Assembly: GCA_021107855.1 (NCBI GenBank)
Contig: JAIORZ010000002.1
Coordinates: 315,316 to 379,315, forward strand
Length of the DNA: 64,000 nucleotides
DNA from: an archaeon
Lineage (GTDB): Archaea; Nanobdellota; Nanobdellia; Pacearchaeales; GW2011-AR1
Reading direction: 5' to 3'
Notes under the pieces: model-generated
What the model saw: only the letters and a program-made list of their open reading frames with translations
Told to the model about the DNA's origin: nothing
The model's database searches: none
Made by a program: the position numbers and the translations under genes
Shown here: positions 1 through 64,000 of the stretch, in pieces
Layout of the letters: every line of letters starts with the position of its first letter
Position numbering within the stretch: the stretch's first letter is position 1

Positions 1-148
1 TATCTTGGAGAGTCCCCAATTCATCTAATACATCTTGAGGAACGAGCCATTCTACGGGCTGACTTGTAATTCGGTTTGTCATCTCTTGGAAGTTGATTTT
101 TTGTTTGACGCAGGTCAGGATGAAGTTTGTGTCGAGTAGGATTTTCAT
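1..148 (-). CDS. PIN-domain protein, Fcf1/Utp23/VapC9-like (partial, runs off window start)
   Basis: Hand translation of the minus strand from ATG at 148: MKILLDTNFILTCVKQKINFQEMTNRITSQPVEWLVPQDVLDELGTLQD, with the PIN LDTNF and VxxEL motifs. Not in the ORF track. Confidence 0.8.
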   Translation of the reverse strand, partial: MKILLDTNFILTCVKQKINFQEMTNRITSQPVEWLVPQDVLDELGTLQD

Positions 149-198
149 AACTAAAGAAGGTTGGGAAGATTTATATAAGTTAGCTTATTATTCTGCCT

Positions 199-759
199 AT
201 GAAAGAGATTGAAAACATTCTCAAAATTTTGCGAGAGGCGAAGCAGTTCGTTGAAGAGGATAAGGCGAATGAGTTGAAGAGTTTGTCGAATCGGACAGTT
301 TATGCGGCAGCGGTTTCACAAGATGCGGATAATATTGTTGTTGCGGTTTTGGTTTATTCTTTGGGGAAAGTTATGGAGCGGGCTCACTATCGAGAAATGG
401 AAGGATGGTCCATTTTCTATGAAGCTATTGTGAAAAATTTAGGTGAAGCAGTCAATAAATTGGAGAAAGAAGATATTACTGGGGCTCGAAATAATCTAGG
501 GGAAATTAGGCAATCGTTGAATGAAATTGAAGGGGATTTGGGGAGGTATATTAAGGATGTTTTTCGGAAGGCAGAGATTAATAAGGCGTTTAAGCTGTAT
601 GAGCATGGGTTGTCGTCGGCTGCTACGGCGGAGTTGTTGGGAGTTAGTTTGTGGGATATGGCGAGCTATATTGGGCAGTCGCATATTGGGGATTCGAAGA
701 TTGCGGTTTCGATGCCGGTTGGAGAGAGAGTGAAGATTGCGGAGGGAATATTTGGATGA
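199..759 (+). CDS. Conserved hypothetical protein with C-terminal UPF0175-like HTH (possible antitoxin-like)
   Basis: C-terminal LYEHGLSSAATAELLGVSLWDM resembles the UPF0175 HTH; TTTATATA box about 25 nt upstream. Confidence 0.6.
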   Translation: MKEIENILKILREAKQFVEEDKANELKSLSNRTVYAAAVSQDADNIVVAVLVYSLGKVMERAHYREMEGWSIFYEAIVKNLGEAVNKLEKEDITGARNNLGEIRQSLNEIEGDLGRYIKDVFRKAEINKAFKLYEHGLSSAATAELLGVSLWDMASYIGQSHIGDSKIAVSMPVGERVKIAEGIFG

Positions 760-1184
760 AGATTCGGAAGGCTAAGAAAGAGGATTTGAAAGATATTATA
801 GAAATTTTTAGAACGGAAAGTAGGAAAAGTCCTTATTATCAGAAATTAACAAATAAGAAAATTATTGAAACCTTTAAGCCTGCCTTGAAAAAAAAGGAGA
901 TATGGGTTGCTGTGATTGATGAAAAAATTGTAGGATTTATTTGGGGGGGGCTTAGTTCTGTAAGTAAAAAAATAGTTTATATTGATGATTTGTGGGTGAC
1001 GAAAAAATACCAAAGAGAAGGAATTGGCAAAAAACTTCTTGCACTTGTTGAGAAATTTTATAAAAATAAGGAAGTTCATACTGTTAGGTTTACCGCATAT
1101 ACTAAATCGAAGGCATTCGGATTTTATAAAAAATTAAATTATAGGCCGAGCAAGAAGCTTGTCTTGTTGGAAAAGAAGTTATGA
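756..1184 (+). CDS. GNAT family N-acetyltransferase
   Basis: True start is probably the ATG at 756 (ATGA overlap): MKIRKAKKED..., IDDLWV..YQREGIGKKLL acetyl-CoA motif A, AFGFYKKLNY. Confidence 0.9.
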   Translation: MKIRKAKKEDLKDIIEIFRTESRKSPYYQKLTNKKIIETFKPALKKKEIWVAVIDEKIVGFIWGGLSSVSKKIVYIDDLWVTKKYQREGIGKKLLALVEKFYKNKEVHTVRFTAYTKSKAFGFYKKLNYRPSKKLVLLEKKL

Positions 1185-1855
1185 AATACCTAGTTTTTGA
1201 CGCAGGACCGATTATCTCATTGACACTAAACGGAATGCTACCCGTTATCGAAAAGTTAAAAAAAGTTTTCGGCGGGGAATTCATCCTGACTCCGGATGTT
1301 AGACGAGAGATAGTTGAAAGACCGATGAAAATTAAAAAATTTAAGTTGGAAGCACTACAAGTTACCGATTTAATTGAAAAAGGAATATTCAAATTATCGG
1401 GGGATATCGTCTCGGACCAGAAGTTAGGCAAAGAGATGAAAAAAGTTTTGAAGAATGCGAATGGAGTTTTGAAATCCACGGCGACTGGAGAAAAAATTAA
1501 GATTATCCATGATGGCGAAGCTTCGTGTTTGGCTTTTGTTAATTTGTGTAAGGCGGATGCTGTTATTGTTATTGATGAGAGGACGACTCGTATGTTGACG
1601 GAAGCGCCGGAGAATTTGGAGACAATGATGGAAAGGAAGTTGCACACGCCACTTGATCCGAATTTGAGTTTGCTTGAGGGGATGAAGAACTTTAAGTTCA
1701 TTCGGTCGGCGGAGTTGTTGTATATTGCATATAAGAAAGATTTGATTGGGGTTAAGAAAGAAAAAGAGTTATTGGATGCCTTGCTTTATGGGGTGAAGTT
1801 TAAGGGTTGTGCAATTTCTTCGGGTGAGATTGAAGAGATGAAGCGGTTGGCATAG
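1181..1855 (+). CDS. PIN-domain protein (DUF3368-like)
   Basis: LVFDAGPII, VRREIVE, HDGEASCL and VIDE provide the four conserved acidic PIN positions. Confidence 0.75.
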   Translation: MKYLVFDAGPIISLTLNGMLPVIEKLKKVFGGEFILTPDVRREIVERPMKIKKFKLEALQVTDLIEKGIFKLSGDIVSDQKLGKEMKKVLKNANGVLKSTATGEKIKIIHDGEASCLAFVNLCKADAVIVIDERTTRMLTEAPENLETMMERKLHTPLDPNLSLLEGMKNFKFIRSAELLYIAYKKDLIGVKKEKELLDALLYGVKFKGCAISSGEIEEMKRLA

Positions 1856-2131
1856 CCGAATTAAGATTAGCCCATATTCCATCTATTTTTTCTCCTATAT
1901 CTTTAACTTCTTCTCTCTGTGGGATGCTCAAGGTGGCAGGATTAATTTAATCATATATTTCCTGGAGTCTTGAAACGAACATTTCATGATGTCTATCTTC
2001 TATTTTTGGAGGGAGTTGGTTTAATAATGAATAAATTTCTGAAACTTGGGTGAGATAGTTATCTTTCATGTATTTATAAAATATTTTTATTTATAAAAAT
2101 TTATATACTCTCCTTTTGATAAATTGTTATT

Positions 2132-2202
2132 GGGTTCATCGGATAATGTTAGTCTACTCGGCTCCAGCCCGGGGGGTGGGGGTTAAATTCCTCCTGAGCC
2201 CA
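2132..2202 (+). tRNA. tRNA-Trp (CCA), intron-less, CCA end not encoded
   Basis: Acceptor GGGTTCA/TGAGCCC, D stem GGAT/GTCT, anticodon stem CTCGG/CCGGG with loop CT-CCA-GC, T stem GGGGG/CCTCC; TTTATATA box about 30 nt upstream. Confidence 0.88.
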
Positions 2203-2224
2203 TTTTCGAATTTAACACACACCA

Positions 2225-2320
2225 GGTGGGGGTGAGTGATTCGCTTTGAGAAAAACTAGTTCAAATTAATAATTATTTTTCGAAATGCAAATTACGAATG
2301 AAGAATTCCTCCTGAGCTCA
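2225..2320 (+). repeat. Interrupted duplicate of the tRNA-Trp 3' part with hairpin insert
   Basis: GGTGGGGGT (2225-2233) = tRNA 2175-2183; AATTCCTCCTGAGCTCA (2304-2320) = tRNA 2186-2202 with 1 mismatch; about 70-nt imperfect hairpin between them. Confidence 0.85.
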
Positions 2321-2374
2321 TCTAAATTTTGGACTTGTCAATACTTTTATAAATAATGTCTTCGTGCTGTAACC

Positions 2375-2866
2375 ATGGTGAAGAAAGTAGTGAAAAAGAA
2401 AGTAGTGACAGAGACTGTTCACGAGGATGGAACGAAGAAAACTGTCGTAAAAGAACATTCCCCCAAAAATACTATTAAAAAGAAGAAAGTAGTGGATATT
2501 AAAAAGAAAAGGATGACGGCCAAGGAAAGAGAGGAATTATTGGTTGAAAATTTTGTTGGGCTACAACATGCAATGACTAATATGTCGATTAAGTTTGGGG
2601 CATTGTCTGATAATATTTCAAAGCTATTGCAAATTTTTGAAGAAAGCGCGAAGAATTTTATGTCTGGAGGAAAGTCCGACGATACGGAAATGTTAGGCAA
2701 GATTAATTCGTTGTTAGCTCAAAACAAGACGATTGCGTCGGGTTTGGTTTTAATGGAGGGGAAGTTAAGGGGACGGAACGAGGAGCCGCAGACAGCGCAG
2801 CCTAATATGATGCAGCCTAGACCGCAGATTCCTCCTATGAGACCGAAACCACTTCCAAGTATCTAA
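2375..2866 (+). CDS. Hypothetical protein (Lys-rich N-terminus, coiled coil, Pro-rich tail)
   Basis: 163-aa ORF, TTTATAAA upstream, coupled to the next gene. Confidence 0.7.
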   Translation: MVKKVVKKKVVTETVHEDGTKKTVVKEHSPKNTIKKKKVVDIKKKRMTAKEREELLVENFVGLQHAMTNMSIKFGALSDNISKLLQIFEESAKNFMSGGKSDDTEMLGKINSLLAQNKTIASGLVLMEGKLRGRNEEPQTAQPNMMQPRPQIPPMRPKPLPSI

Positions 2867-3570
2867 TGAATTCCAACGACGTTTCCTTAATTCCTATGCA
2901 TCCGTTTGTCCGTCAGTTTGTATTTTCAATTATTAAGAATATTCGAGGTGAGGAATTTGATTATAGAGAGAGGCCGGTTATCCATGCGGATATGGTACCA
3001 AAGGGCTCTAAAGGTGTGAGGATGGCGTCTATGATGGCAAGTCCTGTGTTAGAAAGTGCGAAGGTGGTTAAGCCTCCTATAAAAATTGCGCCCAGGAGAA
3101 GAGATATGAGTGCGTTGGTTGCACCAATTGGAAGAACTCGGAACAGAGGAGGTCAAAGGATGATGGCCAGCAGGCAAGTTGCGACACTGACTCGAATTGA
3201 ACCTCCTATTGCTTCTGCTGAGGGGACTATGGCAACTCCGGTTCCTTCGGGGAAAGGAATTATTAGCGAAGGTTATGGAAAAATTGCACCCTTACTCGAC
3301 GACCCATCGATTTCTACTATCGAATGCGAAGGTGTTAATAAGCCAATCATGATTCTCCGTGCCGCGCAGAGACAGAAAACTAGAGTTGCCTTAACCAAGG
3401 AGGAAATCCATGAAATTTTGGAAAAAGTAGCAGATGAAACACATATCCCCTTGCTCGAGGGAGTATTCCGTGCAGTAGTAAGCGGATTTTCAATTAATGC
3501 TGTGATTTCTGAGATGATTGGTTCGAGATTTGTGATTAAGAAATCGAATGCTTATTCAATGTTGGAGTGA
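2866..3570 (+). CDS. Hypothetical protein with C-terminal domain resembling the N-terminal region of VirB11/FlaI-type secretion ATPases
   Basis: GYGKIAPLLDDPSISTIECEG resembles the GYGxxxPLLxDxxxxxI motif; no Walker A/B. Confidence 0.6.
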   Translation: MNSNDVSLIPMHPFVRQFVFSIIKNIRGEEFDYRERPVIHADMVPKGSKGVRMASMMASPVLESAKVVKPPIKIAPRRRDMSALVAPIGRTRNRGGQRMMASRQVATLTRIEPPIASAEGTMATPVPSGKGIISEGYGKIAPLLDDPSISTIECEGVNKPIMILRAAQRQKTRVALTKEEIHEILEKVADETHIPLLEGVFRAVVSGFSINAVISEMIGSRFVIKKSNAYSMLE

Positions 3571-3603
3571 TAAAGTTAAATAGGTAAATTTCTTGGGCAA
3601 TTT

Positions 3604-3885
3604 ATGAAAAACGAAATCACCAAGGAGAAATTAGAAAAGTATTTTGATTTGACCAGTCGGGGATTAAAAAAGGTTAGGGAAAATATAATTAAAGGAAAGG
3701 GAAAAGAAGCTGGTGAGATTGTTGAGATGGTTTCGAATTATTTGAGTGACGCACGACATTTTGAGAAGAAAAAAGACTGGGTTGATGCTTTTGCAGCTTT
3801 GAATTATGCACATGGATGGTTGGACTGTGGGGTTCGGACTGGGGTTTTTGACGTGAGTGATAGGGATTTGTTTACGGTTAGATAG
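3604..3885 (+). CDS. DUF357 family protein
   Basis: YLSDARHF...AFAALNYAHGWLDCG signature. Confidence 0.85.
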   Translation: MKNEITKEKLEKYFDLTSRGLKKVRENIIKGKGKEAGEIVEMVSNYLSDARHFEKKKDWVDAFAALNYAHGWLDCGVRTGVFDVSDRDLFTVR

Positions 3886-3915
3886 ATATTTAAATTTAGT
3901 ATCATTTTTTGTATT

Positions 3916-4605
3916 ATGAAAAATGTGTGGGTGATTAGCTTAGGCGGTTCGAGAATTATACCGGACGAAGTAGATGATAAATTTTTATCGGATTTTAAAA
4001 ATTTAATTAACTCTCATCGTAATAAAAAATTCGTTGTAGTCTGCGGTGGAGGGTCCAGTGCTCGTCGATATATTTCGGCTTTGAGAAAGCTAGGAAAGGG
4101 GACACGGGATCAATCGATAGGAGGAATTGCAGTTACTCGGCTTCATGCTGGATTCTTGGCAAGACTTTTTGGGAAACAGGCGAATAGAGAACTTCCGATG
4201 AATATGAAAAAGGTTAAAAATTTACTTGGAAGAAATAGAATTGTGTTTTGTGGTGCGTTGAGATGGCGAGACAAGAATACGAGTGATGGGACTGCGGCGA
4301 AAATTGCGGGGTTTTTAGGATGCAGTTTTATTAATTTAACAAATGTAAAAGGACTTTATTCTAAGGACCCGTGGAAGAATAAAAAAGCAAAATTTATTTC
4401 GAGAATTTCTTGGGATGATTTTTTGAAAGTTTCTAGAAAAATTAAATATGGGGCAGGGCAGCATTTTGTTTTGGATTTGATTGCGGCTAAAGAAATTAAG
4501 AGGAAAAAGATTGTGACTTATATTGTTGGTTCGTTGAAGGCGATGGACAATATCTTGAAAAAGAATAAAAAGGTTAATGGGACAGTAATTGGGGAAAAGA
4601 GTTAA
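3916..4605 (+). CDS. pyrH: UMP kinase (archaeal type)
   Basis: VISLGGS, VVCGGGSSAR, TSDGTAA, NLTNVKGLYSKDP, AGQHFVLD. Confidence 0.93.
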   Translation: MKNVWVISLGGSRIIPDEVDDKFLSDFKNLINSHRNKKFVVVCGGGSSARRYISALRKLGKGTRDQSIGGIAVTRLHAGFLARLFGKQANRELPMNMKKVKNLLGRNRIVFCGALRWRDKNTSDGTAAKIAGFLGCSFINLTNVKGLYSKDPWKNKKAKFISRISWDDFLKVSRKIKYGAGQHFVLDLIAAKEIKRKKIVTYIVGSLKAMDNILKKNKKVNGTVIGEKS

Positions 4606-4649
4606 ATTACTATACAAATTTTTATAAAGTATGAGTGAGTTTTGCTTTT

Positions 4650-4997
4650 ATGGTTTCATCAAAAATTCTTGATAAAAATTTGAAAGTGAGAGAAGGTTTA
4701 GGATTCAGAATAGGTGTTGTTAGTTTTGGTTTAATGGCTCTTCTGGGAATTGTTGGCTCCCAAGCTCTTCTTGATAAAAACAAGGCTTCTAGGATTAAGA
4801 AAGAGCAAATTCATTATAAATTATCTTTAGAGGCTATCGGGCTTTCTTCAAAGGAAGTTCTTAAGGCAGATCGAACGCTTGATATTAATAGAGATGGGGT
4901 GTCTGATTATATTATTGCTATCCCACGAAAAGATGGGTCTTATGCGCAAAGGTTTGTTTTGGGATATAATCCTAGTCAAAATAAAAATCGACCTTAG
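4650..4997 (+). CDS. Hypothetical membrane-anchored protein
   Basis: One hydrophobic segment and a DINRDGVSD Ca-binding-like motif; ATG at 4650 follows TTTATAAA (4621). Confidence 0.55.
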   Translation: MVSSKILDKNLKVREGLGFRIGVVSFGLMALLGIVGSQALLDKNKASRIKKEQIHYKLSLEAIGLSSKEVLKADRTLDINRDGVSDYIIAIPRKDGSYAQRFVLGYNPSQNKNRP

Positions 4998-5032
4998 CAT
5001 AAAAATAAAAAGTGTATTTGTGATGTTTATTT

Positions 5033-5593
5033 GTGAAAGATATAAATTTATTTAAAATAAAAGATTCGCTTTACCTAAAGAAAGTTTCCAGAAAAGATGA
5101 AGTTTCCAAAGATGAGAATTGCGATGGGTTTCTAATCAATTCTTCAGAAAAAGAAGCAAGGCGAATTATTGAAAGTTTGAAAGGAAGTAAAAAGAAAATA
5201 GCAGTTGTAGGTGAAGACGATGCGTTTAATCGACGAGCAATTGAGAGCTTAAAAATTGATTATTTAGTTTCTCCTGAAGGTTCCAAAAAACTTGATAATT
5301 TAAAGCAAAGAGATTCTGGGTTGAATCATGTTGTAGCTAAGATTGCGAAGGAAAAAGAAATTTTGATTGTTGTTGATTTTGGTGGGATTTCTAGATTAGA
5401 GAGAAAAGAAAGAGCTAAGAGAATTGCAAGAGTTGCTCAAAATGTGAAGATTTGTCGAAAGGTTGGATGCGGGATTCGGATTGCGAGTTTCGGGGAGAGG
5501 AGGAAAGATGTTTTTGATGAATTGGGGAGAAAAGCGTTTGGGGTGACGATTGGGATGTCGAGTAGCGAGATTCGGGATTGTGTGGGGTTCTAA
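5033..5593 (+). CDS. rnp3: Ribonuclease P protein component 3 (p30)
   Basis: NRRAIE..KIDYLVSPE, QRDSGLNHVVAKIAKEKEI, NVKICRK. Confidence 0.85.
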   Translation: MKDINLFKIKDSLYLKKVSRKDEVSKDENCDGFLINSSEKEARRIIESLKGSKKKIAVVGEDDAFNRRAIESLKIDYLVSPEGSKKLDNLKQRDSGLNHVVAKIAKEKEILIVVDFGGISRLERKERAKRIARVAQNVKICRKVGCGIRIASFGERRKDVFDELGRKAFGVTIGMSSSEIRDCVGF

Positions 5594-5594
5594 A

Positions 5595-5906
5595 TTATTT
5601 TTCCAGTATTATTTCACTTAATTTTTTAATTCCAGCTTTCTTTATTCCTTTTTCTATCTCTTTTCTTTTTGGGTCGTTTGTATGTGCGGGGGTTCTTCCG
5701 AAGAAGGGTGAGTCTTCAATTCCTGGATAAAAAGTTTTGAAATTAAGATTTCCTATTTCTATTCTTCCAGCGGCTATTGCCTTTACATAATTTTCCCCTA
5801 ATTTTCCCGGGGTTGATGCGTTGGCTAAAAGCACCTCATTCGTATCTCTTATATTATATCCCCCATCTCTTGTTTCATGTACATTATGATTTTGCGCAAT
5901 CTCCAT
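5595..5906 (-). CDS. Hypothetical protein
   Basis: 103-aa ORF filling the gap between plus-strand genes; no recognised motif. Confidence 0.55.
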   Translation of the reverse strand: MEIAQNHNVHETRDGGYNIRDTNEVLLANASTPGKLGENYVKAIAAGRIEIGNLNFKTFYPGIEDSPFFGRTPAHTNDPKRKEIEKGIKKAGIKKLSEIILEK

Positions 5907-5999
5907 AAGTATGTCCGGGTTATCCTGTTTATAATTATTTATATGATTAAGGTTAAGGCAGGTCTAAATATTTATAAAAGATGTTAGCCGTTTTGTTAG

Positions 6000-7748
6000 A
6001 TGATTGAGTTGACTGGGAGAGTGATTGAGATAGTGAATGGAGTTGGAAATCATATTGGTACGTTGCCTGCAAGTGAAATCATTATTTTTGACCTCGCCGT
6101 GATTTTGATTCTGTCCGCAATATTTGCCCTTATCGCTAGAACATTCCGACAACCTTTAATTCCAGCATATGTTTTAACGGGTTTGATTTTAGGTCCTTTG
6201 GTTTTTGGAGTCGTGAAGAATGTCGATTTAATTAATGCGTTTAGCGAAATTGGAATTGCATTTTTATTGTTTACTGCCGGTTTGGAAATTTCGTTTCGAA
6301 AAATTCGTGAAGCAAATTTGAAAAAGATTGCGTTAATTGGTATTTTGCAGGTTGGAGTGATTTTCGGAGTTGCTTTGTTGCTGGCTAATTTTTTGGGTTT
6401 GACCACTTTACAGGCTGCTTATGTGGGAATTATTCTGGCGTTCGGCTCGACGATGGTCGATATTAAACTACTGGCTGACAGAAACGAATTAGTGACGCTT
6501 CACGGTCGGCTGATTTTGGGAATTTTGCTACTACAAGACCTAATCGCAATCATTGCAATTGTCGTTTTCACCAGCAACGGATTTGCAGCTGCTTCCCTAG
6601 GAATCGCTTTTATAAAATTAAGCGCAGTCCTGTCAGCTGCTATTCTCTTACAGAAATTCGTTTTGAAGAAATTATTTAGATTTGCGGCTGAGTCTAATGA
6701 GTTCCTATTTTTATGCTCTTTAGCCGTCTTGTTTTTCTTTATTATTTTGGCCTACATTTCTGACATATCAATTGTAATTGGAGCCTTTATCGCTGGAATT
6801 AGCCTGGCGAACTCTCCATTTAAATTAGAATTAGAATCAAGAATTTCTCCACTTCGGGACTTCTTCGCAATTTTATTTTTTGTGGCTCTTGGTATGCAGC
6901 TTGTTCTTACTGGTATTGGAAGTAGATTAGTTTTACTTGGAGCTTTACTTATAGGTGCATTTTTAATTAAACCGATTATAACTATAGTTTTACTTCGAAT
7001 TACTGGATACCAACCACGGACGAGTTTTTTAACAGCGATTTCTTTGGCGCAACTTAGTGAGTTTTCGTTGATTATCGGAATGATTGGCGTTATGACTGGC
7101 GTTTTGGACGCGTCATTCTTCTCGACCGTTATTCTAGCTACGATTATTACCATGTCTGTCACTCCTTATCTGATCAAATATAAGGGCGGGCTGTATCGTT
7201 TTTTCCGTTATCCGATTAGAAGTTTAGGCTTTTTACCGATGATGGAAATTTTAGAGTATAAAGATAAAAAGAACAAAAAGATTTTGTTGGTTGGCTCACA
7301 TCGAATGGGAGGAGCATTAATGGAAGAGCTGTTGAGGAAAAAGGACGATTTGCTGGTCATTGATTATAATCCAGAAGTGATTGGGGTTTTGATGAAAAAG
7401 AAGGTTAGCTGTGTTTATGGGGATGTTTGTAGCCCAGAGATGTTGGATAAAATTGATTTGAAGAAACTGAAATTGTTGATTTCGACTATTCCTGATTATG
7501 AGCAGACCATGTTTTTACTTAGAAAAATTAGGAAAGTGGCGCCTAAGGCGAAAATTGTTGTGACTGGGAGTCGGATTAGTGAGACGTTGAAATTGTATAG
7601 GGCTGGAGCGGATTATGTTGTGACTCCGAAGATTTTGGCGGGGACTGAGGTTGGTAATATTTTGCACAATTACACCCCTGCGGATTTGAAGAAAGCTAGG
7701 GAAAGGCATTTGGAGCATCTGAAGGAAATACATCGGTTGTTGTATTAG
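6000..7748 (+). CDS. CPA2 cation:proton antiporter (Kef-type) with C-terminal TrkA-N/RCK domain
   Basis: Many TM helices, QPLIPAYVLTG, LLFTAGLE, GILLLQDL, LAQLSEFS, C-terminal VYGD...GADYVV. Confidence 0.92.
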   Translation: MIELTGRVIEIVNGVGNHIGTLPASEIIIFDLAVILILSAIFALIARTFRQPLIPAYVLTGLILGPLVFGVVKNVDLINAFSEIGIAFLLFTAGLEISFRKIREANLKKIALIGILQVGVIFGVALLLANFLGLTTLQAAYVGIILAFGSTMVDIKLLADRNELVTLHGRLILGILLLQDLIAIIAIVVFTSNGFAAASLGIAFIKLSAVLSAAILLQKFVLKKLFRFAAESNEFLFLCSLAVLFFFIILAYISDISIVIGAFIAGISLANSPFKLELESRISPLRDFFAILFFVALGMQLVLTGIGSRLVLLGALLIGAFLIKPIITIVLLRITGYQPRTSFLTAISLAQLSEFSLIIGMIGVMTGVLDASFFSTVILATIITMSVTPYLIKYKGGLYRFFRYPIRSLGFLPMMEILEYKDKKNKKILLVGSHRMGGALMEELLRKKDDLLVIDYNPEVIGVLMKKKVSCVYGDVCSPEMLDKIDLKKLKLLISTIPDYEQTMFLLRKIRKVAPKAKIVVTGSRISETLKLYRAGADYVVTPKILAGTEVGNILHNYTPADLKKARERHLEHLKEIHRLLY

Positions 7749-7792
7749 ATTTCTGTGCTAAACCTTAAAAAGTTGTAATATGTCGGATTATA

Positions 7793-9331
7793 ATGGAAGA
7801 GAAATTGATTATCGAGAGTTTGTCCCCGATGGAGCGGAGCGTTTTGCCTAAATTAGTAAAAAAATTTTTGAATGTTAAAGAAATTTCAGAAAAAAGTGGT
7901 TTAGACAAGACTACGGTTTTGAGGGCGGTTGGACTTTTAGAGAAAAAGAATTTGGTTGAAATTGAGAGTTCGAAATTAAAAAGAATTGACCTAGGTATTT
8001 TAGGAATTAATTATTTGAAAAAGGAATTACCAGAGCGGACATTGTTGAATAAGTTGAATGAAAAAGGTGGTATTCCGATTGGGGAAATCAGAAATATTTG
8101 TGGTTTGAATGAAAATGAGGCGAAGGTTGCTTTGGGTATTTTGAGAAAAAAGATTTTGGTTGAAATTGATAAAGGGAAATTGAAATTGAGTGCTAATAAG
8201 CAAGATATCTCTAAGAAGATGGTTGAAGAATTATTTATAGAAAAGTTACCTTTAAATTTGGACGAGGTTAAAGATTTGGATGCTTTGGCTTTTGAGAATT
8301 TGAAGAAGAGGAAGGACATTGTTGAGGTTGTAGAAGAGCAGGTTGCAAAAGTTAAGTTGACTGATTTGGGAGTAAGGATTTCTGAAATAGATTTAGGTAT
8401 ACCGATGTTGGAAGCATTAACTCCGAAAATGTTGAAGGGAACTGGCTGGAAAGGGAAGAAATTTAGGCGGTACGATTTGAATGCGCCAACTCCTAGGATT
8501 TATGGGGGGAAAAGGCATTTTGTAAATCAGGCAACTGGTTATGCTAAATCGATTTGGTTGGAAATGGGATTCAAAGAGATGGCGGGGAATATGGTAGAGA
8601 GTGGCTTTTGGGTTTTTGATAGTTTATTTACGGCGCAGGACCATCCGGTTCGGGAGATGCAGGACACTTTTTATTTGAAAGGACTGAAGGGAACTGTTCC
8701 CGCGAAAGAAAAGAAAGTGGTAAATTGTGTCCTTTCTAATGTTCAGAAGGCACATGAGGGCGGAGTCGATGGGTCAAAAGGTTGGCAATATAAGTGGGAC
8801 GAGGAAGATGCTAAGAAAGTATTGCTCCGAACGCACACGACTTGCTTGTCGGCTCGGAAGTTGATGGAGATTGGGAAAAATGGTGAGTTCCCGGCAAAGT
8901 ATTTTGCGCTTGGAAAGTGTTTTAGAAATGAAACAGTGGATTGGTCACACGGGTTTGAATTTAATCAGACTGAGGGGATTGTGGTCGATGAGAATGCGAA
9001 TTTTAGGCAACTCTTAGGATATTTGAAGCAGTTTTTTTTGAAAATGGGTTATGAGAAAATTCGAATTCGACCGGCGTATTTTGCGTATACCGAACCGAGT
9101 TTGGAGATTGATATTTTTCATCCTGTGCATAAGAAATGGGTTGAGCTTGGTGGGGCGGGAATGTTTAGACCCGAGGTGACGATTCCGATGTTTGGGAGGC
9201 ATATTCCCGTGTTAGCTTGGGGCCCAGGATTTGATAGAATTATTATGGAGTTTTTTGGAATTAACGATTTGCGAGAGATGTATAAAAACGATTTAAATAA
9301 ATTGAGAGAGATGAAAATTTGGAGGAAATGA
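7793..9331 (+). CDS. pheS: Phenylalanyl-tRNA synthetase alpha subunit
   Basis: QDHPVREMQDTFY, LLRTHTT, FRNETVD..H..EFNQTEG, YFAYTEPS, ELGGAGMFRPEV. Confidence 0.97.
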   Translation: MEEKLIIESLSPMERSVLPKLVKKFLNVKEISEKSGLDKTTVLRAVGLLEKKNLVEIESSKLKRIDLGILGINYLKKELPERTLLNKLNEKGGIPIGEIRNICGLNENEAKVALGILRKKILVEIDKGKLKLSANKQDISKKMVEELFIEKLPLNLDEVKDLDALAFENLKKRKDIVEVVEEQVAKVKLTDLGVRISEIDLGIPMLEALTPKMLKGTGWKGKKFRRYDLNAPTPRIYGGKRHFVNQATGYAKSIWLEMGFKEMAGNMVESGFWVFDSLFTAQDHPVREMQDTFYLKGLKGTVPAKEKKVVNCVLSNVQKAHEGGVDGSKGWQYKWDEEDAKKVLLRTHTTCLSARKLMEIGKNGEFPAKYFALGKCFRNETVDWSHGFEFNQTEGIVVDENANFRQLLGYLKQFFLKMGYEKIRIRPAYFAYTEPSLEIDIFHPVHKKWVELGGAGMFRPEVTIPMFGRHIPVLAWGPGFDRIIMEFFGINDLREMYKNDLNKLREMKIWRK

Positions 9332-9597
9332 TGATAACAATAGAAATTTTAGCTACTGTACTTGGAGTAATTACCGGTTTGGCAAATGTTCCTCAAATAA
9401 TCAAAATTTTCAAAAGTAGGAGCGCAAAAGATATTTCAATTATAACTAATTTGATTTTTATCACAAGTTCCGTTGTTTGGTTGTTATATGGATTGCAGTT
9501 GGACAGTTTCCCTCTTATTGTTGCTAATATTATTTACATAATTACCTACGGATTGATAGTTATTGGATGGGTGGTTTATGGGAGGAACAGAAAATAA
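9328..9597 (+). CDS. SemiSWEET/PQ-loop sugar transporter
   Basis: 3 TM helices, PQIIKIFKSRSAKDIS, WLLYG, PLIVAN; ATG at 9328 overlaps the pheS stop. Confidence 0.88.
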   Translation: MMITIEILATVLGVITGLANVPQIIKIFKSRSAKDISIITNLIFITSSVVWLLYGLQLDSFPLIVANIIYIITYGLIVIGWVVYGRNRK

Positions 9598-9598
9598 G

Positions 9599-9925
9599 AT
9601 GGAAATTAACGAAGCACAAAAAAAAGCGAAAGAATTAATTTTGCATTATGGAGACTTTTGGCCACCACTTTCTATGATGGCTAGAATTACAGAAGAAGTC
9701 GGCGAGTTGGCACGGGCTATGAATATTAAGTATGGGGGGAAGAGAAGCAAAGGAGATGGAGACGGGAGAGAAATTGGGAAAGAGTTATCGGATATTTTAT
9801 TTACTACACTGGCTATAGCTGAGGCGCAGGGGATTGATTTGGAAAAGGTTTATGAGAAAAAAGTTGAGGCGGATTATGAAAAAATGAAAGGAGTATATTC
9901 TAAAAATGACAATACTAACAATTAA
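9599..9925 (+). CDS. MazG-like nucleotide pyrophosphohydrolase
   Basis: EEVGELARA...ELSDILF motif; probable start at ATG 9599. Confidence 0.88.
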   Translation: MEINEAQKKAKELILHYGDFWPPLSMMARITEEVGELARAMNIKYGGKRSKGDGDGREIGKELSDILFTTLAIAEAQGIDLEKVYEKKVEADYEKMKGVYSKNDNTNN

Positions 9926-11549
9926 CAGAAAAGAATTTGAAAAGCAAATCGGCAAACTAACTCCGGAATTAGAGAAAAAAATCACAGATATGGGGACGCC
10001 GATTGAGGAAGTTACCGATTCAGAAATCGCAATTGAAGTTTTTCCCAATAGACCAGATTTATTGAGTTTGGAAAATTTTGCACGAGCTATTAATCAGTTT
10101 ATTGGAAAGGGCAAAATTGCCAAATTTAAGGTGGTTTCCTCTGGAGAAAAATTAATTGTTGATAAATCGCTGCCAAAGGAATGGCCTTATGCTATTGCCT
10201 GTATTATAAAAGGAATTAAGTTTGATGATGAAAAAATTAAACAGATTATTGATGTTCAGGAAAAGTTGGGGATGAGTGTATTAAGAAAAAGAAAACGTGG
10301 CGGAATTGGTCTTTATCCACTTGAGAAAATTGAGTTTCCTATTAAGTTTGTTGGGATGAAACCGGAAGAAATTAAGTTTAGACCATTGGAGTTTCCTAGA
10401 GAGATTACAGGGCGACAGATTTTGAGGCAGCATCCGACCGGGCGTGAGTACGCCGATATTTGTAAGGACTGGAATTCATTTCCTGTTTTTGTTGATGATT
10501 CTGAGAAAATTATGTCGATGCCGCCGATTATTAATTCGCATGATGTTGGAAAAATCGACGAGACGACCAGTGATGTTTTTTTGGAAGCTACAGGAGATAA
10601 CCTTCCTTCATTACAGAACGCGTTCAATATAATAGTCACTTCTTTAGCTAGTATGGGAGGTCAAATTTATTCGATAGATTGTAAGCAGCAAAATGGGAAA
10701 ATGCTTTCAATTCCCGATTTGTCTTCTGAGGAATTGAATTTTAAAATTGAAGACATTGAGAAGACTTTAGGGATTAAGTTGAAGGAAAAAGAAGTAAGGG
10801 GATATTTAGCGAGAATGGGGATTGATTATGAGAATAAAAAAGGGAAATCCGTGGCTTTGATTCCAGCATATAGAACTGATATTTTACATTGGGTTGATTT
10901 AGCTGAAGAAGTTGCGATTGCTTATGGGTATGAAAATTTTGAGCCTGAAATCCCGGCAATTTCAACCATTGCCGAAGAAAATCCTATCGATAAAACCAAA
11001 AAGGCAATTGGTAATATTCTGGCTGGGTTAGGGTGCTTGGAATGTTCCAGCTTTCATCTAATCACAAAGAAAGATGTGAAAAAAATGCATTACGAGTTTA
11101 ATAATTTTATTGAAGTTGAGGCTTCAAAAACAGGGCGAGATGTTTTAAGAATGGATTTGATGACGAATATGCTACAGATTCTGAGTAAGAATTCGGATGT
11201 CGCTTATCCGCAGAAAATATTTGAGATGGGTCGTGTGTTTGAGTTGGATGAAAAAAGTGAAACTGGGGTTATTGAAAAGGAAAGATTGAGCATTGCGATG
11301 ATTGATGAGAAAATGGGATTTACAGAGATGAAGCAGGTTTTGGATTATTTGTTTAAGATGTTGGATGTTGAATATAAGTTGGAAGATGTTGAAGATTCGA
11401 ATTATATCGTTGGCAGGTGCGGAAAAATTTTGGTTGGAAACGAAGAAGTAGGTCGGGTCGGTGAGATTGCACCACGAGTTTTGAAAAATTGGAAGATTAG
11501 AATGCCCGTTGTTGGATGCGAGATGGGACTTGGTTTTTTGTTTGGATAG
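9906..11549 (+). CDS. pheT: Phenylalanyl-tRNA synthetase beta subunit
   Basis: PNRPDLLS, SMPPIINS, IPAYRTDILHWVDLAEEVAIAYGY, YPQKIFEMG. Confidence 0.97.
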   Translation: MTILTINRKEFEKQIGKLTPELEKKITDMGTPIEEVTDSEIAIEVFPNRPDLLSLENFARAINQFIGKGKIAKFKVVSSGEKLIVDKSLPKEWPYAIACIIKGIKFDDEKIKQIIDVQEKLGMSVLRKRKRGGIGLYPLEKIEFPIKFVGMKPEEIKFRPLEFPREITGRQILRQHPTGREYADICKDWNSFPVFVDDSEKIMSMPPIINSHDVGKIDETTSDVFLEATGDNLPSLQNAFNIIVTSLASMGGQIYSIDCKQQNGKMLSIPDLSSEELNFKIEDIEKTLGIKLKEKEVRGYLARMGIDYENKKGKSVALIPAYRTDILHWVDLAEEVAIAYGYENFEPEIPAISTIAEENPIDKTKKAIGNILAGLGCLECSSFHLITKKDVKKMHYEFNNFIEVEASKTGRDVLRMDLMTNMLQILSKNSDVAYPQKIFEMGRVFELDEKSETGVIEKERLSIAMIDEKMGFTEMKQVLDYLFKMLDVEYKLEDVEDSNYIVGRCGKILVGNEEVGRVGEIAPRVLKNWKIRMPVVGCEMGLGFLFG

Positions 11550-11579
11550 ATATTTAAAGTTCCTAAATTAATTTATTAT

Positions 11580-12182
11580 ATGAAGAGGTTTTATATTATC
11601 TTAATTGTTATTGGTGCTTTAATGGTTGTTTCTTCGGGGAGTTTTGTTTTGATGCAAGTTTTTTGGAGTTCTAATGAATATCAGACGGGAATGGAAAGCG
11701 AAGAAGCCAATGGAATCAAGGATGAGGGTCGAGTAGAAATTAATATAGGAGATCCTGCAGTTGAGGACAGTTTTGGAGGAGGGGGAGCTGGCGGAGGTGG
11801 GAGCGGAAGTGGAGATGAAGGGGATTCTGGAGTCGTCGATGATGGATGTATTTTAAGACAAGTCCAGTATTCTTTGAAAAACTTTGGAGATGATGTTTTG
11901 TGCTTAGAAAACGGAAGTGTTGGATGCTCTAAGATAAAAGTTAATTGTTTTGTTGAAGTTTATAATTTTGATGTTGGTGTTGATGATATTTTCGGGGTGA
12001 GATATTCTTTGGTTGATTCAAATGAGGATGAACTGGACTTTAAATTGGTCGAAGGGGATGTTGCGACGGGTAGCTCGAAGATTTTTTCTGCTGAGTTTAT
12101 TTGGGAAGATGAAGATGGGGTTGGCGAGAATTTGAATTGTGTGTTTGGGATGGAAAGAATTCCTAATAAGAAGATTTGTTAA
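11580..12182 (+). CDS. Hypothetical secreted/membrane-anchored acidic protein with Gly-rich linker and Cys-containing domain
   Basis: N-terminal hydrophobic segment, GGGGAGGGGSGSG linker, 6 Cys. Confidence 0.7.
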   Translation: MKRFYIILIVIGALMVVSSGSFVLMQVFWSSNEYQTGMESEEANGIKDEGRVEINIGDPAVEDSFGGGGAGGGGSGSGDEGDSGVVDDGCILRQVQYSLKNFGDDVLCLENGSVGCSKIKVNCFVEVYNFDVGVDDIFGVRYSLVDSNEDELDFKLVEGDVATGSSKIFSAEFIWEDEDGVGENLNCVFGMERIPNKKIC

Positions 12183-12183
12183 A

Positions 12184-12660
12184 TTAATCAAAATAGCTTT
12201 GTTTCTTCGAAATATTTCCATTTTCGAAATTCTTTTCAAAAGATTCGAAGAGACCATAAATTTTCGGTTTTATGTCTTGCCATATTTCAAATGTATTATT
12301 GATAAAGTCTATTTCATTTTTTTCGGAATAAGTTGTGTCGAGTTTCATCGTTTTAAGTTGAATTTTAGAAAGTGTTTTGTAAAGAAATTGCATTATTTCT
12401 TTGTCCCGTGTCGAGACATTTTTTAGAATTTGAAAAACAAATATTGGCGGATTTGCTGGATTGATTAATGTTTCAAAGAGATGTGTGTATGCTGTTATTT
12501 TTTCATTAATAATTCTTCGTATTTCTCGCGCTAAAAACAAAGTTTCTTTATCATAGAGTTTCTCGATGTCGAAATCTTGAGTTATTGCTTCAAACTCCGG
12601 AAGACTATATTTTATTTTGAGCAACTCGTATTCCTTTTTCAAATCCAATTGCGTTTCCAT
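12184..12660 (-). CDS. Conserved hypothetical protein
   Basis: 158-aa helical ORF (KYSLPEFE...FDIE). Confidence 0.7.
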   Translation of the reverse strand: METQLDLKKEYELLKIKYSLPEFEAITQDFDIEKLYDKETLFLAREIRRIINEKITAYTHLFETLINPANPPIFVFQILKNVSTRDKEIMQFLYKTLSKIQLKTMKLDTTYSEKNEIDFINNTFEIWQDIKPKIYGLFESFEKNFENGNISKKQSYFD

Positions 12661-12734
12661 AGGTAGGTGGTGAAGGACGGGTTTATAAGATTTTTGATAG
12701 ATAGTTTTAAATATGAATTTTTCGGGAATACATT

Positions 12735-13157
12735 ATGACAGTCAAGAAAGGAGATAAAATCAAGGTTGATTATACTGGGAGTTTTGAAAATGGCGAAGTG
12801 TTTGATGCGAGCGAGAAGCATGGGCAACCTTTAGAGTTCGAAGCTGGGAAAGGGATGGTTGTTCCTGGATTCGATGCGGCTGTGATTGGAATGGATGTTG
12901 CCGGGGAAAAAGAATTTACGCTTAAACCGAATGAGGCCTATGGAATGCCCAATGAGAAGGCTGTTCAGAAAGTTCCTAAGGATAAATTTCCGCCTGAAGC
13001 TAAAGAAGGCATGATGATTGGTGTTCCGCTTCCTAGTGGGCAGCAGATACCGGCCAAAATTGCGAAGATTGATGATAAGGAAGTTACAATTGATATGAAT
13101 CATCCTTTAGCTGGAAAAACACTTGTATTTAAAATTAAGATTGTTTCTATTAATTAA
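12735..13157 (+). CDS. slyD: FKBP-type peptidyl-prolyl isomerase (SlyD-like)
   Basis: VDYTGSFENGEVFD, PGFDAAVIGM, IDMNHPLAGKTLVF. Confidence 0.93.
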   Translation: MTVKKGDKIKVDYTGSFENGEVFDASEKHGQPLEFEAGKGMVVPGFDAAVIGMDVAGEKEFTLKPNEAYGMPNEKAVQKVPKDKFPPEAKEGMMIGVPLPSGQQIPAKIAKIDDKEVTIDMNHPLAGKTLVFKIKIVSIN

Positions 13158-13187
13158 ATCTTTAAAGTCTGTTCTTTTATTTCTAAT

Positions 13188-13580
13188 ATGGTAAATTTTA
13201 GAGAGTTTGTAACGAATTCCGGTTTGAAAGTTTTCGCCGGTCGCAATGCCGAAAATAATGACAAATTAGTTTGGGATGCGAAGCCTAATGATGTTTTATT
13301 GCATACCTCTGCACCTGGGAGTCCGTTTGTAAATGTTGGGGGAAATCCTTCTAAAAAGGACATTAAAGAAACTACGATTTTTTGTGCAAAATTTTCTCAA
13401 GACTGGAGAGACTCAAAACGGGATGTTGCTGTGAATGTTTTTTTACGAAAGAATATGGAAAAAGATAGGAAAATGAAAATTGGAACTTGGAATGTAAAGA
13501 AACAAAAAAAAATAAAAGTAAAGAAAAGTGATATACTTAAATATGAAAAGATTTTGAGGGAAAACAATGAAACCGATTAA
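13188..13580 (+). CDS. NFACT RNA-binding domain protein (DUF814-like)
   Basis: AGRNAENNDKL...DVLLHT..PGSPF. Confidence 0.8.
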   Translation: MVNFREFVTNSGLKVFAGRNAENNDKLVWDAKPNDVLLHTSAPGSPFVNVGGNPSKKDIKETTIFCAKFSQDWRDSKRDVAVNVFLRKNMEKDRKMKIGTWNVKKQKKIKVKKSDILKYEKILRENNETD

Positions 13581-13815
13581 ACAGTTGCAACTTGGAAAAG
13601 CGGGACTTAGTGATGCGTTTGTTGAGCAGGTTCGAGGTGTTTTTGAAAATGAAAAAGCTTTGAAGATTTCTATTTTGAAATCGGCTTGTCGGAATAAGGA
13701 TGATGCAAGAAAGATTGGAGAAGATTTAGTTGAGAAGCTAGGAACGAAGTTTGGGTTTAAGTTGGTTGGATATGTTTTAACGGTTGTAAAGTTTCGAAAG
13801 AATCAGCGGCAGTAG
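13567..13815 (+). CDS. YhbY/CRM-domain RNA-binding protein
   Basis: QLGKAGLSDAFV...KISIL...LVGYVL. Confidence 0.8.
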   Translation: MKPIKQLQLGKAGLSDAFVEQVRGVFENEKALKISILKSACRNKDDARKIGEDLVEKLGTKFGFKLVGYVLTVVKFRKNQRQ

Positions 13816-13856
13816 AGTGTATAAATTTTTATAAAGTGTGAGTATCTTTTTGTTTT

Positions 13857-14213
13857 ATGAATGACGATTTTAATTTTGAAGGGAAAAAATTGTATGAAAG
13901 AGACGGAATTTGTATTTACAAAGGGAATGCCCCTGATACTCATGATGTCGTGATAAAAGGGAAATATCTTTTTCTTGATAGAGATATGAGAAGAGATTGG
14001 TTATCTAGGGGAATTGATGGTGTTCGAGAGGGCTATGGGTGTTTCACTTCTCCCATTGAAAGTGGAAATTTAGAATCTGATTTTGAGATTTCTGCTTGCG
14101 AATTAGCATTTGCCTTGAGCCAAAGTGAGATTAGAGAGATGAAAGATGAAATAAACAATCTATTGGATACGATTCAACCCAAAAGCCATTCGAAAAATCG
14201 TCATAGAGAATAA
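13857..14213 (+). CDS. Hypothetical protein
   Basis: 118-aa ORF with TTTATAAA upstream. Confidence 0.55.
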   Translation: MNDDFNFEGKKLYERDGICIYKGNAPDTHDVVIKGKYLFLDRDMRRDWLSRGIDGVREGYGCFTSPIESGNLESDFEISACELAFALSQSEIREMKDEINNLLDTIQPKSHSKNRHRE

Positions 14214-14258
14214 GATCAGATGACGATAGTTTTATAAACTAAAATTTTAATTAATTAT

Positions 14259-14303
14259 CAGGTTAATGAGTCTCGGACTTATCTATCTTCGAAAGAAGAG
14301 CCT
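14259..14303 (+). promoter_or_regulatory. Candidate structured 5' leader of the rps19e operon
   Basis: TTTATAAA at 14231; AGGTT/AGCCT closes two hairpins, GAGTC-tcg-GACTT and CTTC-GAAA-GAAG. Confidence 0.45.
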
Positions 14304-14312
14304 AAATACAAA

Positions 14313-14876
14313 ATGGCAAAAACAATATTTGCACAGAACCCAGAAAAGTATATTCCGGCTTTGGCTGAAGCCCTGAAAAAGATTCCTGAATTTAAAGTTC
14401 CCGAATGGGCGCAGTATGTTAAAACTGGTGTTTCAAGAGAGAGACCACCTATGGATGAGAATTTTTGGTATACTCGTGCTGCTAGTATTTTGAGGCAGTT
14501 GTATATTCGTGGTGTTGTTGGCGTTGGGAAACTTAGAACTCGATATGGTTCCAAGAAAGACAGAGGCGGAAAGCCAGACAAATTTTTCAAATCGGGTGGA
14601 AAGATTATTCGTGTTATTTTGCAGCAGGCTGAGGCGGCTGGTTTAGTTGAGAAGATTTTGAGGATGCAACATGGTCGGAGATTGACACAACAAGGAAGAG
14701 ATTTCTTGGATTCTATTGAAGTTGAGGAAAAGAAAATCAATAGTGATAATTGGACCGTAAAGAGTATTAGAGATGTCGATAATGAACAGCAAGATGTAGA
14801 AGAGAAAGGGAATGAAGTTGAGGTTGTAGATGAAGATAGCAATATTAAAGAAGAGGTAGAAAAAGATGGTAAGTAG
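14313..14876 (+). CDS. rps19e: Ribosomal protein S19e with acidic C-terminal extension
   Basis: PEWAQYVKTGVSRERPP..WYTRAASILR...GVGKLRTRYG...GRRLT. Confidence 0.96.
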   Translation: MAKTIFAQNPEKYIPALAEALKKIPEFKVPEWAQYVKTGVSRERPPMDENFWYTRAASILRQLYIRGVVGVGKLRTRYGSKKDRGGKPDKFFKSGGKIIRVILQQAEAAGLVEKILRMQHGRRLTQQGRDFLDSIEVEEKKINSDNWTVKSIRDVDNEQQDVEEKGNEVEVVDEDSNIKEEVEKDGK

Positions 14877-15081
14877 AAAGGCTAAAGCTGCTAGCAGTAA
14901 AAAAAGGCATTTGGACCGAGCGCAGAAGCAAACGAAGTGGGCACCGTTTTGGACAGTTATCAAAAAGTTTGGAAAAGGAAAGAAGGTCCATCCGTCGAGT
15001 ATTACTCATGTTAAGAGAAGCTGGAATCGGACAAGTTTGAAAATTAAACCGAGGAAAATGGCTAAGAAGCATTTAGGATGA
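14866..15081 (+). CDS. rpl39e: Ribosomal protein L39e
   Basis: KQTKWAPFW...HP...KRSWNRTSLK; located between S19e and L31e. Confidence 0.85.
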   Translation: MVSRKAKAASSKKRHLDRAQKQTKWAPFWTVIKKFGKGKKVHPSSITHVKRSWNRTSLKIKPRKMAKKHLG

Positions 15082-15800
15082 TGGTAGAAGAAGTTAAGAA
15101 AACTGAGAGCAAAAAGTTAGAAGAGTTTAAGGAAAGTGATGAGAATAAAAAAGCTATCGCTGAGAGTGAGGGCAAAGCTGTGGAAGTTAAAAAAGAAAGG
15201 AAAGAGTCTACACCGGCTGTCACTAAGGTTAAAAAGAAAGGAAAGAAAACCGAGGGCAAAGCTGAACTTGAAAGAGAGTATATTGTTCCGTTGAGAAAGG
15301 GATTTCTGAACGTGCCACATTATCGGAGAGCGAAGAAAGCCGTTAAAACTTTGAAGGAATTTATGGTTAGGCATATGAATATTCGTGATGGAGACACTCG
15401 GAAAGTTAAAATTAATATTCATTTGAATAATGAAATCTGGTTTAGGGGGATTAAAAAACCGCTTACTAAAATTAAAGTTAAAGCAAAAAAGATTGGTGGA
15501 ATTGTTTATGTTGAGTTGGCTGATGTTCCTAAGGTTGTGAAGTTTAAAATGGCTCGTGAGGAGAAAGTTAAAATGGCTAGTGTTGTTGACAAGAAAGGTG
15601 CTAAGAAGACTGAGAAGGAAAAAGTTGAGGCGGATAAGGACAAGGATGGGGTTGATGATAAGAAGGAAGAGGACGAGAGGAAGAAGGCTGGGGCTGAGAA
15701 AGCGGCTAGTGTTGCCAAGGAGAAGAATAGAGACTTGAAGCGCACAGCTCAGGGGAAGCATGCGCAGAAGACGGTGCCGGTTCGAAAGGTTTTGAAGTAG
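15078..15800 (+). CDS. rpl31e: Ribosomal protein L31e with long charged N- and C-terminal extensions
   Basis: EREYIVPLR...RAKKAVKTLKEF..RHM...LNNEIWFRG core. Confidence 0.93.
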   Translation: MMVEEVKKTESKKLEEFKESDENKKAIAESEGKAVEVKKERKESTPAVTKVKKKGKKTEGKAELEREYIVPLRKGFLNVPHYRRAKKAVKTLKEFMVRHMNIRDGDTRKVKINIHLNNEIWFRGIKKPLTKIKVKAKKIGGIVYVELADVPKVVKFKMAREEKVKMASVVDKKGAKKTEKEKVEADKDKDGVDDKKEEDERKKAGAEKAASVAKEKNRDLKRTAQGKHAQKTVPVRKVLK

Positions 15801-15834
15801 GTAAGTTTTTAATTTTAGGATTCTATTTGGTTTT

Positions 15835-16521
15835 ATGAAGTTAATTAGTAAGGAATTGGAAAATGCTGCCAATAAAGATAGAGCTAAGGTTTTTGCGAGA
15901 TTTTTTAAAACAGAGAAAGGTGAATACGGCGAGGGAGATGTTTTTCTGGGAATTAGTAATGGAGAATTAAGGCGGATTATGAAAAAGCATTGGGAAAGAG
16001 TTGGATTTTCTGATATTGAGATGTTACTTCATTCTAGAATTCATGAGAAAAGATTGGTTGCGTTATTGATTTTAGTTGAGAAATTTAAAGATTCCCCTGA
16101 AATAATTTACGATTTTTATTTAAGAAACACGCAATTTATCAATAATTGGGATTTAGTTGATTTGTCAGCGTGGAAAATTGTTGGAAGTTGGTTATTAGAT
16201 AAAAAGGATAGGAGTGTTTTGGATAAGTTGGCTGTTTCGGAAAATTTATGGGAGAGACGAATTGCGATTGTTTCGACATTTGCGTTTATTCGGAAGGGTG
16301 AGTTGGATGATACTTTGAGAATTGCAAAGATTTTGCTTAGAGATTCGGAGGATTTAATTCATAAGGCTGTGGGTTGGATGTTGAGAGAAGTTGGGAAGAA
16401 GAATCAGAACATTTTAAGAAATTTTTTGAGGGATAATCATGATGCATTGCCGAGGATGACTTTGAGATATGCGATTGAGAGATTTGAAGAGAAAGAAAAA
16501 AAGCGTTTTTTAAATTTTTAA
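15835..16521 (+). CDS. DNA alkylation repair protein (AlkD-like HEAT-repeat glycosylase)
   Basis: FFKTEKGEYGEGDVFLG, INNWDLVD, LWERRIAI, KAVGWMLRE, LRYAIE. Confidence 0.9.
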   Translation: MKLISKELENAANKDRAKVFARFFKTEKGEYGEGDVFLGISNGELRRIMKKHWERVGFSDIEMLLHSRIHEKRLVALLILVEKFKDSPEIIYDFYLRNTQFINNWDLVDLSAWKIVGSWLLDKKDRSVLDKLAVSENLWERRIAIVSTFAFIRKGELDDTLRIAKILLRDSEDLIHKAVGWMLREVGKKNQNILRNFLRDNHDALPRMTLRYAIERFEEKEKKRFLNF

Positions 16522-17190
16522 GATTCCTCGCACTTTGTTATTAGCGCCAAGTCCTCCTTTGTGTGCAATGAGTTCAGCTCCACCACCAAGAGGTCCGAAC
16601 CACATCTGTCTAACAAAGGGTTTTCCCCACGTATCTGCAAACCAAATACTCATCTTTTTTATCCCAGCATCCCTCAAAAATTCACTATAATCCCTTGTAT
16701 TTTTTATACCCCCAAATGCATAAACGGCTATTTTGCTATCCACAAGTCCCTTCGTGGAAAGTCTTCCAACTAATCCTTTTGTTGGAGTTAATTGGTTAAT
16801 TGAATTAATGATTGGGATTGCTTTATTTGTCAATTTAACAGAATCCGATAGAGATTTCGCGGTTTGCATAGTATTTGTATAAAATTCTCTCCCATCTCTG
16901 GAGCAAGCTGTAGCTTCTTCAGGATTTTCCATTATCGCAGAATACTTACTTAAAAAAACTCCTTTCTCGGGGATATAAAGAAACGTATCACTTACCCAAT
17001 TTCCAGTTTTTGAAATAATAGAATTTTTTCCTTCTTGGATTCTTAATTTAGCATTCTCTTCTAAAGAAATTATACGATATCCTCGTCTATCCAAAAGTCG
17101 TTTCCCAACATCAAAAGGAGCTTTTTTAGAAGCTGATACAATTTTTTCTGGTTTTACATCAACATTAATTTCAGTTTGCATTTTTGTCAT
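16510..17190 (-). CDS. Hypothetical protein resembling DPANN DGR-target (CLec-like) proteins
   Basis: C-terminal KPFVRQMWF...L...NNKVRGI pattern; family recalled from memory, not searched. Confidence 0.5.
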   Translation of the reverse strand: MTKMQTEINVDVKPEKIVSASKKAPFDVGKRLLDRRGYRIISLEENAKLRIQEGKNSIISKTGNWVSDTFLYIPEKGVFLSKYSAIMENPEEATACSRDGREFYTNTMQTAKSLSDSVKLTNKAIPIINSINQLTPTKGLVGRLSTKGLVDSKIAVYAFGGIKNTRDYSEFLRDAGIKKMSIWFADTWGKPFVRQMWFGPLGGGAELIAHKGGLGANNKVRGILKI

Positions 17191-17301
17191 ACCTTTTTCA
17201 TGAAATTGGGCTTTTTAAATTTTCTGACATTGTTACTCCTCAAGAATTAATCTGAAACAAACGAAGATTAGATATAAAAAGTCACTTTTGCAATTTGTTT
17301 T

Positions 17302-18144
17302 ATGAAACCCATAGGCAAACTCCTTAATTTCGGTTTAATTAATATAGACAAATCAGTCGGACCAACATCTTATTCGGTTTCTGAATTTATCAAAAGACAA
17401 TTGAAATTGAAAAAAACGTCGCACATGGGAACGCTTGACCCGAAAGTGACCGGAGTTTTACCCATCACATTGGGACGAGCCTGCAAATTAGCTGGATATT
17501 TCATTAAACACGACAAAAGTTATGTTGGAATTTTGGAGACACATAAAAAATGTGGCATTAAGGAGTTACAGAAGTTGATTGATGAGAATTTTAGTGGGAA
17601 AATTTTACAAACACCGCCACATCGGTCAGCTGTAAAAAGAGAAGAAAGACAGAGAAAGGTTTATCTTTGGAAATTATTGGAAGCAAGTGAGGATGGAAAA
17701 TCTTTTTTATTTAATTGCCGAGTTGAGGGTGGGACTTATATTAGAAAGCTTTGTTCAGACCTGGGTGAGATGATTGGCGGGGCACATATGGGAGAATTAA
17801 GAAGAACTGAAGCTGGGATTTTTGATGAAAGTGATTTGGTTAGTTTGAATGATTTTGAAAGCGCAGTTAAGGAATGGAAAACTGGAGATGAAGAGAAGTT
17901 AAAAGGAATGGTTATGGATGCCGAGAGTGCAATCAAAAAAGTTTTACCCGTGGCTGAAGTTGATAAATCTGCCTTGAAATCGCTCTATATTGGAAGACCA
18001 CTCTTTGCGAATAATGTTTTAGAAAAACCTAAATTAAAGGAAGGGGATATCTTTGCTTTATTTTGTAAAGATGAGTTTGTTGGGATTTATCGGAGAACTG
18101 GGGAAGAAATTATTTTTGGCAGAAGTGAATTCGTCTGTAATTAG
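17302..18144 (+). CDS. cbf5: Pseudouridine synthase Cbf5/TruB
   Basis: DKSVGPTS, HMGTLDPKVTGVL (catalytic Asp), QTPPHRSAVKR, GTYIRKLC. Confidence 0.95.
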   Translation: MKPIGKLLNFGLINIDKSVGPTSYSVSEFIKRQLKLKKTSHMGTLDPKVTGVLPITLGRACKLAGYFIKHDKSYVGILETHKKCGIKELQKLIDENFSGKILQTPPHRSAVKREERQRKVYLWKLLEASEDGKSFLFNCRVEGGTYIRKLCSDLGEMIGGAHMGELRRTEAGIFDESDLVSLNDFESAVKEWKTGDEEKLKGMVMDAESAIKKVLPVAEVDKSALKSLYIGRPLFANNVLEKPKLKEGDIFALFCKDEFVGIYRRTGEEIIFGRSEFVCN

Positions 18145-18210
18145 GTAAAATTTCAAACATATAGTTTAGAAGATAGATTTATTTTTAAGTAGAAGTTTCG
18201 TAGATTTTTT

Positions 18211-20253
18211 ATGAAAGAAGATGAAATAGAAGAGGATGTGATTAAGGCAATTGATCAGGATGAGTTTTTGATTGATGCGAAGGAATTCTTTGAGGTAAAT
18301 CGGAAGGAGATCGGTAAGGTCGCGAAAAGAGGGGAAAAGATTGTTTCTGTTGATTTTGAAAATTTTTCGGCGCATAGCCCTGAGTTGGCTGAAAATTTGA
18401 TTGATAGGCCTGAAGAAACGATACAACTATTGGAGGTCGCATTGGAAGAGTTAGAATGGGCACCGAATGATGCACGAGTTAGATTTACCAGTATTTCGGG
18501 ACAGCAAGAACTGTTCATTCGGCATATCCGGTCGAAACATCTGGGGAAAATGATTGGAATCGACGGTATCGTCAGACAAGCGAGTGAGGTTAGACCGTTA
18601 GTGACAAATGCTAAATTCGAGTGTCCAAGTTGTGGAACGATTATTTCTGTTTTGCAAATTGATAAGAAGTTTAAGGAGCCGAGTAGATGTTCGTGTGGTC
18701 GTCGTGGCGGGTTTAAAGAAATTGCAAAAGACATGGTTGATGCGCAGGTTTTGACGATTGAGGAGGCTTCGGATAATTTGCATGGGGGGGAACAGCCGAA
18801 GAGAATGACGATTTTTCTAAAAGAGGATTTGGTTGACCCGAATATGGAAATGAGGACGACGCCTGGGGCTCGGGTTAAGGTGATTGGGATTTTGAAGGAG
18901 ATTGCGATTACGACGGGGAGCGGGGCGATGTTGACCCGTTTTGATTTGGCGATTGAATCGAATAATGTGATTCCGTTGGAGGAGAGTTTTGAGGATGTGG
19001 ATATTGATGATGAGGATGAGAGAGCGATTCGTGAGTTGGCGGCCAGTCCCGATTTGATGAAAAAGATGACGGACAGCATTGCACCTTCAATTTGGGGACA
19101 TCGTGATGTGAAAAAAGCCTTAGCGTTCCAGTTGTTTGGCGGAGTAAAGAAAACACGGAGTGATAATACGAAAATGAGAGGAGATGTCCATGTTTTGTTG
19201 GTCGGGGACCCGGGTGTTGCGAAGTCGGTTATGCTTGGGTTTATTGCGGGTGTTGCTCCGAAAGCTCGTTATATTTCTGGGAAATCGTCAACTGGCGCTG
19301 GTTTGACGGCAACTGTTGTAAAAGACGATATTTTGAAGGGCTGGGGACTTGAGGCTGGTGCGATGGTTTTGGCGAATAAGGGGATTGTTTGTATTGATGA
19401 GTTTGATAAGATGGACGAGGAGGATAGGTCTACGATGCATGAGGCTATGGAGCAGCAGACCGTGACGATTTCGAAGGCGACTGTTCAAGCTACTTTGCGC
19501 TCTCAGACTTCAGTTTTGGCAGCTGCGAATCCTAAATTTGGTCGATTTGACCCATTGCAGTCAATTCCGAAACAGGTAAATTTAATGCCAAGTCTACTAT
19601 CCCGTTTCGATGCAATTTTCATCATCAGAGATATCCCAAGCAGAGAAAAAGACGAAGCAATCGCATCACACGTATTACTCGAACACCAACAAGAGGCGAA
19701 ACACGATGTCATTGATAACGATTTGTTAAGAAAATACATCTCATACGCCAAGCAAAAATATAATCCGGTTTTGACTAACGAGGCAGTTGTAGCGATGAAA
19801 GATTTTTATGTAGGGTTGAGAAATATGCCACAGATTGGGGACGGTCCGAGTAAGCCAATTCCTATTGGGGCACGACAGTTAGAGGCGATGGTCAGGTTAT
19901 CAGAGGCACATGCTCGAATGAGATTGAGTGATAAGGTTGAGGTTGAAGATGCTATTGCGGCGATTAATTTGGTGAAGAGTTATTTGTTGCAGGTTGGTTA
20001 TGATAAGGATACGAAGACTTTTGATGTTGATAAGATTACGGGGACGAGTGCTTCGGCTAGGAATAAGATTAGTGTTGTTATTGATACTTTGGATGAGCTG
20101 GAGAAGAGGTTGGGGAAGTTGATTCCGTTGGAGGAAGTTTCGAAGGCGCTTGAGGGGAGGATGAAGGATGCTGATGTTGATGAGGCAATTGGGAAGTTGT
20201 TGAAAGCTGGGGATTTGTTTAGACCGAGGAGAGGGTTTGTTCAGAGGATGTAA
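18211..20253 (+). CDS. mcm: MCM replicative helicase (no intein)
   Basis: Zn finger CPSC...CSC, Walker A GDPGVAKS, CIDEFDK, AAANP, LLSRFD, C-terminal wH. Confidence 0.97.
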   Translation: MKEDEIEEDVIKAIDQDEFLIDAKEFFEVNRKEIGKVAKRGEKIVSVDFENFSAHSPELAENLIDRPEETIQLLEVALEELEWAPNDARVRFTSISGQQELFIRHIRSKHLGKMIGIDGIVRQASEVRPLVTNAKFECPSCGTIISVLQIDKKFKEPSRCSCGRRGGFKEIAKDMVDAQVLTIEEASDNLHGGEQPKRMTIFLKEDLVDPNMEMRTTPGARVKVIGILKEIAITTGSGAMLTRFDLAIESNNVIPLEESFEDVDIDDEDERAIRELAASPDLMKKMTDSIAPSIWGHRDVKKALAFQLFGGVKKTRSDNTKMRGDVHVLLVGDPGVAKSVMLGFIAGVAPKARYISGKSSTGAGLTATVVKDDILKGWGLEAGAMVLANKGIVCIDEFDKMDEEDRSTMHEAMEQQTVTISKATVQATLRSQTSVLAAANPKFGRFDPLQSIPKQVNLMPSLLSRFDAIFIIRDIPSREKDEAIASHVLLEHQQEAKHDVIDNDLLRKYISYAKQKYNPVLTNEAVVAMKDFYVGLRNMPQIGDGPSKPIPIGARQLEAMVRLSEAHARMRLSDKVEVEDAIAAINLVKSYLLQVGYDKDTKTFDVDKITGTSASARNKISVVIDTLDELEKRLGKLIPLEEVSKALEGRMKDADVDEAIGKLLKAGDLFRPRRGFVQRM

Positions 20254-20297
20254 GATATTATTAGGCTATATTTTATCACAATAATTCTTAAAAGGTC

Positions 20298-20576
20298 ATG
20301 GGTTCTATCAGTAGAATGGGAACTCTTTATGATGTAATGGTCGAATCCATTAAGGATAAATATTTTAGGGATACCGATGGGGTGATTTACCGAGTTGAGG
20401 GAATTGGTTTACATGATAAACATTCTGAAGTTTCTATGGTAGAAGTTTTGACGAGGCAAAGTGTTGGCGTTGATATGTTGTGCATTAGAGAGTATGAGAA
20501 GGTTTCTAGAGAAGATGTAAAGGAAACCTTATTTGGAATAGAGAGAAGAATTTCAGAAGAAAAAGAAAGCTTGTAA
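20298..20576 (+). CDS. Hypothetical protein
   Basis: 92-aa ORF; no recognised motif. Confidence 0.5.
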   Translation: MGSISRMGTLYDVMVESIKDKYFRDTDGVIYRVEGIGLHDKHSEVSMVEVLTRQSVGVDMLCIREYEKVSREDVKETLFGIERRISEEKESL

Positions 20577-20678
20577 TTATATTAAATCCAGCTCAATTCC
20601 TGAGGTCGAGGAAAGGGTTGTGTAACATATGTGATTTGGTATAATGATTTTTATAAAGAACCTTTTGGTTTAATTTCT

Positions 20679-21578
20679 ATGTACTCGACAATGAATTATT
20701 CTGTCCCAGAGAAGAAGGGGGAATTGCGTGATTTTAATGACATATTCTTGGGCATTGTAAAAAAAAGGGTGGAAAGCAGTTGCTGTGGAGTTCATCCTAG
20801 TCATGCAGGCATTGTACCTGTCGCGGCTGATTTTTTTAGAGAGATGGTGCCGAAGTCTGAGAATCCTGTTAAAGTTTTGGAAAATTCTTTTACATCTCAA
20901 AGCCCCTTCCTCCCTGGGATGTCATTAGTTTCTACCCCTACTAATTCGGACAGACCATATTTTATTCAAAGAGAAAGAAGGAGATGGGATAGTGATTATG
21001 ATACTAAAATGTTTTTAAAAATAAATGGCACCGAAACAGGCATAAATAGAGTTGATTGGGCTAGAGTTTTTGGGCAAATCCCATCTGCAGCATTAATCGT
21101 TGCAGAAGAAAGAAAATTTAATCCTGTTATCACAATTCCCTCTTTCGACGGAAGATTCCCGAATTATTTTAAAGACCTGATCTTTGATTCTATGCCTGAA
21201 GGACTAAAGGTTGGGACCGTCTTAATTGACGGGCATGTCGGCGAATATTGTGGTAAGCATTCAGATGGAGGAATGATTGTGGTTAATGGTAGTACCGGAC
21301 AAAATTTAGGAGATGTCTCTAATGGAGTTACATATATTGTAAAAGATTTTGCCGGAAAACCCACGCAGGTTGAAAATTGTAATTTTTATGTTGGACTTGG
21401 ATTTAGAGGAAGAGATTTCGGAGACGAAATTAAAGATTTTGAACTTGATAAACTTAGAGAGAAAGGATGTAAGATAGATAAATGGACTAATTTTAAGAAA
21501 GATGCATTTAAGAAAAAATTCATATCTCTTGAGAAAATGCTTGCTATTAATCCAACTCAATCTCAACAATCCTTATAA
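20679..21578 (+). CDS. Hypothetical protein with short GXGXG (FwdC/GltB-C-like) beta-helix segment
   Basis: VLIDGHVGEYCGKHSDGGMIVVNGSTGQNLG; start assigned to ATG 20679 after the TTTATAAA box. Confidence 0.55.
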   Translation: MYSTMNYSVPEKKGELRDFNDIFLGIVKKRVESSCCGVHPSHAGIVPVAADFFREMVPKSENPVKVLENSFTSQSPFLPGMSLVSTPTNSDRPYFIQRERRRWDSDYDTKMFLKINGTETGINRVDWARVFGQIPSAALIVAEERKFNPVITIPSFDGRFPNYFKDLIFDSMPEGLKVGTVLIDGHVGEYCGKHSDGGMIVVNGSTGQNLGDVSNGVTYIVKDFAGKPTQVENCNFYVGLGFRGRDFGDEIKDFELDKLREKGCKIDKWTNFKKDAFKKKFISLEKMLAINPTQSQQSL

Positions 21579-21600
21579 ACTCAAATCAATATCCCCAAAC

Positions 21601-22227
21601 ATGGCAGAAACAACGGGTGAAATCAGAAAAAGAAACATCGCATACAAATTAAGAATCGGCGATGTCTTAAAAGGCGTTCCAATGATGGATGAAGGAAAAT
21701 TTCTATTTCTAGAACTAGGAGACAGGAAAGTTGTAAGAGTTAACATCTTGGCTAATTGTGTTGACAAGTTTATTCAGGAAGGTGAAAAGCAATTTGGGAG
21801 TTTGACCGTTGATGATGCTTCTGGGCAGTTGAAGTTGAAGGTTTTTGGTGAGGATATTGATAGAGTTAAGAATATTATGCAGGGAGATACTTTGCAGATT
21901 ATAGGGAATATGAGGGAGTGGAATGGGGAAATTTACATGATTCCTGAGGTTGTGAAGAAGGTTGATGCTCGGTGGTTGTTAGTTAGAAAGTTGGAGATTC
22001 AGAATGCGCGGAAGGATTTGCCGGTGGACGAGAAAGGAGATAATAGTTTGAAGAATCAGGTTTTGGATAAGATTAAGGGTGCTGAGGCTGATGGTGGGAT
22101 TGATAGGGAGACATTGGTTATGGATGTTGAGGCGAGTCCTGAGGCGATTGAGAGTGAGGTTAAGAAGTTGTTGGAGGATGGTTTAATTTATGAACCGCGA
22201 CCGGGGAGACTTCGGTATTTAGGCTGA
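21601..22227 (+). CDS. RPA32/RPA2-like OB-fold + winged-helix ssDNA-binding protein
   Basis: RVNILA, VDDASGQLKLKVF, C-terminal LLEDGLIYEPRPG; start ATG 21601. Confidence 0.88.
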   Translation: MAETTGEIRKRNIAYKLRIGDVLKGVPMMDEGKFLFLELGDRKVVRVNILANCVDKFIQEGEKQFGSLTVDDASGQLKLKVFGEDIDRVKNIMQGDTLQIIGNMREWNGEIYMIPEVVKKVDARWLLVRKLEIQNARKDLPVDEKGDNSLKNQVLDKIKGAEADGGIDRETLVMDVEASPEAIESEVKKLLEDGLIYEPRPGRLRYLG

Positions 22228-22236
22228 ATTTTATAT

Positions 22237-22764
22237 ATGAAAACCAGAACCTTCAATTCCATTATGCCCCTTGCTCATGAAGAATGGGCTGCAAATGTTT
22301 TGGGAATGATTAAAAATCGAGGCAAGGGTGTCGATTTATTAGATAAAAAAAAGATTGTTGAAGTTAAATTTCATATGATTGCTTTTGATGGAAATTACCA
22401 GAGGACAATCTGTTGGAAAGTTTTGGAACACCAACTTAGCTATGGAGAGAGAGCCAAATTACCACTTTATTTTATGATGGGCACTTATAGATTCTGTGGT
22501 AATATTGAAGATTTGTCCAACAGTGTTTCTTATCCTGAATTGGAGAACATGGTTGAGGAAAGGGAAAGTTGGATTGTCCCTAGTGATTGGGTCGCAAATT
22601 TCCCAACTTACAGACAAAACGGTAAAACGAAAAAATCCGAATGGGACAATTTGTTAAAATTCACATATAAAAAATATCTTTCTCATACGTATAAAACTTT
22701 TAATGTAAAAAAAGGCAAGGTGCACTTAACTAAAGGCGTTAAAAGAAAACATTTTGATTTATAA
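22237..22764 (+). CDS. Putative PD-(D/E)XK nuclease-fold protein
   Basis: HEE helix followed by GVDLL...VEVKF. Confidence 0.5.
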   Translation: MKTRTFNSIMPLAHEEWAANVLGMIKNRGKGVDLLDKKKIVEVKFHMIAFDGNYQRTICWKVLEHQLSYGERAKLPLYFMMGTYRFCGNIEDLSNSVSYPELENMVEERESWIVPSDWVANFPTYRQNGKTKKSEWDNLLKFTYKKYLSHTYKTFNVKKGKVHLTKGVKRKHFDL

Positions 22765-23535
22765 CTCCTCAATATCAATCTCATCACCCAATATCTCACT
22801 CTTCTTCGCCTTAAGCTTACGTTTTTCCCTCGCCTTCTTCCTGTCAATCAAATCACTCAACGTCACATCCGAAAGGTCCTCTCTTTTAGATAACTTAATC
22901 TCCCCACGCTCTATCTTCTCATGAATCGCCTCCATCTCCGCCTCTTCCTCTAATTCCTCCTCCGGATTTTTCATCTTCTCAGCAACCGCTTCCAAAATTT
23001 CTTTTTCTTGGTCCGGATTTTTCCGAACGAAACTAACCTGTGTTTCATGAACTTTCAAAAGTTTAATTCCCAAAAGAGCCTCTAACTTCAAAAATATTTC
23101 CTTAAAATCTTCCGGAAATATTCCCCTTTCTATCTGCTGAATCGCATAAGGCGTCGTATCAATTTTCTTAGCCAGTTGAGAAATCGTCATCTTTACCCGT
23201 CGCCTCGCCATGATTACCGTCCAATAATAATTATCTAAAACATCCGGATGACTCTGTTTCGGTTTCGGCATTTTCAATTTCGCCAAATTTCGTTGGGTTA
23301 TCATTTGCTCTCCACTAATTTCAGTTGACTCAACTCTTCCCGACATTTTATCAAGACGTTCCCTTACCGAGTAGGTCTTATCCGCTTTAGTCAGTTGAGA
23401 TTGAGAGGGTTTTTTTATAATCGGAATGTTTTGGTCCTCCGCGCACTCTTCACAGATATTAATCATTTCGGTTGCCTGTATCCCTTGGTAAAGTGTTACT
23501 TCTTCTTCGGTTTTTTTACATATTACACATTTCAT
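22759..23535 (-). CDS. MBF1-like Zn-ribbon/HTH protein with C-terminal extension
   Basis: CVIC...CEEC, DNYYWTVIMARR...TISQLAKKI...IERG...LEALLGIKL. Confidence 0.8.
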   Translation of the reverse strand: MKCVICKKTEEEVTLYQGIQATEMINICEECAEDQNIPIIKKPSQSQLTKADKTYSVRERLDKMSGRVESTEISGEQMITQRNLAKLKMPKPKQSHPDVLDNYYWTVIMARRRVKMTISQLAKKIDTTPYAIQQIERGIFPEDFKEIFLKLEALLGIKLLKVHETQVSFVRKNPDQEKEILEAVAEKMKNPEEELEEEAEMEAIHEKIERGEIKLSKREDLSDVTLSDLIDRKKAREKRKLKAKKSEILGDEIDIEEL

Positions 23536-23588
23536 AAATTTTGCAAGAAAATATTATTTTTAAGTAAATATGTGGTTGGGTATATATA

Positions 23589-24239
23589 TTAGTTTAAGAG
23601 TTTTATAACTGGATTCGCATCTTCTAGCTCGTAAAGAACTTGGTCGTTATTGATAACCAAAGCCGGAAGTTGCTCTATCTCGTATTCTCCCATTAGATAT
23701 TCTATAGTTGTCAAATTTTGATTCGCCGCGATTGGAAGAAGTAAAATGTCGTAACTCTGAGTTTTAACATCTAAAAGAATTTTAGACCAAACGTTCTGGG
23801 TTGCTTTTTTACCCGTATCTTCAGTGTTATAATCATAAAGATAGACTATCAAATTATAGTTTTCACATCTATCTAAGGATTTTTGATTTGAAACCCATAG
23901 GAGTGACCTTAGTAAATCATATTTTTTGTGCAAGAGTTTCATCGAATCGGTCAATTTCCCGGAATCCTCATAAAGCTCCAAAAGCTTCGCTTCCTCATAT
24001 ATTCGATTCGCAACTTTAATATTACTTTCTTTTATCAACTCACAATCTATATTCCCACTCTCAATTAAACGGGATGTTGCGGTTGCATCACTTAAGCTAA
24101 TCTCAGATTGGAGAAAAAGATTGGATATTTTATTCGAGTTGCTAGTTTCAATTAACATCCCCAAGAAAAGACCAGCCAAAAAAACCACTATCGTAATAAT
24201 AAGTGCTTCCCAGAATACGTGTTTTTTTGATTTTAGCAT
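23589..24239 (-). CDS. Conserved membrane-anchored protein with thioredoxin-like C-terminus
   Basis: N-terminal TM; YEIEQLPALVIN; abuts the GT2 gene. Confidence 0.65.
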   Translation of the reverse strand: MLKSKKHVFWEALIITIVVFLAGLFLGMLIETSNSNKISNLFLQSEISLSDATATSRLIESGNIDCELIKESNIKVANRIYEEAKLLELYEDSGKLTDSMKLLHKKYDLLRSLLWVSNQKSLDRCENYNLIVYLYDYNTEDTGKKATQNVWSKILLDVKTQSYDILLLPIAANQNLTTIEYLMGEYEIEQLPALVINNDQVLYELEDANPVIKLLN

Positions 24240-24240
24240 T

Positions 24241-25473
24241 TTACCATTTATTATAACCGCGGAGATACTTGTAAAAAGATATTATCAGTAACGGCGGATA
24301 CATGAGCAGATAGAAGACCGAGTATATAAATATGTCGCGGATTCTATGACCGATAAATCTACCAGATTCTTTTGAGTAGACTAAAGCTGTGACTGTGTAA
24401 ATTAAACCGAGAGCAAAAAGAAGCATTCCGAAGAAAAAGAGAATACTAGGATTTAATACCATATCATCCATTGTAATTAGCGCGACGTTTGCTGCGACGG
24501 AATATTTTGCCACGAGATATTTCATCATGATGTATTGGGCAAATCTGTAACTCAGAAAGAAGAGACCGGTGAGTCCTAGAAACCATGAAAGGATGAAGTA
24601 TGGCATTATGAAAACTCCGAGCATTCCGACTTCAAAGAATTTTTTCCGATATTTCGCCACAGTCTGCATTCCACCGACATTCCATCGAATTCTCTGCCGA
24701 AACCATGTCTTAACCGTAGTTGGTGGATAAGTATAAACAATTGACGGAATCGCCATATGAATTTTCCAACCCTTGGAAACAAAATGCCACGTAATCTCTA
24801 TATCCTCTGTCATATTTTTCGGGTCGAATCCTTTAACCTGGTCGAACGCTTTTTTTCTATAAATACTAAGAGGTCCATTTGTAACGTAAATCGAATCGAG
24901 AAAACCCAAAAGTTTTCGTGTAAAAGCAATTATTTTATATTCTAACGCTTGGGATTTTGTAAGAAAATTTTTCTTCCCTAAAACTAAAACCCGAGATGTC
25001 ACCGCCCCGACTTGCGAATCATTAAAAAACCCAACCATTTTTGATGTCGCGGATTTTTGGGGAATTGAATCGTCGTCGCTGAATCCTATCAATTTTGTTT
25101 TTACAAATTTACTTCCATAATTCTTTGCACCTGCCGCATTGCCCGTATTCTTTGGCGTTTTAACATACATCACTCGCTTATGCTTCTTAGCTAGCTCTTT
25201 TATTATAGAAGCAGAGTTGTCAGTTGAACAGTCGTCTACCACTATTATTTTTTTCAACCCTTTGTAATCCGAATTTAAATGCGCGAGAATAGTTTTCGCA
25301 ATATTCCCCTCTGCATTGAAACAAGGGATTACTATTGAAAGAGGTCTTATTTTGTCAGGCTTAATCGTTTCGTATATCTGTTTTTTATTTTGAATGTAAA
25401 GTAAAATATGCACGGATAGAAAATAAAACGCGATAAATGTGTAGGTCAAATAAAGAATTGTCAAAAATTCCAT
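24241..25473 (-). CDS. Processive GT2 glycosyltransferase (PgaC/cellulose-synthase-like)
   Basis: IPCFN, VDDCSTD, SDDD, TEDIE, QRIRW motif, C-terminal TMs; start MEFL at 25473. Confidence 0.92.
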   Translation of the reverse strand: MEFLTILYLTYTFIAFYFLSVHILLYIQNKKQIYETIKPDKIRPLSIVIPCFNAEGNIAKTILAHLNSDYKGLKKIIVVDDCSTDNSASIIKELAKKHKRVMYVKTPKNTGNAAGAKNYGSKFVKTKLIGFSDDDSIPQKSATSKMVGFFNDSQVGAVTSRVLVLGKKNFLTKSQALEYKIIAFTRKLLGFLDSIYVTNGPLSIYRKKAFDQVKGFDPKNMTEDIEITWHFVSKGWKIHMAIPSIVYTYPPTTVKTWFRQRIRWNVGGMQTVAKYRKKFFEVGMLGVFIMPYFILSWFLGLTGLFFLSYRFAQYIMMKYLVAKYSVAANVALITMDDMVLNPSILFFFGMLLFALGLIYTVTALVYSKESGRFIGHRIRDIFIYSVFYLLMYPPLLIISFYKYLRGYNKW

Positions 25474-25474
25474 T

Positions 25475-26029
25475 TTATTGTTTGACAGACTCCGAATTGT
25501 TGTTTGAAGGAGCCACATTGAAATATTCATAAAATTCTTCGGAGAGAGAGAGGATTAAGGTGTGTCCGTCACGTTTTGCCGAGATAAGCCCTAAGGACCG
25601 AAATTTCCTTACATGGTCATAGGATTTGTTGCCCCGAATTTTGATTACGACAGACTGTTTGATTGGCTGTTTATATGCAATAATTGCGAGAGTCTCTTGT
25701 TCGGATTTTGTAAATTCTGCTGAGCCCGTCGCTAACTTGTTGATGAGATAATGATATTTTTCAGCAATATCCATTTTGTAAGAATTATCTCTTCGAATAA
25801 CCCGAAGCGTGCCAACTGAATATTTCTTTTCTAGATTATGAAGGATACTTTTCAGAAGGACTGGATTAATATCGGTTAGCATGACAAGGTCTTGAAGAGT
25901 CAAAAATCGCCCGGAAATAAAAAGCGCAGCCTCAACCTTCTCCGTAGCCTCAACCTCTTTACGCACGAACTCATTTTCTATTTGAGACGCAGTCGATTCT
26001 GTTATTACTGGAGACACTACCTCTTCCAT
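25475..26029 (-). CDS. scpB: SMC-Scp complex subunit ScpB
   Basis: VEAALFISG, ETLAIIAYKQPIKQS...IRG, F.EYF. Confidence 0.93.
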   Translation of the reverse strand: MEEVVSPVITESTASQIENEFVRKEVEATEKVEAALFISGRFLTLQDLVMLTDINPVLLKSILHNLEKKYSVGTLRVIRRDNSYKMDIAEKYHYLINKLATGSAEFTKSEQETLAIIAYKQPIKQSVVIKIRGNKSYDHVRKFRSLGLISAKRDGHTLILSLSEEFYEYFNVAPSNNNSESVKQ

Positions 26030-26078
26030 GAGAATTTATAGAAGGAAGAGTTTTAAAAGTTTGTTAAGATATAGTTTT

Positions 26079-26555
26079 ATGAAGTGGTGGTGGATTGTAG
26101 TTTTTTTAATTGTCGGATTGTGGTTCGTGAGACTTGTTCTACCTAGCCAGTTAGATGATGTGTCGCCTGGTATTTTTTGTGAGGAGAAATTGTTAAATCG
26201 GGCAGATGTTTATTTTGTTATTCCGAAGTTTGAGGGTGTTGAGATTGAAAGAGAGTGGTGTGAAGAAGTTCTAAAAATGGAAAAGGATATTGGACTGCAT
26301 GGAGTTTATCATACCTATGAAGAATTTGGAGTTTATCGGGATGAAGAATATTTCAGAGAGGGCGTTGATATTTTTGAAAGATGTTTTGGATATACACCTA
26401 AGAGATTTAAGCCTGGGCAATTAAAGTGGAGCAAGGAAAACAATTGGATTAAGGATAAAGTAGAAGTCGATTTATTTTGGAACCAGGTTTTTCATAAGGT
26501 TTATCATTGTGGCGACACGGGGAAATTTCCTAACTGGCTGATTAGAGTTTTTTAA
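26079..26555 (+). CDS. DUF2334/polysaccharide-deacetylase-like protein
   Basis: LDDVSP, VIP, IGLHGVYH, FKPG; N-terminal anchor; start ATG 26079. Confidence 0.75.
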   Translation: MKWWWIVVFLIVGLWFVRLVLPSQLDDVSPGIFCEEKLLNRADVYFVIPKFEGVEIEREWCEEVLKMEKDIGLHGVYHTYEEFGVYRDEEYFREGVDIFERCFGYTPKRFKPGQLKWSKENNWIKDKVEVDLFWNQVFHKVYHCGDTGKFPNWLIRVF

Positions 26556-27646
26556 TCGTGAATTTCAAATCGCAACAAGCCCGCAATACCACCCAAATTA
26601 TCAAACTGCACCCCTTCCGCAGTCTCATTCGTTACAACATAAACTTCCGTAGACGAAGCCCGCGCCAACTTTTCCATTTCTTTCAACTTTTCTCTTGAAA
26701 GTGATTTAGAAATAATTAATTTATCGACGGCACCTCGAATTAAACGGTCTTCTACTTCAGCTTGTCCATACGATACCTTATTCGGTTCTTTAGCCAACTT
26801 CTCAAAGAAGAGGTCTAAAATCTGCCGCTGTTTTGTGATTTCCTGCTCAGCCAGAACATCTTCTGAAACTTCTACTAATTCATGTAACCCATGCATTCCC
26901 GTTCCTCCTATGTCTTTCACCGCAATCACTTTTTCTTTTAATGCAGTCACTAACTGACCCTGAGTCAAAAACTCGTCTTTCGTCGGGATAGGTCCCCCCA
27001 CCAATATACCCTTGAGTTTCTTGTTATCCCAAAAATGAGCTTTCATATTTTCAGCAACACGCTTGAAAAATTCCTTCGCCGCAGACTCCCTTATCCTCGC
27101 AAATCTCTGAGCTGACTGCCCCCCACATTTAGTCTTCCCGGGTATCCCAGACGTCATATTTTGAAGAAGCCGAATATGTTTCCCATCTAAAAGTCCAATC
27201 GACGCCTCATTCCGTTCAATTATCAACAAACCATAAACCTCATCCGTCTCTAACATTTCCTTAAGTGGCTCCGTCACAAAAGTCTGGTCACACCGATAAA
27301 TTTTTATCTTAAGTTTTTTCGGTGGCTCAATTGCCCATATTTCTAGCGATTCTCTTCCATCAGCAAGTGTAACGTTCCCAGAGTATACCGCCAACCCATT
27401 TTCCGGAGTCCTCCCAATTTCTTTCAACTTTCGCACCGCGCGGTCAAGAGAAGCAATTACATTTTTCCGTGTAGCAGTTGATTTGATATTCGTCGCCGTC
27501 CCCTTTTCATCTTCAAGTTGTTTCGTTGTCTGAGTCAGGGTCGCACCAGCCGGCACCAAAACCGTAATTAATTCGGTGTGGCGACCACGATAGGATTCCA
27601 ATTCTTCTATTGTTGCTTCAAGTTCGTATTTTTGTGCTTCGTTCAT
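26552..27646 (-). CDS. prf1: Peptide chain release factor aRF1
   Basis: GRHTELIT, NIKS, YRCD, GGQSAQRF. Confidence 0.97.
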   Translation of the reverse strand: MNEAQKYELEATIEELESYRGRHTELITVLVPAGATLTQTTKQLEDEKGTATNIKSTATRKNVIASLDRAVRKLKEIGRTPENGLAVYSGNVTLADGRESLEIWAIEPPKKLKIKIYRCDQTFVTEPLKEMLETDEVYGLLIIERNEASIGLLDGKHIRLLQNMTSGIPGKTKCGGQSAQRFARIRESAAKEFFKRVAENMKAHFWDNKKLKGILVGGPIPTKDEFLTQGQLVTALKEKVIAVKDIGGTGMHGLHELVEVSEDVLAEQEITKQRQILDLFFEKLAKEPNKVSYGQAEVEDRLIRGAVDKLIISKSLSREKLKEMEKLARASSTEVYVVTNETAEGVQFDNLGGIAGLLRFEIHD

Positions 27647-27683
27647 AATAGTGTTAAAGAGAATTGATTTATAGGGCTTTGTG

Positions 27684-30068
27684 TCAGGCGAATTCTACTT
27701 TGAAATTGCCTTCTTTGATTTCTTTGGCTGCCGTTACTGCTTTAAAATCTTCTTTCATCCCCTCTATCGACTTTATTGCTTCAGACGGGAGAGTTAATAT
27801 AATTTCAGAGTTCATCGATATTTGTTTATTGGTTTTCTCTTGACGAACATTCGTAAGTAAACTACAAAATTCTATAAATGCTTGTGACTTTGGAGAACCT
27901 TCTTTATATTCCGGCCAAGACGTTATATGGATAGATTCTTTCTTCTCGGATTTCTTAAAGTAAGTTTGATAAATTTCTTCTGTAATAAATGGCGTTATTG
28001 GAGCAAAAAGTTTTAAAATTGTAAAAAGAGATTCTCGAAGCACATACTGTGCAGAAATCTTTTCATTGCCTGCTCCATTGTATATTCGTTTCTTTACTAT
28101 TTCTATATAATTGTCAGCAAATTCTTTAAAAAAGAATCTCTCAGTTATTTCTTTAGCATGAGAATAATTATATCTCTCAAAATGGTATGATACAAGTTCT
28201 ACTGCGTTTTCTAAATGCTTCAAAAATTCCTCATCTATTTTCTCCAATTTCTTAGGCTTCCCCCCATCATAATCTTCCAAATTCATAAACACGAACTTCG
28301 ACGCATTCCATAATTTTGTTATCAACTTCTTTCCCTTAACCAATTCAGCTTCTGGAAACGCAATATCATCTCCAAGCTTCGCCGCCGCACATAAATAACG
28401 CAGAGCATCAGCCCCGTGGTTCTTGATTGTCTCTTGCGGCGAAAGTCCATTACCCCTAGATTTTGCCATCTTCTTCCCATCTTTCCCCAAAATCCAGCCA
28501 TTTATCATCAATTCATCCCACGGATTCCTATTATGATGCAACCGAGATTTCACAATAGAATTAAAATCCCAAAATGTTATAATGTCGTGACCATTTCTTC
28601 TAATCGAAAAAGGTTTGTCTTTTATTTTGTCATAAACCGGAGTGCCTTTTAGAATATCTTTTGTAATGTCTGGTGTCAATGATGAAGTTGTCCAAGTATT
28701 CATAATATCAGTTTCTGGTATAAACTCCTTACAGCCACATTTCGGACATTTCGAAACTGGAGGAGAATCTTCCATCGGGTCTACCGGCAAATCTTTTTCG
28801 TCTGCCATAATCGACTCATCACATTCTTTACAATACCACACAGGAAACGGAATTCCAAACGGAATCTGCCTAGAAATACACCAGTCCCACTTCAAACCCT
28901 TGACCCAATTGATATATCTGTATTTCATGTGGTTCGGATGCCACTTAATTTCTTCTCCCCATTTAATCAAATCATCTTTTATATCGAGATATTTCACAAA
29001 CCATTGCGTTGAGTTAATAAATTCTATCGGAGTTTGACATCTTTCGTGAACATTAACATCGTGTGTTATCTCCTCCTGCTTTGTCAGAAGATTCGCTTTT
29101 TTCAAATCTTCAATAATTTGTTTCCTAGCTTCAACTATTTTCATACCCTCATACTTCCCTGCCAATTTTGTCATTTTACCATCGGGAGCTATCGCTTCTT
29201 TAATTTCTAACTTATGTTCCTTTTGCCATTCCATATCGGTTTGATCTCCAAAAGTACAACACATAACGACACCTGAGCCTTTTTCCGGGTCAGCCTTTTC
29301 ATCGGTCAAAACTGGAACTTGGAAATTGAAAAGTGGAACGGTTATTTGCTTTCCTACCAAACCCTTGTAACGTGAATCATTTGGATTTACAAAAATACAA
29401 ACACAGGCTGGCAAAAGTTCGGGACGAGTCGTTGAAATTGTTAAATCTTGGTCGTCTATTTTGAAAGTGATATCATTGAATGTTGTTTTTTTAGTTTCGT
29501 CCTCAAGTTCTACCTGTGCTATCGTAGTTTGGCATTCGGTACACCAGAGAGATGGAGCTTTGGTTCGATATTCTCTTCCTGCTTTGTAAAGGTCGATGAA
29601 AGATTTTTGTGAAATCCGGCGGGAACGAGCGTCAATTGTCGAATAAAACAAATCCCAATCTGAAGAAGTTCCTAATCGTTTCGCATCCGTAAGAAATTGC
29701 GGCACATATTCTTCCTTTATCGCCTTCAAACAAATCTCTATAAATTTCTTCCTCGTCATATTCTTCGCTTTGATGCCTTTTTCTTTTTCTACGAGTTTTA
29801 AAGTTGGGAGACCGTTGTCGTCTGTGCCGAATGGATTTAGAACATTGAAACCTTGCATCCTTTTGTATCTAGCTATGAAATCTTGCTGTGCATCTCCGAA
29901 CGCGTGTCCCATATGAAGCACCCCAGACACTGTCGGTGGAGGCGTATCAAATGAAAAAATTTCTTTGGTCGTGTCGCTCGAGTCGAATTTGAATATCTTT
30001 TTATCTTGCCAAAGCTGGATAATTCTTAGTTCCGCTTCTTCAAAATCGTAGCCTTTTGATTTTACCAT
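27684..30068 (-). CDS. valS: Valyl-tRNA synthetase (archaeal type)
   Basis: DTPPPTVSGVLHMGH, TTRPELL, DWCISRQ, KMAKS. Confidence 0.97.
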   Translation of the reverse strand: MVKSKGYDFEEAELRIIQLWQDKKIFKFDSSDTTKEIFSFDTPPPTVSGVLHMGHAFGDAQQDFIARYKRMQGFNVLNPFGTDDNGLPTLKLVEKEKGIKAKNMTRKKFIEICLKAIKEEYVPQFLTDAKRLGTSSDWDLFYSTIDARSRRISQKSFIDLYKAGREYRTKAPSLWCTECQTTIAQVELEDETKKTTFNDITFKIDDQDLTISTTRPELLPACVCIFVNPNDSRYKGLVGKQITVPLFNFQVPVLTDEKADPEKGSGVVMCCTFGDQTDMEWQKEHKLEIKEAIAPDGKMTKLAGKYEGMKIVEARKQIIEDLKKANLLTKQEEITHDVNVHERCQTPIEFINSTQWFVKYLDIKDDLIKWGEEIKWHPNHMKYRYINWVKGLKWDWCISRQIPFGIPFPVWYCKECDESIMADEKDLPVDPMEDSPPVSKCPKCGCKEFIPETDIMNTWTTSSLTPDITKDILKGTPVYDKIKDKPFSIRRNGHDIITFWDFNSIVKSRLHHNRNPWDELMINGWILGKDGKKMAKSRGNGLSPQETIKNHGADALRYLCAAAKLGDDIAFPEAELVKGKKLITKLWNASKFVFMNLEDYDGGKPKKLEKIDEEFLKHLENAVELVSYHFERYNYSHAKEITERFFFKEFADNYIEIVKKRIYNGAGNEKISAQYVLRESLFTILKLFAPITPFITEEIYQTYFKKSEKKESIHITSWPEYKEGSPKSQAFIEFCSLLTNVRQEKTNKQISMNSEIILTLPSEAIKSIEGMKEDFKAVTAAKEIKEGNFKVEFA

Positions 30069-30111
30069 AACAAAATGAGAGATGGGATGTTTTTAAAATT
30101 GGTGGTTTAAC

Positions 30112-30128
30112 AGAGAAAGTTTTATATA
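30112..30128 (+). promoter_or_regulatory. Archaeal BRE/TATA-like promoter of the bEBP-like gene
   Basis: AGAGAAAG followed by TTTATATA (30121-30128), about 21 nt before ATG 30150. Confidence 0.55.
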
Positions 30129-30149
30129 ATCTTTATTTATTGCTTCGAG

Positions 30150-31115
30150 ATGACTACTGATTTTATTGGAGAATCGAAGGAGATTTGTGCAGTTAATAAG
30201 GATATCGAGATGTATGGCCCCACGGACCTCACAATTTTAATTACTGGGGAAACCGGAACAGGTAAAGAGCTTGTAGCTAATCTTCTTTTTGAAAATAGTC
30301 TTAAGGAAAATAGTGAAATTCTCATAACGAAAAACTGCGCTACCATAAGAGAAGAATTAGCGGAAAGTGAATTCTTTGGACACATAAAAGGGTCCTTCAC
30401 CGGCGCAGATGAAATTCGAGAAGGTATATTTGAAAAAGCAGAGAAAGGGACAATCTTCCTCGACGAGATACACCATCTTTCAAACCCTATTCTTGCCAAA
30501 TTGCTTCGAGTTGCAGAAGAAAAACCGTTCAATCGTATTGGGTGCAATGAAGACAGATATAGTGGAGCTAGGCTCATCTTAGCTGGGTCTCCTTCTGAGA
30601 ATAGCATAGGAAATATTCCCGAGATGCCCAAGGAATTTGGCTATAGATTAAAAAAAATAATAGAACTTCCTCCATTGAGAGAAAGAGGGCGCGATATTTC
30701 TTTGCTTACCCATCATTTTGTAGATAAATTTGAAAAGAAATATAATAAAGAAATTAAAATTAATGAAGGGGATTTTAACAGATTGATTAAATATAATTGG
30801 CCTGGAAATGTTCGGCAGATGGAAAATGCTATTGAAAGATATGCTATATCTGGGAAACTAAATTTTCAGGAATTTTATGCGTCTGGGACAGAAGGAAACG
30901 GAAACTTTCTCTCCTTAGAAGATATTGCTAATCAATTTTACAAAAAATGTAGAACGGAGGGAATAAACATGGGAAAAGAGGGCAAACTCGCAAAAAAGAT
31001 GATCGAATCTCAATTATTCACTTACTTACTTGAAGAAAATAATGGCAATAGATCTAAAGTAGCTGAAATTTTAGGTATTAATACTAGAACTATTTCTAAT
31101 AGATTAAAAAATTAG
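30150..31115 (+). CDS. Sigma-54-interacting (NtrC-type) AAA+ protein with Fis-type HTH and no receiver domain
   Basis: GETGTGKE, ESEFFGHIKGSFTGA, GTIFLDEI, LPPLRER, WPGNVRQ, C-terminal GNRSKVAEILGINTRTI. Confidence 0.93.
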   Translation: MTTDFIGESKEICAVNKDIEMYGPTDLTILITGETGTGKELVANLLFENSLKENSEILITKNCATIREELAESEFFGHIKGSFTGADEIREGIFEKAEKGTIFLDEIHHLSNPILAKLLRVAEEKPFNRIGCNEDRYSGARLILAGSPSENSIGNIPEMPKEFGYRLKKIIELPPLRERGRDISLLTHHFVDKFEKKYNKEIKINEGDFNRLIKYNWPGNVRQMENAIERYAISGKLNFQEFYASGTEGNGNFLSLEDIANQFYKKCRTEGINMGKEGKLAKKMIESQLFTYLLEENNGNRSKVAEILGINTRTISNRLKN

Positions 31116-31167
31116 ACTATCCTTTTAATTATGATAACTATTTATATTCAAAAATTATTATCTTTCT

Positions 31168-31767
31168 ATGTTAAAAAATAAGAAACTAAAAATTCTAGCA
31201 GCCGGAGATATACATGGAGATTTTGATATTGCGAAAAAATTATCAAAGAAAGGGAAGAAGGGAAAGGTAGATTTAGTTGTCCTAGCCGGAGATATTTATG
31301 GATACAGTGGAGAAGGTGAAGGAATTTTAAGTCCATTCAAAGAGGCGGGACAAAAGGTTGTTTTTGTTCCTGGAAATTTGGATTTTGATAAGAATTTGGA
31401 AGACTTGGGTAGAGTTGGGAAAAATATTGATAATTATTATGTAAGTTATGGTGGAATTGGAATTGTGGGAATTGGGAGTCCGAATTGGAAATTGAGTTTG
31501 AACGAGGAAGATTTAAAATCAATTAAGCGGAATTTTTCTAGAATGAGAAATAAGAAAAAGATATTGGTTTCGCATCTGCATGCTGAAGGAACGAAAGCGG
31601 AATTTTCGGGAGTGCCAGGCGAGAAGGTTTTGCGGGAAGCGGTCGAGGAGTTCAAACCAGACTTATTAATTGCAGCACATATTCATGAAGGGGAAGGCAT
31701 CGAGGACAAAATCGGGACAACGAGGGTGATTCAGGTTGGGAAGAAAGGAAAAATTTTAGAAATTTAA
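31168..31767 (+). CDS. Calcineurin-like metallophosphoesterase
   Basis: GDIHG, LAGD, PGNLD, SH, AHIHE. Confidence 0.9.
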   Translation: MLKNKKLKILAAGDIHGDFDIAKKLSKKGKKGKVDLVVLAGDIYGYSGEGEGILSPFKEAGQKVVFVPGNLDFDKNLEDLGRVGKNIDNYYVSYGGIGIVGIGSPNWKLSLNEEDLKSIKRNFSRMRNKKKILVSHLHAEGTKAEFSGVPGEKVLREAVEEFKPDLLIAAHIHEGEGIEDKIGTTRVIQVGKKGKILEI

Positions 31768-32696
31768 ACAGCCACCGCCACGCCAGATACATTATACAAC
31801 GCCAGATGATTATCTTCATCATCAAGAATCAAATTAGCAACTGGAGGGATTGTATACTTCTGCGGGTCAGATGCAGAAAAATAAATATAATCAATTACAG
31901 ATTTATATTTCACTGTAATTCCCCTATCAATTAATTCTTGTGGGTATACCATCGACTCAACCCCATTTGAGTCAGAAGTTAAGTTTCCCTGAAGCCTCAT
32001 CAAAAAATTTGGAGCTGAAGTTGAAGATTTATAAAACGAATTTTGAAAATGGTCTGTGAGGTTTGTGTAGTCTGCACCTGTGACGAAAATTTGATATGGA
32101 GTTTGGTTAACTTTATTGATAACTTTGCCCTGGGTATTAAGTGAGTAGAGCGGATCTTCGAAATTATTGATTGGAATTATGGAACTTATTGACGCTGACC
32201 TATTCCACGATGCAAGATTACTTTTGTCCTCTATAATAAGAGTCATATTAAGTGTAACCTTCAAATTCCATGGACCCGATTGCGCAATAGAAAATGTCGG
32301 GTTCTGAAGTTGTATCTGCGCATTGATTTTGTCGGCATTATCTGTCAGAAAATTTTGGATACTCAAAAACGTCGCATCATCCATCAAATCCTGGGATGTC
32401 CCATCAAGTGTGCCGTTGAAAAAAAGCTCATTTAGCGAAGCATTAACATCTGTAATATACTGCCCTGTATCTAAAATATTTTTTTCCATCAAAAATATCG
32501 CTCGGTATCCCGAAATAAAAATTTGTCTCGGGAGGTCTCGTTCTACAGATGTAATAAAATTATTGAGCGTCGTAATCCTTTTATTTATCACGACGTTGTC
32601 TTGTACCAAACTATAAGCGCCATACGAAATCGCAAAAAGAGATATAATCGTTATTGTTATGAGTGTGAACATCATGCCCCTTTCCCCTATTGCCAT
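31764..32696 (-). CDS. Class III signal-peptide (pilin-like) protein
   Basis: MAIGERG/MMFTLITITII N-terminus; Asn/Thr-rich extracellular body. Confidence 0.7.
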   Translation of the reverse strand: MAIGERGMMFTLITITIISLFAISYGAYSLVQDNVVINKRITTLNNFITSVERDLPRQIFISGYRAIFLMEKNILDTGQYITDVNASLNELFFNGTLDGTSQDLMDDATFLSIQNFLTDNADKINAQIQLQNPTFSIAQSGPWNLKVTLNMTLIIEDKSNLASWNRSASISSIIPINNFEDPLYSLNTQGKVINKVNQTPYQIFVTGADYTNLTDHFQNSFYKSSTSAPNFLMRLQGNLTSDSNGVESMVYPQELIDRGITVKYKSVIDYIYFSASDPQKYTIPPVANLILDDEDNHLALYNVSGVAVAV

Positions 32697-35209
32697 TTTC
32701 TTATTTGCGCCTCCGTTGAGAATAAAAATGGCACGCCTTCAAGATTCGATGTCGTAACTTGCATGTTGTCTTGAGAAAGTTCCACATCAATGACCCCATC
32801 GAGGTCAAAATCGAGAAGTTTGAAAAGATTGTATGTCGCAACTTGTGTCGCATCAGTTGCACCTTCGCAATCTGCATAAATGTCACAATATTTTTCTGAT
32901 GATGTATATTTACAATCTTCGACACCTGCGTAATCTGCGGGAACATCCATCGTTAAATTATAACCATCAAATTGGATTGTCCAATTACATCCTGTTGCAG
33001 TTGCGGAAACCGAGGTATACGAAGAGAGTTCTTTTGAGATAGTGTAGATGATTTTGTTGTTGATAGAGCCATCACTTAGATTATCTGGAGAGAGTCCAGT
33101 TTTTAATTCTAAAGTGTTGTTGTCTTGGGTTAATTGTGGTGGGATATCGATTGAATATGGGTCTCCCAATCTCAGAAAATCGGTTTCATAGGCACTTAAA
33201 TTGTATACACTTACATTATTTATAATCACATCAGTTGTCCATCTCGGTCCAGAATAAGATATAGCATTTGCTTCTATCAGCGTCGAATTTGCAGGAAGCG
33301 TGAAAGTTGCAATTCCGGGAGAACTAAAAGACTCTTCAATCGTCGTGATAAGCCCAACCGGCGCGGGACGTTCCACATATTCAAATTCTATATATGAATC
33401 TGAGTATAACTGTGAAAAGAAATCCCCCGTGACCTCTACTGTCTGTTCGTAATATGCAGTTTCTATCAATTCCTCCGCAATTTTCTCATAAATTTCCTCT
33501 AAATCATCAACCGCACTATAGAAACTCCCGTCGGCACAAGATGCCATTCCAGTTAAAGTCGCGACATTGGCACCTGCACCAAATCCAATCGTATAAACTT
33601 TTATCCCGTGGTCATTGTAAGCATCGCATGCAGAGTCTATAGCATCCTGATTCGCACTCCCCGTTCCCTGTTGAGCACATTGCACGGTCGCATCTCCATC
33701 GCTCATCACCACTAAAGACCTAAATTTGTCCGATGTCGAATTCGCCACCATCCCATCTACGGCCGCGTTTACTCCACAACAGATACACGTTCCTCCTCCC
33801 GCACTCCACGAACTAACTTCAGATTTCAGAGAGGTCGTATCATTTGAGAGTGGATGGTAGTTTGAACTTGATACACTATTTGAATATGCGGCAAGTCCAA
33901 CTCTGTTGTCCGTAGCGTTGAGAATCATATCTATAAACAAATCATTTGCATCCTTAGCATCTTGGATTTTATTTTCTAACACCCCGCCACAAGCAGTGCA
34001 CTCAGCCTCAATCGTACAATCATTGACCCAACAACACCACCATGGACTCGCTCCAGTACAACCGGCCTGCATACTACCCGAAATATCAGTTACCGAGAAA
34101 ACATCAATGTCTCTAGAATTATTTATTACATAATCCATGTCGTCCATTCCAAATCTTAAGGGAACCGTCGTCTCGCTCAAATTTTGATAATCCAATAAGC
34201 CGCCGAGTGTTGAGTTGGAAATCGTTATTGTTGTACCATTTGATGTTGAATTAAAAACTTGTGTTTTCCCAAGAGCCAAAAATGTATTGACAGAATTGTT
34301 AAAATGGAGAGAGATTGTTAGGGACGTCAAATTACCTGGAATGTAAAACCCGTCGTAGAGATTTATAATTCCAGTGATTCCTGGGAAATAATACCGGCTT
34401 GGTTGTTGATATGTAACTTCACTGTCATATGTTATTTTTACAAACCCGCCAGCAACGTGTAAACTTTGACCTTTTATTTGGAGCGTATTTGTTCCAGATG
34501 TAAAGAAAGATGTGTTTATTGAATAAGATACTGATGTAATGTCATCTGGGGATTTTGAAAAATTTCCGGCGCTGATGCTGTTAATAAAGATTTCAAAATC
34601 ATCAGAAATAGCCAGTTCTATTTTTGCCGACGTTATATTTCCTTGATAGTTTATTTCTGTCGTTATATTCCCCTCTCCAACATACCCTCCGAAATAAACA
34701 TATTCCGTCCGCGCGCTACTTGAAAGAAACGCTCGACTTGAAAACCCTGTCGCTCCGCCACTGCCACCAATCCCACTTATAGTCTGTCTTTCTATGGAAA
34801 CATCTTGCGCAGTTTCAAATGGTGTAATATTTCTTGATGCCAGTAACGTTGTGCCAAACCAAATCCCGATATTTTCATTCGGATTTATAGGAGAAAGTAT
34901 TTCCTCCGCCAACGCCTTCGCTATCGTCGTATTAGTCACATAGAATTCCCCTATTTGGTCTATAACAGATTTGTTCGGGTCGGAAATTTTCCCCTCGGAC
35001 AAAAGTTGCTTAGCATATGTATTATCGAAATCCTTAATCTTCAACGAGCTGATTGCCTGAAGAATATCTGCAGATGTCTGAGAATGTCTCTGTGTTTGCT
35101 CTAATGTCGGGATGATTGTTATTACTGTTACAATTATGATTGTCAATGCGATGAGCGCATCTATTGTAAAAAATTGAGCGCGATTATCGATACTTTTTAT
35201 TCTTCCCAT
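32687..35209 (-). CDS. Class III signal-peptide protein with vWA domain (putative pilus adhesin)
   Basis: NRA/QFFTIDALIAL; MIDAS DISGSM...GGT...MSDG, YTIGFG; Cys-rich inserts. Confidence 0.85.
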   Translation of the reverse strand: MGRIKSIDNRAQFFTIDALIALTIIIVTVITIIPTLEQTQRHSQTSADILQAISSLKIKDFDNTYAKQLLSEGKISDPNKSVIDQIGEFYVTNTTIAKALAEEILSPINPNENIGIWFGTTLLASRNITPFETAQDVSIERQTISGIGGSGGATGFSSRAFLSSSARTEYVYFGGYVGEGNITTEINYQGNITSAKIELAISDDFEIFINSISAGNFSKSPDDITSVSYSINTSFFTSGTNTLQIKGQSLHVAGGFVKITYDSEVTYQQPSRYYFPGITGIINLYDGFYIPGNLTSLTISLHFNNSVNTFLALGKTQVFNSTSNGTTITISNSTLGGLLDYQNLSETTVPLRFGMDDMDYVINNSRDIDVFSVTDISGSMQAGCTGASPWWCCWVNDCTIEAECTACGGVLENKIQDAKDANDLFIDMILNATDNRVGLAAYSNSVSSSNYHPLSNDTTSLKSEVSSWSAGGGTCICCGVNAAVDGMVANSTSDKFRSLVVMSDGDATVQCAQQGTGSANQDAIDSACDAYNDHGIKVYTIGFGAGANVATLTGMASCADGSFYSAVDDLEEIYEKIAEELIETAYYEQTVEVTGDFFSQLYSDSYIEFEYVERPAPVGLITTIEESFSSPGIATFTLPANSTLIEANAISYSGPRWTTDVIINNVSVYNLSAYETDFLRLGDPYSIDIPPQLTQDNNTLELKTGLSPDNLSDGSINNKIIYTISKELSSYTSVSATATGCNWTIQFDGYNLTMDVPADYAGVEDCKYTSSEKYCDIYADCEGATDATQVATYNLFKLLDFDLDGVIDVELSQDNMQVTTSNLEGVPFLFSTEAQIRKWQ

Positions 35210-35712
35210 GTGTAAATGTAGAGTGGTGTTGTTTTATTTTGGTAGACCGTATATCTTGTTGTCTTAATCAGATTCTTTGCCGTAACATTATCTATGGTCG
35301 CACCGGGTTTCCCAATACCTAAAACCTGAGTTGAATTGACTGTCATATTTTCATCTAGAAAAAAATAATATTCATATTGGGTATTAAGAAGATGTTTTGT
35401 AAGGGTATAATTATTTTGGACGTAAATCATTTCGTAGAGTTGTTCAAGTTTTGTTTGATTAATGATATTACCGTCGGTGATTCCTATCGTGACCACATTA
35501 GTTAAGTTCCATTTTTCCGGATAGCCAGATGCCATGAGATTATTAGCAACAATATTTCCTTCATAAGACAAAAGTTCAAATGTATCTTGAGTTTGACCTG
35601 GTTGATTCAAAGAGTAAACAAAAAAAATTACTATACCAACTAAGAAAAGTGTCATTCCTGCTAGTAGGTCGAAACTCCAAATTTGCGCACGAGAATGAAT
35701 TCTGTGTTCCAT
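35197..35712 (-). CDS. Class III signal-peptide (pilin-like) protein
   Basis: SRA/QIWSFDLLAGMTLF; GYPEKW. Confidence 0.78.
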   Translation of the reverse strand: MEHRIHSRAQIWSFDLLAGMTLFLVGIVIFFVYSLNQPGQTQDTFELLSYEGNIVANNLMASGYPEKWNLTNVVTIGITDGNIINQTKLEQLYEMIYVQNNYTLTKHLLNTQYEYYFFLDENMTVNSTQVLGIGKPGATIDNVTAKNLIKTTRYTVYQNKTTPLYIYTWEE

Positions 35713-35716
35713 TTTA

Positions 35717-36121
35717 CTAATTAAGATAGACTACCCCAGATATTTTTTTTATTTTATTATACGTTTTGTTGACGTTTCCGATGACCTCTGGTGACGGGAC
35801 TGTCAATGCGTGACGAAGTGGAGTTGTTTTGATGTAGATTATTTTGTTGTCTATTGTTATTTCGTAATCTAAATTACCCGCTTTTTCTGGGAGGTCGAAT
35901 TCGCGTAAATATCCATCACCTGATTCTACGGCGAGATTGATTTCATTCTGAACCGTTAATGCAATATCTTTCAAAAGAATATTTTCTTTTTTGTAAGATT
36001 CTTCCGACGTATCTTGCTGAATTACTAAAAGAAAAAGCGCGGTGAAAAACATTACCGCTCCGACAATCATCATAAATTCTATGCCAACTTGAGCACGACA
36101 AGAGTGTATTCTATATTTCAT
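35717..36121 (-). CDS. Class III signal-peptide (pilin-like) protein
   Basis: CRA/QVGIEFMMIV with +5 Glu; GDGYLREFDLP. Confidence 0.8.
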   Translation of the reverse strand: MKYRIHSCRAQVGIEFMMIVGAVMFFTALFLLVIQQDTSEESYKKENILLKDIALTVQNEINLAVESGDGYLREFDLPEKAGNLDYEITIDNKIIYIKTTPLRHALTVPSPEVIGNVNKTYNKIKKISGVVYLN

Positions 36122-36122
36122 T

Positions 36123-36554
36123 TTAATTTTCTTCAATTAACGCGTGAGTTTGGTTCGCCGTAATAGTTAAAATTTTTAATCCGGAGTTAGCGGAGATTTC
36201 TTTTGTTGGAATTTCTATGATTGGGACATCACTTGAAAAAGAGGCCTTGTTTTGACCGCTCGTTAGGTGATATGTGACTACAATTGTATCGTTGATTATT
36301 TCCACGGCGCTGATTCCTTCAGGTAAATGCACCGATATTGTTGCCTTGGATGGTTCGCCAGAATAAAAGACGATTTCAGATGTCGAGGTAATTTTATTTA
36401 CGAAATTTGAAATTTGAGTCGATTTAATTCTGTCGTTAATTGTTCCACTGTAAAAATACCCTATGCCGAGGATTCCGATTATAACAAATGTTAGGAAACC
36501 CATAAGAATCAGAAACTCCATGCTAGACTGAGCGGTTTTATTTTTGCGTATCAT
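36123..36554 (-). CDS. Class III signal-peptide (pilin-like) protein
   Basis: KTA/QSSMEFLILMG with +5 Glu. Confidence 0.8.
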   Translation of the reverse strand: MIRKNKTAQSSMEFLILMGFLTFVIIGILGIGYFYSGTINDRIKSTQISNFVNKITSTSEIVFYSGEPSKATISVHLPEGISAVEIINDTIVVTYHLTSGQNKASFSSDVPIIEIPTKEISANSGLKILTITANQTHALIEEN

Positions 36555-36688
36555 CTCTTTTTTTTAACTAGAGAATTTAGTTAATAAAGTTGTTGAAATC
36601 TATAGGGACATCATATATCTCTAAAGCCACAATTATTCATAACACTAAGCTCCAATAAAACTTATAAATAAAATTATCATGAATAATC

Positions 36689-36874
36689 ATGAATAAATAC
36701 CTACAAATACTAATCGGACTAGTTTTCTTACTTGCTCCAATTTACGCATGGATAGTAGATTTCGCAGGCCTCGGAACAGCGGCTCTAACGTTCCTGAAAG
36801 GCGGCGTTATATGGATACTCCTAGGAATGGGGACAGCCTTCCTAGTGATGGGAATTTCAGAGCTCAAAGATTAG
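36689..36874 (+). CDS. Small two-TM membrane protein
   Basis: 61 aa, two hydrophobic helices, ends GISELKD. Confidence 0.7.
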   Translation: MNKYLQILIGLVFLLAPIYAWIVDFAGLGTAALTFLKGGVIWILLGMGTAFLVMGISELKD

Positions 36875-36913
36875 TACAACAATTCCTTTAAACCACAACC
36901 ATTTTAGCCATGC

Positions 36914-38113
36914 ATGGATTCATTATGTATTCGATGCAAGGGAAAGGGACTATGCGGACATCCATGCAGAATCCTTGCTAAATTCAAACAGAACGCTCCG
37001 AAACCACGCCTTCACTTCTCCGGGAAATCCGCACCAGAACTTTTTGTCGGACGAATCGGTTACCCCAATATTAACTCCGGAATTCTCACTCCCTCAGAAA
37101 ACGACAACATATCAAATTTCCCATCTGCCGAAGAATGGTCAAAACAAAATTTCTCGGTAGCAAACGTCTTAAGACTTCGCGGACAATTAATCTACGGCAA
37201 AAGTCAAATGAACATTAAAACTCCAAATCGCTTAAAACAAGTCACCCAAGAACTCGCTCTATCCTCAAAACCAGTTTCAACCGAAATCTTCCTCAAGAAA
37301 AAACCAACATTCCAATTCACAATCGACAAAGTTTTTCAACCTATGACAAATCCAGCCCCACTCCATCGCGCAATTCTCGAAGAAAACCCACACGTCCCAA
37401 AAAAAGTCGATTACCTCATCAACGACACCGACATCAAATCAGTCGACGCTATAAACGAACTCTACTCCGCAAACACAAAAATAGACCACCTCCAAAAACT
37501 CCTTTCAATCGGACTCCTCGGAAAAAAATCCGCTCGACGAATGGTTCCGACAAGATGGAGCATAACAGCAACCGACGACACAATCTCAAAAGAACACCTT
37601 AAAAAAATCCGCTACTTCCAACAAATAAATCAAATCACGTTATACTCAGGAAACTTCCTCGGCAACTATATAGAATTCCTAATCCTCCCAGGTCACTTTT
37701 CTTTTGAAGCATTTGAAGCATGGATGTCCGGTTCAACTTACTCGTCGGACAGAACCGAAATCTCTTCTGATTTTGAAGGTTTTAATGGGAGAAAGAAATA
37801 TGCTTTCAATGTTACAGGAGGGTATTATGCGATGCGTCTTCCTTTGACTGAACATTTGGTAAAGATAAAAAGACAGGCGACGGTCTTGGTCTTTAGAGAA
37901 ATTCTTCCGGAATATTATGCTCCTTTGGGTGTTGGAATAGTCAGGGAAACAGCTAGGCGAGCTTTCCAGAATTCGCCGAAACATTTCGATACAATCCAAG
38001 ACGCACTACAAGACATCGACACAAGAACTAAAACCCCAATAGAAATAATCAAGGAAAAATCTTGGATACTAAATATTTACGGCAAACAAAAATCTTTAAA
38101 CGAATTCTTCTAG
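36914..38113 (+). CDS. nreA: Nre family DNA repair protein
   Basis: CIRCKGKGLCG..C, FVGRIGYP, RMVPTRWSITATD, GGYYAMR, YYAPLGV, C-terminal PIP box QKSLNEFF. Confidence 0.93.
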   Translation: MDSLCIRCKGKGLCGHPCRILAKFKQNAPKPRLHFSGKSAPELFVGRIGYPNINSGILTPSENDNISNFPSAEEWSKQNFSVANVLRLRGQLIYGKSQMNIKTPNRLKQVTQELALSSKPVSTEIFLKKKPTFQFTIDKVFQPMTNPAPLHRAILEENPHVPKKVDYLINDTDIKSVDAINELYSANTKIDHLQKLLSIGLLGKKSARRMVPTRWSITATDDTISKEHLKKIRYFQQINQITLYSGNFLGNYIEFLILPGHFSFEAFEAWMSGSTYSSDRTEISSDFEGFNGRKKYAFNVTGGYYAMRLPLTEHLVKIKRQATVLVFREILPEYYAPLGVGIVRETARRAFQNSPKHFDTIQDALQDIDTRTKTPIEIIKEKSWILNIYGKQKSLNEFF

Positions 38114-38116
38114 TGC

Positions 38117-38431
38117 TTACTGCAATAAATTCTCCAACCCAGTCACTGCCTGAATCGCCTTAATAGCCTTATCGTAAGCAGTACAAGAAGAACTGGAAAT
38201 CCTAATATTACCAGATTTCATCTTGGGAAACATCCAAATCTCAACACTAGCCTTAGATCCTTTATTATAATAACTAGCTCTACACCCAAAAAATACTTTC
38301 TTATCAATAAATTTGCAAAACTCGCCATAATTTTCAAATCCTAACTTTGCAACATCCTTTTTCAACAAACTCACAAATGTTTTAATGTTTTCATAATCGT
38401 CGCTTTCAAATCCTATAATCTGACTAATCAT
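38117..38431 (-). CDS. Hypothetical protein
   Basis: 104-aa ORF. Confidence 0.5.
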   Translation of the reverse strand: MISQIIGFESDDYENIKTFVSLLKKDVAKLGFENYGEFCKFIDKKVFFGCRASYYNKGSKASVEIWMFPKMKSGNIRISSSSCTAYDKAIKAIQAVTGLENLLQ

Positions 38432-38476
38432 TATAAATTCATCAAATTATCTTATTTAAAGATATAGCGAGCCTAA

Positions 38477-39037
38477 TCACATAAATCCCACAAGTATACC
38501 CTCAATAATCGCGGCGATAATTAACAAAGGAAACACAACAAAAACAAAAAACCTCAAACCCTCCCTGAGATTATATTTCACCTTCCCATTAAAAATAGAC
38601 GTCCCTATCTTCACCCCAATTCCAATCGAAAAAATCACAGCCGGCAACTCAAAAATCCCGTGCGGAAGAATCCTCCACATCGTAAAAATACCCCCCACAG
38701 CAACAGCCTCACTAGCAACAAACCCAAGCAAATATCCATTTACAACACAAATCACAATCGGAAAAATTCCAAACAAAACCCCAAGCACCATCGCCAGAAA
38801 ACTCGCCTGCAAATTATTCAAAAAAATAAAGACAACTAATTCCCAAACCCCCTTTCCTTCAATCTTTAACATTAACTCTTCAATAAATGCAAAAATCTCT
38901 GCCCTAAAAAAAACAGGGAAAGCAAATCCAATCAAAAACGTCAAAAAGAAAAGCCCTAGAGAAAAAACAATGAACCATCTAGATTCTTGAGCGAATTTCC
39001 AACACTTCTTGTAGTTCTTACCAAAAAAATTCTTCAT
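38477..39037 (-). CDS. SpoIIM/DUF95 family membrane protein
   Basis: IFLNN, NGYLLG, ILPHGIFELPA, AAIIEG. Confidence 0.88.
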   Translation of the reverse strand: MKNFFGKNYKKCWKFAQESRWFIVFSLGLFFLTFLIGFAFPVFFRAEIFAFIEELMLKIEGKGVWELVVFIFLNNLQASFLAMVLGVLFGIFPIVICVVNGYLLGFVASEAVAVGGIFTMWRILPHGIFELPAVIFSIGIGVKIGTSIFNGKVKYNLREGLRFFVFVVFPLLIIAAIIEGILVGFM

Positions 39038-39067
39038 AAAATAACATCGATTCAAAACTATATAAAA

Positions 39068-39712
39068 TTACCGCGCAAAATACCGACTAATCATTTTAGT
39101 CTTCCTCGGAAATCGTTTCCTCAAATAAAACCCATATCCAAGTCCAACAATTAAACCACCGAAATGCGCCGTATTACCAATTGGCAAACCAAGACCAAGC
39201 GACAAAGCCCAGAGACCAAACATCAGAAAACCCATCGCAGCCCACATTGGCATTGGGATAATAAAAAAGACCAAAACAGGAAGCCTAGGAGTTAGAACAG
39301 CCAAAAGTCCACCCAGTGCAAAAATCGCACCGCTTGCCCCAACTGCGTAAACATTCATATCCACTCCACTAGCCAAAGCTATCAAAACAAAAAACAACCC
39401 AGCAAAAAGCCCACCAGCAAAATACAAACTCAAAAATCGTTTCTTCCCAATTAATTTCTCAACGAAACCCCCGATAAACATCAACGAAATCATATTTACA
39501 AACAAATGTCCAAATCCTGCATGCATAAACATACTAGTAAAAAAAGTCCAAACATTTTGTCCCTGTAAAACCATTGAGGGCATTAACGCGACCCAAGAAA
39601 CAATTCTAGCCTCACCAAAAGAAACCATCAAAACCAAAACACCGACAAACGCAACAACATTCGCCGCAATCAAAGCACCAGTATAACTAGAAAAAATCTT
39701 TTCTTTCATCAC
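39068..39712 (-). CDS. Rhomboid family intramembrane serine protease
   Basis: TSMFMH...HLFVNM, GASGA, AHFGG. Confidence 0.95.
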   Translation of the reverse strand: MMKEKIFSSYTGALIAANVVAFVGVLVLMVSFGEARIVSWVALMPSMVLQGQNVWTFFTSMFMHAGFGHLFVNMISLMFIGGFVEKLIGKKRFLSLYFAGGLFAGLFFVLIALASGVDMNVYAVGASGAIFALGGLLAVLTPRLPVLVFFIIPMPMWAAMGFLMFGLWALSLGLGLPIGNTAHFGGLIVGLGYGFYLRKRFPRKTKMISRYFAR

Positions 39713-40557
39713 TTCTTCCCGACAAGTTTCTTTTTCAATTTACTAGCTAAACTAATTTTTTTCTTGACAATTTTCTTCGGAACTTTTTTCGCAGTCTTCT
39801 TTTTAACAACCTTTTTAGAAACTTTCTTTTTGACAACTTTCTTCTTAGCAATTTTCTTTTTAACAACTTTCTTAGTGACCTTTCTCTTAACAACTTTTTT
39901 AACACTCTTCCCCTTCTCTGCTGCAATCTTTTTCCGAGCCGCCGCACGAGCCGCCTTCATTAACTCCTTCTTAGCTTGGTCTTCCTTCGCCAATTTATTA
40001 GAAGCTCTCTTCCGAGCAATCGTCTTCCTCTTCCGAACAACATCAAGCTCCTTCTCAATCAAAGCCAAATTTCTCTTCGTCCGAGTAATCCAAGTCTTCG
40101 CCTCACGAATAGGCCGACTATTATCACTCAACTCATAAATATCCGCACATTCCTCACAGCTAAACCCATGCTCTAACGCCTTCTCTTCCCCAACCTCAAT
40201 ATCACACGACTTACAAACATAAAATCGTTTCGTCTCACGGCTCTTCAATGTCCCCTCAAACCCCGCAATCTTTTTCTGCAACGACCCTTCCAACTTCTCC
40301 AAACATTTCTCCCGGTTCAACGTCCAATAATAAATATACCAACCCTTCCGCTTATCTTTCTTCCTAACAAACGAAACCAAATTATCCGCCGACAACTTAT
40401 ACAAAATATTCCGAACCTGATTAATTGTCAACTCCATTTTTTTCGCAATTAAAAATTCATTAACATTTTTCTTCCCAAACAAAATCTCAACAATCCTGCC
40501 AGTGTCCTCGCCAGCCATCTCCTCGACAAGATCGTGCAAAAGTTTAATCTGTAACAT
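39709..40557 (-). CDS. tfe: Transcription factor E alpha with Lys-rich C-terminal tail
   Basis: INQVRNILYKL...GWYIYYW wH, CKSC...CEEC Zn ribbon, coiled coil, KKVVKKK repeats. Confidence 0.92.
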   Translation of the reverse strand: MLQIKLLHDLVEEMAGEDTGRIVEILFGKKNVNEFLIAKKMELTINQVRNILYKLSADNLVSFVRKKDKRKGWYIYYWTLNREKCLEKLEGSLQKKIAGFEGTLKSRETKRFYVCKSCDIEVGEEKALEHGFSCEECADIYELSDNSRPIREAKTWITRTKRNLALIEKELDVVRKRKTIARKRASNKLAKEDQAKKELMKAARAAARKKIAAEKGKSVKKVVKRKVTKKVVKKKIAKKKVVKKKVSKKVVKKKTAKKVPKKIVKKKISLASKLKKKLVGKK

Positions 40558-40668
40558 TCACACCGAAATAGATTTTCTTTTATATATCTTTCTCTACCAT
40601 CCTCGACGAAATGTAGTCATTATAAAATTACTATAAACCTATAAAAAGAAATTAAGACAAATCATATT

Positions 40669-41346
40669 ATGGGGTTATTTAGTAAAAAAGAAGAGGTGCC
40701 GAAAATACCTACCGCGCCAGCGCTACCAGAACTTCCAAAACTTGGGTCGTCCGAGCCAAAAAAAGAACTCCCAGAACTCCCATCTTTCCCGTCAAGTTCC
40801 AAAAATGATACTTTTAATCAGGAAATGCTAAAGTCCGCTGTGACTGATATGCCATCCCCTGGAGAAAGCGAGGTGCACGCGCAACCTAAAACTTTGCCCG
40901 TAGTAGAGGGGAGAAAAGAGGAATCCATGGTTTCTCCAAGTCCTCCTCTGCAAAACACAATACCAACTCCCCCAAAAATGCCTACCGCTCCAGTTGCCCC
41001 AGCTGCTCCAATTGCTCCTCCTACTCCAACTCTCCCAGCTGCTCCCCAATTGTCACCAAAGTTAATCACCCCAAAACCAGTTGCTCCAAAACCAGCCAGT
41101 CATCCCGCATCCGCACCCACTCACCAGCAAGGCGAACCAATCTTCATAAGAATCGACAAATTTCAAGCTTCACAAAAAAACTTCGAAACGATTAAGAGCA
41201 AGATTGAAGAAATAGAGTCAATTCTTAAAAAAATAGATGATATAAAATCACAAGAAGAAGAAGAATTAAAAGGTTGGACCGAAGATATCGAAAAAATCAA
41301 ATCTCGATTAGCCGAAATCGACGACGACATCTTTAACCAAATTTAG
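40669..41346 (+). CDS. Hypothetical Pro-rich protein with C-terminal coiled coil
   Basis: MGLFSKK, PxLP repeats, EPIFIRIDKF...W. Confidence 0.7.
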   Translation: MGLFSKKEEVPKIPTAPALPELPKLGSSEPKKELPELPSFPSSSKNDTFNQEMLKSAVTDMPSPGESEVHAQPKTLPVVEGRKEESMVSPSPPLQNTIPTPPKMPTAPVAPAAPIAPPTPTLPAAPQLSPKLITPKPVAPKPASHPASAPTHQQGEPIFIRIDKFQASQKNFETIKSKIEEIESILKKIDDIKSQEEEELKGWTEDIEKIKSRLAEIDDDIFNQI

Positions 41347-41354
41347 TTAAAACC

Positions 41355-41702
41355 ATGGCCACAGAAGAAGAAATTTACCTCTCAATATCTTTGCCAAATT
41401 ATAAAACAAGCAAGCTGAACACTCTAATGGCACAGACAGACCTCCTCCAAATTCTCAAAAAACTCCACAAGCTCAAGGTCCTCTCCCGTCGAAAATGCGA
41501 CCTCAAAAAGAGTCTCCAAAAACAAATAACATCTACACTCATCCAAATAGATTCAATCCAAAATAAACTACCAACTTCAAAAGTTCCGAAGACAATACAG
41601 AAAAGAAAGAAAATAGAAAAGAAAGAAACTTTTTCAAAACGTAGCACAATAGAAAAAGAATTACAACTAATCAATGAAAAATTACGAGAACTAAATTCTT
41701 AG
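41355..41702 (+). CDS. Hypothetical coiled-coil protein
   Basis: 115-aa basic ORF directly after the previous gene. Confidence 0.65.
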   Translation: MATEEEIYLSISLPNYKTSKLNTLMAQTDLLQILKKLHKLKVLSRRKCDLKKSLQKQITSTLIQIDSIQNKLPTSKVPKTIQKRKKIEKKETFSKRSTIEKELQLINEKLRELNS

Positions 41703-41764
41703 CTCACCGAAATACTTAGTAAGCAAAACCCTAATTTTAAAAACTCCAAATTTTTAACAATATA

Positions 41765-43654
41765 ATGGACAGAAAAGAACTAATAAAAAAATACATCGAA
41801 TTCTTTAAATCGAAAGACCACGCCCAAATTAAAAATTCATCTCTTGTTCCAGAAAACGACCCAACAGTTCTCTTCACAACCGCCGGAATGCATCCCTTAG
41901 TCCCGTTCCTTCTGGGAGAAACACACCCTCAAGGAAAACGAGTAGTAAATGTACAAAGGTGTATTAGGACGGGAGATATAGAGGAAGTAGGTGATACGAC
42001 GCATCATACATTTTTCGAAATGCTTGGGAATTGGTCGCTTGGAGATTACTTCAAAAAAGGGGGAATTGAAATGTCTTATGAATTTTTAACAAAAACTCTA
42101 GGCTTAAAAAAAGAAAGGTTAGCGGTATCGGTTTTTAAAGGAGATGAAAATGGTCCTCGCGATAAAGAGTCAGCACAAATTTGGAAGGACCAGGGAGTTT
42201 CAGAAGAACGAATCGCATATCTACCAGCAGAAGATAATTGGTGGGGTCCTGCTGGGCAAACCGGTCCATGCGGTCCATGCACTGAAATGTTCTATTGGAA
42301 ATTAAATGATGAGCCAGCCCCAAAAAAGTTTGACCCCGAAGACGATAATTGGGTAGAAATTTGGAATGATGTTTTAATGGAATATAATAAAGATTCTGAG
42401 GGAAATTACAACAAAGCCTCCCAGCAAAACGTCGACACTGGGATGGGAACAGAAAGAACAGTAGCGGTTTTGGATGGCTTGGAAGACAACTATTTAGCAG
42501 ACATGTGGAAACCAATAATCGAAAAAGTAGAAACCATTTCAAAACACACATATAGCGAAGGTGAAACAATAAAGAGAGCAATGCGAATCATCGCAGACCA
42601 CATCAAAGCCGCAACATTCATAATCAACGACGGCATAACCCCCAGCAATTCCGACCAAGGCTATGTCCTAAGAAGATTAATCCGAAGAGCAATCCGTTAC
42701 GGGAAAACATTAGGAATCGAATCATTCACATCTCAAGTAGCAAACGCAATATATCCGATTTACGATGATTATGAATTGGACAAAGAAAAAATCAATTCGG
42801 AATTAATAAGAGAAGAAGAAAAATTTAACTTGACTTTAGAGAACGGATTGAAAATAGCAGAAAGAGTATTCAAAAATAAAACACAAATCAGCGGTGAAAA
42901 ATTCAACAAACTAATGAATGACCCAAACAAAGCGGACTTAATAGGAAGGGTATTTGAAAAAAGAGAAAATAAAAAAGACTATTCATTAAAAAATCCTAAA
43001 CTATCTGAGAAAGAAATTGACGACGCCACCATAAATGGGAAAGAAGCGTTTTTACTTTATCAAAGTTATGGGTTCCCTATTGAAATGATAGACGAACTAG
43101 CCATGGCAAAAAATCTAGTTGTAAATCATAGGGATTTCAAAAACGAATGCAAGAAACATCAAGAGCTCTCCCGTACAGCCTCAGCAGGAAAATTCAAATC
43201 AGGACTAGCGGACAACTCCGGACAAACAACAAAACTCCACACCGCATCCCACCTCCTAAACGAAGCCCTAAGAGAAGTCCTCAAAGACAAAAACATTTCT
43301 CAACGTGGTTCCAACATCACCCCAGAACGCCTAAGGTTCGACTTCAACTTCAACCGAAAACTGACCGATGAAGAGAAGCAAGAAATTGAAGACTTAATTA
43401 ACGAAAAAATAAAGGAATCAATCCCCGTCGAACTTCAAGAGATGTCGGTTCAAGAAGCAAAGGAAATGGGAGCACACGGGATGTTCGATGATAAATACGG
43501 AGACAAAGTAAAAGTCTACAAAATCGGAAATTTTTCCAAGGAAATTTGTGCTGGTCCACATGTCCAAAATACTTCAGAACTTGGGACATTCAAAATCAAA
43601 AAAGAAGGATCTTCGTCTTCTGGTGTTAGAAGAATCAAAGCAACCTTAAGCTGA
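41765..43654 (+). CDS. alaS: Alanyl-tRNA synthetase (short form lacking the C-Ala domain)
   Basis: DPTVLFTTAGM, HHTFFEMLGNWS, GPCGPCTE, DTGMGTER, editing HTASH...CAGPH. Confidence 0.97.
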   Translation: MDRKELIKKYIEFFKSKDHAQIKNSSLVPENDPTVLFTTAGMHPLVPFLLGETHPQGKRVVNVQRCIRTGDIEEVGDTTHHTFFEMLGNWSLGDYFKKGGIEMSYEFLTKTLGLKKERLAVSVFKGDENGPRDKESAQIWKDQGVSEERIAYLPAEDNWWGPAGQTGPCGPCTEMFYWKLNDEPAPKKFDPEDDNWVEIWNDVLMEYNKDSEGNYNKASQQNVDTGMGTERTVAVLDGLEDNYLADMWKPIIEKVETISKHTYSEGETIKRAMRIIADHIKAATFIINDGITPSNSDQGYVLRRLIRRAIRYGKTLGIESFTSQVANAIYPIYDDYELDKEKINSELIREEEKFNLTLENGLKIAERVFKNKTQISGEKFNKLMNDPNKADLIGRVFEKRENKKDYSLKNPKLSEKEIDDATINGKEAFLLYQSYGFPIEMIDELAMAKNLVVNHRDFKNECKKHQELSRTASAGKFKSGLADNSGQTTKLHTASHLLNEALREVLKDKNISQRGSNITPERLRFDFNFNRKLTDEEKQEIEDLINEKIKESIPVELQEMSVQEAKEMGAHGMFDDKYGDKVKVYKIGNFSKEICAGPHVQNTSELGTFKIKKEGSSSSGVRRIKATLS

Positions 43655-44041
43655 TTTTATCCTCTTAACTTTTTTCAAAATCTCTTCAACCAATCTCTCC
43701 GCTCTTCGGTTTACTTTATAATCATATTCCATCTTCGCCCTATCTTTCTGCATCTGCCTATTCTGACTCATCAAAATCACCGGAGCCTGCAACGCCGCAA
43801 TACAACTCAAAACCAAATTCAAAAGAATAAAAGGATACGGGTCCCATCCGTCTATCCAAGCATAAACATTCACAGTCATCCAAATCCCCAAAAAAACCAA
43901 AAACGAAAGAATAAAAGTCCAACTTCCAGCCCATTTAGAAAGCGCATCAGCAGCTCTTTCCCCAGAAGTCCGCTGTCTAGTCAAAACATTATTAGCAGTT
44001 TTAGGTTTCACCGGCTTATTTTTAGTCGCAACTTTCACCAT
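43646..44041 (-). CDS. DUF1003 family membrane protein
   Basis: GSWTFI...DPYPFILLNLVLSCIAALQAPVILMSQNRQ. Confidence 0.92.
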   Translation of the reverse strand: MVKVATKNKPVKPKTANNVLTRQRTSGERAADALSKWAGSWTFILSFLVFLGIWMTVNVYAWIDGWDPYPFILLNLVLSCIAALQAPVILMSQNRQMQKDRAKMEYDYKVNRRAERLVEEILKKVKRIKSA

Positions 44042-44075
44042 ATCAGACAAAACAAAACCTACTTTAAAAAACTAA

Positions 44076-47000
44076 TCATTCCAAATAAACAGAAGGCATC
44101 CCGGGTTTAGCTTTCTTCGCCATATTCTTCGGGTCAATCTTCTCAGAATCATTAACCGTAAAAACTTCCACCTCCCTCTCAATCTCCGCCCCAATCCTAC
44201 CAACATCAACACCCTCCCTCTCAAACGGCATCACATAAACATAAACCTTCTTTGTGCCCTTTTTCAAAATCCCCTTAACCCTCTCAATAATCTTACCATT
44301 CAAATCCATCATCTCAGACTTCTTCTCAATTTTAGACTCATCAAATTCAGGCCAAGAAAAATCAGAAACAAAAACTTTGTTCCCCAACTTCTCCCACAAT
44401 TCCTCACTAATATGTGGACAAATCGGACTCAACAACTTCAAAAATTTCTCCAATGTATCCATAGAAGCCTCCTTCTCAGACGCAATCAAATCAAACAACT
44501 CCCTAATCTCAATCGTCGCCTTTCTATACAAAAATTCGTCATAATACTTCGAAACATTTCTAACAACCTCATTAACTTTAGATTCCAATTTTGCGGAATC
44601 CTTATCAATTTTAACACTATCAAAAACTCCAAAAATTCTCTTGACAAATCTCAAGCTCCCAATAATCCCCCTCTCACTCCAATCAATATCCTTATCAGGA
44701 GAAGCCAAACTGGACAAGAAAAACCTCGCAGTATCGATGCCATATTTATCAGAAACGCTTTCCGGCAAAACAACATTCCCCTTAGACTTACTCATCTTAC
44801 TCCCATCCTCAGCATGAAGCATACCCTGATGAAACAACGAAGCAAACGGCTCTCCAAAATCAAACATTCCTAAATCCCTCAAAAATTTAACATAAAACCG
44901 AGAATAAATCAAATGCATACACGCATGCTCCTGTCCCCCAACATACCTATCCACCGGACACCAACTCTTAACCTTCTCAGAATCAAAAATACTCTCATCA
45001 TTATTCGGGTCACAAAATCTCAAAAAATACCACGAAGAATTAACAAAAGTATCCATAGTATCCGTCTCACGCTTAGCCTTCTTCCCGCACTTCGGACATT
45101 TAACATTAACCCATTTCTCATTCGTCAGCAACGGATTGCCGTCGCCAAACTTAACCTTCCGAGGCAACTTAACAGGAAATTCGTCTTCGGGGACAGGAAC
45201 GGCACCGCAATCTTTACAATGTATGATGGGGATAGGTGTCCCCCAATATCTCTGTCTAGAAATCCCCCAATCTCTCAATTTAAAATTGACGACCTTTTTA
45301 CCTAATCCTTTTGATTCCAAATGCTGGGTGATTCTTTCTTTGGCTTCGTTGTTATTCATTCCGTTGAAATCGCCTGAATTGACAAGATCGCCTGAATCAA
45401 CATAAGCCTCTTTAGAAATATCTCCACCCTTAACGACTTCCTTAACATCAATCCCATACTTTCTTGCAAACTCAAAATCCCTCTTATCATGTGCTGGAAC
45501 CCCCATAACCATCCCACTACCATAATCAGCAACGACAAAATTCCCAACATAAACGGGAATCCTCTCGCCATTAATAGGATTAACAGCATACGAACCACTA
45601 AACACACCCTTCTTCTCCATATCCCCTAACTCCTTCTCAGAAACACTCCCAAGTCCTTTTAAAAATTCTTCGACCTTCTCTCTCTCAGAATCCTTAACCA
45701 AATCCATCAACTTTTGATGTTGAGCGGAGACAACCATAAATGTAACTCCAAACAAAGTATCAGGACGGGTTGTGAAGATTGGCCATGTTTGGCTCCCAAT
45801 AATTTTGTCTAACAACTCGGGGAATTCGTTTGTTCCCATATGTTTTTTAATAAAATGTCCATGATTTTTAAGTTCAATCAACTCCCCTCCAAGTTCTTCA
45901 TTATATAATTTTGAACCTTGCATTATTTCTTCATAATCATTATTAGTTGTAAAAATAATTATCTCGCTAATATTTTTTTTAATATCTTTATCAATTTTAA
46001 AATCATAAAAGACCTCTGCCTTTTCATTATAATATTTAAGTACACATTTTTTAGCAGGTGCAATTAAAATTAATTTTTTAATTTTTGTTTTTGTTTCTCC
46101 CAGCCATCTAACTAAAAAAGCACATCCTAAACTATGTCCAATCAATATTGTATTTTCATTAACTCCTAATTTCTCAAATTCATTCTTCCAATCTTCATAA
46201 ACCGGGTTATTATAATTCGGCATTAGTGGAATATCCACTTTTATTCTATCTTCTATTTTATTTTTTATCCACAACATCCAAGGTTGCTCATTTGGTTCAA
46301 AATACCCTTTGTCACTATTAGCATTCAAAAATTGACTCCCATGCACAATCACAACATTTCCCTTCTCCCCCCCCTCCACCTCAAGCATAATCTCCGTTCC
46401 ATAACTCTTCCCAATCCAATTCCTCTGCATCGTCTTAGTCGTCTCCGGCCAATCAATATCATTCAGACCCTCATACAACTCATCAGCGTAATCCGTAATC
46501 TTAAAAAACCACTGCTTCAAATGCTTAACCTCGACGCTACTGTCCTCATGCCTCCAACAATTCCCATCATGAACCTGCTCATTCGCCAAAACAGTATTAC
46601 ACTCAGGACACCAATTAACAGCCGACTCCTTCTGATAAGCCAGCCCCTTCTCAAACATCTTCAAAAAAATCCACTGGTCCCACCTATAAAATTTAGGGTC
46701 ATCCGTAGAAATCATCCTAGACCAATCGTAACTCAACCCCAACGCTTTTTGCTGCTTAATATAATTGGCAATAGACTTTTTGTTATAATCCTCGGGATGC
46801 TCCCCAGCTTCAATCGCGGCATTCTCGGCAGGCAACCCCAAAGCGTCATATCCCATAGGATGTATAACATTAAACCCGCTCATAATTTTAAACCGAGCCA
46901 AAATATCCCCAATCGTATAATTCCAAGCGTGCCCCATGTGCAAACCAGACCCCGACGGATAAGGAAACATCTCAAGAACATAAAACTTCTCCCGTGGGTC

Positions 47001-47081
47001 ATCATCCCCAGTCTCAAATATCTTAGCCTCCGCCCAACGCTTTTGCCACTTCTTCTCAATCCCCTTAAAATTAATCTCCAT
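44076..47081 (-). CDS. leuS: Leucyl-tRNA synthetase (bacterial type) with inserted alpha/beta-hydrolase domain
   Basis: EMFPYPSG..LHMGH, MQRNWIG, FTTRPDT, GVPAHD, DWGISRQRYWG, KMSKS; insert with GHSLG. Confidence 0.96.
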   Translation of the reverse strand: MEINFKGIEKKWQKRWAEAKIFETGDDDPREKFYVLEMFPYPSGSGLHMGHAWNYTIGDILARFKIMSGFNVIHPMGYDALGLPAENAAIEAGEHPEDYNKKSIANYIKQQKALGLSYDWSRMISTDDPKFYRWDQWIFLKMFEKGLAYQKESAVNWCPECNTVLANEQVHDGNCWRHEDSSVEVKHLKQWFFKITDYADELYEGLNDIDWPETTKTMQRNWIGKSYGTEIMLEVEGGEKGNVVIVHGSQFLNANSDKGYFEPNEQPWMLWIKNKIEDRIKVDIPLMPNYNNPVYEDWKNEFEKLGVNENTILIGHSLGCAFLVRWLGETKTKIKKLILIAPAKKCVLKYYNEKAEVFYDFKIDKDIKKNISEIIIFTTNNDYEEIMQGSKLYNEELGGELIELKNHGHFIKKHMGTNEFPELLDKIIGSQTWPIFTTRPDTLFGVTFMVVSAQHQKLMDLVKDSEREKVEEFLKGLGSVSEKELGDMEKKGVFSGSYAVNPINGERIPVYVGNFVVADYGSGMVMGVPAHDKRDFEFARKYGIDVKEVVKGGDISKEAYVDSGDLVNSGDFNGMNNNEAKERITQHLESKGLGKKVVNFKLRDWGISRQRYWGTPIPIIHCKDCGAVPVPEDEFPVKLPRKVKFGDGNPLLTNEKWVNVKCPKCGKKAKRETDTMDTFVNSSWYFLRFCDPNNDESIFDSEKVKSWCPVDRYVGGQEHACMHLIYSRFYVKFLRDLGMFDFGEPFASLFHQGMLHAEDGSKMSKSKGNVVLPESVSDKYGIDTARFFLSSLASPDKDIDWSERGIIGSLRFVKRIFGVFDSVKIDKDSAKLESKVNEVVRNVSKYYDEFLYRKATIEIRELFDLIASEKEASMDTLEKFLKLLSPICPHISEELWEKLGNKVFVSDFSWPEFDESKIEKKSEMMDLNGKIIERVKGILKKGTKKVYVYVMPFEREGVDVGRIGAEIEREVEVFTVNDSEKIDPKNMAKKAKPGMPSVYLE

Positions 47082-47127
47082 AACAGACCCAAAAAATCAA
47101 ACATTAAAAAACTTTCCCCGACACAAA

Positions 47128-47493
47128 TTAATACTTCGGCTCGCAATTACAATAATCTAAAACATCTTTATTATATCTCTTACAAACATCACACGAACAA
47201 TGATTGTCTTTCATAAACTTCAAAATCCTCTGCATCTCAAACATCGCAACCCTCGCATTCCCCGAAATCAACTCAGCCGACTTCTTAATTTCCCGCTTCG
47301 TCTTCACATTCAACTTCACCTTATTCGCCCTCTTATTCGACAGATACTGACTAATCGCAGCCTTACTAATTCCAAGCGCATTCCCGGCCTTCTCATAACT
47401 AAGCCCATACTTCTTCGTCAAAAGCCTCGCCAACTCTTTCCGAACAGCCGGAATGATATACCAAACTTCAATTTCCTGCGGTAATAAATACAT
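47128..47493 (-). CDS. Archaeal HTH transcriptional regulator
   Basis: PQEIEVWYIIPAVR...LGISKAAISQYLSNKR, C-terminal Cys cluster. Confidence 0.85.
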   Translation of the reverse strand: MYLLPQEIEVWYIIPAVRKELARLLTKKYGLSYEKAGNALGISKAAISQYLSNKRANKVKLNVKTKREIKKSAELISGNARVAMFEMQRILKFMKDNHCSCDVCKRYNKDVLDYCNCEPKY

Positions 47494-47542
47494 GTTAACG
47501 ATAGTTAACTTCTCTTTTTAAAATCTTCTAAAATAAACAATC

Positions 47543-47749
47543 TTAATTCCTGTGATCTTCCCCTATCGCATGCCACTTCTCGACTCTCTCCACTTCTTTT
47601 AAGGCCGCCTCAAGACCAATTATATGAGGAGGAACCTTAGAATTTGTATTATACTCTGTCTCGCCAATAGCAAATTCTATACCCTCTCTTAGTCTTATGA
47701 TATAATCACCGTTAGAAGAGTCCCTAGAACTGTACTCTTTATCAATCAT
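47543..47749 (-). CDS. Hypothetical protein
   Basis: 68-aa ORF. Confidence 0.4.
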   Translation of the reverse strand: MIDKEYSSRDSSNGDYIIRLREGIEFAIGETEYNTNSKVPPHIIGLEAALKEVERVEKWHAIGEDHRN

Positions 47750-47791
47750 AGGCTATACATATAACCGCACTTTATAAAAATTTACATCTCA

Positions 47792-47974
47792 CTAAGAAAC
47801 ACTAATCGCCCCAACCGGACATCCGCTCGCAGCCGCCTTCTCACAAGTCAATTCTTTAACCTCGCCCTTAACCGCATGAGCTTTCCCAGAATTCAACTTA
47901 AAACTCTTCGGACAAGTCGCAACACAAGCACCACACCCAATACACTTATCCTGATTCACCACTATCTTTGCCAT
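47792..47974 (-). CDS. Ferredoxin (single 4Fe-4S)
   Basis: CIGCGACVATCP...CPVGAI. Confidence 0.93.
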   Translation of the reverse strand: MAKIVVNQDKCIGCGACVATCPKSFKLNSGKAHAVKGEVKELTCEKAAASGCPVGAISVS

Positions 47975-48155
47975 CTTTTATCGCCCCTTCATTTAATTCC
48001 GAATTCCCAAAATCACTAATCCTAAAATACTCATTCTCAACATCTCCCACCGCGGCTCCTGTAATCGCATTCCCAGTCATCCCTGAAAAAAACAAAAATC
48101 CCAAACCAACAACAACTAAAATCCCAATACCAATCGCGACATTTCGACTAACCAT
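47946..48155 (-). CDS. Small membrane-anchored hypothetical protein
   Basis: N-terminal TM followed by MTGNAITG. Confidence 0.55.
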   Translation of the reverse strand: MVSRNVAIGIGILVVVGLGFLFFSGMTGNAITGAAVGDVENEYFRISDFGNSELNEGAIKDGKDSGESG

Positions 48156-48205
48156 AACACCCCCGAGACAAGAACATTTATAAATTTAACCAACGTAAAA
48201 ACCCC

Positions 48206-48754
48206 ATGATAGTCTGGATTTCAATCGCCATAGCAGTAATCATAGTCGCAGTATTTCTGATTTATTACAACCGTTTCGTTACACTGTCCCATCAAATCGA
48301 CAATTCCCTCGCACAAATCGACGTCCAATTGCGAAAACGTTCCGACCTAATTCCAAATTTATTATCCGCAGTAAAGGGCTATATGAAACACGAGCGGGCT
48401 GCGATAAAAGAAGTAACCGACGCGAGAAAGGCCATGATGTCAGCGAAGGGAATTGAGAAAAAAATGAAAGCGGGAAACCAAATGCAAGAAGCACTAAAAT
48501 CAATCTTCGCAATCGCAGAAGGCTATCCAGACTTAAAGGCAAGCACAAATTTCTTACAACTACAACAGGAACTTTCTGCAATAGAGGACAAGGTTGCATA
48601 TGCAAGGCAATATTACAATGACGGAATTATGACATACAACGTGATGACGAGCAAAGTCCCAGGCATGTGGTTCGCTTCCATGTACGGATTCAAAACAAAA
48701 GAATATCTAAAAATTCCGAAGGCAGCGAAGGCTGTTCCAAAGATTAAATTCTAA
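48206..48754 (+). CDS. lemA: LemA family protein
   Basis: QIDVQLRKRSDLIPNL, YPDLKAS.NFLQLQ, RQYYN. Confidence 0.95.
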   Translation: MIVWISIAIAVIIVAVFLIYYNRFVTLSHQIDNSLAQIDVQLRKRSDLIPNLLSAVKGYMKHERAAIKEVTDARKAMMSAKGIEKKMKAGNQMQEALKSIFAIAEGYPDLKASTNFLQLQQELSAIEDKVAYARQYYNDGIMTYNVMTSKVPGMWFASMYGFKTKEYLKIPKAAKAVPKIKF

Positions 48755-48810
48755 AAGATATTTTGCGATATACTATATTTAAATATATATAATACACTAT
48801 ACACATCAAA

Positions 48811-49695
48811 ATGAACAGACTCTCCTTCCGCGACGAAATCAAAAAAAATAAAATATCTTCCTACTTCTTAATCGGAATTGTCTTCTTTGTCCTCTTAGCC
48901 CTAACCTACACAATCGCATTCATCATCGGCGGCGACTACTTTTTCATAATCCTCATCATCGGAATCCCAATCTCAATCGCCTACATCCTAATCGGCTTCT
49001 ACAAATCAGACAAAATAGCAATAGCTTCAGCAAACGCGAAACTAGCCAAACAACAAGAATACCGTCAATATCACAACCTCGTCGAAGGACTCTGTCTAGC
49101 ATCCGGTCTCCCAAAACCAAAACTCTATGTCATGCAAAACCCACAAATCAACGCCTTCGCCTCAGGACGAGACCCACAACACGCCGTCGTTTGCGTCACA
49201 ACAGGATTACTAGAAAAACTCAACAAGCAAGAAATCGAAGGCGTCCTTGCACACGAACTCTCACACATCGCAAACTACGACATCCGTTTTATGACTTTAA
49301 CCGCAGTTCTCGTCGGAATGATTGCAATAATTTCCCAAATATTTTTAAGAACTTTATTCTGGTCTTCAATTTCTGGGCGAAGCAATAGGGAGAATAATAA
49401 TGCGGTTTTAATGATAATTGGAATAATATTGGCAATTCTAGCTCCAATAATCGTAGCCTTAGTTCAACTTGCAATATCAAGAAAACGAGAATACGCAGCC
49501 GATTCTTCTGCTGTCAAATTCATGAGAACCCCAACTGGACTAATAGGAGCTTTGACAAAAATCAAAAATAATAAACCGATGAAAATGTCAGGAGCAGTCG
49601 CACCTCTTTTTATTGCAAAACCTTCCAAGGCGAAAGAGTGGTTTTCAACGCATCCACCTCTTTCTGAAAGAATTAAAAAATTAGAAAGAATGTAA
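48811..49695 (+). CDS. htpX: M48 zinc metalloprotease HtpX
   Basis: NAFASG, HELSH, SRKREYAAD, STHPP. Confidence 0.95.
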   Translation: MNRLSFRDEIKKNKISSYFLIGIVFFVLLALTYTIAFIIGGDYFFIILIIGIPISIAYILIGFYKSDKIAIASANAKLAKQQEYRQYHNLVEGLCLASGLPKPKLYVMQNPQINAFASGRDPQHAVVCVTTGLLEKLNKQEIEGVLAHELSHIANYDIRFMTLTAVLVGMIAIISQIFLRTLFWSSISGRSNRENNNAVLMIIGIILAILAPIIVALVQLAISRKREYAADSSAVKFMRTPTGLIGALTKIKNNKPMKMSGAVAPLFIAKPSKAKEWFSTHPPLSERIKKLERM

Positions 49696-49706
49696 ATTTT
49701 TGATTA

Positions 49707-50855
49707 TTACCTACTTTTAACAAACCTATCAACATCCTCGATATAATATGACGCAAGCGCCGTCCACTCATCATCAATTCCACTATAAAAATCCATTCTC
49801 CCCCCATCGACAACAGCCCCACTTGTAAAAACAGTATTTGGGACATATCCATCTTTAGGCATTAATTCTCTAAAATCCTCTCTATCTAAAAAAGTAGGAC
49901 TAATATCCAAAACTTTCCATGGATTCTTCAAGTCAAGAGTCATTAATTTAGTAACATATTTTGTCCTACCCTCAACCATTGTCGTCTCATGATACGCCTC
50001 AAGCCATCCATAAGGTCTCTTAACTGAAGGACTCCCAGTGCCCGTCACCTCTCTATTTTTACTTGGAGTTAATAGATGGTCTTGTCCCCAATGCACCAAA
50101 TCAGGAGAGTAAGAAATCCAAATACCTGGTGTGCTTAATGTCTCAAATCCGTTTGGACGCTTAAATGATGCATATAATTCATCCCCTTTCTTCATTATTT
50201 CTGTTGTAGAGGGCGATGAAACTTTCTCTGGGAAAATCGCAATGTCCTTCCCTTTTATTTCAAAATGTGGTGTATTATCAGAAGTAACCCTTTCTAAGTC
50301 ATCAAGATTTTTTATATTTCTTGTAGATAATATATGACTATTCACACCAAATTCTCTATGAGGAGTAGAATAAGTAACAAAGTATCTACCGTCCTCAAAA
50401 CTCGTTAACCTAACATCTTCAAGCCCAAATCTCTCATATTCCCAAGCAGGATATATAATAGGATTCCAATTTCTTTCCATAACGTCTCTATTCTCATTCA
50501 ATACAACCATTCTTGGTAAAGAAATATGCCTCAGTCTTGAAGGTCCATTCTTGGGAACGACATTTTTTTTATGAATTTCCTTTAAATCCTTTCTATCTAT
50601 AATATCATATTGAATATCTAGAGATGCCTTCTCCTTATTTTTAATATTAAAATATGGAAGTAGAACTTTACCCTGCTCTCTTTTTCTAGGAGATTCAGCA
50701 ACCCTTACATACAGTATAGTTTCTAGCCCCTTACTCGTCCTAACAGAAGTAACCCCTGGATTAAATGTCCCAACTATTTTGGAGTATTCACCAAGTGGAG
50801 AATAATCCTTAGGTGATGCAATAAGTTTTATTTCAAAAGGTTTTGGCGATTCCAT
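49707..50855 (-). CDS. GH130-like glycosidase/phosphorylase
   Basis: FNPG, GLEDVRLT, KDIAIFPE, WLEAYH, VPNTVFTSG. Confidence 0.85.
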   Translation of the reverse strand: MESPKPFEIKLIASPKDYSPLGEYSKIVGTFNPGVTSVRTSKGLETILYVRVAESPRKREQGKVLLPYFNIKNKEKASLDIQYDIIDRKDLKEIHKKNVVPKNGPSRLRHISLPRMVVLNENRDVMERNWNPIIYPAWEYERFGLEDVRLTSFEDGRYFVTYSTPHREFGVNSHILSTRNIKNLDDLERVTSDNTPHFEIKGKDIAIFPEKVSSPSTTEIMKKGDELYASFKRPNGFETLSTPGIWISYSPDLVHWGQDHLLTPSKNREVTGTGSPSVKRPYGWLEAYHETTMVEGRTKYVTKLMTLDLKNPWKVLDISPTFLDREDFRELMPKDGYVPNTVFTSGAVVDGGRMDFYSGIDDEWTALASYYIEDVDRFVKSR

Positions 50856-50920
50856 ATTAATTATTAATCATTTAGAAGTAAACGACAAAAACTTTCATCC
50901 TTCTTAAACCATTGGGTATC

Positions 50921-51829
50921 CTATTTCCCCATCAAAAACTCATGCACACCTTTCGCCGCAACAGCCCCTTCCCCAGCAGCCGTAATCATCTGCCTCATCG
51001 CAGAATTCGTCACATCGCCAGCCGCAAAAACTCCCTCAACATTCGTCTTACAATCCTTCCCAGTAATAATATAACCCTTCTCCATCTCCACACCCAAATT
51101 CTTCAAAACCTCCGTCGCTGCAACAGCCCCAGCTTCAATAAAAATTCCACTAATCTCTAAAACCCTTTTACCTTTCCCATCAGAAATCTTTAATCCACTA
51201 ACAATCTCTTCTCCCAAAACTTCAACAGGCACCGCATCATAAATAATATCAATATTTTCTTTTTCTTTTATCGCAACCAAGCTAACAGGCTCACATCTCA
51301 TCTCATGCTTCCGATAAACAACCATAACTTTCTCGCAAATATCGCTCAAATAAAGTGCAGCCTTCGCCGCCGAATCTGCGCCACCAATCACAGCCACCTT
51401 TTTCCCCTTAAAAAAATTCCCATCACAAGTCGCACAATACGAGACACCCTTTCCTAAAAACTCTTTCTCCCCAGGAATATCCAATTGCCTATGCTCCGTC
51501 CCAAGCGCAACAATCAAACTCTTGCCCCTAACACTTTCACCTTCCCCATAATCCAAAACAAACTCATCCCCTTCCTTTTTTGCCCCAGCAACATCCGCCT
51601 CCAAAAACTCCGCACCAAACTTCTCAGCCTGCCCTTTAACATTGTTCATCAACTCCTGTCCAGACCCAATAAACCCAGGCCAATTCTCAACCTCGCCAGC
51701 CAAATTCGCTGTTCCCCCAAAATTCGCAGAGACAACCAAGACTTTCAAATTATAACGTCCAGCATAAATCGCCGCAGTCAAGCCAGCCGGACCCCCTCCT
51801 AAAATCAGAACGTCGTATGTTTTTTCCAT
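50921..51829 (-). CDS. trxB: Thioredoxin reductase
   Basis: GGGPAG, GVSYCATCDG, IGGADSA, FAAGD. Confidence 0.95.
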   Translation of the reverse strand: MEKTYDVLILGGGPAGLTAAIYAGRYNLKVLVVSANFGGTANLAGEVENWPGFIGSGQELMNNVKGQAEKFGAEFLEADVAGAKKEGDEFVLDYGEGESVRGKSLIVALGTEHRQLDIPGEKEFLGKGVSYCATCDGNFFKGKKVAVIGGADSAAKAALYLSDICEKVMVVYRKHEMRCEPVSLVAIKEKENIDIIYDAVPVEVLGEEIVSGLKISDGKGKRVLEISGIFIEAGAVAATEVLKNLGVEMEKGYIITGKDCKTNVEGVFAAGDVTNSAMRQMITAAGEGAVAAKGVHEFLMGK

Positions 51830-51923
51830 TTCAACAAAAAACAAAAAGACTTTTTATATCTTCGGTAAGAGTGAAGACGGCACATTACACTAATTATAAA
51901 AACCATCTCAACTAACCACCCAC

Positions 51924-53615
51924 ATGGACTATTCAAAAATTTGTGAAACCTACAAAAAGCTAGAAGAAACGACCAAAGGTCTAGAAAAAACAGAAATATT
52001 AGCTAACTTCCTGAATAAGATTCGCGAAAACTCCGAGTTTATTTATCTAGTGCAAGGAAAATTGTTTGCGGATTACGACAATCGAGAACTTGGAATTTCG
52101 CATCAATTAATAATTAAAGCAATTGCGCGAGCAGCTGGAGTTGGAGAAGAAGCGGTCATCAACGAGTTTAAAGAACTTGGAGACCTGGGGAAAGCTGCAG
52201 AAGTTTTTTTAGGAAAAACAAAAAAACAAAAAGGCTTATTCGAAGAAAAATTAAGTGCCGAAAAGGTGATGAGAAATCTAAGGAAATTGGTTGAAATTGA
52301 GGGGACGGGAGCTGTTGATTTAAAAATTGGCTATGTTGTCGACTTACTGCTCTCGGCAACCGACGAAGAAGCAAAATACATAGTTCGAACCGTCCTCGGA
52401 GATCTAAAAATCGGCGTTGGCCCTGGGATTCTAAGAGACGCAATTGTTGTATCTTGTTTTAAACCAAAAGACATAGAGGATAAGAAAGTTTGCGTTAAAG
52501 CAGTGCAAGAAGCGTATGATAAAGCAACAGATTTCGCGGAGGTTTTTGAGAGAGCATGTAAAGATGAATTAGAAAAAATTAAGTTAATTCCTGGGAAACC
52601 CCTGAAAGTTATGCTGTTCCCAAAGGCTACTAGCATTGAAGACGCATTTCGAATTGTAGGAAGACCCGCTGCATTTGAGTATAAATATGATGGGTTTCGG
52701 GTGATGGTGAATAAATCGCAAGACGGTGAAATAAAAGTTTTTACTAGGGCTCTAGAAAATGTTACGCGGCAGTTTCCTGAGATTGTTGAAATTGCTGAGT
52801 CAAATATTTCTGGAAATAATTTTATTTTAGATTGTGAAGCAGTCGGATTCGATGCTAAAACAAATGAATACACTGATTTCCAAGCAGTCAGTCAAAGAAT
52901 CAAAAGAAAATATGGGATTGACGAAATGAGAAAAAGTCTCCCAATTGAATTGGTTATTTTTGACATTGTTTATTTAAATGAAAATAATTTAATCAAAACA
53001 ACTTTTTTAGAAAGAAGAAAAATAATTGAGAAGATTGTTAGAGAAGAAGATAAAAAAATTATTTTGGCACGACAGATTATCACCAGCGACGAAAAAGAAG
53101 TTGAGAAATTTTATAAGAAAGCACTGGATGATAGTCAAGAAGGTCTGATGGGAAAGAATTTGGATGCACCATACAAGCCCGGAGCACGGATTGGTTATGC
53201 TGTGAAATTGAAACCAGAGGACAATGATTTTGATTTAGTGATTACTGGGGCTGAATGGGGAACGGGGAAAAGAGCCGGGTGGTTGACGAGTTATGATATT
53301 TCTTGTAGAGGAAATCATGGGGAATTATTGGGAATAGGAAAAGTTTCCACGGGACTGAAAGAGCTGAGAGAAGAAGGACTTAGTTTTGGAGAGATGACAG
53401 ATAAATTAGAAAAAATTATGTTGAAAAGTGAAGGGAGACATATCGAAGTCAAGCCGGAAATTGTTATATCTGTGCAGTTTCAAAATATACAAAAAAGTCC
53501 GACGAACTCTTCCGGATTTGCATTAAGATTCCCCCGAATTTTAAGACTACGACCAGATAGGGGAGTTGAAGATATCACAACAATTGAAGAAATAGAAAAA
53601 GAAATTACCCAATAA
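51924..53615 (+). CDS. lig: ATP-dependent DNA ligase
   Basis: EYKYDGFR, EGLMGK, YKPGAR, ALRFPR. Confidence 0.97.
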   Translation: MDYSKICETYKKLEETTKGLEKTEILANFLNKIRENSEFIYLVQGKLFADYDNRELGISHQLIIKAIARAAGVGEEAVINEFKELGDLGKAAEVFLGKTKKQKGLFEEKLSAEKVMRNLRKLVEIEGTGAVDLKIGYVVDLLLSATDEEAKYIVRTVLGDLKIGVGPGILRDAIVVSCFKPKDIEDKKVCVKAVQEAYDKATDFAEVFERACKDELEKIKLIPGKPLKVMLFPKATSIEDAFRIVGRPAAFEYKYDGFRVMVNKSQDGEIKVFTRALENVTRQFPEIVEIAESNISGNNFILDCEAVGFDAKTNEYTDFQAVSQRIKRKYGIDEMRKSLPIELVIFDIVYLNENNLIKTTFLERRKIIEKIVREEDKKIILARQIITSDEKEVEKFYKKALDDSQEGLMGKNLDAPYKPGARIGYAVKLKPEDNDFDLVITGAEWGTGKRAGWLTSYDISCRGNHGELLGIGKVSTGLKELREEGLSFGEMTDKLEKIMLKSEGRHIEVKPEIVISVQFQNIQKSPTNSSGFALRFPRILRLRPDRGVEDITTIEEIEKEITQ

Positions 53616-53660
53616 ACTCCCCACAAACTTTTTTAAATCCCAAAATCCTCGCTTCAACAT

Positions 53661-53732
53661 GCGTGGGTAGTTTAGTGGTTAGAATCTGTCGTTGCCAACG
53701 ATGGGACCGGGGTTCAAGTCCCCGCTCGCGCA
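53661..53732 (+). tRNA. tRNA-Gly (GCC)
   Basis: Acceptor GCGTGGG/CTCGCGC, anticodon loop TT-GCC-AA, T arm CGGGG-TTCAAGT-CCCCG; TTTTTAAA box upstream. Confidence 0.92.
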
Positions 53733-53752
53733 TTTGTTTCTTGGGAATTGAA

Positions 53753-53841
53753 GTTCAAGTCCGAGCAATTAGGTCTTCGAGTAAAATAAAATATTCGAAG
53801 ACATGATTGTGAGTAGCTCGCGCATTTGTTTCTTGGGAATT
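53753..53841 (+). repeat. Interrupted duplicate of the tRNA-Gly 3' part with hairpin insert
   Basis: GTTCAAGTCC (53753-53762) = 53712-53721; 26-nt perfect repeat 53816-53841 = 53724-53749; 53-nt hairpin between them. Confidence 0.9.
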
Positions 53842-53845
53842 AAAT

Positions 53846-54949
53846 CTAAAAATCAGAACTCACAAGAAACTCACCAACATCCTCAGAAATAACTTTCTCC
53901 TCCGAAATCATCCTAACCAAATCCCTCAAAAAATTAACCCTATCTCTCTCCATCTGCTCATCAAGAGAATCCAAATCATAATCATAAGACGCCACCAATT
54001 CATAATCCCCAAGCTTATAATTTCTAATCAATCTCCCATCCAAAACTTCAGACCTAGTCGTCACAACAGAAACATCCCCAAACTTCTGAACAAGAATCTG
54101 CCTTTCATCCTCCGTAAGACCCTGTGAAGAAAATTCCGAAACCTCTAGCAAAACTGGCTCCTCTATTTCAACAATATCACTCTCTTGCAAAACACTAGAC
54201 AAAGAAAGAATCTCGTCGTCGTTATAAACAAAACTTATTTTCAACTCCCCAGCACTAAAATTCAAATCAAGTGCAGAAAGATTAATTTCCAAAACCCAAA
54301 ACTCCTCCTCGGAGTCACCAGAGTCATCCTTTGAGGATAAATAATCCGCACCAAAACCCTCTTCCTCTTCAAAATAAACAGTAGAAACAAAAACAGTACC
54401 ATTCAAAATCTCAAAATCAATATCTTCATCATTAAGCGTTTTGGAACCAATAGCCACACTTCCTGGCACCAGTTCTGCGGTTTGCCCCTCTTCTAAATTA
54501 TAGACAAGCGGTCTATCTGCAGAGATATCCCCAGAAACGATTTCCTCCGTTATCTTTTCTTCATCATCTGACGAAACATTAAACACAAACGAAATCTCCG
54601 GAGACTCCTTAGTTCCCATTAAACCATAACCCACCCCCTCTCCAGACAAATTCTTCCCCTCAATATAATACATTCCTTCAACAGACTCTTCAGAAACAAT
54701 ATCCTCTAAATCAAATTCCCGTCGTTCTTCGGAATTCTCAAAAACAACCTTAGTCGAAGCAGGAATAAATTCCCCCTTATTTAAAGACAACTCCAACACC
54801 CCATCCAAAATTTCCCCCTCATGATAATCGGCATTTAATTCTAAAACAGCATAACCCGAAAAACTATTTTGCAGAAAAATAAGACCAAGAGTCGCAACAA
54901 CAACAATCCCGAAAACCACAAAATACTTTTTATCTATTTTCAACGCCAT
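53846..54949 (-). CDS. Acidic secreted/surface hypothetical protein
   Basis: N-terminal TM followed by FSGYAV; very D/E-rich. Confidence 0.7.
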   Translation of the reverse strand: MALKIDKKYFVVFGIVVVATLGLIFLQNSFSGYAVLELNADYHEGEILDGVLELSLNKGEFIPASTKVVFENSEERREFDLEDIVSEESVEGMYYIEGKNLSGEGVGYGLMGTKESPEISFVFNVSSDDEEKITEEIVSGDISADRPLVYNLEEGQTAELVPGSVAIGSKTLNDEDIDFEILNGTVFVSTVYFEEEEGFGADYLSSKDDSGDSEEEFWVLEINLSALDLNFSAGELKISFVYNDDEILSLSSVLQESDIVEIEEPVLLEVSEFSSQGLTEDERQILVQKFGDVSVVTTRSEVLDGRLIRNYKLGDYELVASYDYDLDSLDEQMERDRVNFLRDLVRMISEEKVISEDVGEFLVSSDF

Positions 54950-54950
54950 C

Positions 54951-55625
54951 TCAACTAGTTACCTCAATTATCGTCGTAACATCCGTCAAAACAACACCAT
55001 CTCCCGAACTCAAATAAACCGAAATCACATCCCCAGCCTTAAAATTCACAATCCCCTTCGACTGAACATCATAATCTATCTCAACTCCAGAAGAATCCGC
55101 ACTCAAATAATTTCTAAATCCTACCTCTACGCCATTTTTATAAATAACAATCTCAACACCACCCTCCGCAACAGAGCCTACAATTTCCAAGTTCGTAGAA
55201 ATCCCCGTAACACTTCCGTCTCTCAACATAACATATCCCTTCTCCAAACTTCCTTGAACACCACTAGCCATATTCAAGAAATCCGATTCAGCCATCTCTT
55301 CATCAAACCCAAAATGTAATAACGACTTCGCATCACAAACAGACGCTGGAGCCACACTCTTCTTCATACCCGAGGAAGTAATCACGAAAAGCGGCATCTC
55401 GCCATAATCAACTTCATAAATAACAATACTCGTATTCTCAACTTTCTCTATATCCACCTCGTCGGGCAAATCACTAAAATTAACCTCCGTTATATTTTCA
55501 ACAACAATTCCTCTACTTTCTTCAACAAAATCCCTAATTTCCTGCTCCATTCCCCCCGAATCAGCGAACACGCCAACTATCAAAATCATAGAAACAACCA
55601 AAAAAGACACGACCACTTTATTCAT
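54951..55625 (-). CDS. Secreted protein with C-terminal beta-sandwich domain
   Basis: Signal peptide (GVFA); GSVTGIS...IYKNG...FKAGDVISVY. Confidence 0.7.
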   Translation of the reverse strand: MNKVVVSFLVVSMILIVGVFADSGGMEQEIRDFVEESRGIVVENITEVNFSDLPDEVDIEKVENTSIVIYEVDYGEMPLFVITSSGMKKSVAPASVCDAKSLLHFGFDEEMAESDFLNMASGVQGSLEKGYVMLRDGSVTGISTNLEIVGSVAEGGVEIVIYKNGVEVGFRNYLSADSSGVEIDYDVQSKGIVNFKAGDVISVYLSSGDGVVLTDVTTIIEVTS

Positions 55626-55889
55626 CTCAAAAGAACACAATAATTATATTTAAATCTTCCGCGCACTCTCGACGTCATCACTATCAATATTAAATACTCT
55701 TTCATGGCTCCCTTTTTATGCAAATTAAAAAAAATACTAAAAAACTCCTTGTATATTCTTCATTATCCGGATTTCTTGCATTCGGACAGGGATGCGCAAC
55801 GCACGATATCCCGAAATAATCCTGAATATGTTAGAAATGGGTTGGAGTAGAAATTAGAATTGAAGAAACAATTTTTTAACAAATAAATT

Positions 55890-58800
55890 TTAATCGTACT
55901 GCACCCAGAATGTACAAACACACGTTGTAACTGCACCTGTTAAAGTTTTCGAATAACAATTAAGTATATCTCCCGAACTAAATGAAACCCCACAACTACT
56001 CGCCTGATACATTGTATCTAATGAAGTTACTTCTGCAGTGTCACATGTCTGCGCAACTCCATCAATTCTCAATTCAAATGCCACATGATTACTCGCATCC
56101 GCAGCCCCACTACACATCGCAGCAAGGGTAGTCACGGTCCCAGCACAAACTTGCGGAGCTCCCGTTGGTGCTTGACCATTACCCATTGCTAATCCTTGAT
56201 TGGCAACAATTGTTCCTCTTTCCGTGTTGAATGTTGCTTCCTTTGCATACTGACAAGAAGCACCCTGCAAATAACCTGCGATTTCTATATCTCCAGTAGA
56301 AAAATTCCCCTGAATTAGCGGTACGGCATTAACACTTGATTGCTTTAAAATAAAGACGTTATGTAACGTATTACTTTCCGCCGCTTCAAAACCAATTGCT
56401 ATGACATTGTCACCAGTATTATCTCTTGCCGCTTCAGAACCAATTCCAATAACTCTTACTCCCGTGTTGCTCTCGCCAGCAAAATATCCTACGGCCACTT
56501 GATGAGTTCCTGTGTTTAAATGACCTGCATTATAACCTATAGCTGTTTGCCCACTAGCTCCTGTATTATTGTAGCCTGCGTAATATCCAACGGCTGTTTG
56601 GTAATTTCCTGTATTTAAATAACCCGCGGAATGTCCCGCGGTTGTTTGGTAATCTCCTGTATTGTCCATGCCTGCTCGATGACCTATCGTTGTTATATAA
56701 TACCCAACATTATTGCCGCCTGCTTGATGACCGATAGCTGTTGATTCAGCTCCTGTGTTTTCGTAGCCCGCATAATGGCCCATAAATACATTTGCACCTC
56801 CAGTATTGTTGTAGCCTGCGTAACTACCCACAGCTGTTAGGCTATTCCCAATGTTAAATTCCCCCGCTTGGTATCCAACCCCCACAGCATCATCACCGCT
56901 ATTATCTTTTGTTGCTTCACGACCAATCCCGATAGCCCTGTCTCCTGAATTATCGTAGCCTGCGTTATATCCCACGCCTACTTGATTGCTTCCTGTATTT
57001 CTAGTACCTGCTGAAAATCCGGCGACTGTTTGCGTAATCCCTTCATTTTGGTAACCTGCGCTCATCCCTAGGGCTGCTTGATAACCCCCCGTATTGTTGT
57101 AGCCCGCGTTACGTCCGACGGCTGTTTGTTGGGTTCCTGTATTTAGATAGCCCGCACGATAACCAATGACTGTTTGTTGGGTTCCTATGTTTTCACGACC
57201 TGCATAATATCCGACGGCTGTTTGTTCGGTTCCTGTATTTTGGTAGCCCGCGTAAGCTCCGGTGGCTGTTTGATAATCCCCCGTGTTTTGGTAGCCTGCC
57301 TGATAACCTATGGCTGTTTGAGAAACCTGGTCATTACTACGACCTGCCTGAGTTCCTATGGCTGTTTGATAGGTTCCGGTATTTTGATAGCCTGCGTAAT
57401 ATCCCATGGCTGTTTGAGAAGTTGCTGTATTTTGATAGCCTGCGTAATATCCCATGGCTACTTGATAGATTCCTGTGTTTGAGGAACCTGCGCTATTCCC
57501 TGTGGCTGTTTGATAATCTCCTTCATTTTGATAGCCTGCATTATTCCCTAGGATTGTTTGCCGACTTCCTGTATTATTGTAACCTGCCTGATGACCTATG
57601 GCTGTTTGATAGAGTTCTGTGTTTAGATAGCCTGCGTAATATCCCATTGCTGTTTGATAATCTCCAGAGTTTTGATAGCCTGCGTAATAACCGACAACTG
57701 TCGATCGAACTCCCGTATTTTGATAGCCTGCGTAATACCCGGTGGCTGTTTGAGAACTTCCTGTATTTTCACGACCTGCCCAATTTCCTAAAGCCACTTG
57801 GTGAAGTCCCTTATTTTGGTAGCCTGCATTATTTCCTAGGGCTGTGGAATAAGACCCTGTGTTATTGTAACCTGCCCAATATCCTATGGCTGTTTGTCCG
57901 CCGGTTCCTGTATTATAACGACCTGCATAAAATCCGACGGCTGTTTGCTCGCCTCCTGTGTTTTGGTAGCCTGCAAACCGTCCTAATGCTACCGTATAAC
58001 CTCCCGTGTTTTCATAACCCGCTTGGTATCCTATTGCTGTTTGTTGAGGTCCCGTGTTTTGGTAGCCTGCTTGATATCCAGTGACTGTTTGTTCAGTTCC
58101 TGTGTTTTGGTAACCTGCTTGGTATCCTGTGGCCGTTTGTTTTGTGGCTGTAGCATTTCCAGCATCTACACCAACAAAAGTATTAGCGTAGTGACTATCC
58201 GTCCCCTCCGCCAACCTTAAAGCCTGTTCTCCGTCATACATATATGCATCTCCATCTGCGATATTTATGCTTCCATTCACATCTAGTTCTTCCGACGGAC
58301 TCGTCGTCCCGATACCCACATTACCCGTGTTATCAATTCTCATAATTTCGGCCGTACCCATAATAAAAGTCAATGGCCATGCGCCTCCTGAGTAAAATGA
58401 AGAAGTGATAAATGTTTCATTATTTGTTGTATCAACTCCTAATTGTAAAAGTCTCCTTGTCGCACCATCCTCTTCACTTATTCTAAGTGTTGGATTGGAA
58501 GCAGCTTCTAGGTGAAGAAGAGTCCCAGGCCCCGTTGTCCCGATCCCCACATTCCCCGTGCTACCCTGTATAGTCATTTTCTCCGACCAAACAGCATTAT
58601 TATGTCTATTAAAAATTCTCAAATCTTGTCGTGAATCCGCATCTGGTGCATTTATCTTCCACCCATAACCACTACCAGTAGGAGACACTTGAAACTCCAC
58701 ACCCCCCCCGTCCGATGTGCCCGTTCGACCTATCATAAGTTGAGCATTGTCGTTAGTAGGTCTGCCTGTCGTAAGAGGACTGGATCCGCTAGCTGGACCC

Positions 58801-60440
58801 GCAAGATAGAATCTAGCATTTGTATTATCTTCTCCAATATGCAAATCTACTACTGGACTCGTCGTCCCGATTCCTACATTGCCATCAACGTAAGTCGCAT
58901 TCCCCGAAGAATTCGTCCATAAACCAGCAGTACTCGCCGTCGTCATACTTGTCCCGTCGGGGAAAGTTAAGCCGGCACCCGAACCCGAAATATTGACTGA
59001 GCCATTGACTTCCAGTTTAGTACTTGGAGAGGTCGTCCCAATACCGAACCTACCATCCTTTAAATTCATCGCTCCCCAATTCTGACCGCCTGTTGTTGTT
59101 ATTGTTCCAAAAGATAAATGTCCATCATCACCATCTTCCCAATAAATACTCCCTCTATTTGTACTATTATAACCAATTCCTAAATTAACAACATTTCCAC
59201 TATCATCTCCCAGAGCAATGGAATTTCCTGTTCCAACATTTCCTAAATCATTTCCTACGACTAAAAGTTCACTTGGGCTTGCCGTTCCAATCCCCACATT
59301 CCCCATAAAATAACTATCCCCCGTCCCATCCGAAAGAACCTCCCCACTCAAATACAAATCTCTCCACCTAAACGTCCCATTCCCCACATCAAACTGGTCG
59401 TCAACATCAGGGAACAAACTCCCATTAACCTCCAAGTGTGTAACCTCCAAACTCGAAATATTATAAAACCACCCCGTCTGCGCATATATATCTCCTCCTT
59501 CTATACTGAAACCTCCAGACTCCCAGCCGCCGTTGAAATCAAAATCTCCTACGACGGAGGTGTTTAGGGGCATGAAGAAGGTTGAATCAAGTCCGTCGAG
59601 AGTTCCGGCATCTCCTGTCCCTGCTGTTGTCATGCTTGTGCCGTCGGGGAATATTAGGGAAGCACCTGAGCCTGAGATGTTGAGAGAGCCGTTGACTTCT
59701 AGTTTGGTTTGGGGAGTAATTGTGCCGATACCGACGTTGCCATTATGAAGAACACTTAAAGCAGCACCCACCCCAGTGCCTCCATTCTTATAAATAGCAA
59801 ACCTCCCATCCGAGTATGTATAAAGATGAGTTTGAAAACTTGTATCGGGTATCATTTGAATTTGAGATATGCCGTCCAGAAGTTCTCTCTCTCCCACGCG
59901 CAAACTTCCATTTACATCTAGAGTTACTGCAGGACTCACCGTCCCAATCCCAACCCTCCCACTCGACGCATCAACAAACAAAGCATTCGTCCCAACCGTC
60001 ACATTATAAGCCCCAAAATCAACATTCGACGTAAACTCAACCCCAGCAACCGAAACATTCTCCGCCCTAAAAGCGTAAGGACTCGACGACAAATTAATCC
60101 TCGGCGTCATCTCGTCATCACTCTCAACCTTAACCCCCAAATAATACTGCTCCGAAAAATTCAAATCAACACCGCCTAAAACAACATCATAAACCCCATC
60201 ACTGTCTGTCGTCACATTTCTCAAACTCGTCCATAACGCACTCCCGCCAGAATAATCCTCATAAATACTAAAATTCATCTCGTAAGTTCCCTCCAGAACA
60301 CCGCTCGAATTACTCAACTTTCCATGGACACTAAACGTTTGCGGAATCGCAAAAACACCGCCGACCAAAAACAAAATCACCACCGCAAAAAACAAACCAA
60401 TCAAACCTCTCTTTTCCATACTATTTACTACTTTTTTCAT
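55890..60440 (-). CDS. Large secreted repeat-rich fibre/adhesin-like surface protein
   Basis: Signal peptide; N-terminal PRINLSSSPYAF domain; several VGIGTxxP modules; long 14-aa repeat array; Cys-rich C-terminal domain. Confidence 0.85.
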   Translation of the reverse strand: MKKVVNSMEKRGLIGLFFAVVILFLVGGVFAIPQTFSVHGKLSNSSGVLEGTYEMNFSIYEDYSGGSALWTSLRNVTTDSDGVYDVVLGGVDLNFSEQYYLGVKVESDDEMTPRINLSSSPYAFRAENVSVAGVEFTSNVDFGAYNVTVGTNALFVDASSGRVGIGTVSPAVTLDVNGSLRVGERELLDGISQIQMIPDTSFQTHLYTYSDGRFAIYKNGGTGVGAALSVLHNGNVGIGTITPQTKLEVNGSLNISGSGASLIFPDGTSMTTAGTGDAGTLDGLDSTFFMPLNTSVVGDFDFNGGWESGGFSIEGGDIYAQTGWFYNISSLEVTHLEVNGSLFPDVDDQFDVGNGTFRWRDLYLSGEVLSDGTGDSYFMGNVGIGTASPSELLVVGNDLGNVGTGNSIALGDDSGNVVNLGIGYNSTNRGSIYWEDGDDGHLSFGTITTTGGQNWGAMNLKDGRFGIGTTSPSTKLEVNGSVNISGSGAGLTFPDGTSMTTASTAGLWTNSSGNATYVDGNVGIGTTSPVVDLHIGEDNTNARFYLAGPASGSSPLTTGRPTNDNAQLMIGRTGTSDGGGVEFQVSPTGSGYGWKINAPDADSRQDLRIFNRHNNAVWSEKMTIQGSTGNVGIGTTGPGTLLHLEAASNPTLRISEEDGATRRLLQLGVDTTNNETFITSSFYSGGAWPLTFIMGTAEIMRIDNTGNVGIGTTSPSEELDVNGSINIADGDAYMYDGEQALRLAEGTDSHYANTFVGVDAGNATATKQTATGYQAGYQNTGTEQTVTGYQAGYQNTGPQQTAIGYQAGYENTGGYTVALGRFAGYQNTGGEQTAVGFYAGRYNTGTGGQTAIGYWAGYNNTGSYSTALGNNAGYQNKGLHQVALGNWAGRENTGSSQTATGYYAGYQNTGVRSTVVGYYAGYQNSGDYQTAMGYYAGYLNTELYQTAIGHQAGYNNTGSRQTILGNNAGYQNEGDYQTATGNSAGSSNTGIYQVAMGYYAGYQNTATSQTAMGYYAGYQNTGTYQTAIGTQAGRSNDQVSQTAIGYQAGYQNTGDYQTATGAYAGYQNTGTEQTAVGYYAGRENIGTQQTVIGYRAGYLNTGTQQTAVGRNAGYNNTGGYQAALGMSAGYQNEGITQTVAGFSAGTRNTGSNQVGVGYNAGYDNSGDRAIGIGREATKDNSGDDAVGVGYQAGEFNIGNSLTAVGSYAGYNNTGGANVFMGHYAGYENTGAESTAIGHQAGGNNVGYYITTIGHRAGMDNTGDYQTTAGHSAGYLNTGNYQTAVGYYAGYNNTGASGQTAIGYNAGHLNTGTHQVAVGYFAGESNTGVRVIGIGSEAARDNTGDNVIAIGFEAAESNTLHNVFILKQSSVNAVPLIQGNFSTGDIEIAGYLQGASCQYAKEATFNTERGTIVANQGLAMGNGQAPTGAPQVCAGTVTTLAAMCSGAADASNHVAFELRIDGVAQTCDTAEVTSLDTMYQASSCGVSFSSGDILNCYSKTLTGAVTTCVCTFWVQYD
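56380..58140 (-). repeat. Degenerate 42-nt (14-aa) coding tandem repeat array, roughly 40 units
   Basis: Unit approximately GYxAGYQNTGxxQTAx; recurring ggctgtttg...cctgtatttt.atagcctgc on the + strand. Confidence 0.9.
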
Positions 60441-60526
60441 ATTTAATTCTTTCTACAAATTACCATCTATATCCAATCCCCAAAAACTTACCAAATATTT
60501 TAATACTCCCTTGCTTTCTCAACTTT

Positions 60527-60913
60527 ATGATTTTTAACAAGAAAAAGAGACGGATGGTTGATGTTCGTGAGCTTCAAAAACGTGGCGTAGTTCGAATCCC
60601 AAGAAAGGAAATAAGCATCCCAACAACCTCTGAGGGCTTTGTAGAATTGGGACAAACAACCAAAACTCAAGAGCCAAAAACGGACAGTCAAGATAACGCA
60701 AACTTTTTTGGCTTTATGGATAATTCAGAATCTGACTCCCCACAAACCCAGACATTCGCAACCGAATCGGACGGCTACAACAAACGAGAGGTGGATGTAA
60801 AAATAACAGACTTGGATAATAAAATCTACAAACTTGAACAGCGCTTGGAGCTTTTAGAGAAGAAACTTGATGTAAACCAGCCGACTGATAATGTGGGTGC
60901 AATGGGATGGTGA
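60527..60913 (+). CDS. Hypothetical protein with C-terminal coiled coil
   Basis: DVRELQKRG, FFGFMD, DNKIYKLEQRLELLEKK. Confidence 0.7.
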   Translation: MIFNKKKRRMVDVRELQKRGVVRIPRKEISIPTTSEGFVELGQTTKTQEPKTDSQDNANFFGFMDNSESDSPQTQTFATESDGYNKREVDVKITDLDNKIYKLEQRLELLEKKLDVNQPTDNVGAMGW

Positions 60914-62583
60914 AAATATCTGAAGAAACGATTAAGGTTTATGCATTGGAAAATGCGATAAAATATAAAGGCAAGGCTTCTCAGGGAGCGGTTTTGGCCG
61001 GTCTCTTCGCGGAAGGTCTGGAAAAATCCGAAATTAAAAATATCACGCCAAAAATTTTAAAAGTTCTAAAAAAAGTAAATTCCCTCTCCAAAGAAGAACA
61101 ACAAAAAGAATTCGAAAAATTGGATTCCAAAACTTCTAAAAGAGAGATAAGAGAAGGATTAAAGGAACTACCTAATGCAGAAAACAAAAAAGTCGCAATG
61201 AGACTCGCCCCCTTCCCATCCGGACCTCTTCACATCGGAAATGCACGGAATATCATCCTTAACGACGAATACGTAAAAATGTATAACGGCAAACTTCTCC
61301 TAGTATTCGACGACACAATCGGTTCAGAAAACAAAAAAATCGAGTCCCAAGCTTACGAATTAATCCAAGAAGGTCTCGATTGGTTAGGCATAAACTACAG
61401 AAAAAAAATAATTTACAAATCAGACCGAACCGAAAAATATTACCAATATGCCGAAGAGCTTCTAAAAAAAGGCTACCTTTACGTCTGTCATTGTAACCAA
61501 GAAAAAATGCAAAAACTAAAAGCGGAAGGAATTGAATGTCCTTGCCGAGGATTTTCGTCAGAGAAACAGATGGAAAGATGGAAAGAGATGTTCACCGCAC
61601 CAATGGGCTCGATGACGGTTAGACTCAAAACCTCAATGCAGGATCCAGACCCAGCTTTCCGAGACAGGGTTATGTTCAAAATATCCAACCTTTTCCATCC
61701 CAGAACGGAAAACAAATATCGAGTATATCCATCAATGGAATTTTCATGGGGAATCGACGACCACACTTTCGGCTCAACCCACATCTTAAGAGGAACGGAC
61801 CATCACATGTCAACCCGAGTCCAAGACTTCATACGTGAAATCTTTGGTTGGTTAAATCCGGAATCAACATATCACGGGCAGTGTGAAATCAAAGGTGTGA
61901 AAATATCAAAATCGGAAAGCACTCGAAAAATCCTGTTGGGAGAATACGCCGGATGGAACGACCCACGAACATGGTCACTTCAGTCTCTCCGTGACAGAGG
62001 ATTCAAGCCCGAAGCAATTCGCCAATTCGTTCTAACCCTTGGAATAAAAAAAGCCAACATCACAATTCCAATTGAGAACCTCTACGCGTTAAATAGAAAA
62101 GTATTGGGGAATATTCCAAGATATTTTTTCGTAGAAGATCCAAAAAAAATTAAAATCAACGGATGTCCTCATCTAACAACAGAAATTCCGTATCATCCGA
62201 ACAACTCGCTAGGAAGCAGAACTGTAGAAACGACTCAGGAGTTCTTAATTCCTGGAGGGCACAGGTCCTTGTCCAATCAAGACTATCGCTTCATGCATCT
62301 TTTAACATTCAATTCAAGTAAAATAGCGATAGGTCCACGTAATTTTTCGTTTGTTTCGAAAAGACCAGGAGAGAATATGAAATTCCTCCAGTGGCTCCCG
62401 GCATCTCAAGGCAATATTCAGGTAGAGGTGGTAATGCCAGACGGGACGATGAAAAAAGGGCTTGGGGAACGAGAGCTTGGGAAGTTAAAGGTTGGTGATA
62501 TTATACAATTTGAGAGGCTTGGTTTCTGCAGACTTTATAAAAAAGATAAAGAGAAGTTGGAATTTTGGTTTGCGCATGATTGA
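60907..62583 (+). CDS. gltX: Glutamyl-tRNA synthetase (archaeal type)
   Basis: RLAPFPSGPLHIGN, DPDPAFRD, THILRG, KISKS, QFERLGF. Confidence 0.96.
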   Translation: MVKISEETIKVYALENAIKYKGKASQGAVLAGLFAEGLEKSEIKNITPKILKVLKKVNSLSKEEQQKEFEKLDSKTSKREIREGLKELPNAENKKVAMRLAPFPSGPLHIGNARNIILNDEYVKMYNGKLLLVFDDTIGSENKKIESQAYELIQEGLDWLGINYRKKIIYKSDRTEKYYQYAEELLKKGYLYVCHCNQEKMQKLKAEGIECPCRGFSSEKQMERWKEMFTAPMGSMTVRLKTSMQDPDPAFRDRVMFKISNLFHPRTENKYRVYPSMEFSWGIDDHTFGSTHILRGTDHHMSTRVQDFIREIFGWLNPESTYHGQCEIKGVKISKSESTRKILLGEYAGWNDPRTWSLQSLRDRGFKPEAIRQFVLTLGIKKANITIPIENLYALNRKVLGNIPRYFFVEDPKKIKINGCPHLTTEIPYHPNNSLGSRTVETTQEFLIPGGHRSLSNQDYRFMHLLTFNSSKIAIGPRNFSFVSKRPGENMKFLQWLPASQGNIQVEVVMPDGTMKKGLGERELGKLKVGDIIQFERLGFCRLYKKDKEKLEFWFAHD

Positions 62584-62627
62584 GAAACTAAAGAAAAATT
62601 TATAACCTAGAATATTTTTAAATAATT

Positions 62628-63530
62628 ATGTTTACTAAATATTTGAAAAATCCAATAATTATACCAGATTATAGATTAGATTATGAAAAAGAATGTACAT
62701 ACAATCCTTGTGCCATAACTCATGACAAAAAAATATTTCTTATCTACAGAGCTGAAGGCAGATATGGTAATTACATTTCTAATCTTTGTTTAGCTGTCAG
62801 TAAAGATGGATATAATTTTAAAAAATACAAAAATAATCCAATTATTAAACCGACAAGACCAGAAGAAAAAAGAGGATGTGAAGATCCTAGAATAACGAAA
62901 ATTAAAGACATATTCTATTTGATATACACAGCATATGAAAGTTGTGACCAAAAAAGGGGGCTTAAAACTTCAATAGCTCTGGCTACATCTAAAGACCTTA
63001 TCCATTGGAAAAAACATGGAAGCATATTACGAAATACAAAATCAGGATATATTCACCCCGAAAAAATTAATGGGGAATATTTAATGTTTGTCGGTGATTC
63101 AAAGATATGGATTGCCAGATCAAAAAACCTCAAAGATTGGAAGTTAGATAAAAAGCCTTTTCTGAAAACCAGAAAAACAAATTTTGATAGTAAGCTCGTC
63201 GAAGTAGGGCCACCATTTATTGAAATTGGCGACAAACTAATTATGATTTATAATTCTGCCAATAATGACCTCGTATATTCTCCTTCCTTTTTGATATTAG
63301 ACAAGAAAAATCCGACTAAGATATTATATAGACACGATAAACCAATATTAACTCCCGATAAACAGTTCGAATTATTTGGAAAAGTAAACAATGTTATTTT
63401 TGCAGAAGGTATTGCAAAATTTAAAAATAAATATTTTCTTTATTACGGCGGAGCAGACAAATGTATTGGGGTAGCAACCACTACTCAGAATGAAATCAAA
63501 AAGGATTTTCTTCCCGCCCTTGATTCTTAA
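62628..63530 (+). CDS. GH130-like glycosidase/phosphorylase
   Basis: YNP, YRAE, GCEDPRIT, DLIHW, VGPP, VNNVIFAEG, YYGGAD. Confidence 0.9.
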   Translation: MFTKYLKNPIIIPDYRLDYEKECTYNPCAITHDKKIFLIYRAEGRYGNYISNLCLAVSKDGYNFKKYKNNPIIKPTRPEEKRGCEDPRITKIKDIFYLIYTAYESCDQKRGLKTSIALATSKDLIHWKKHGSILRNTKSGYIHPEKINGEYLMFVGDSKIWIARSKNLKDWKLDKKPFLKTRKTNFDSKLVEVGPPFIEIGDKLIMIYNSANNDLVYSPSFLILDKKNPTKILYRHDKPILTPDKQFELFGKVNNVIFAEGIAKFKNKYFLYYGGADKCIGVATTTQNEIKKDFLPALDS

Positions 63531-63553
63531 TATTAACCATACTTTGCACATGA

Positions 63554-63712
63554 TCAAGACTTTTTCTTAACCCAGAATAAAATGCCCATTACAATCACAA
63601 ATAACAACGCAGTTCCGGCATAAGCGAAAAAATTACTCTCCGGCTCGGGAAAGAAAAACAAAGTCAAAACACCAACTGCAAAAACAACTATCATCAAAAT
63701 ATCGATATCCAT
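63554..63712 (-). CDS. Small two-TM membrane protein (52 aa)
   Basis: Hand translation MDIDILMIVVFAVGVLTLFFFPEPESNFFAYAGTALLFVIVMGILFWVKKKS; start overlaps the upstream stop (TGATG). Confidence 0.55.
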   Translation of the reverse strand: MDIDILMIVVFAVGVLTLFFFPEPESNFFAYAGTALLFVIVMGILFWVKKKS

Positions 63713-64000
63713 CAGCAACAATAAAGTTTCTCCTTATCTTTATCCGTCATCTTCCCAAACGGATTCCCACTCTTCCTAATATTCTCAATCATCTCCTCAT
63801 TTCCCTTCAACCCCTTCCCCAACAAAACCATTGCCTCCCGCGCCTTCAAAACCGCATCACAAATCTTCAAATTCAACGGACAACCTTCTTCACAAGCCCG
63901 ACACAAATTACACTCAAACAAAATCTTATCCATAATCTTCTCAGTTAGCAAATCCCTTTTCCCCCTAGGCGAATAATGTTCCTCCCTCAAAACTCGAAAA
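63712..64000 (-). CDS. 4Fe-4S dicluster protein (HdrC/GlpC-like; N-terminus outside window)
   Basis: SPRGK, CNLCRACEEGCP, GNPFG. Confidence 0.8.
   Translation of the reverse strand, partial: FRVLREEHYSPRGKRDLLTEKIMDKILFECNLCRACEEGCPLNLKICDAVLKAREAMVLLGKGLKGNEEMIENIRKSGNPFGKMTDKDKEKLYCC

Follow-up and report, generated by a model that had tools for sequence, protein, structure and literature searches.

A short palindromic element nearly confined to split tRNA-gene copies in a genus of DPANN archaea

Why should an intact archaeal tRNA gene be followed by a copy of its own 3' part that is broken in two by a small hairpin? The question is raised by the tRNA-Trp(CCA) gene in a 64,000-nt stretch of DNA (the window) from assembly G000, which has 936 kb in 14 contigs at ~38% G+C and is an estimated 85% complete. 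The sequencing runs that contain window sequence are marine-sediment metagenomes, and the promoters, as judged by eye, are of the archaeal TATA type. The gene was placed at 2131-2203 by ARAGORN and at 2132-2202 by the Rfam tRNA model (47.2 bits). It appears to be the sole tRNA-Trp of the assembly; a second ARAGORN 'Trp' call, at C3:24793-24881, is by eye a tRNA-Gly(TCC) with a 16-nt intron. A preprint on complete Nanobdellota genomes (10.64898/2026.05.13.725050) states, in the part available, that in some orders the tRNAs for Trp and Val escape detection. The neighbors of the gene and its broken copy encode a GNAT acetyltransferase, a DUF357 protein, an amino-acid kinase and unnamed ORFs. The parts of this unit are as follows.

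2132..2202, + strand: intact tRNA-Trp(CCA) gene without encoded CCA (ARAGORN, Rfam RF00005).
2203..2207, + strand: T-rich spacer of 5 nt, the start of the native trailer (sequence).
2208..2223, + strand: inverted copy of tRNA 2175-2190, covering variable loop, T-stem 5' strand and T-loop (repeat search, 16 nt, 88%).
2225..2233, + strand: direct copy of tRNA 2175-2183, comprising the variable loop and the 5' strand of the T-stem (exact 9-mer).
2233..2299, + strand: hairpin element, called E, of type A (nhmmer profile match at C2:317547-317612; alignment; covariation).
2300-2303, + strand: junction filler between E and the copy of the tRNA 3' end.
2304..2320, + strand: direct copy of tRNA 2186-2202, covering the remaining T-loop, T-stem 3' strand, acceptor 3' strand and discriminator (16/17 identical).

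A sequence-only reading of the window had described a split copy of the 3' part of tRNA-Trp with a hairpin inserted in it, and the repeat statistics bear this out. The 17-mer 2186-2202, copied with one change, has 2 matches in the 64-kb window where 0.01 are expected, and two or more were seen in 0/100 shuffles; the exact 9-mer 2175-2183 has 2 matches against 0.17 expected, with two or more in 1/100 shuffles. The split copy of tRNA-Trp is real and above chance. The 9-nt copy at 2225-2233 forms the left portion of a pseudo-3'-end that is broken by E at 2233-2303, and the starts of the repeat lie 118 nt apart. The inverted copy at 2208-2223 crosses the insertion point, and both of its C-to-A mismatches face the T-stem. 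The earlier reading had missed both this inverted copy and the status of the insert as a repeated, conserved element. The tandem arrangement of tRNA and copy was confirmed at the level of contigs in an independent sample: in run X2, a different sample of the study to which the probable source belongs, one 20,167-nt contig spans window positions 1800-2700 with two substitutions (1964 and 2066) and 0 indels. In run X3 the contigs break at 2225 and 2341, that is, at both edges of the unit. The sequences from X2 and X3 are contigs rather than raw reads, and coverage by X4 extends over 2434-2664 only; within these metagenome contigs (X4 being limited to 2434-2664) no excised forms, empty alleles or joints were seen.

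The second tRNA gene of the window carries the same kind of unit, the parts of which were delimited by eye.

53660..53733, + strand: tRNA-Gly(GCC) gene (ARAGORN, Rfam).
53734..53841, + strand: unit of the same layout after tRNA-Gly(GCC).
53743-53752, + strand: inverted piece within the spacer.
53753-53762, + strand: direct copy of the T-loop/T-stem.
53763-53815, + strand: divergent E-like hairpin.
53816-53825, + strand: 10-nt copy of the 3' end of the tRNA.
53826-53841, + strand: 16-nt trailer repeat, equal to 53734-53749.

The nhmmer profiles of E gave no match to the E-like hairpin at 53763-53815. Partial tRNA copies of such kind are present at 13 of the 39 ARAGORN tRNA calls in G000. One ARAGORN call in this genome, a 'tRNA-Asp with a 300-nt intron', is false and runs across one unit.

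What, then, is the insert? E belongs to a family of 63-67-nt hairpins with two subtypes, A and B, which share their ends and outer stem and differ in the inner part. In G000, nhmmer detected three copies of type A (after the Trp, Arg-TCT and Val-TAC tRNAs) and seven of type B (at Gln-TTG, Cys, Met, Tyr and Glu-TTC, and two at Arg-TCG), and 10/10 lie at most 170 nt from an ARAGORN tRNA call. In the element, an outer stem leads through an internal loop with tandem G.A to an A/T inner stem, which is capped by a terminal loop that varies between copies. The element begins with 5'-TGAG and ends with CGAAT-3'. These ends are fixed, since genome G053 holds two copies that differ by 1 nt in 63 (98% identical) and yet have unrelated flanks, one following tRNA-Thr-CGT and the other, in reversed orientation, following tRNA-Arg-TCG.

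The hairpin proposed for the insert was upheld by comparison and not by folding alone. When the window insert and the whole unit were folded as single sequences, neither did better than shuffles (insert z-scores of -0.46 as RNA and of 0.01 and -0.12 as DNA). Across 23 type-A copies, by contrast, 96.2% of the cells were paired versus 85.2% in shuffles (0/500 as high), and slid-partner controls reached at most 62.6%. Of the 16 pairs in the long hairpin that makes up the consensus fold, 11 show compensatory double changes, so that the hairpin is strongly backed by covariation. The invariant positions of the type-A alignment are largely non-Watson-Crick. A YGAR tetranucleotide occurs at both ends of E and another pair beside the inner stem, which would give tandem G.A pairs in the folded top strand. 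A single C.A mismatch is likewise conserved, and both the length and the sequence of the terminal loop vary. The paired columns of 70 distinct copies contain 952 Watson-Crick, 55 G.U, 34 A.C and 9 other cells, and this ratio of G.U to A.C therefore gives no clear sign of which strand folds, nor of RNA versus DNA. Only the tRNAs scored above the Rfam threshold in the window; the interval 2100-2400 gave nothing credible at E-values up to 10, and six other E loci gave 0 matches at E up to 0.01. No conserved box C/D-like motifs were seen in E by eye. Readings of the internal loops as K-turn, box C/D, hammerhead or attC were rejected, also by eye, as the strands misfit the consensus motifs.

The earlier reading had asked whether the pattern recurs at other tRNAs, and it does so at many, both in G000 and in its relatives. 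When the interval 2100-2340 was searched against 41 related genomes, the tRNA was matched and the insert alone was also matched at many other sites. At nearly all of 20 such sites examined, a different intact tRNA gene (Thr, Lys, Val, Leu, Arg, Gln, Gly, Asn, Glu and Phe) preceded the insert by 20-50 nt. Of the 49 genomes of the genus, 32 have type-A E by BLAST, with at most 11 matches in any one genome, and it was found in 0 of 16 genomes from other genera of the same order. A consensus pattern searched against a species-representative collection of 185,579 species matched 47 stretches in 25 assemblies, all of them archaeal MAGs titled Woese-, Pace- or Nanoarchaeota, bar one 1.7-kb contig in a bacterial bin; it gave 0 matches in viral contigs. 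In the regions sampled for further analysis there were 92 copies of E (76 of type A and 16 of type B), with an ARAGORN tRNA within 200 nt of 72. This set comprised loci picked solely by their match to E (L013-L031 and L036-L075), loci picked by a query that included the tRNA (L002, L003, L006 and L012) and eight regions of G000. Left out were L001 (the window itself), L017 (identical to L016), L033-L035 and the E-less Trp loci L004, L005, L007-L011 and L032. Removal of two partial matches left 90 full-length copies.

The units share a layout: an intact gene, a short spacer (5 nt at tRNA-Trp and 0-35 nt in other units), often an inverted copy across the insertion point, then a direct copy reaching as far as that point, E itself, and a direct copy that runs to the end of the gene. 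For 75 of the 90 copies of E, the right flank recurs as a direct copy on the same strand elsewhere in the locus. In 67 of the 75 that copy precedes E(+) on its left: a sense tRNA contains it in 35 cases, an antisense tRNA in 7, and an earlier array unit or an ORF in 25. In the other 8, mostly array neighbors, it lies to the right. The sense units stand downstream of the gene and the antisense units on its 5' side; the layout is independent of the direction of tRNA transcription. Flank duplication was not detected at the remaining 15 copies, some of which have very short right copies (7 nt) and some a reversed E. Two of these 15, L042 and L057, have a conserved non-tRNA context.

The points at which the tRNA sequence is split are few. 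The duplicated tRNA end measures 17-19 nt in 21 of the 35 sense units, corresponding to a split in the T-loop, and 10-13 nt in 12, corresponding to a split at the junction of the T-stem 3' strand and the acceptor, with two outliers. In the seven antisense units the split lies 12, 12, 27, 30, 30, 54 and 55 nt from the tRNA 5' end. Most insertion points fall in the T-loop or at the T-stem-3'/acceptor junction, with fewer in the D-arm or anticodon-arm region and an occasional one at the 3' end of an ORF. The repeat extends at least 3 nt beyond the tRNA end in 10 of the 35 sense units. An inverted target copy across the split point was significant (p at most 0.05 against 200 shuffles per unit) in 28 of 57 testable units, which is a lower bound because the inverted piece is inside the matched repeat in some units. 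By eye, the inverted piece is decayed precisely opposite the T-stem 5' strand and retains the complement of the T-loop; a run of five Cs, for example, reads CACAC at the Trp and Lys units. There are exceptions to the polarity. E is reversed in about eight units with otherwise identical flanks, and the intact tRNA-Pro gene of G053 has an E-bearing full copy upstream, with E in sense orientation, as well as an E-bearing partial copy downstream. A pre-existing trailer hairpin was considered as a general target and rejected: the trailers of tRNAs that lack a unit have no inverted copy.

At what level are the units made? At locus L047 the full layout, inverted piece included, is found next to the promoter of an antisense tRNA-Leu-TAA; here the split falls within the D-arm, and the repeat takes in the promoter region. 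In G000, pseudo-copies lie upstream of tRNA-Tyr, tRNA-Glu-TTC and tRNA-Arg-TCG, and the one at tRNA-Arg-TCG is a full copy with its own promoter and with E in its T-loop. The layout is also seen at three ORF 3' ends, namely L025 with its ortholog L072 (in G024 and G045) and L054 (in G043); at L025/L072 an inverted copy begins directly after the stop codon, and a direct copy, E and a diverged repeat of the final ~27 nt of the ORF come next in that order. Because the layout occurs antisense to and 5' of tRNA genes and at ORF ends as well, and because E is reversible, we infer that the unit is made at the DNA level; tRNA transcription or maturation is not what shapes it. The copies end at the discriminator and lack CCA, which marks genes, not mature tRNA, as their source. 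An origin by reverse transcription of the mature molecule was rejected on this ground, and a reverse transcriptase (PF00078) was not found in G000.

Whether E is present varies between genomes at one and the same locus. At the orthologous tRNA-Trp locus, recognized by a conserved downstream promoter and gene, E is present as type A in G000 and G005 and as type B in G002 and G013, and it is absent from G001, G018, G007 and G023. In two further genomes (L065 and L066) it sits on the opposite side of tRNA-Trp. Tandem arrays of two or three units occur at L014, L031, L043, L047 and L067, and at L037 a second hairpin family is nested within a copy. These arrays, the nesting and the 98%-identical pair at unrelated tRNAs in G053 fit a mobile element. 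Gene conversion between existing units could, on the other hand, have produced the near-identical G053 copies in place of a new insertion, and the presence of A versus B between orthologous Trp flanks suggests cassette replacement or gene conversion.

None of the recombinase, transposase or Cas1 genes found in G000 is linked to E. Besides tyrosine recombinases, to which we return below, the genome encodes a serine recombinase on C3 and three DDE transposases (C1:84434, C8 and C10), and no DDE transposase gene was seen beside any of the 92 copies. A casposon or Cas1 origin was rejected, as the only Cas1 of G000 belongs to a type I-E cas operon on a 9.5-kb contig. The Y1 transposase (PF01797), TnpB (PF07282) and IS110 (PF01548) families, like the reverse transcriptase, were not found in G000, which is 85% complete; IS200/IS605-derived PATE or REP/RAYT repeats are marked by a Y1 (HUH) transposase or RAYT, or TnpB, in the same genome, and the searches for PF01797 and PF07282 found none here.

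The best-supported conclusions are that E is a discrete palindromic element of ~63 bp, nearly confined to tRNA-gene copies, and that its presence accompanies a polar, local duplication of the target in which one gene copy stays intact. For the origin of the units, we consider it likeliest, at about even odds, that E is a non-autonomous mobile DNA element and that its insertion and the duplication form a single event of replication or repair type involving template switches. E would land at a few discrete points of tRNA genes, with local duplication of the target coupled to its placement, so that one gene copy would stay intact while the other, partial or full, would carry E. Insertion and duplication would be a single template-switching event instead of cut-and-paste: a fold-back would produce the inverted piece, and re-copying of the target would produce the direct copies. 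The inverted piece may be a by-product that later decayed opposite the T-stem, sparing the tRNA disturbance, and the hairpin may be maintained by selection or by gene conversion among copies. To our knowledge no known mechanism predicts the layout with its inverted piece, and we know of no reconstruction without ad hoc steps. Campbell-type homologous integration of a minicircle was considered and rejected; it yields repeats, but not flanks specific to each new tRNA.

Small palindromic mobile repeats include MITEs, REP/REPIN, Rickettsia palindromic elements, yeast mitochondrial GC clusters and double-hairpin elements, and MITE-like palindromic repeats are the nearest kind of element to E. Like them, E is short, multi-copy, hairpin-forming and non-coding, with discrete ends, presence/absence polymorphism and nesting; its covarying arms amount to terminal inverted repeats, and it is dispersed in multiple copies. 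Unlike MITEs, which have a short target-site duplication of fixed length, E has a variable duplication of ~10 to more than 100 nt; it lies off-centre in this duplication, its left copy is separated by the spacer and the inverted piece, and it is nearly exclusive to tRNAs. Integron attC sites are imperfect hairpins of 60-70 nt that occur in arrays and have a conserved base, an unpaired region inside the stem and a terminal loop that varies; target duplication is not a known integron feature. E shares the hairpin size, the conserved base, the internal unpaired region, the variable loop and the arrays, but no cassette ORFs or integron integrase context were seen: there are no ORFs between successive copies of E, and none of the three tyrosine recombinases (PF00589) of G000 lies near a unit. 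The conserved attC core was not seen in E. PMC4478555 and PMC3733652 relate to the palindromic repeats named above. The nearest phenomena described are partial tRNA copies left by integration (PMC9897764, in its available part) and the disruption of a tRNA gene by a recombinase-bearing element (PMC3293823, likewise), and a published description of such tRNA/E units was not found in the main texts of the literature searched. We see a real chance that the mechanism behind E is new.

A bolder version of the mobile-element reading is offered here tentatively, and we lean against it. E would be a protein-less hairpin that copies itself by template switching into dyad-symmetric spots of essential single-copy genes, the intact copy being re-created in the process (a 'safe-landing' duplication with a fold-back inverted footprint), which would be a new mode of DNA movement. 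The full tRNA copies that have a promoter and contain E in their T-loop (tRNA-Arg-TCG in G000; tRNA-Pro and tRNA-Trp in G053) would then be raw material for non-canonical introns or split tRNA genes once the intact copy is lost.

Of the other explanations, the one that survives best holds that E is a host-kept hairpin, acting as DNA or RNA, that binds a protein or serves as a terminator or insulator at the ends of tRNA genes and of a few highly expressed ORFs. It would have spread by local duplication and gene conversion, with the duplicated ends as by-products. The conservation of the hairpin speaks for it, with compensatory stem changes even between the orthologous Trp units of G000 and G005, as do the invariance of the non-Watson-Crick G.A positions and loop-adjacent motifs, the T-runs that E carries on both strands and its position between genes. 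Units at the same tRNA are also shared across species: for 13 of 62 labelled copies the nearest neighbor is at a tRNA for the same amino acid in another genome, and for 4 of 62 in the same genome. Such persistence across species with compensatory changes fits in-situ constraint in the sense of a host function at least as well as a selfish element. However, many tRNAs and 17 of the 49 genomes of the genus are without E by BLAST search, four of the eight orthologous Trp loci examined are empty, and a function would leave the split gene copies unexplained. The lack of wobble asymmetry between the strands (55 G.U versus 34 A.C cells) and of a matching Rfam family also count against it. We regard a host element as fairly unlikely, and it overlaps the mobile-element reading because a domesticated mobile element would look alike.

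Could the units instead be scars of integrases? Under this explanation, viruses or plasmids would have left att duplications at tRNA 3' ends and then been deleted nearly entirely, save for a conserved arm (E) and a palindromic footprint. Williams reportedly described in 2002 that integrases use sublocations within tRNA genes, namely the anticodon loop, the T-loop and the 3' end, and the insertion points of E include the T-loop and the anticodon arm. Att duplications by tyrosine recombinases resemble the units further in that a partial direct copy of the 3' part comes after an intact tRNA gene and that tandem arrays form at one tRNA. Partial tRNA copies derived from integration are common in archaea, according to the part of PMC9897764 available. 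Moreover, one of the three tyrosine recombinases (PF00589) of G000, a protein of 424 aa, is encoded directly after a tRNA cluster on C3. Relatives of the tRNA-adjacent integrase are, however, present in 7 of the 49 genomes of the genus versus 32 of 49 for E, and E was not found in the viral contigs searched. The repeat in E units is interrupted (75/90), with E between its halves instead of alongside an unbroken repeat; the element has 63 bp and no genes, and an inverted target copy precedes it. The same ~63 bp would need to have survived at more than 20 different tRNAs, and the layout is found at ORF ends and on the 5' or antisense side of tRNA genes as well. Integrase scars are thus decidedly unlikely, in line with the earlier suggestion that a split copy with only a hairpin as cargo, here among housekeeping neighbors, is no ordinary att duplication.

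The earlier reading had also hinted at spliced or alternative 3' halves, and this part did not hold. An RNA-level device, be it an intron-bearing or alternative tRNA 3' half or a small RNA cut from the tRNA trailer, would be consistent with the position of E, mostly downstream on the tRNA strand where it could be co-transcribed (35 sense units), and with the acceptor strand of the copy, which follows the tRNA of its own species in several species. The accessible part of PMC5829648 reports splicing endonucleases of broad specificity in DPANN archaea. For comparison, the non-canonical tRNA introns of Thermoproteales, for which transposition among tRNA genes has been proposed, are related short sequences at several non-canonical positions that include the T-loop, and PMC3293823, as far as its available part goes, proposes a link of mobile DNA with disrupted tRNA genes. 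Yet no bulge-helix-bulge motif was found at the window unit in either orientation. When 180 unit-orientations were scanned with a custom script under relaxed rules, 39 had matches, at offsets scattered within the ±10-nt window, whereas 4 of 4 ARAGORN-called introns of G000, used as positive controls, matched at consistent offsets. With no such motif around it, E is therefore not a standard archaeal intron. Unlike an intron, it sits in a redundant copy and not in the working gene, an intact copy of which always adjoins the interrupted one. Its occurrence in reverse, in antisense position and at ORF ends, the failure of the G013 copy to match its own tRNA, and the absence of Rfam matches and of conserved box C/D-like motifs by eye likewise speak against a device of this sort, which we consider very unlikely. 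Lastly, an assembly artefact or chance similarity, to which the breaks of the X3 contigs at both unit edges might point, has almost no chance of being correct and is refuted as far as contigs allow by the spanning X2 contig, the orthologous units in three other species and the 0.01 matches expected for the 17-mer.

The origin of the oddly interrupted, split and permuted tRNA genes of archaea is an old question; mobile DNA has been put forward as the cause, on scant direct evidence. The present DPANN genus offers dozens of natural events in which the same element is found at T-loop, T-stem, D-arm and anticodon-arm positions of many tRNA genes. Since intact and interrupted copies lie side by side, filled and empty loci exist and some copies are near-identical and hence apparently recent, the process can be tested by comparative and population genomics. 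The units also bear on annotation, as they leave pseudo-tRNA fragments, cause breaks in assemblies and lead tRNA finders astray. Should the duplication prove intrinsic to insertion, it would represent a new strategy by which a selfish element invades the essential genes of a minimal genome while the host survives.

ARAGORN called a second tRNA-Trp(CCA) in the source genome (G000), an 89-nt gene with a long variable arm at C3:24793-24881. This sequence reads better as a tRNA-Gly(TCC) interrupted after position 37 by an intron of 16 nt and, if this reading is right, the gene in the window (2132-2202) is the sole tRNA-Trp of the genome. The "tRNA-Asp with a 300-nt intron" that the same program reported at C2:135250-135642 was rejected as a false call; it covers a real tRNA-Tyr and a tRNA-Tyr pseudo-copy bearing E, the hairpin element of about 63 bp.

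The open reading frame that follows the tRNA-Trp unit in the window (2375-2866) adjoins tRNA-Trp across the genus, and this arrangement is conserved. It matched no Pfam family, and its start (2380-2508) consists of short direct repeats coding for a lysine/valine-rich stretch. In the related genome G013 (contig C22, locus L003), the tRNA-Trp was missed by ARAGORN and has an acceptor stem with two wobble pairs; the split copy downstream of it corresponds not to this gene but to the tRNA-Trp 3' end of G023, a different species, with which it is identical over 17 nt.

In G000, the region C3:24300-32600 (loci L035 and L131), which is probably an integrated mobile element, carries a cluster of tRNA-Gly, tRNA-Leu and tRNA-Arg. 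An open reading frame that by eye resembles an HNH endonuclease, with no Pfam hit at E 0.001, precedes the cluster. After the cluster comes a tyrosine recombinase of 424 aa and, 6 kb beyond it, a serine recombinase. The 3' end of tRNA-Arg-CCT was not found a second time in the G000 assembly. Two small contigs of G000 may both be foreign to the archaeal bin: C4 (9.6 kb) holds a type I-E cas operon, complete-looking by its ORF sizes and a Cas1 hit, and C5 (9.2 kb) holds tRNA-Ile and tRNA-Ala with encoded CCA, an arrangement like that of a bacterial rRNA spacer.

E was also found in a non-tRNA context conserved between two species, at 257-322 of L042 (G049:C4) and 257-323 of L057 (G024:C14). Neither copy showed a flank duplication or matched Rfam, and one has a TATA-like box upstream; their context is possibly that of a source gene, or else another kind of target. 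At L024 (G005:C3) and L067 (G043:C15), the right-hand copies of the E units resemble tRNA 3' ends and no intact tRNA was recognisable in the 260-300 nt upstream; these loci are possibly highly disrupted tRNA genes.

The tRNA-Gly(GCC) in the window has a unit of its own, the two together covering 53660-53841. The E-like hairpin in this unit is divergent and escaped the nhmmer profiles; the 16-nt trailer of this tRNA recurs past the unit. Hairpins unrelated to E, some of them G+C-rich, take the position of E within duplicated tRNA 3' ends at the following sites.

G000 C1, downstream of tRNA-Gln-TTG
G000 C1, downstream of tRNA-Arg-TCT
G000 C1, downstream of tRNA-Met(151348)
G000 C2, downstream of tRNA-Tyr
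L008 (G015)
L037 (G049:C8)

One such hairpin is nested in an E unit, within its right-hand copy. Since unrelated hairpins occupy the position of E in duplicated tRNA 3' ends, the layout is not bound to a single hairpin family.

Follow-up and report, generated by a model that had tools for sequence, protein, structure and literature searches.

Each of the two tRNA genes in the window (the whole 64,000-nt stretch of DNA that was analysed) is followed by a partial copy of its own 3′ end, which we call a stub, with a short imperfect hairpin lodged in the T-arm of that copy, and the same arrangement recurs at many tRNA genes of this archaeal genome and of its genus. The hairpins form a family that keeps its structure, lies almost always in tRNA sequence and is present in some strains and absent from others. 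We tentatively read them, with somewhat less than even confidence and as the best of the readings considered, as non-autonomous DNA elements that strike the edges of the T-loop, combined with formation of the stub in place at replication.

The layout is most easily seen at tRNA-Gly(GCC), the sole GCC gene that ARAGORN called in the genome containing the window (hereafter G000, with contigs C1, C2 and C3). The 10-nt T-loop string GTTCAAGTCC of this gene, at 53712-53721, occurs again at 53753-53762, and the insert between the two tRNA pieces of the stub spans 53763-53815 (53 nt) and contains an inverted repeat with 18-nt arms (53766-53783 and 53792-53809) that gives the hairpin. Repeat unit copies 1 and 2 (Table 1) match over 29 nt with 97% identity, that is with one mismatch and 26 nt perfect, and are separated by only 65 nt; CC is missing from the tRNA sequence at the insertion. 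The T-loop string, the 53-nt insert and the perfect 26-nt repeat of the 3′ end and trailer, as described in an earlier note made from the sequence alone, were all reproduced at their coordinates. The whole module is predicted to fold more stably on the plus strand (-14.8 kcal/mol) than on the minus strand (-11.2 kcal/mol). Its smaller hairpin H1 rests on a weak inverted match (5 nt exact; p = 0.22 against shuffles).

At tRNA-Trp(CCA) the plan is the same, and the observation that both tRNAs of the window (2/2) carry a stub with a hairpin therefore stands. About 100 nt lie between the repeats of the Trp module, and TA is missing from the tRNA sequence at the insertion. Its hairpin belongs to a second subfamily, which was also found behind Arg-TCT and Val-TAC of G000 and at 8 loci in relatives. 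There was no ORF, and no integrase gene or remnant of one, between the repeats of either module, and the two tRNAs were the only Rfam matches at gathering score over the window.

Table 1 Features of the two tRNA modules in the window (positions are those of the window).
Feature	Position	Strand	Basis
Intact tRNA-Trp(CCA)	2132..2202	+	ARAGORN; Rfam
Inverted copy (16 nt, 88% complementary) of variable/T-arm segment 2175-2190	2208..2223	+	Inverted repeat I1
Direct 9-nt copy of T-stem 5′ side (left piece of stub), GGTGGGGGT	2225..2233	+	Repeat search
Hairpin element, second subfamily, roughly 70 nt	2233..2303	+	Alignment A2
Copy of tRNA-Trp 3′ end, 17/18 nt identical (94%)	2304..2321	+	Direct repeat
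Intact tRNA-Gly(GCC)	53661..53733	+	ARAGORN; Rfam tRNA, 55 bits
Repeat unit copy 1: last 10 nt of tRNA-Gly and 19 nt of trailer	53724..53752	+	Direct-repeat family D1
Small hairpin H1: trailer bases pairing imperfectly with the direct T-loop copy 53753-53762	53744..53762	+	Fold; family D2
Hairpin element, Gly-type subfamily, seed of covariance model R1	53762..53815	+	R1 match, 73.9 bits at C2:369077-369130
Repeat unit copy 2 (displaced stub end): tRNA-Gly 3′ end and trailer, running on into native downstream DNA	53816..53844	+	Direct repeat; empty-site contig rejoins at 53842

G000 is a DPANN genome of 936 kb (38% G+C, 85% complete), and as it is a metagenome bin in 14 contigs, a tandem structure of this kind might be an assembly artefact in which collapsed strain variants are joined one behind the other, as the earlier note had also considered. 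We compared contigs from public sequencing runs over window 53300-54200. Of these runs, X1 may be the source of the DNA analysed here. In another sample of the same study (X3), the whole stretch lies in one 35-kb contig that spans the full structure and differs from ours by 14 bases and a 9-nt insertion, and the same layout occurs in dozens of independently assembled genomes; an artefact has, in our judgement, virtually no chance of being the explanation. The X3 contig carries an identical C>T change at 53740 and 53832, homologous positions in the two repeat copies, suggesting that the copies evolve in concert or are regenerated. In a contig from a different study (X4, about 93% identical), 53735 and 53842 are linked by 17 other nucleotides; this is an empty site, with tRNA-Gly followed by a single trailer, which differs from that of the window, and with no hairpin. 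The module is likewise absent from the closest tRNA-Gly in the genus (98% identical), and in other relatives the hairpin or the break point at this tRNA differs. A DNA ligase gene lies upstream of tRNA-Gly in the window, and as no tRNA-Gly followed the ligase in 19 relatives, orthologous tRNAs were sought by DNA search.

Stubs stand beside at least 15 of the 39 tRNAs that ARAGORN called in G000. Thirteen of the 39 came from exact matches of at least 11 nt, on the same strand, between a tRNA and its own 600-nt flanks, where simple arithmetic predicts ~0.02 exact 11-mers per tRNA in the 1.2 kb of flank; this count leaves out the adjacent Ser/Ser and Ala/Ile neighbours and a call for Asp, with an 'intron' of 300 nt, overlapping the Tyr stub, and Gly and Met were then added to it. 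Stubs of the 3′ end lie downstream of Gln-TTG, Cys, Arg-TCT, Val-TAC, Tyr, Trp, Gly and Met, and stubs of the 5′ end, some with the promoter, lie upstream of Gln-CTG, both Lys genes, Ser-GCT, Arg-TCG, Tyr, Glu-TTC and Leu-CAA. All eight downstream stubs contain an insert (8/8). Searches with nhmmer that started from five inserts converged on 10 copies in G000, to which the Trp copy adds an eleventh, and every one of these copies (11/11) adjoins a tRNA; the expectation that further hairpins would be found beside tRNA 3′ copies genome-wide was thus borne out. The canonical introns that ARAGORN reports in G000 (Thr, Glu, Ser) were also considered as members of the family and were set aside, as they look unlike it by eye.

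Two alignments describe the hairpins. Alignment A1 (Gly type) comprises 17 sequences, of which 16 come from relatives; compensatory changes occur in 5 of its 14 predicted pairs, and a U.G pair and a G/A mismatch are conserved. Alignment A2 (Trp/Arg-TCT/Val type; 11 sequences) has 17 pairs, of which 9 show compensatory changes. The subfamilies share the ends YGAR, and tandem G.A steps in YGAR motifs are stable in DNA as in RNA. In A2, the outermost pair covaries around the GA/GA step (C-G in 8 of the 11 sequences, U-A in 3), which supports the closing tandem G.A/A.G motif that had been proposed for the two inserts. The inserts represent related subfamilies of one structurally constrained hairpin family; of the former description, in which the stems were unrelated and the ends shared, the shared ends are retained, and the inserts are now placed in two related subfamilies, each found repeatedly in the genus. 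C/D box sRNAs are recognised by the motifs C (RUGAUGA) and D (CUGA) at their 5′ and 3′ ends. Neither box was seen by eye on A1 or A2, and there was no Rfam match that would point to a C/D box sRNA or kink-turn RNA.

A covariance model, as the earlier note had called for, was built from the hairpin alone (R1, Gly type) and recovers 0-12 copies per genome, in 25 of the 49 genomes of the genus, among them G052 (12), G048 (9), G011 (6) and G022 (5). R1 finds one strong copy only in G000, which indicates that the copies of that genome fall into several subfamilies. Twenty loci of relatives match the Gly hairpin, and at 18 of them ARAGORN calls a tRNA no further than about 250 nt away; one of the remaining two (L064) is a tRNA-Val missed by ARAGORN and recognised by eye, and the other (L061) lies behind an EF-2 gene. 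When distinct hairpins are counted, 34 of 41 have an ARAGORN tRNA within 260 nt. Of the other seven, a tRNA-Ser array at the end of a contig accounts for three; the rest are L064, one in a tRNA-like gene (L089), one at the EF-2 locus and one within a protein gene (L090). Altogether 39 of the 41 hairpins lie in tRNA or tRNA-like sequence, in a sample, rather than a census, of loci fetched by their likeness to the hairpin or to tRNA-Gly, whose related modules are non-independent and lead the counts to overstate the statistics.

Behind an intact tRNA gene of the relatives, the pieces of a module come in a set order: a trailer (1 to ~27 nt), in many modules the T-arm 5′ side in inverted form, a short direct copy of those same bases, the hairpin, and the remainder of the tRNA with its native trailer. 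Compared by eye in the printed modules, the trailer behind the intact gene starts like the trailer behind the stub, for 1 to ~27 nt. Of 27 downstream modules, 16 have an inverted T-arm copy between gene and hairpin with an exact match of 8 nt or more, and in 17 the copy is significant when spacers are shuffled (p <= 0.05). Delimited by exact matches, the direct left piece measures 6-10 nt, with a median of 8, and the right piece 6-26 nt, with a median of 13. Insertion is simple: there is no target-site duplication, usually 1-3 target bases are lost (1-3 nt of the tRNA in 16 of 21 modules), and both T-loop edges are favoured as sites. The left piece stops at G53 in 6 modules, and in 9 it stops within positions 59-62. 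Modules also occur in arrays of two or three, and one nested insertion was found (L054, L055, L056, L058), the hairpin copy of L058 being nested within an older stub. Upstream modules are the mirror image: an exact copy of the promoter and 5′ part comes first, then the hairpin and a remainder that has diverged, and last the promoter with the intact gene (Arg-TCG of G000; L066, in which the promoter-plus-5′ repeat is 76 nt exact).

The hairpins were found in stubs beside an intact gene, and not, as the earlier note had suggested looking for, inside the single functional gene of orthologous tRNAs. As side observations, G041 has a second tRNA-Gly gene that is complete only after removal of an insert in the D-loop, and G052 has a solo hairpin in a tRNA-Val-like gene (L089), which is uninformative because normal Val tRNAs are also present in that genome.

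The orientation of the hairpin is set by the chromosome strand, contig by contig, and is independent of the direction of the gene. In G000, 7/7 copies on C1 are on the minus strand and 4/4 copies on C2 on the plus strand, and across the genus all 11 contigs with at least two R1 matches are uniform in strand (11/11; 34 matches, a count that includes some tandem copies and leaves out one weaker overlapping match on the opposite strand). Relative to the tRNA, downstream modules are sense in 24 cases and antisense in 3, and upstream modules antisense in 5 and sense in 2, which gives 8 antisense hairpins in 34. The intact gene lies 5′ of the hairpin in 29 of the 34 modules; a rule that it always does so was abandoned in view of exceptions that include Met of G000 and L092. 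By GC skew in 20-kb windows, 10 of the 11 copies in G000 are on the C-rich strand, the Trp copy being the exception, and as this skew may reflect gene orientation rather than replication, the assignment to the lagging strand is insecure.

Two insertions lie outside tRNA genes. In G024 (L090), a 53-nt copy sits within a small gene for a tRNA-binding domain downstream of MetRS, where it breaks the frame and is accompanied by no duplication. In G057 (L061), the EF-2 gene (Pfam EFG_C, E = 8.5e-21) has a copy 18 nt past its stop codon; ahead of the hairpin stand 8 nt repeated directly from the gene, and behind it the last eight codons occur a second time. This EF-2 stub differs from the intact end by 7 differences in 8 codons, all of them synonymous, and resembles the EF-2 ends of other species in the genus. 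When the G057 EF-2 was examined for a chimeric origin, all relatives proved just 69-79% identical. Synonymous-only differences suggest that the two ends evolved under selection in different lineages, which is contrary to duplication in place and argues that one end was brought in from a foreign gene, as happens with integrative elements. The EF-2 stub can be reconciled with an in-place model only through a later recombination event, which is speculative.

Searches of G000 (85% complete) gave no match to a Y1 transposase, TnpB or reverse transcriptase. They found three tyrosine recombinase genes, one of them beside a tRNA cluster on C3, and one splicing-endonuclease gene, a 175-aa open frame whose size we take to fit the strict homotetrameric type. 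Y1_Tnp genes occur in 12 of the 49 genomes of the genus (10 matches in G043) and were not found in G052 (100% complete), G048, G011 and G022, each of which has 5-12 hairpin copies. The co-occurrence with HUH/TnpA-like genes that the earlier note had proposed to check was not seen in these hairpin-rich genomes or in G000. A blastn-short comparison of 18 module regions with 8 IS200-like copies of relatives returned low-complexity matches only, and hairpin HMMs matched nothing inside the IS200-like copies; a likeness by eye between one IS end and one insert family was dropped, being below significance in blastn-short.

The modules have the layout of attL/attR sites, in which an intact gene is followed by inserted DNA and a displaced partial copy, and they could therefore be miniature integrative elements, that is, small circles carrying the hairpin and the end of the target gene that integrate at the T-loop, by a tyrosine recombinase acting in trans or by short homology, and displace the native end. 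T-loop-specific tyrosine integrases cut at T-loop edges, and the 3′ end of aEF-2 is a casposon target. Casposons have a Cas1-type integrase and leave a target-site duplication of 14-15 bp; the repeats of the modules vary in length. The three tyrosine recombinase genes of G000, one by a tRNA cluster, would fit such a route, as would arrays that resemble successive integrations and the synonymous-only EF-2 differences, which are expected if one end is foreign; that tRNA genes serve as attachment sites is described in PMC3293823. However, every tRNA has its own duplicate, in which up to ~27 nt of the fast-evolving trailer match the native trailer exactly, the empty-site relative X4 has a different trailer, and simple insertions occur without a regenerated end. 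The hairpin moreover lies inside the T-arm of the stub and not next to an intact core, its orientation tracks the chromosome strand and not the target gene, and the inverted T-arm copy is left unexplained, so that we regard integration of this kind as unlikely. Strand-locked orientation, a strand-specific fold, conserved mismatches and the lack of a target-site duplication would all suit a derivative of the IS200/IS605 type (PATE/REP-like), moved by single-stranded cut-and-paste through a Y1 HUH transposase encoded elsewhere in the population, with the duplications being secondary, as would the Y1_Tnp genes in 12/49 genomes of the genus. This derivation seems to us distinctly improbable: Y1_Tnp was not found in G000 or in the four hairpin-rich genomes named above, the inserts have no significant similarity to the ends of the 8 IS200-like copies, and the left flanks share no tetra- or pentanucleotide by eye. 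The loss of 1-3 target bases is, in addition, atypical of the IS200/IS605 family. Of the option that the earlier note had put in first place, a non-autonomous T-arm-associated hairpin with an intact 3′ end regenerated still fits best, being multi-copy, constrained, polymorphic and near tRNAs, and a tie to IS200/IS605 seems improbable for the reasons just given.

A feature at the RNA level, either non-canonical introns of the T-arm (or their relics) or stubs that serve as alternative or decoy 3′ halves for splicing or for integrase blocking, is in our view very improbable, even though PMC4090602 describes non-canonical introns in archaeal tRNAs and the two side cases above, the second tRNA-Gly of G041 and the solo hairpin of G052, would be in keeping with it. 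Antisense hairpins (8/34), an orientation fixed per contig, a hairpin element that also breaks a protein gene and the 1-3 nt missing from the tRNA in 16/21 stubs, where removal of the hairpin gives no tRNA, speak against introns and their relics, the second option of the earlier note. Its third option, decoy or trans-spliced halves, is at odds with stubs that lack bases, decay and are missing from close relatives. The splice sites of a bulge-helix-bulge intron show two bulges of 3 nt with a helix of 4 bp between them. We, like the earlier reader, could draw no bulge-helix-bulge by eye, here at three junctions (Gly of the window, L068 and Ser-GCT), where the 4 nt after the inner helix are unpaired with the exon, and G000 yielded the single splicing-endonuclease gene of 175 aa. 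Three further models were also dropped: a MITE of a DDE transposon, since simple insertions lack a duplication and the module repeats vary (6-26 nt exact, up to 76 nt); a target duplication of fixed length, since repeat lengths vary; and target-primed reverse transcription, since G000 has no TnpB or reverse transcriptase.

The T-loop-directed hairpin element with stub formation in place remains our leading, if tentative, account, in which we infer the order of events, the part of replication, the formation of the stub and the kind of enzyme at work. On this account the inserts come from a family of non-autonomous DNA elements, 50-70 nt long, that fold into imperfect hairpins with YGAR/YGAR (tandem G.A) as the closing motif. 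What the data show is a mobile hairpin that is structurally constrained, locked to one strand and strongly inclined to T-loop edges, and that inserts simply into dispensable targets; in essential genes it was seen only in a stub next to an intact copy. An insertion into EF-2, or into a tRNA gene that has no second copy, would kill the cell, and the survivors would be those with the hairpin inside a short tandem duplicate, the stub, beside an intact gene. This stub may arise in place during lagging-strand replication, from an unprocessed structured flap or from a template switch at the T-arm or hairpin, which would explain the inverted-plus-direct T-arm copy, the variable outer end of the trailer and the identical trailer copies. 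By splitting the homology of the repeats the hairpin would slow their loss by recombination, and repeated rounds would give rise to arrays. Formation in place is favoured because the local trailers are identical, the strain differences concerted, the junction copies inverted and the outer ends variable. A two-step history predicts hairpin-free stubs, and as essentially none were seen, this counts against it. Taken further, and here we are doubtful, the modules might represent a duplicative route that needs no dedicated transposase, in which a structured lagging-strand flap (or template switch) carrying the hairpin is ligated rather than removed; essential single-copy genes could thus be colonised without inactivation, and the element, once spread, would offer a portable stretch of homology at which diverged lineages could recombine. 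The EF-2 stub, with its synonymous-only differences, would be explained in this way.

If this account is true, the tRNA genes of reduced archaeal genomes would be remodelled continuously by tiny elements that leave behind a working gene and a scar. It would also offer a concrete, observable route by which pieces of tRNA genes and additional arms arise, and perhaps split genes and non-canonical introns as well; how these came about is presented as a long-standing question in PMC3293823. The strand rule and the stereotyped junction point to a mechanism that is linked to replication or uses a folded single strand and that can be tested in vitro, and since related strains include both filled and empty sites, the process can be followed in nature. 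Annotators would be warned that the partial tRNA copies in DPANN bins are real. In the literature searched, with subscription journals and supplements outside its scope, no account of small hairpin elements accompanying duplicated tRNA ends in DPANN archaea came to light.

The organization nevertheless resembles several known systems in part. According to Sugahara et al. 2012 (PMC3293823), integrative elements leave partial tRNA duplications, and such events are proposed to add inserts and scatter fragments. The attL/attR sites of archaeal integrative elements with SSV-type and pNOB8-type integrases share with the modules the regenerated tRNA gene with a displaced direct partial copy, the choice of tRNA targets and the arrays formed by repeated events, and the model proposed there also has inserted sequence ending up inside tRNA pieces. 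In contrast to them, only ~20-100 nt of gene-free DNA separate the copies here, the hairpin lies in the T-arm of the stub, the local trailer is duplicated, there is an inverted T-arm copy and the orientation follows the chromosome strand.

REP/BIME elements, IS200/IS605-derived PATEs and Rickettsia palindromic elements are small multi-copy non-coding hairpins that conserve structure over sequence, some of them inside genes, and show strand-specific mobility. The hairpins described here are likewise small, multi-copy, non-coding and structure-conserved, but differ from REP and PATE elements in having no linked Y1 enzyme, a strong preference for the T-loop, a small loss of target and a duplicated target end. 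Large-scale transposition of tRNA introns was reportedly found in Thermoproteales by Fujishima et al. in 2010 and is said to involve spliced bulge-helix-bulge introns in working genes, always in sense orientation. That case is similar in its related short sequences over many tRNA genes and at non-canonical positions, whereas our hairpins lie in dead stubs, in either orientation and without a bulge-helix-bulge. Integron attC and CTX phage attP sites are folded single-strand sites with an imperfect hairpin, conserved mismatches and replication-biased orientation; an imperfect hairpin, conserved mismatches, a strand-specific fold and probably an orientation bias relative to replication are shared by our family, although the integrase and the cassette structure of integrons are absent here. 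The mutator spectrum of FEN1/rad27 consists of flap or template-switch duplications of ~10-100 nt with variable ends and inverted junction copies. The modules match these duplications in size, variable ends and inverted copies at junctions, but they follow a stereotyped plan, go together with a mobile hairpin family and with tRNA genes, and have become fixed in populations in nature.

IS200-like minimal elements, about 550-730 nt long and carrying a Y1 transposase as their sole gene, were found in 12 of the 49 genomes of the genus, and one of these genomes, G043, alone gave 10 matches. In G000, the genome that holds the window, an open frame at locus L073 matches Phage_integrase weakly (coordinates and score are given in the table, together with those of the other features) and lies ~550 nt away from a three-tRNA cluster (C3:24793-25268); L073 may be an integrated element. 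The 89-nt gene at C3:24793-24881, which is outside the window, was called as tRNA-Trp(CCA) by ARAGORN; judged by eye from its sequence, it reads as a tRNA-Gly(TCC) with a short intron in the anticodon loop.

The two large contigs of G000 have a very strong GC skew of opposed sign; measured in windows of 20 kb, its extremes are +0.50 for C1 and -0.49 for C2. On C2 the skew reverses at about 240-340 kb, and the reversed part takes in the start of the window.

Further features and their positions
Feature	Position	Remark
Locus L073, with open frame of 426 aa	G000 C3:25819-26304	Weak Phage_integrase match, 27.1 bits
Split tRNA-binding-domain gene (L090)	G024:C9, about 1446-1700	Small gene, adjoins MetRS
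EF-2 3'-end stub (L061)	G057:C23, 483-578	Behind hairpin
15-nt unit AAGAAAGTAGTGAAA, 3 occurrences	Window 2381-2497	Start of ORF downstream of the Trp module
9-nt insertion in strain X3	Window 53971	Within minus-strand ORF 53846-54949
tRNA-Lys locus 1	G000 C1:170229-170300	With upstream 5' copy
tRNA-Lys locus 2	G000 C2:270769-270840	With upstream 5' copy
tRNA-Gln(CTG) locus	G000 C1:154155-154206	With 5' copy
tRNA-Ser(GCT) locus	G000 C1:223779-223831	With 5' copy

Copies of the hairpin were also seen at protein genes in other genomes of the genus. A 53-nt copy divides the tRNA-binding-domain gene of G024 into two open frames of 60 and 45 aa, and the EF-2 stub of G057 retains its reading frame and stop codon, all of its differences from the intact gene being synonymous. 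Beside the tRNA-Gly module of the window, the insertion carried by X3, an independent sample of the same study, is in frame as judged by its length.

Further insert families accompany tRNA genes. Downstream of tRNA-Gly in the relatives G019 and G001 (loci L025 and L028), an insert of a further family, with a common block of ~34 nt, stands between the gene and a duplicate, 10-37 nt long, of the gene's 3' end plus trailer. Upstream of both tRNA-Lys genes of G000 (2/2), at a distance of 72 nt in each case, the gene's 5' end is repeated over 13 nt, and a conserved, G+C-rich insert of 59 nt that belongs to a different family is also present; a promoter-like box is located in front of the upstream copy. 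At tRNA-Gln(CTG) and tRNA-Ser(GCT) of the same genome, a 5' copy of 14-15 nt is followed by a 38-nt insert common to both loci, the terminal part of which is an inverted copy of part of the 5' piece.
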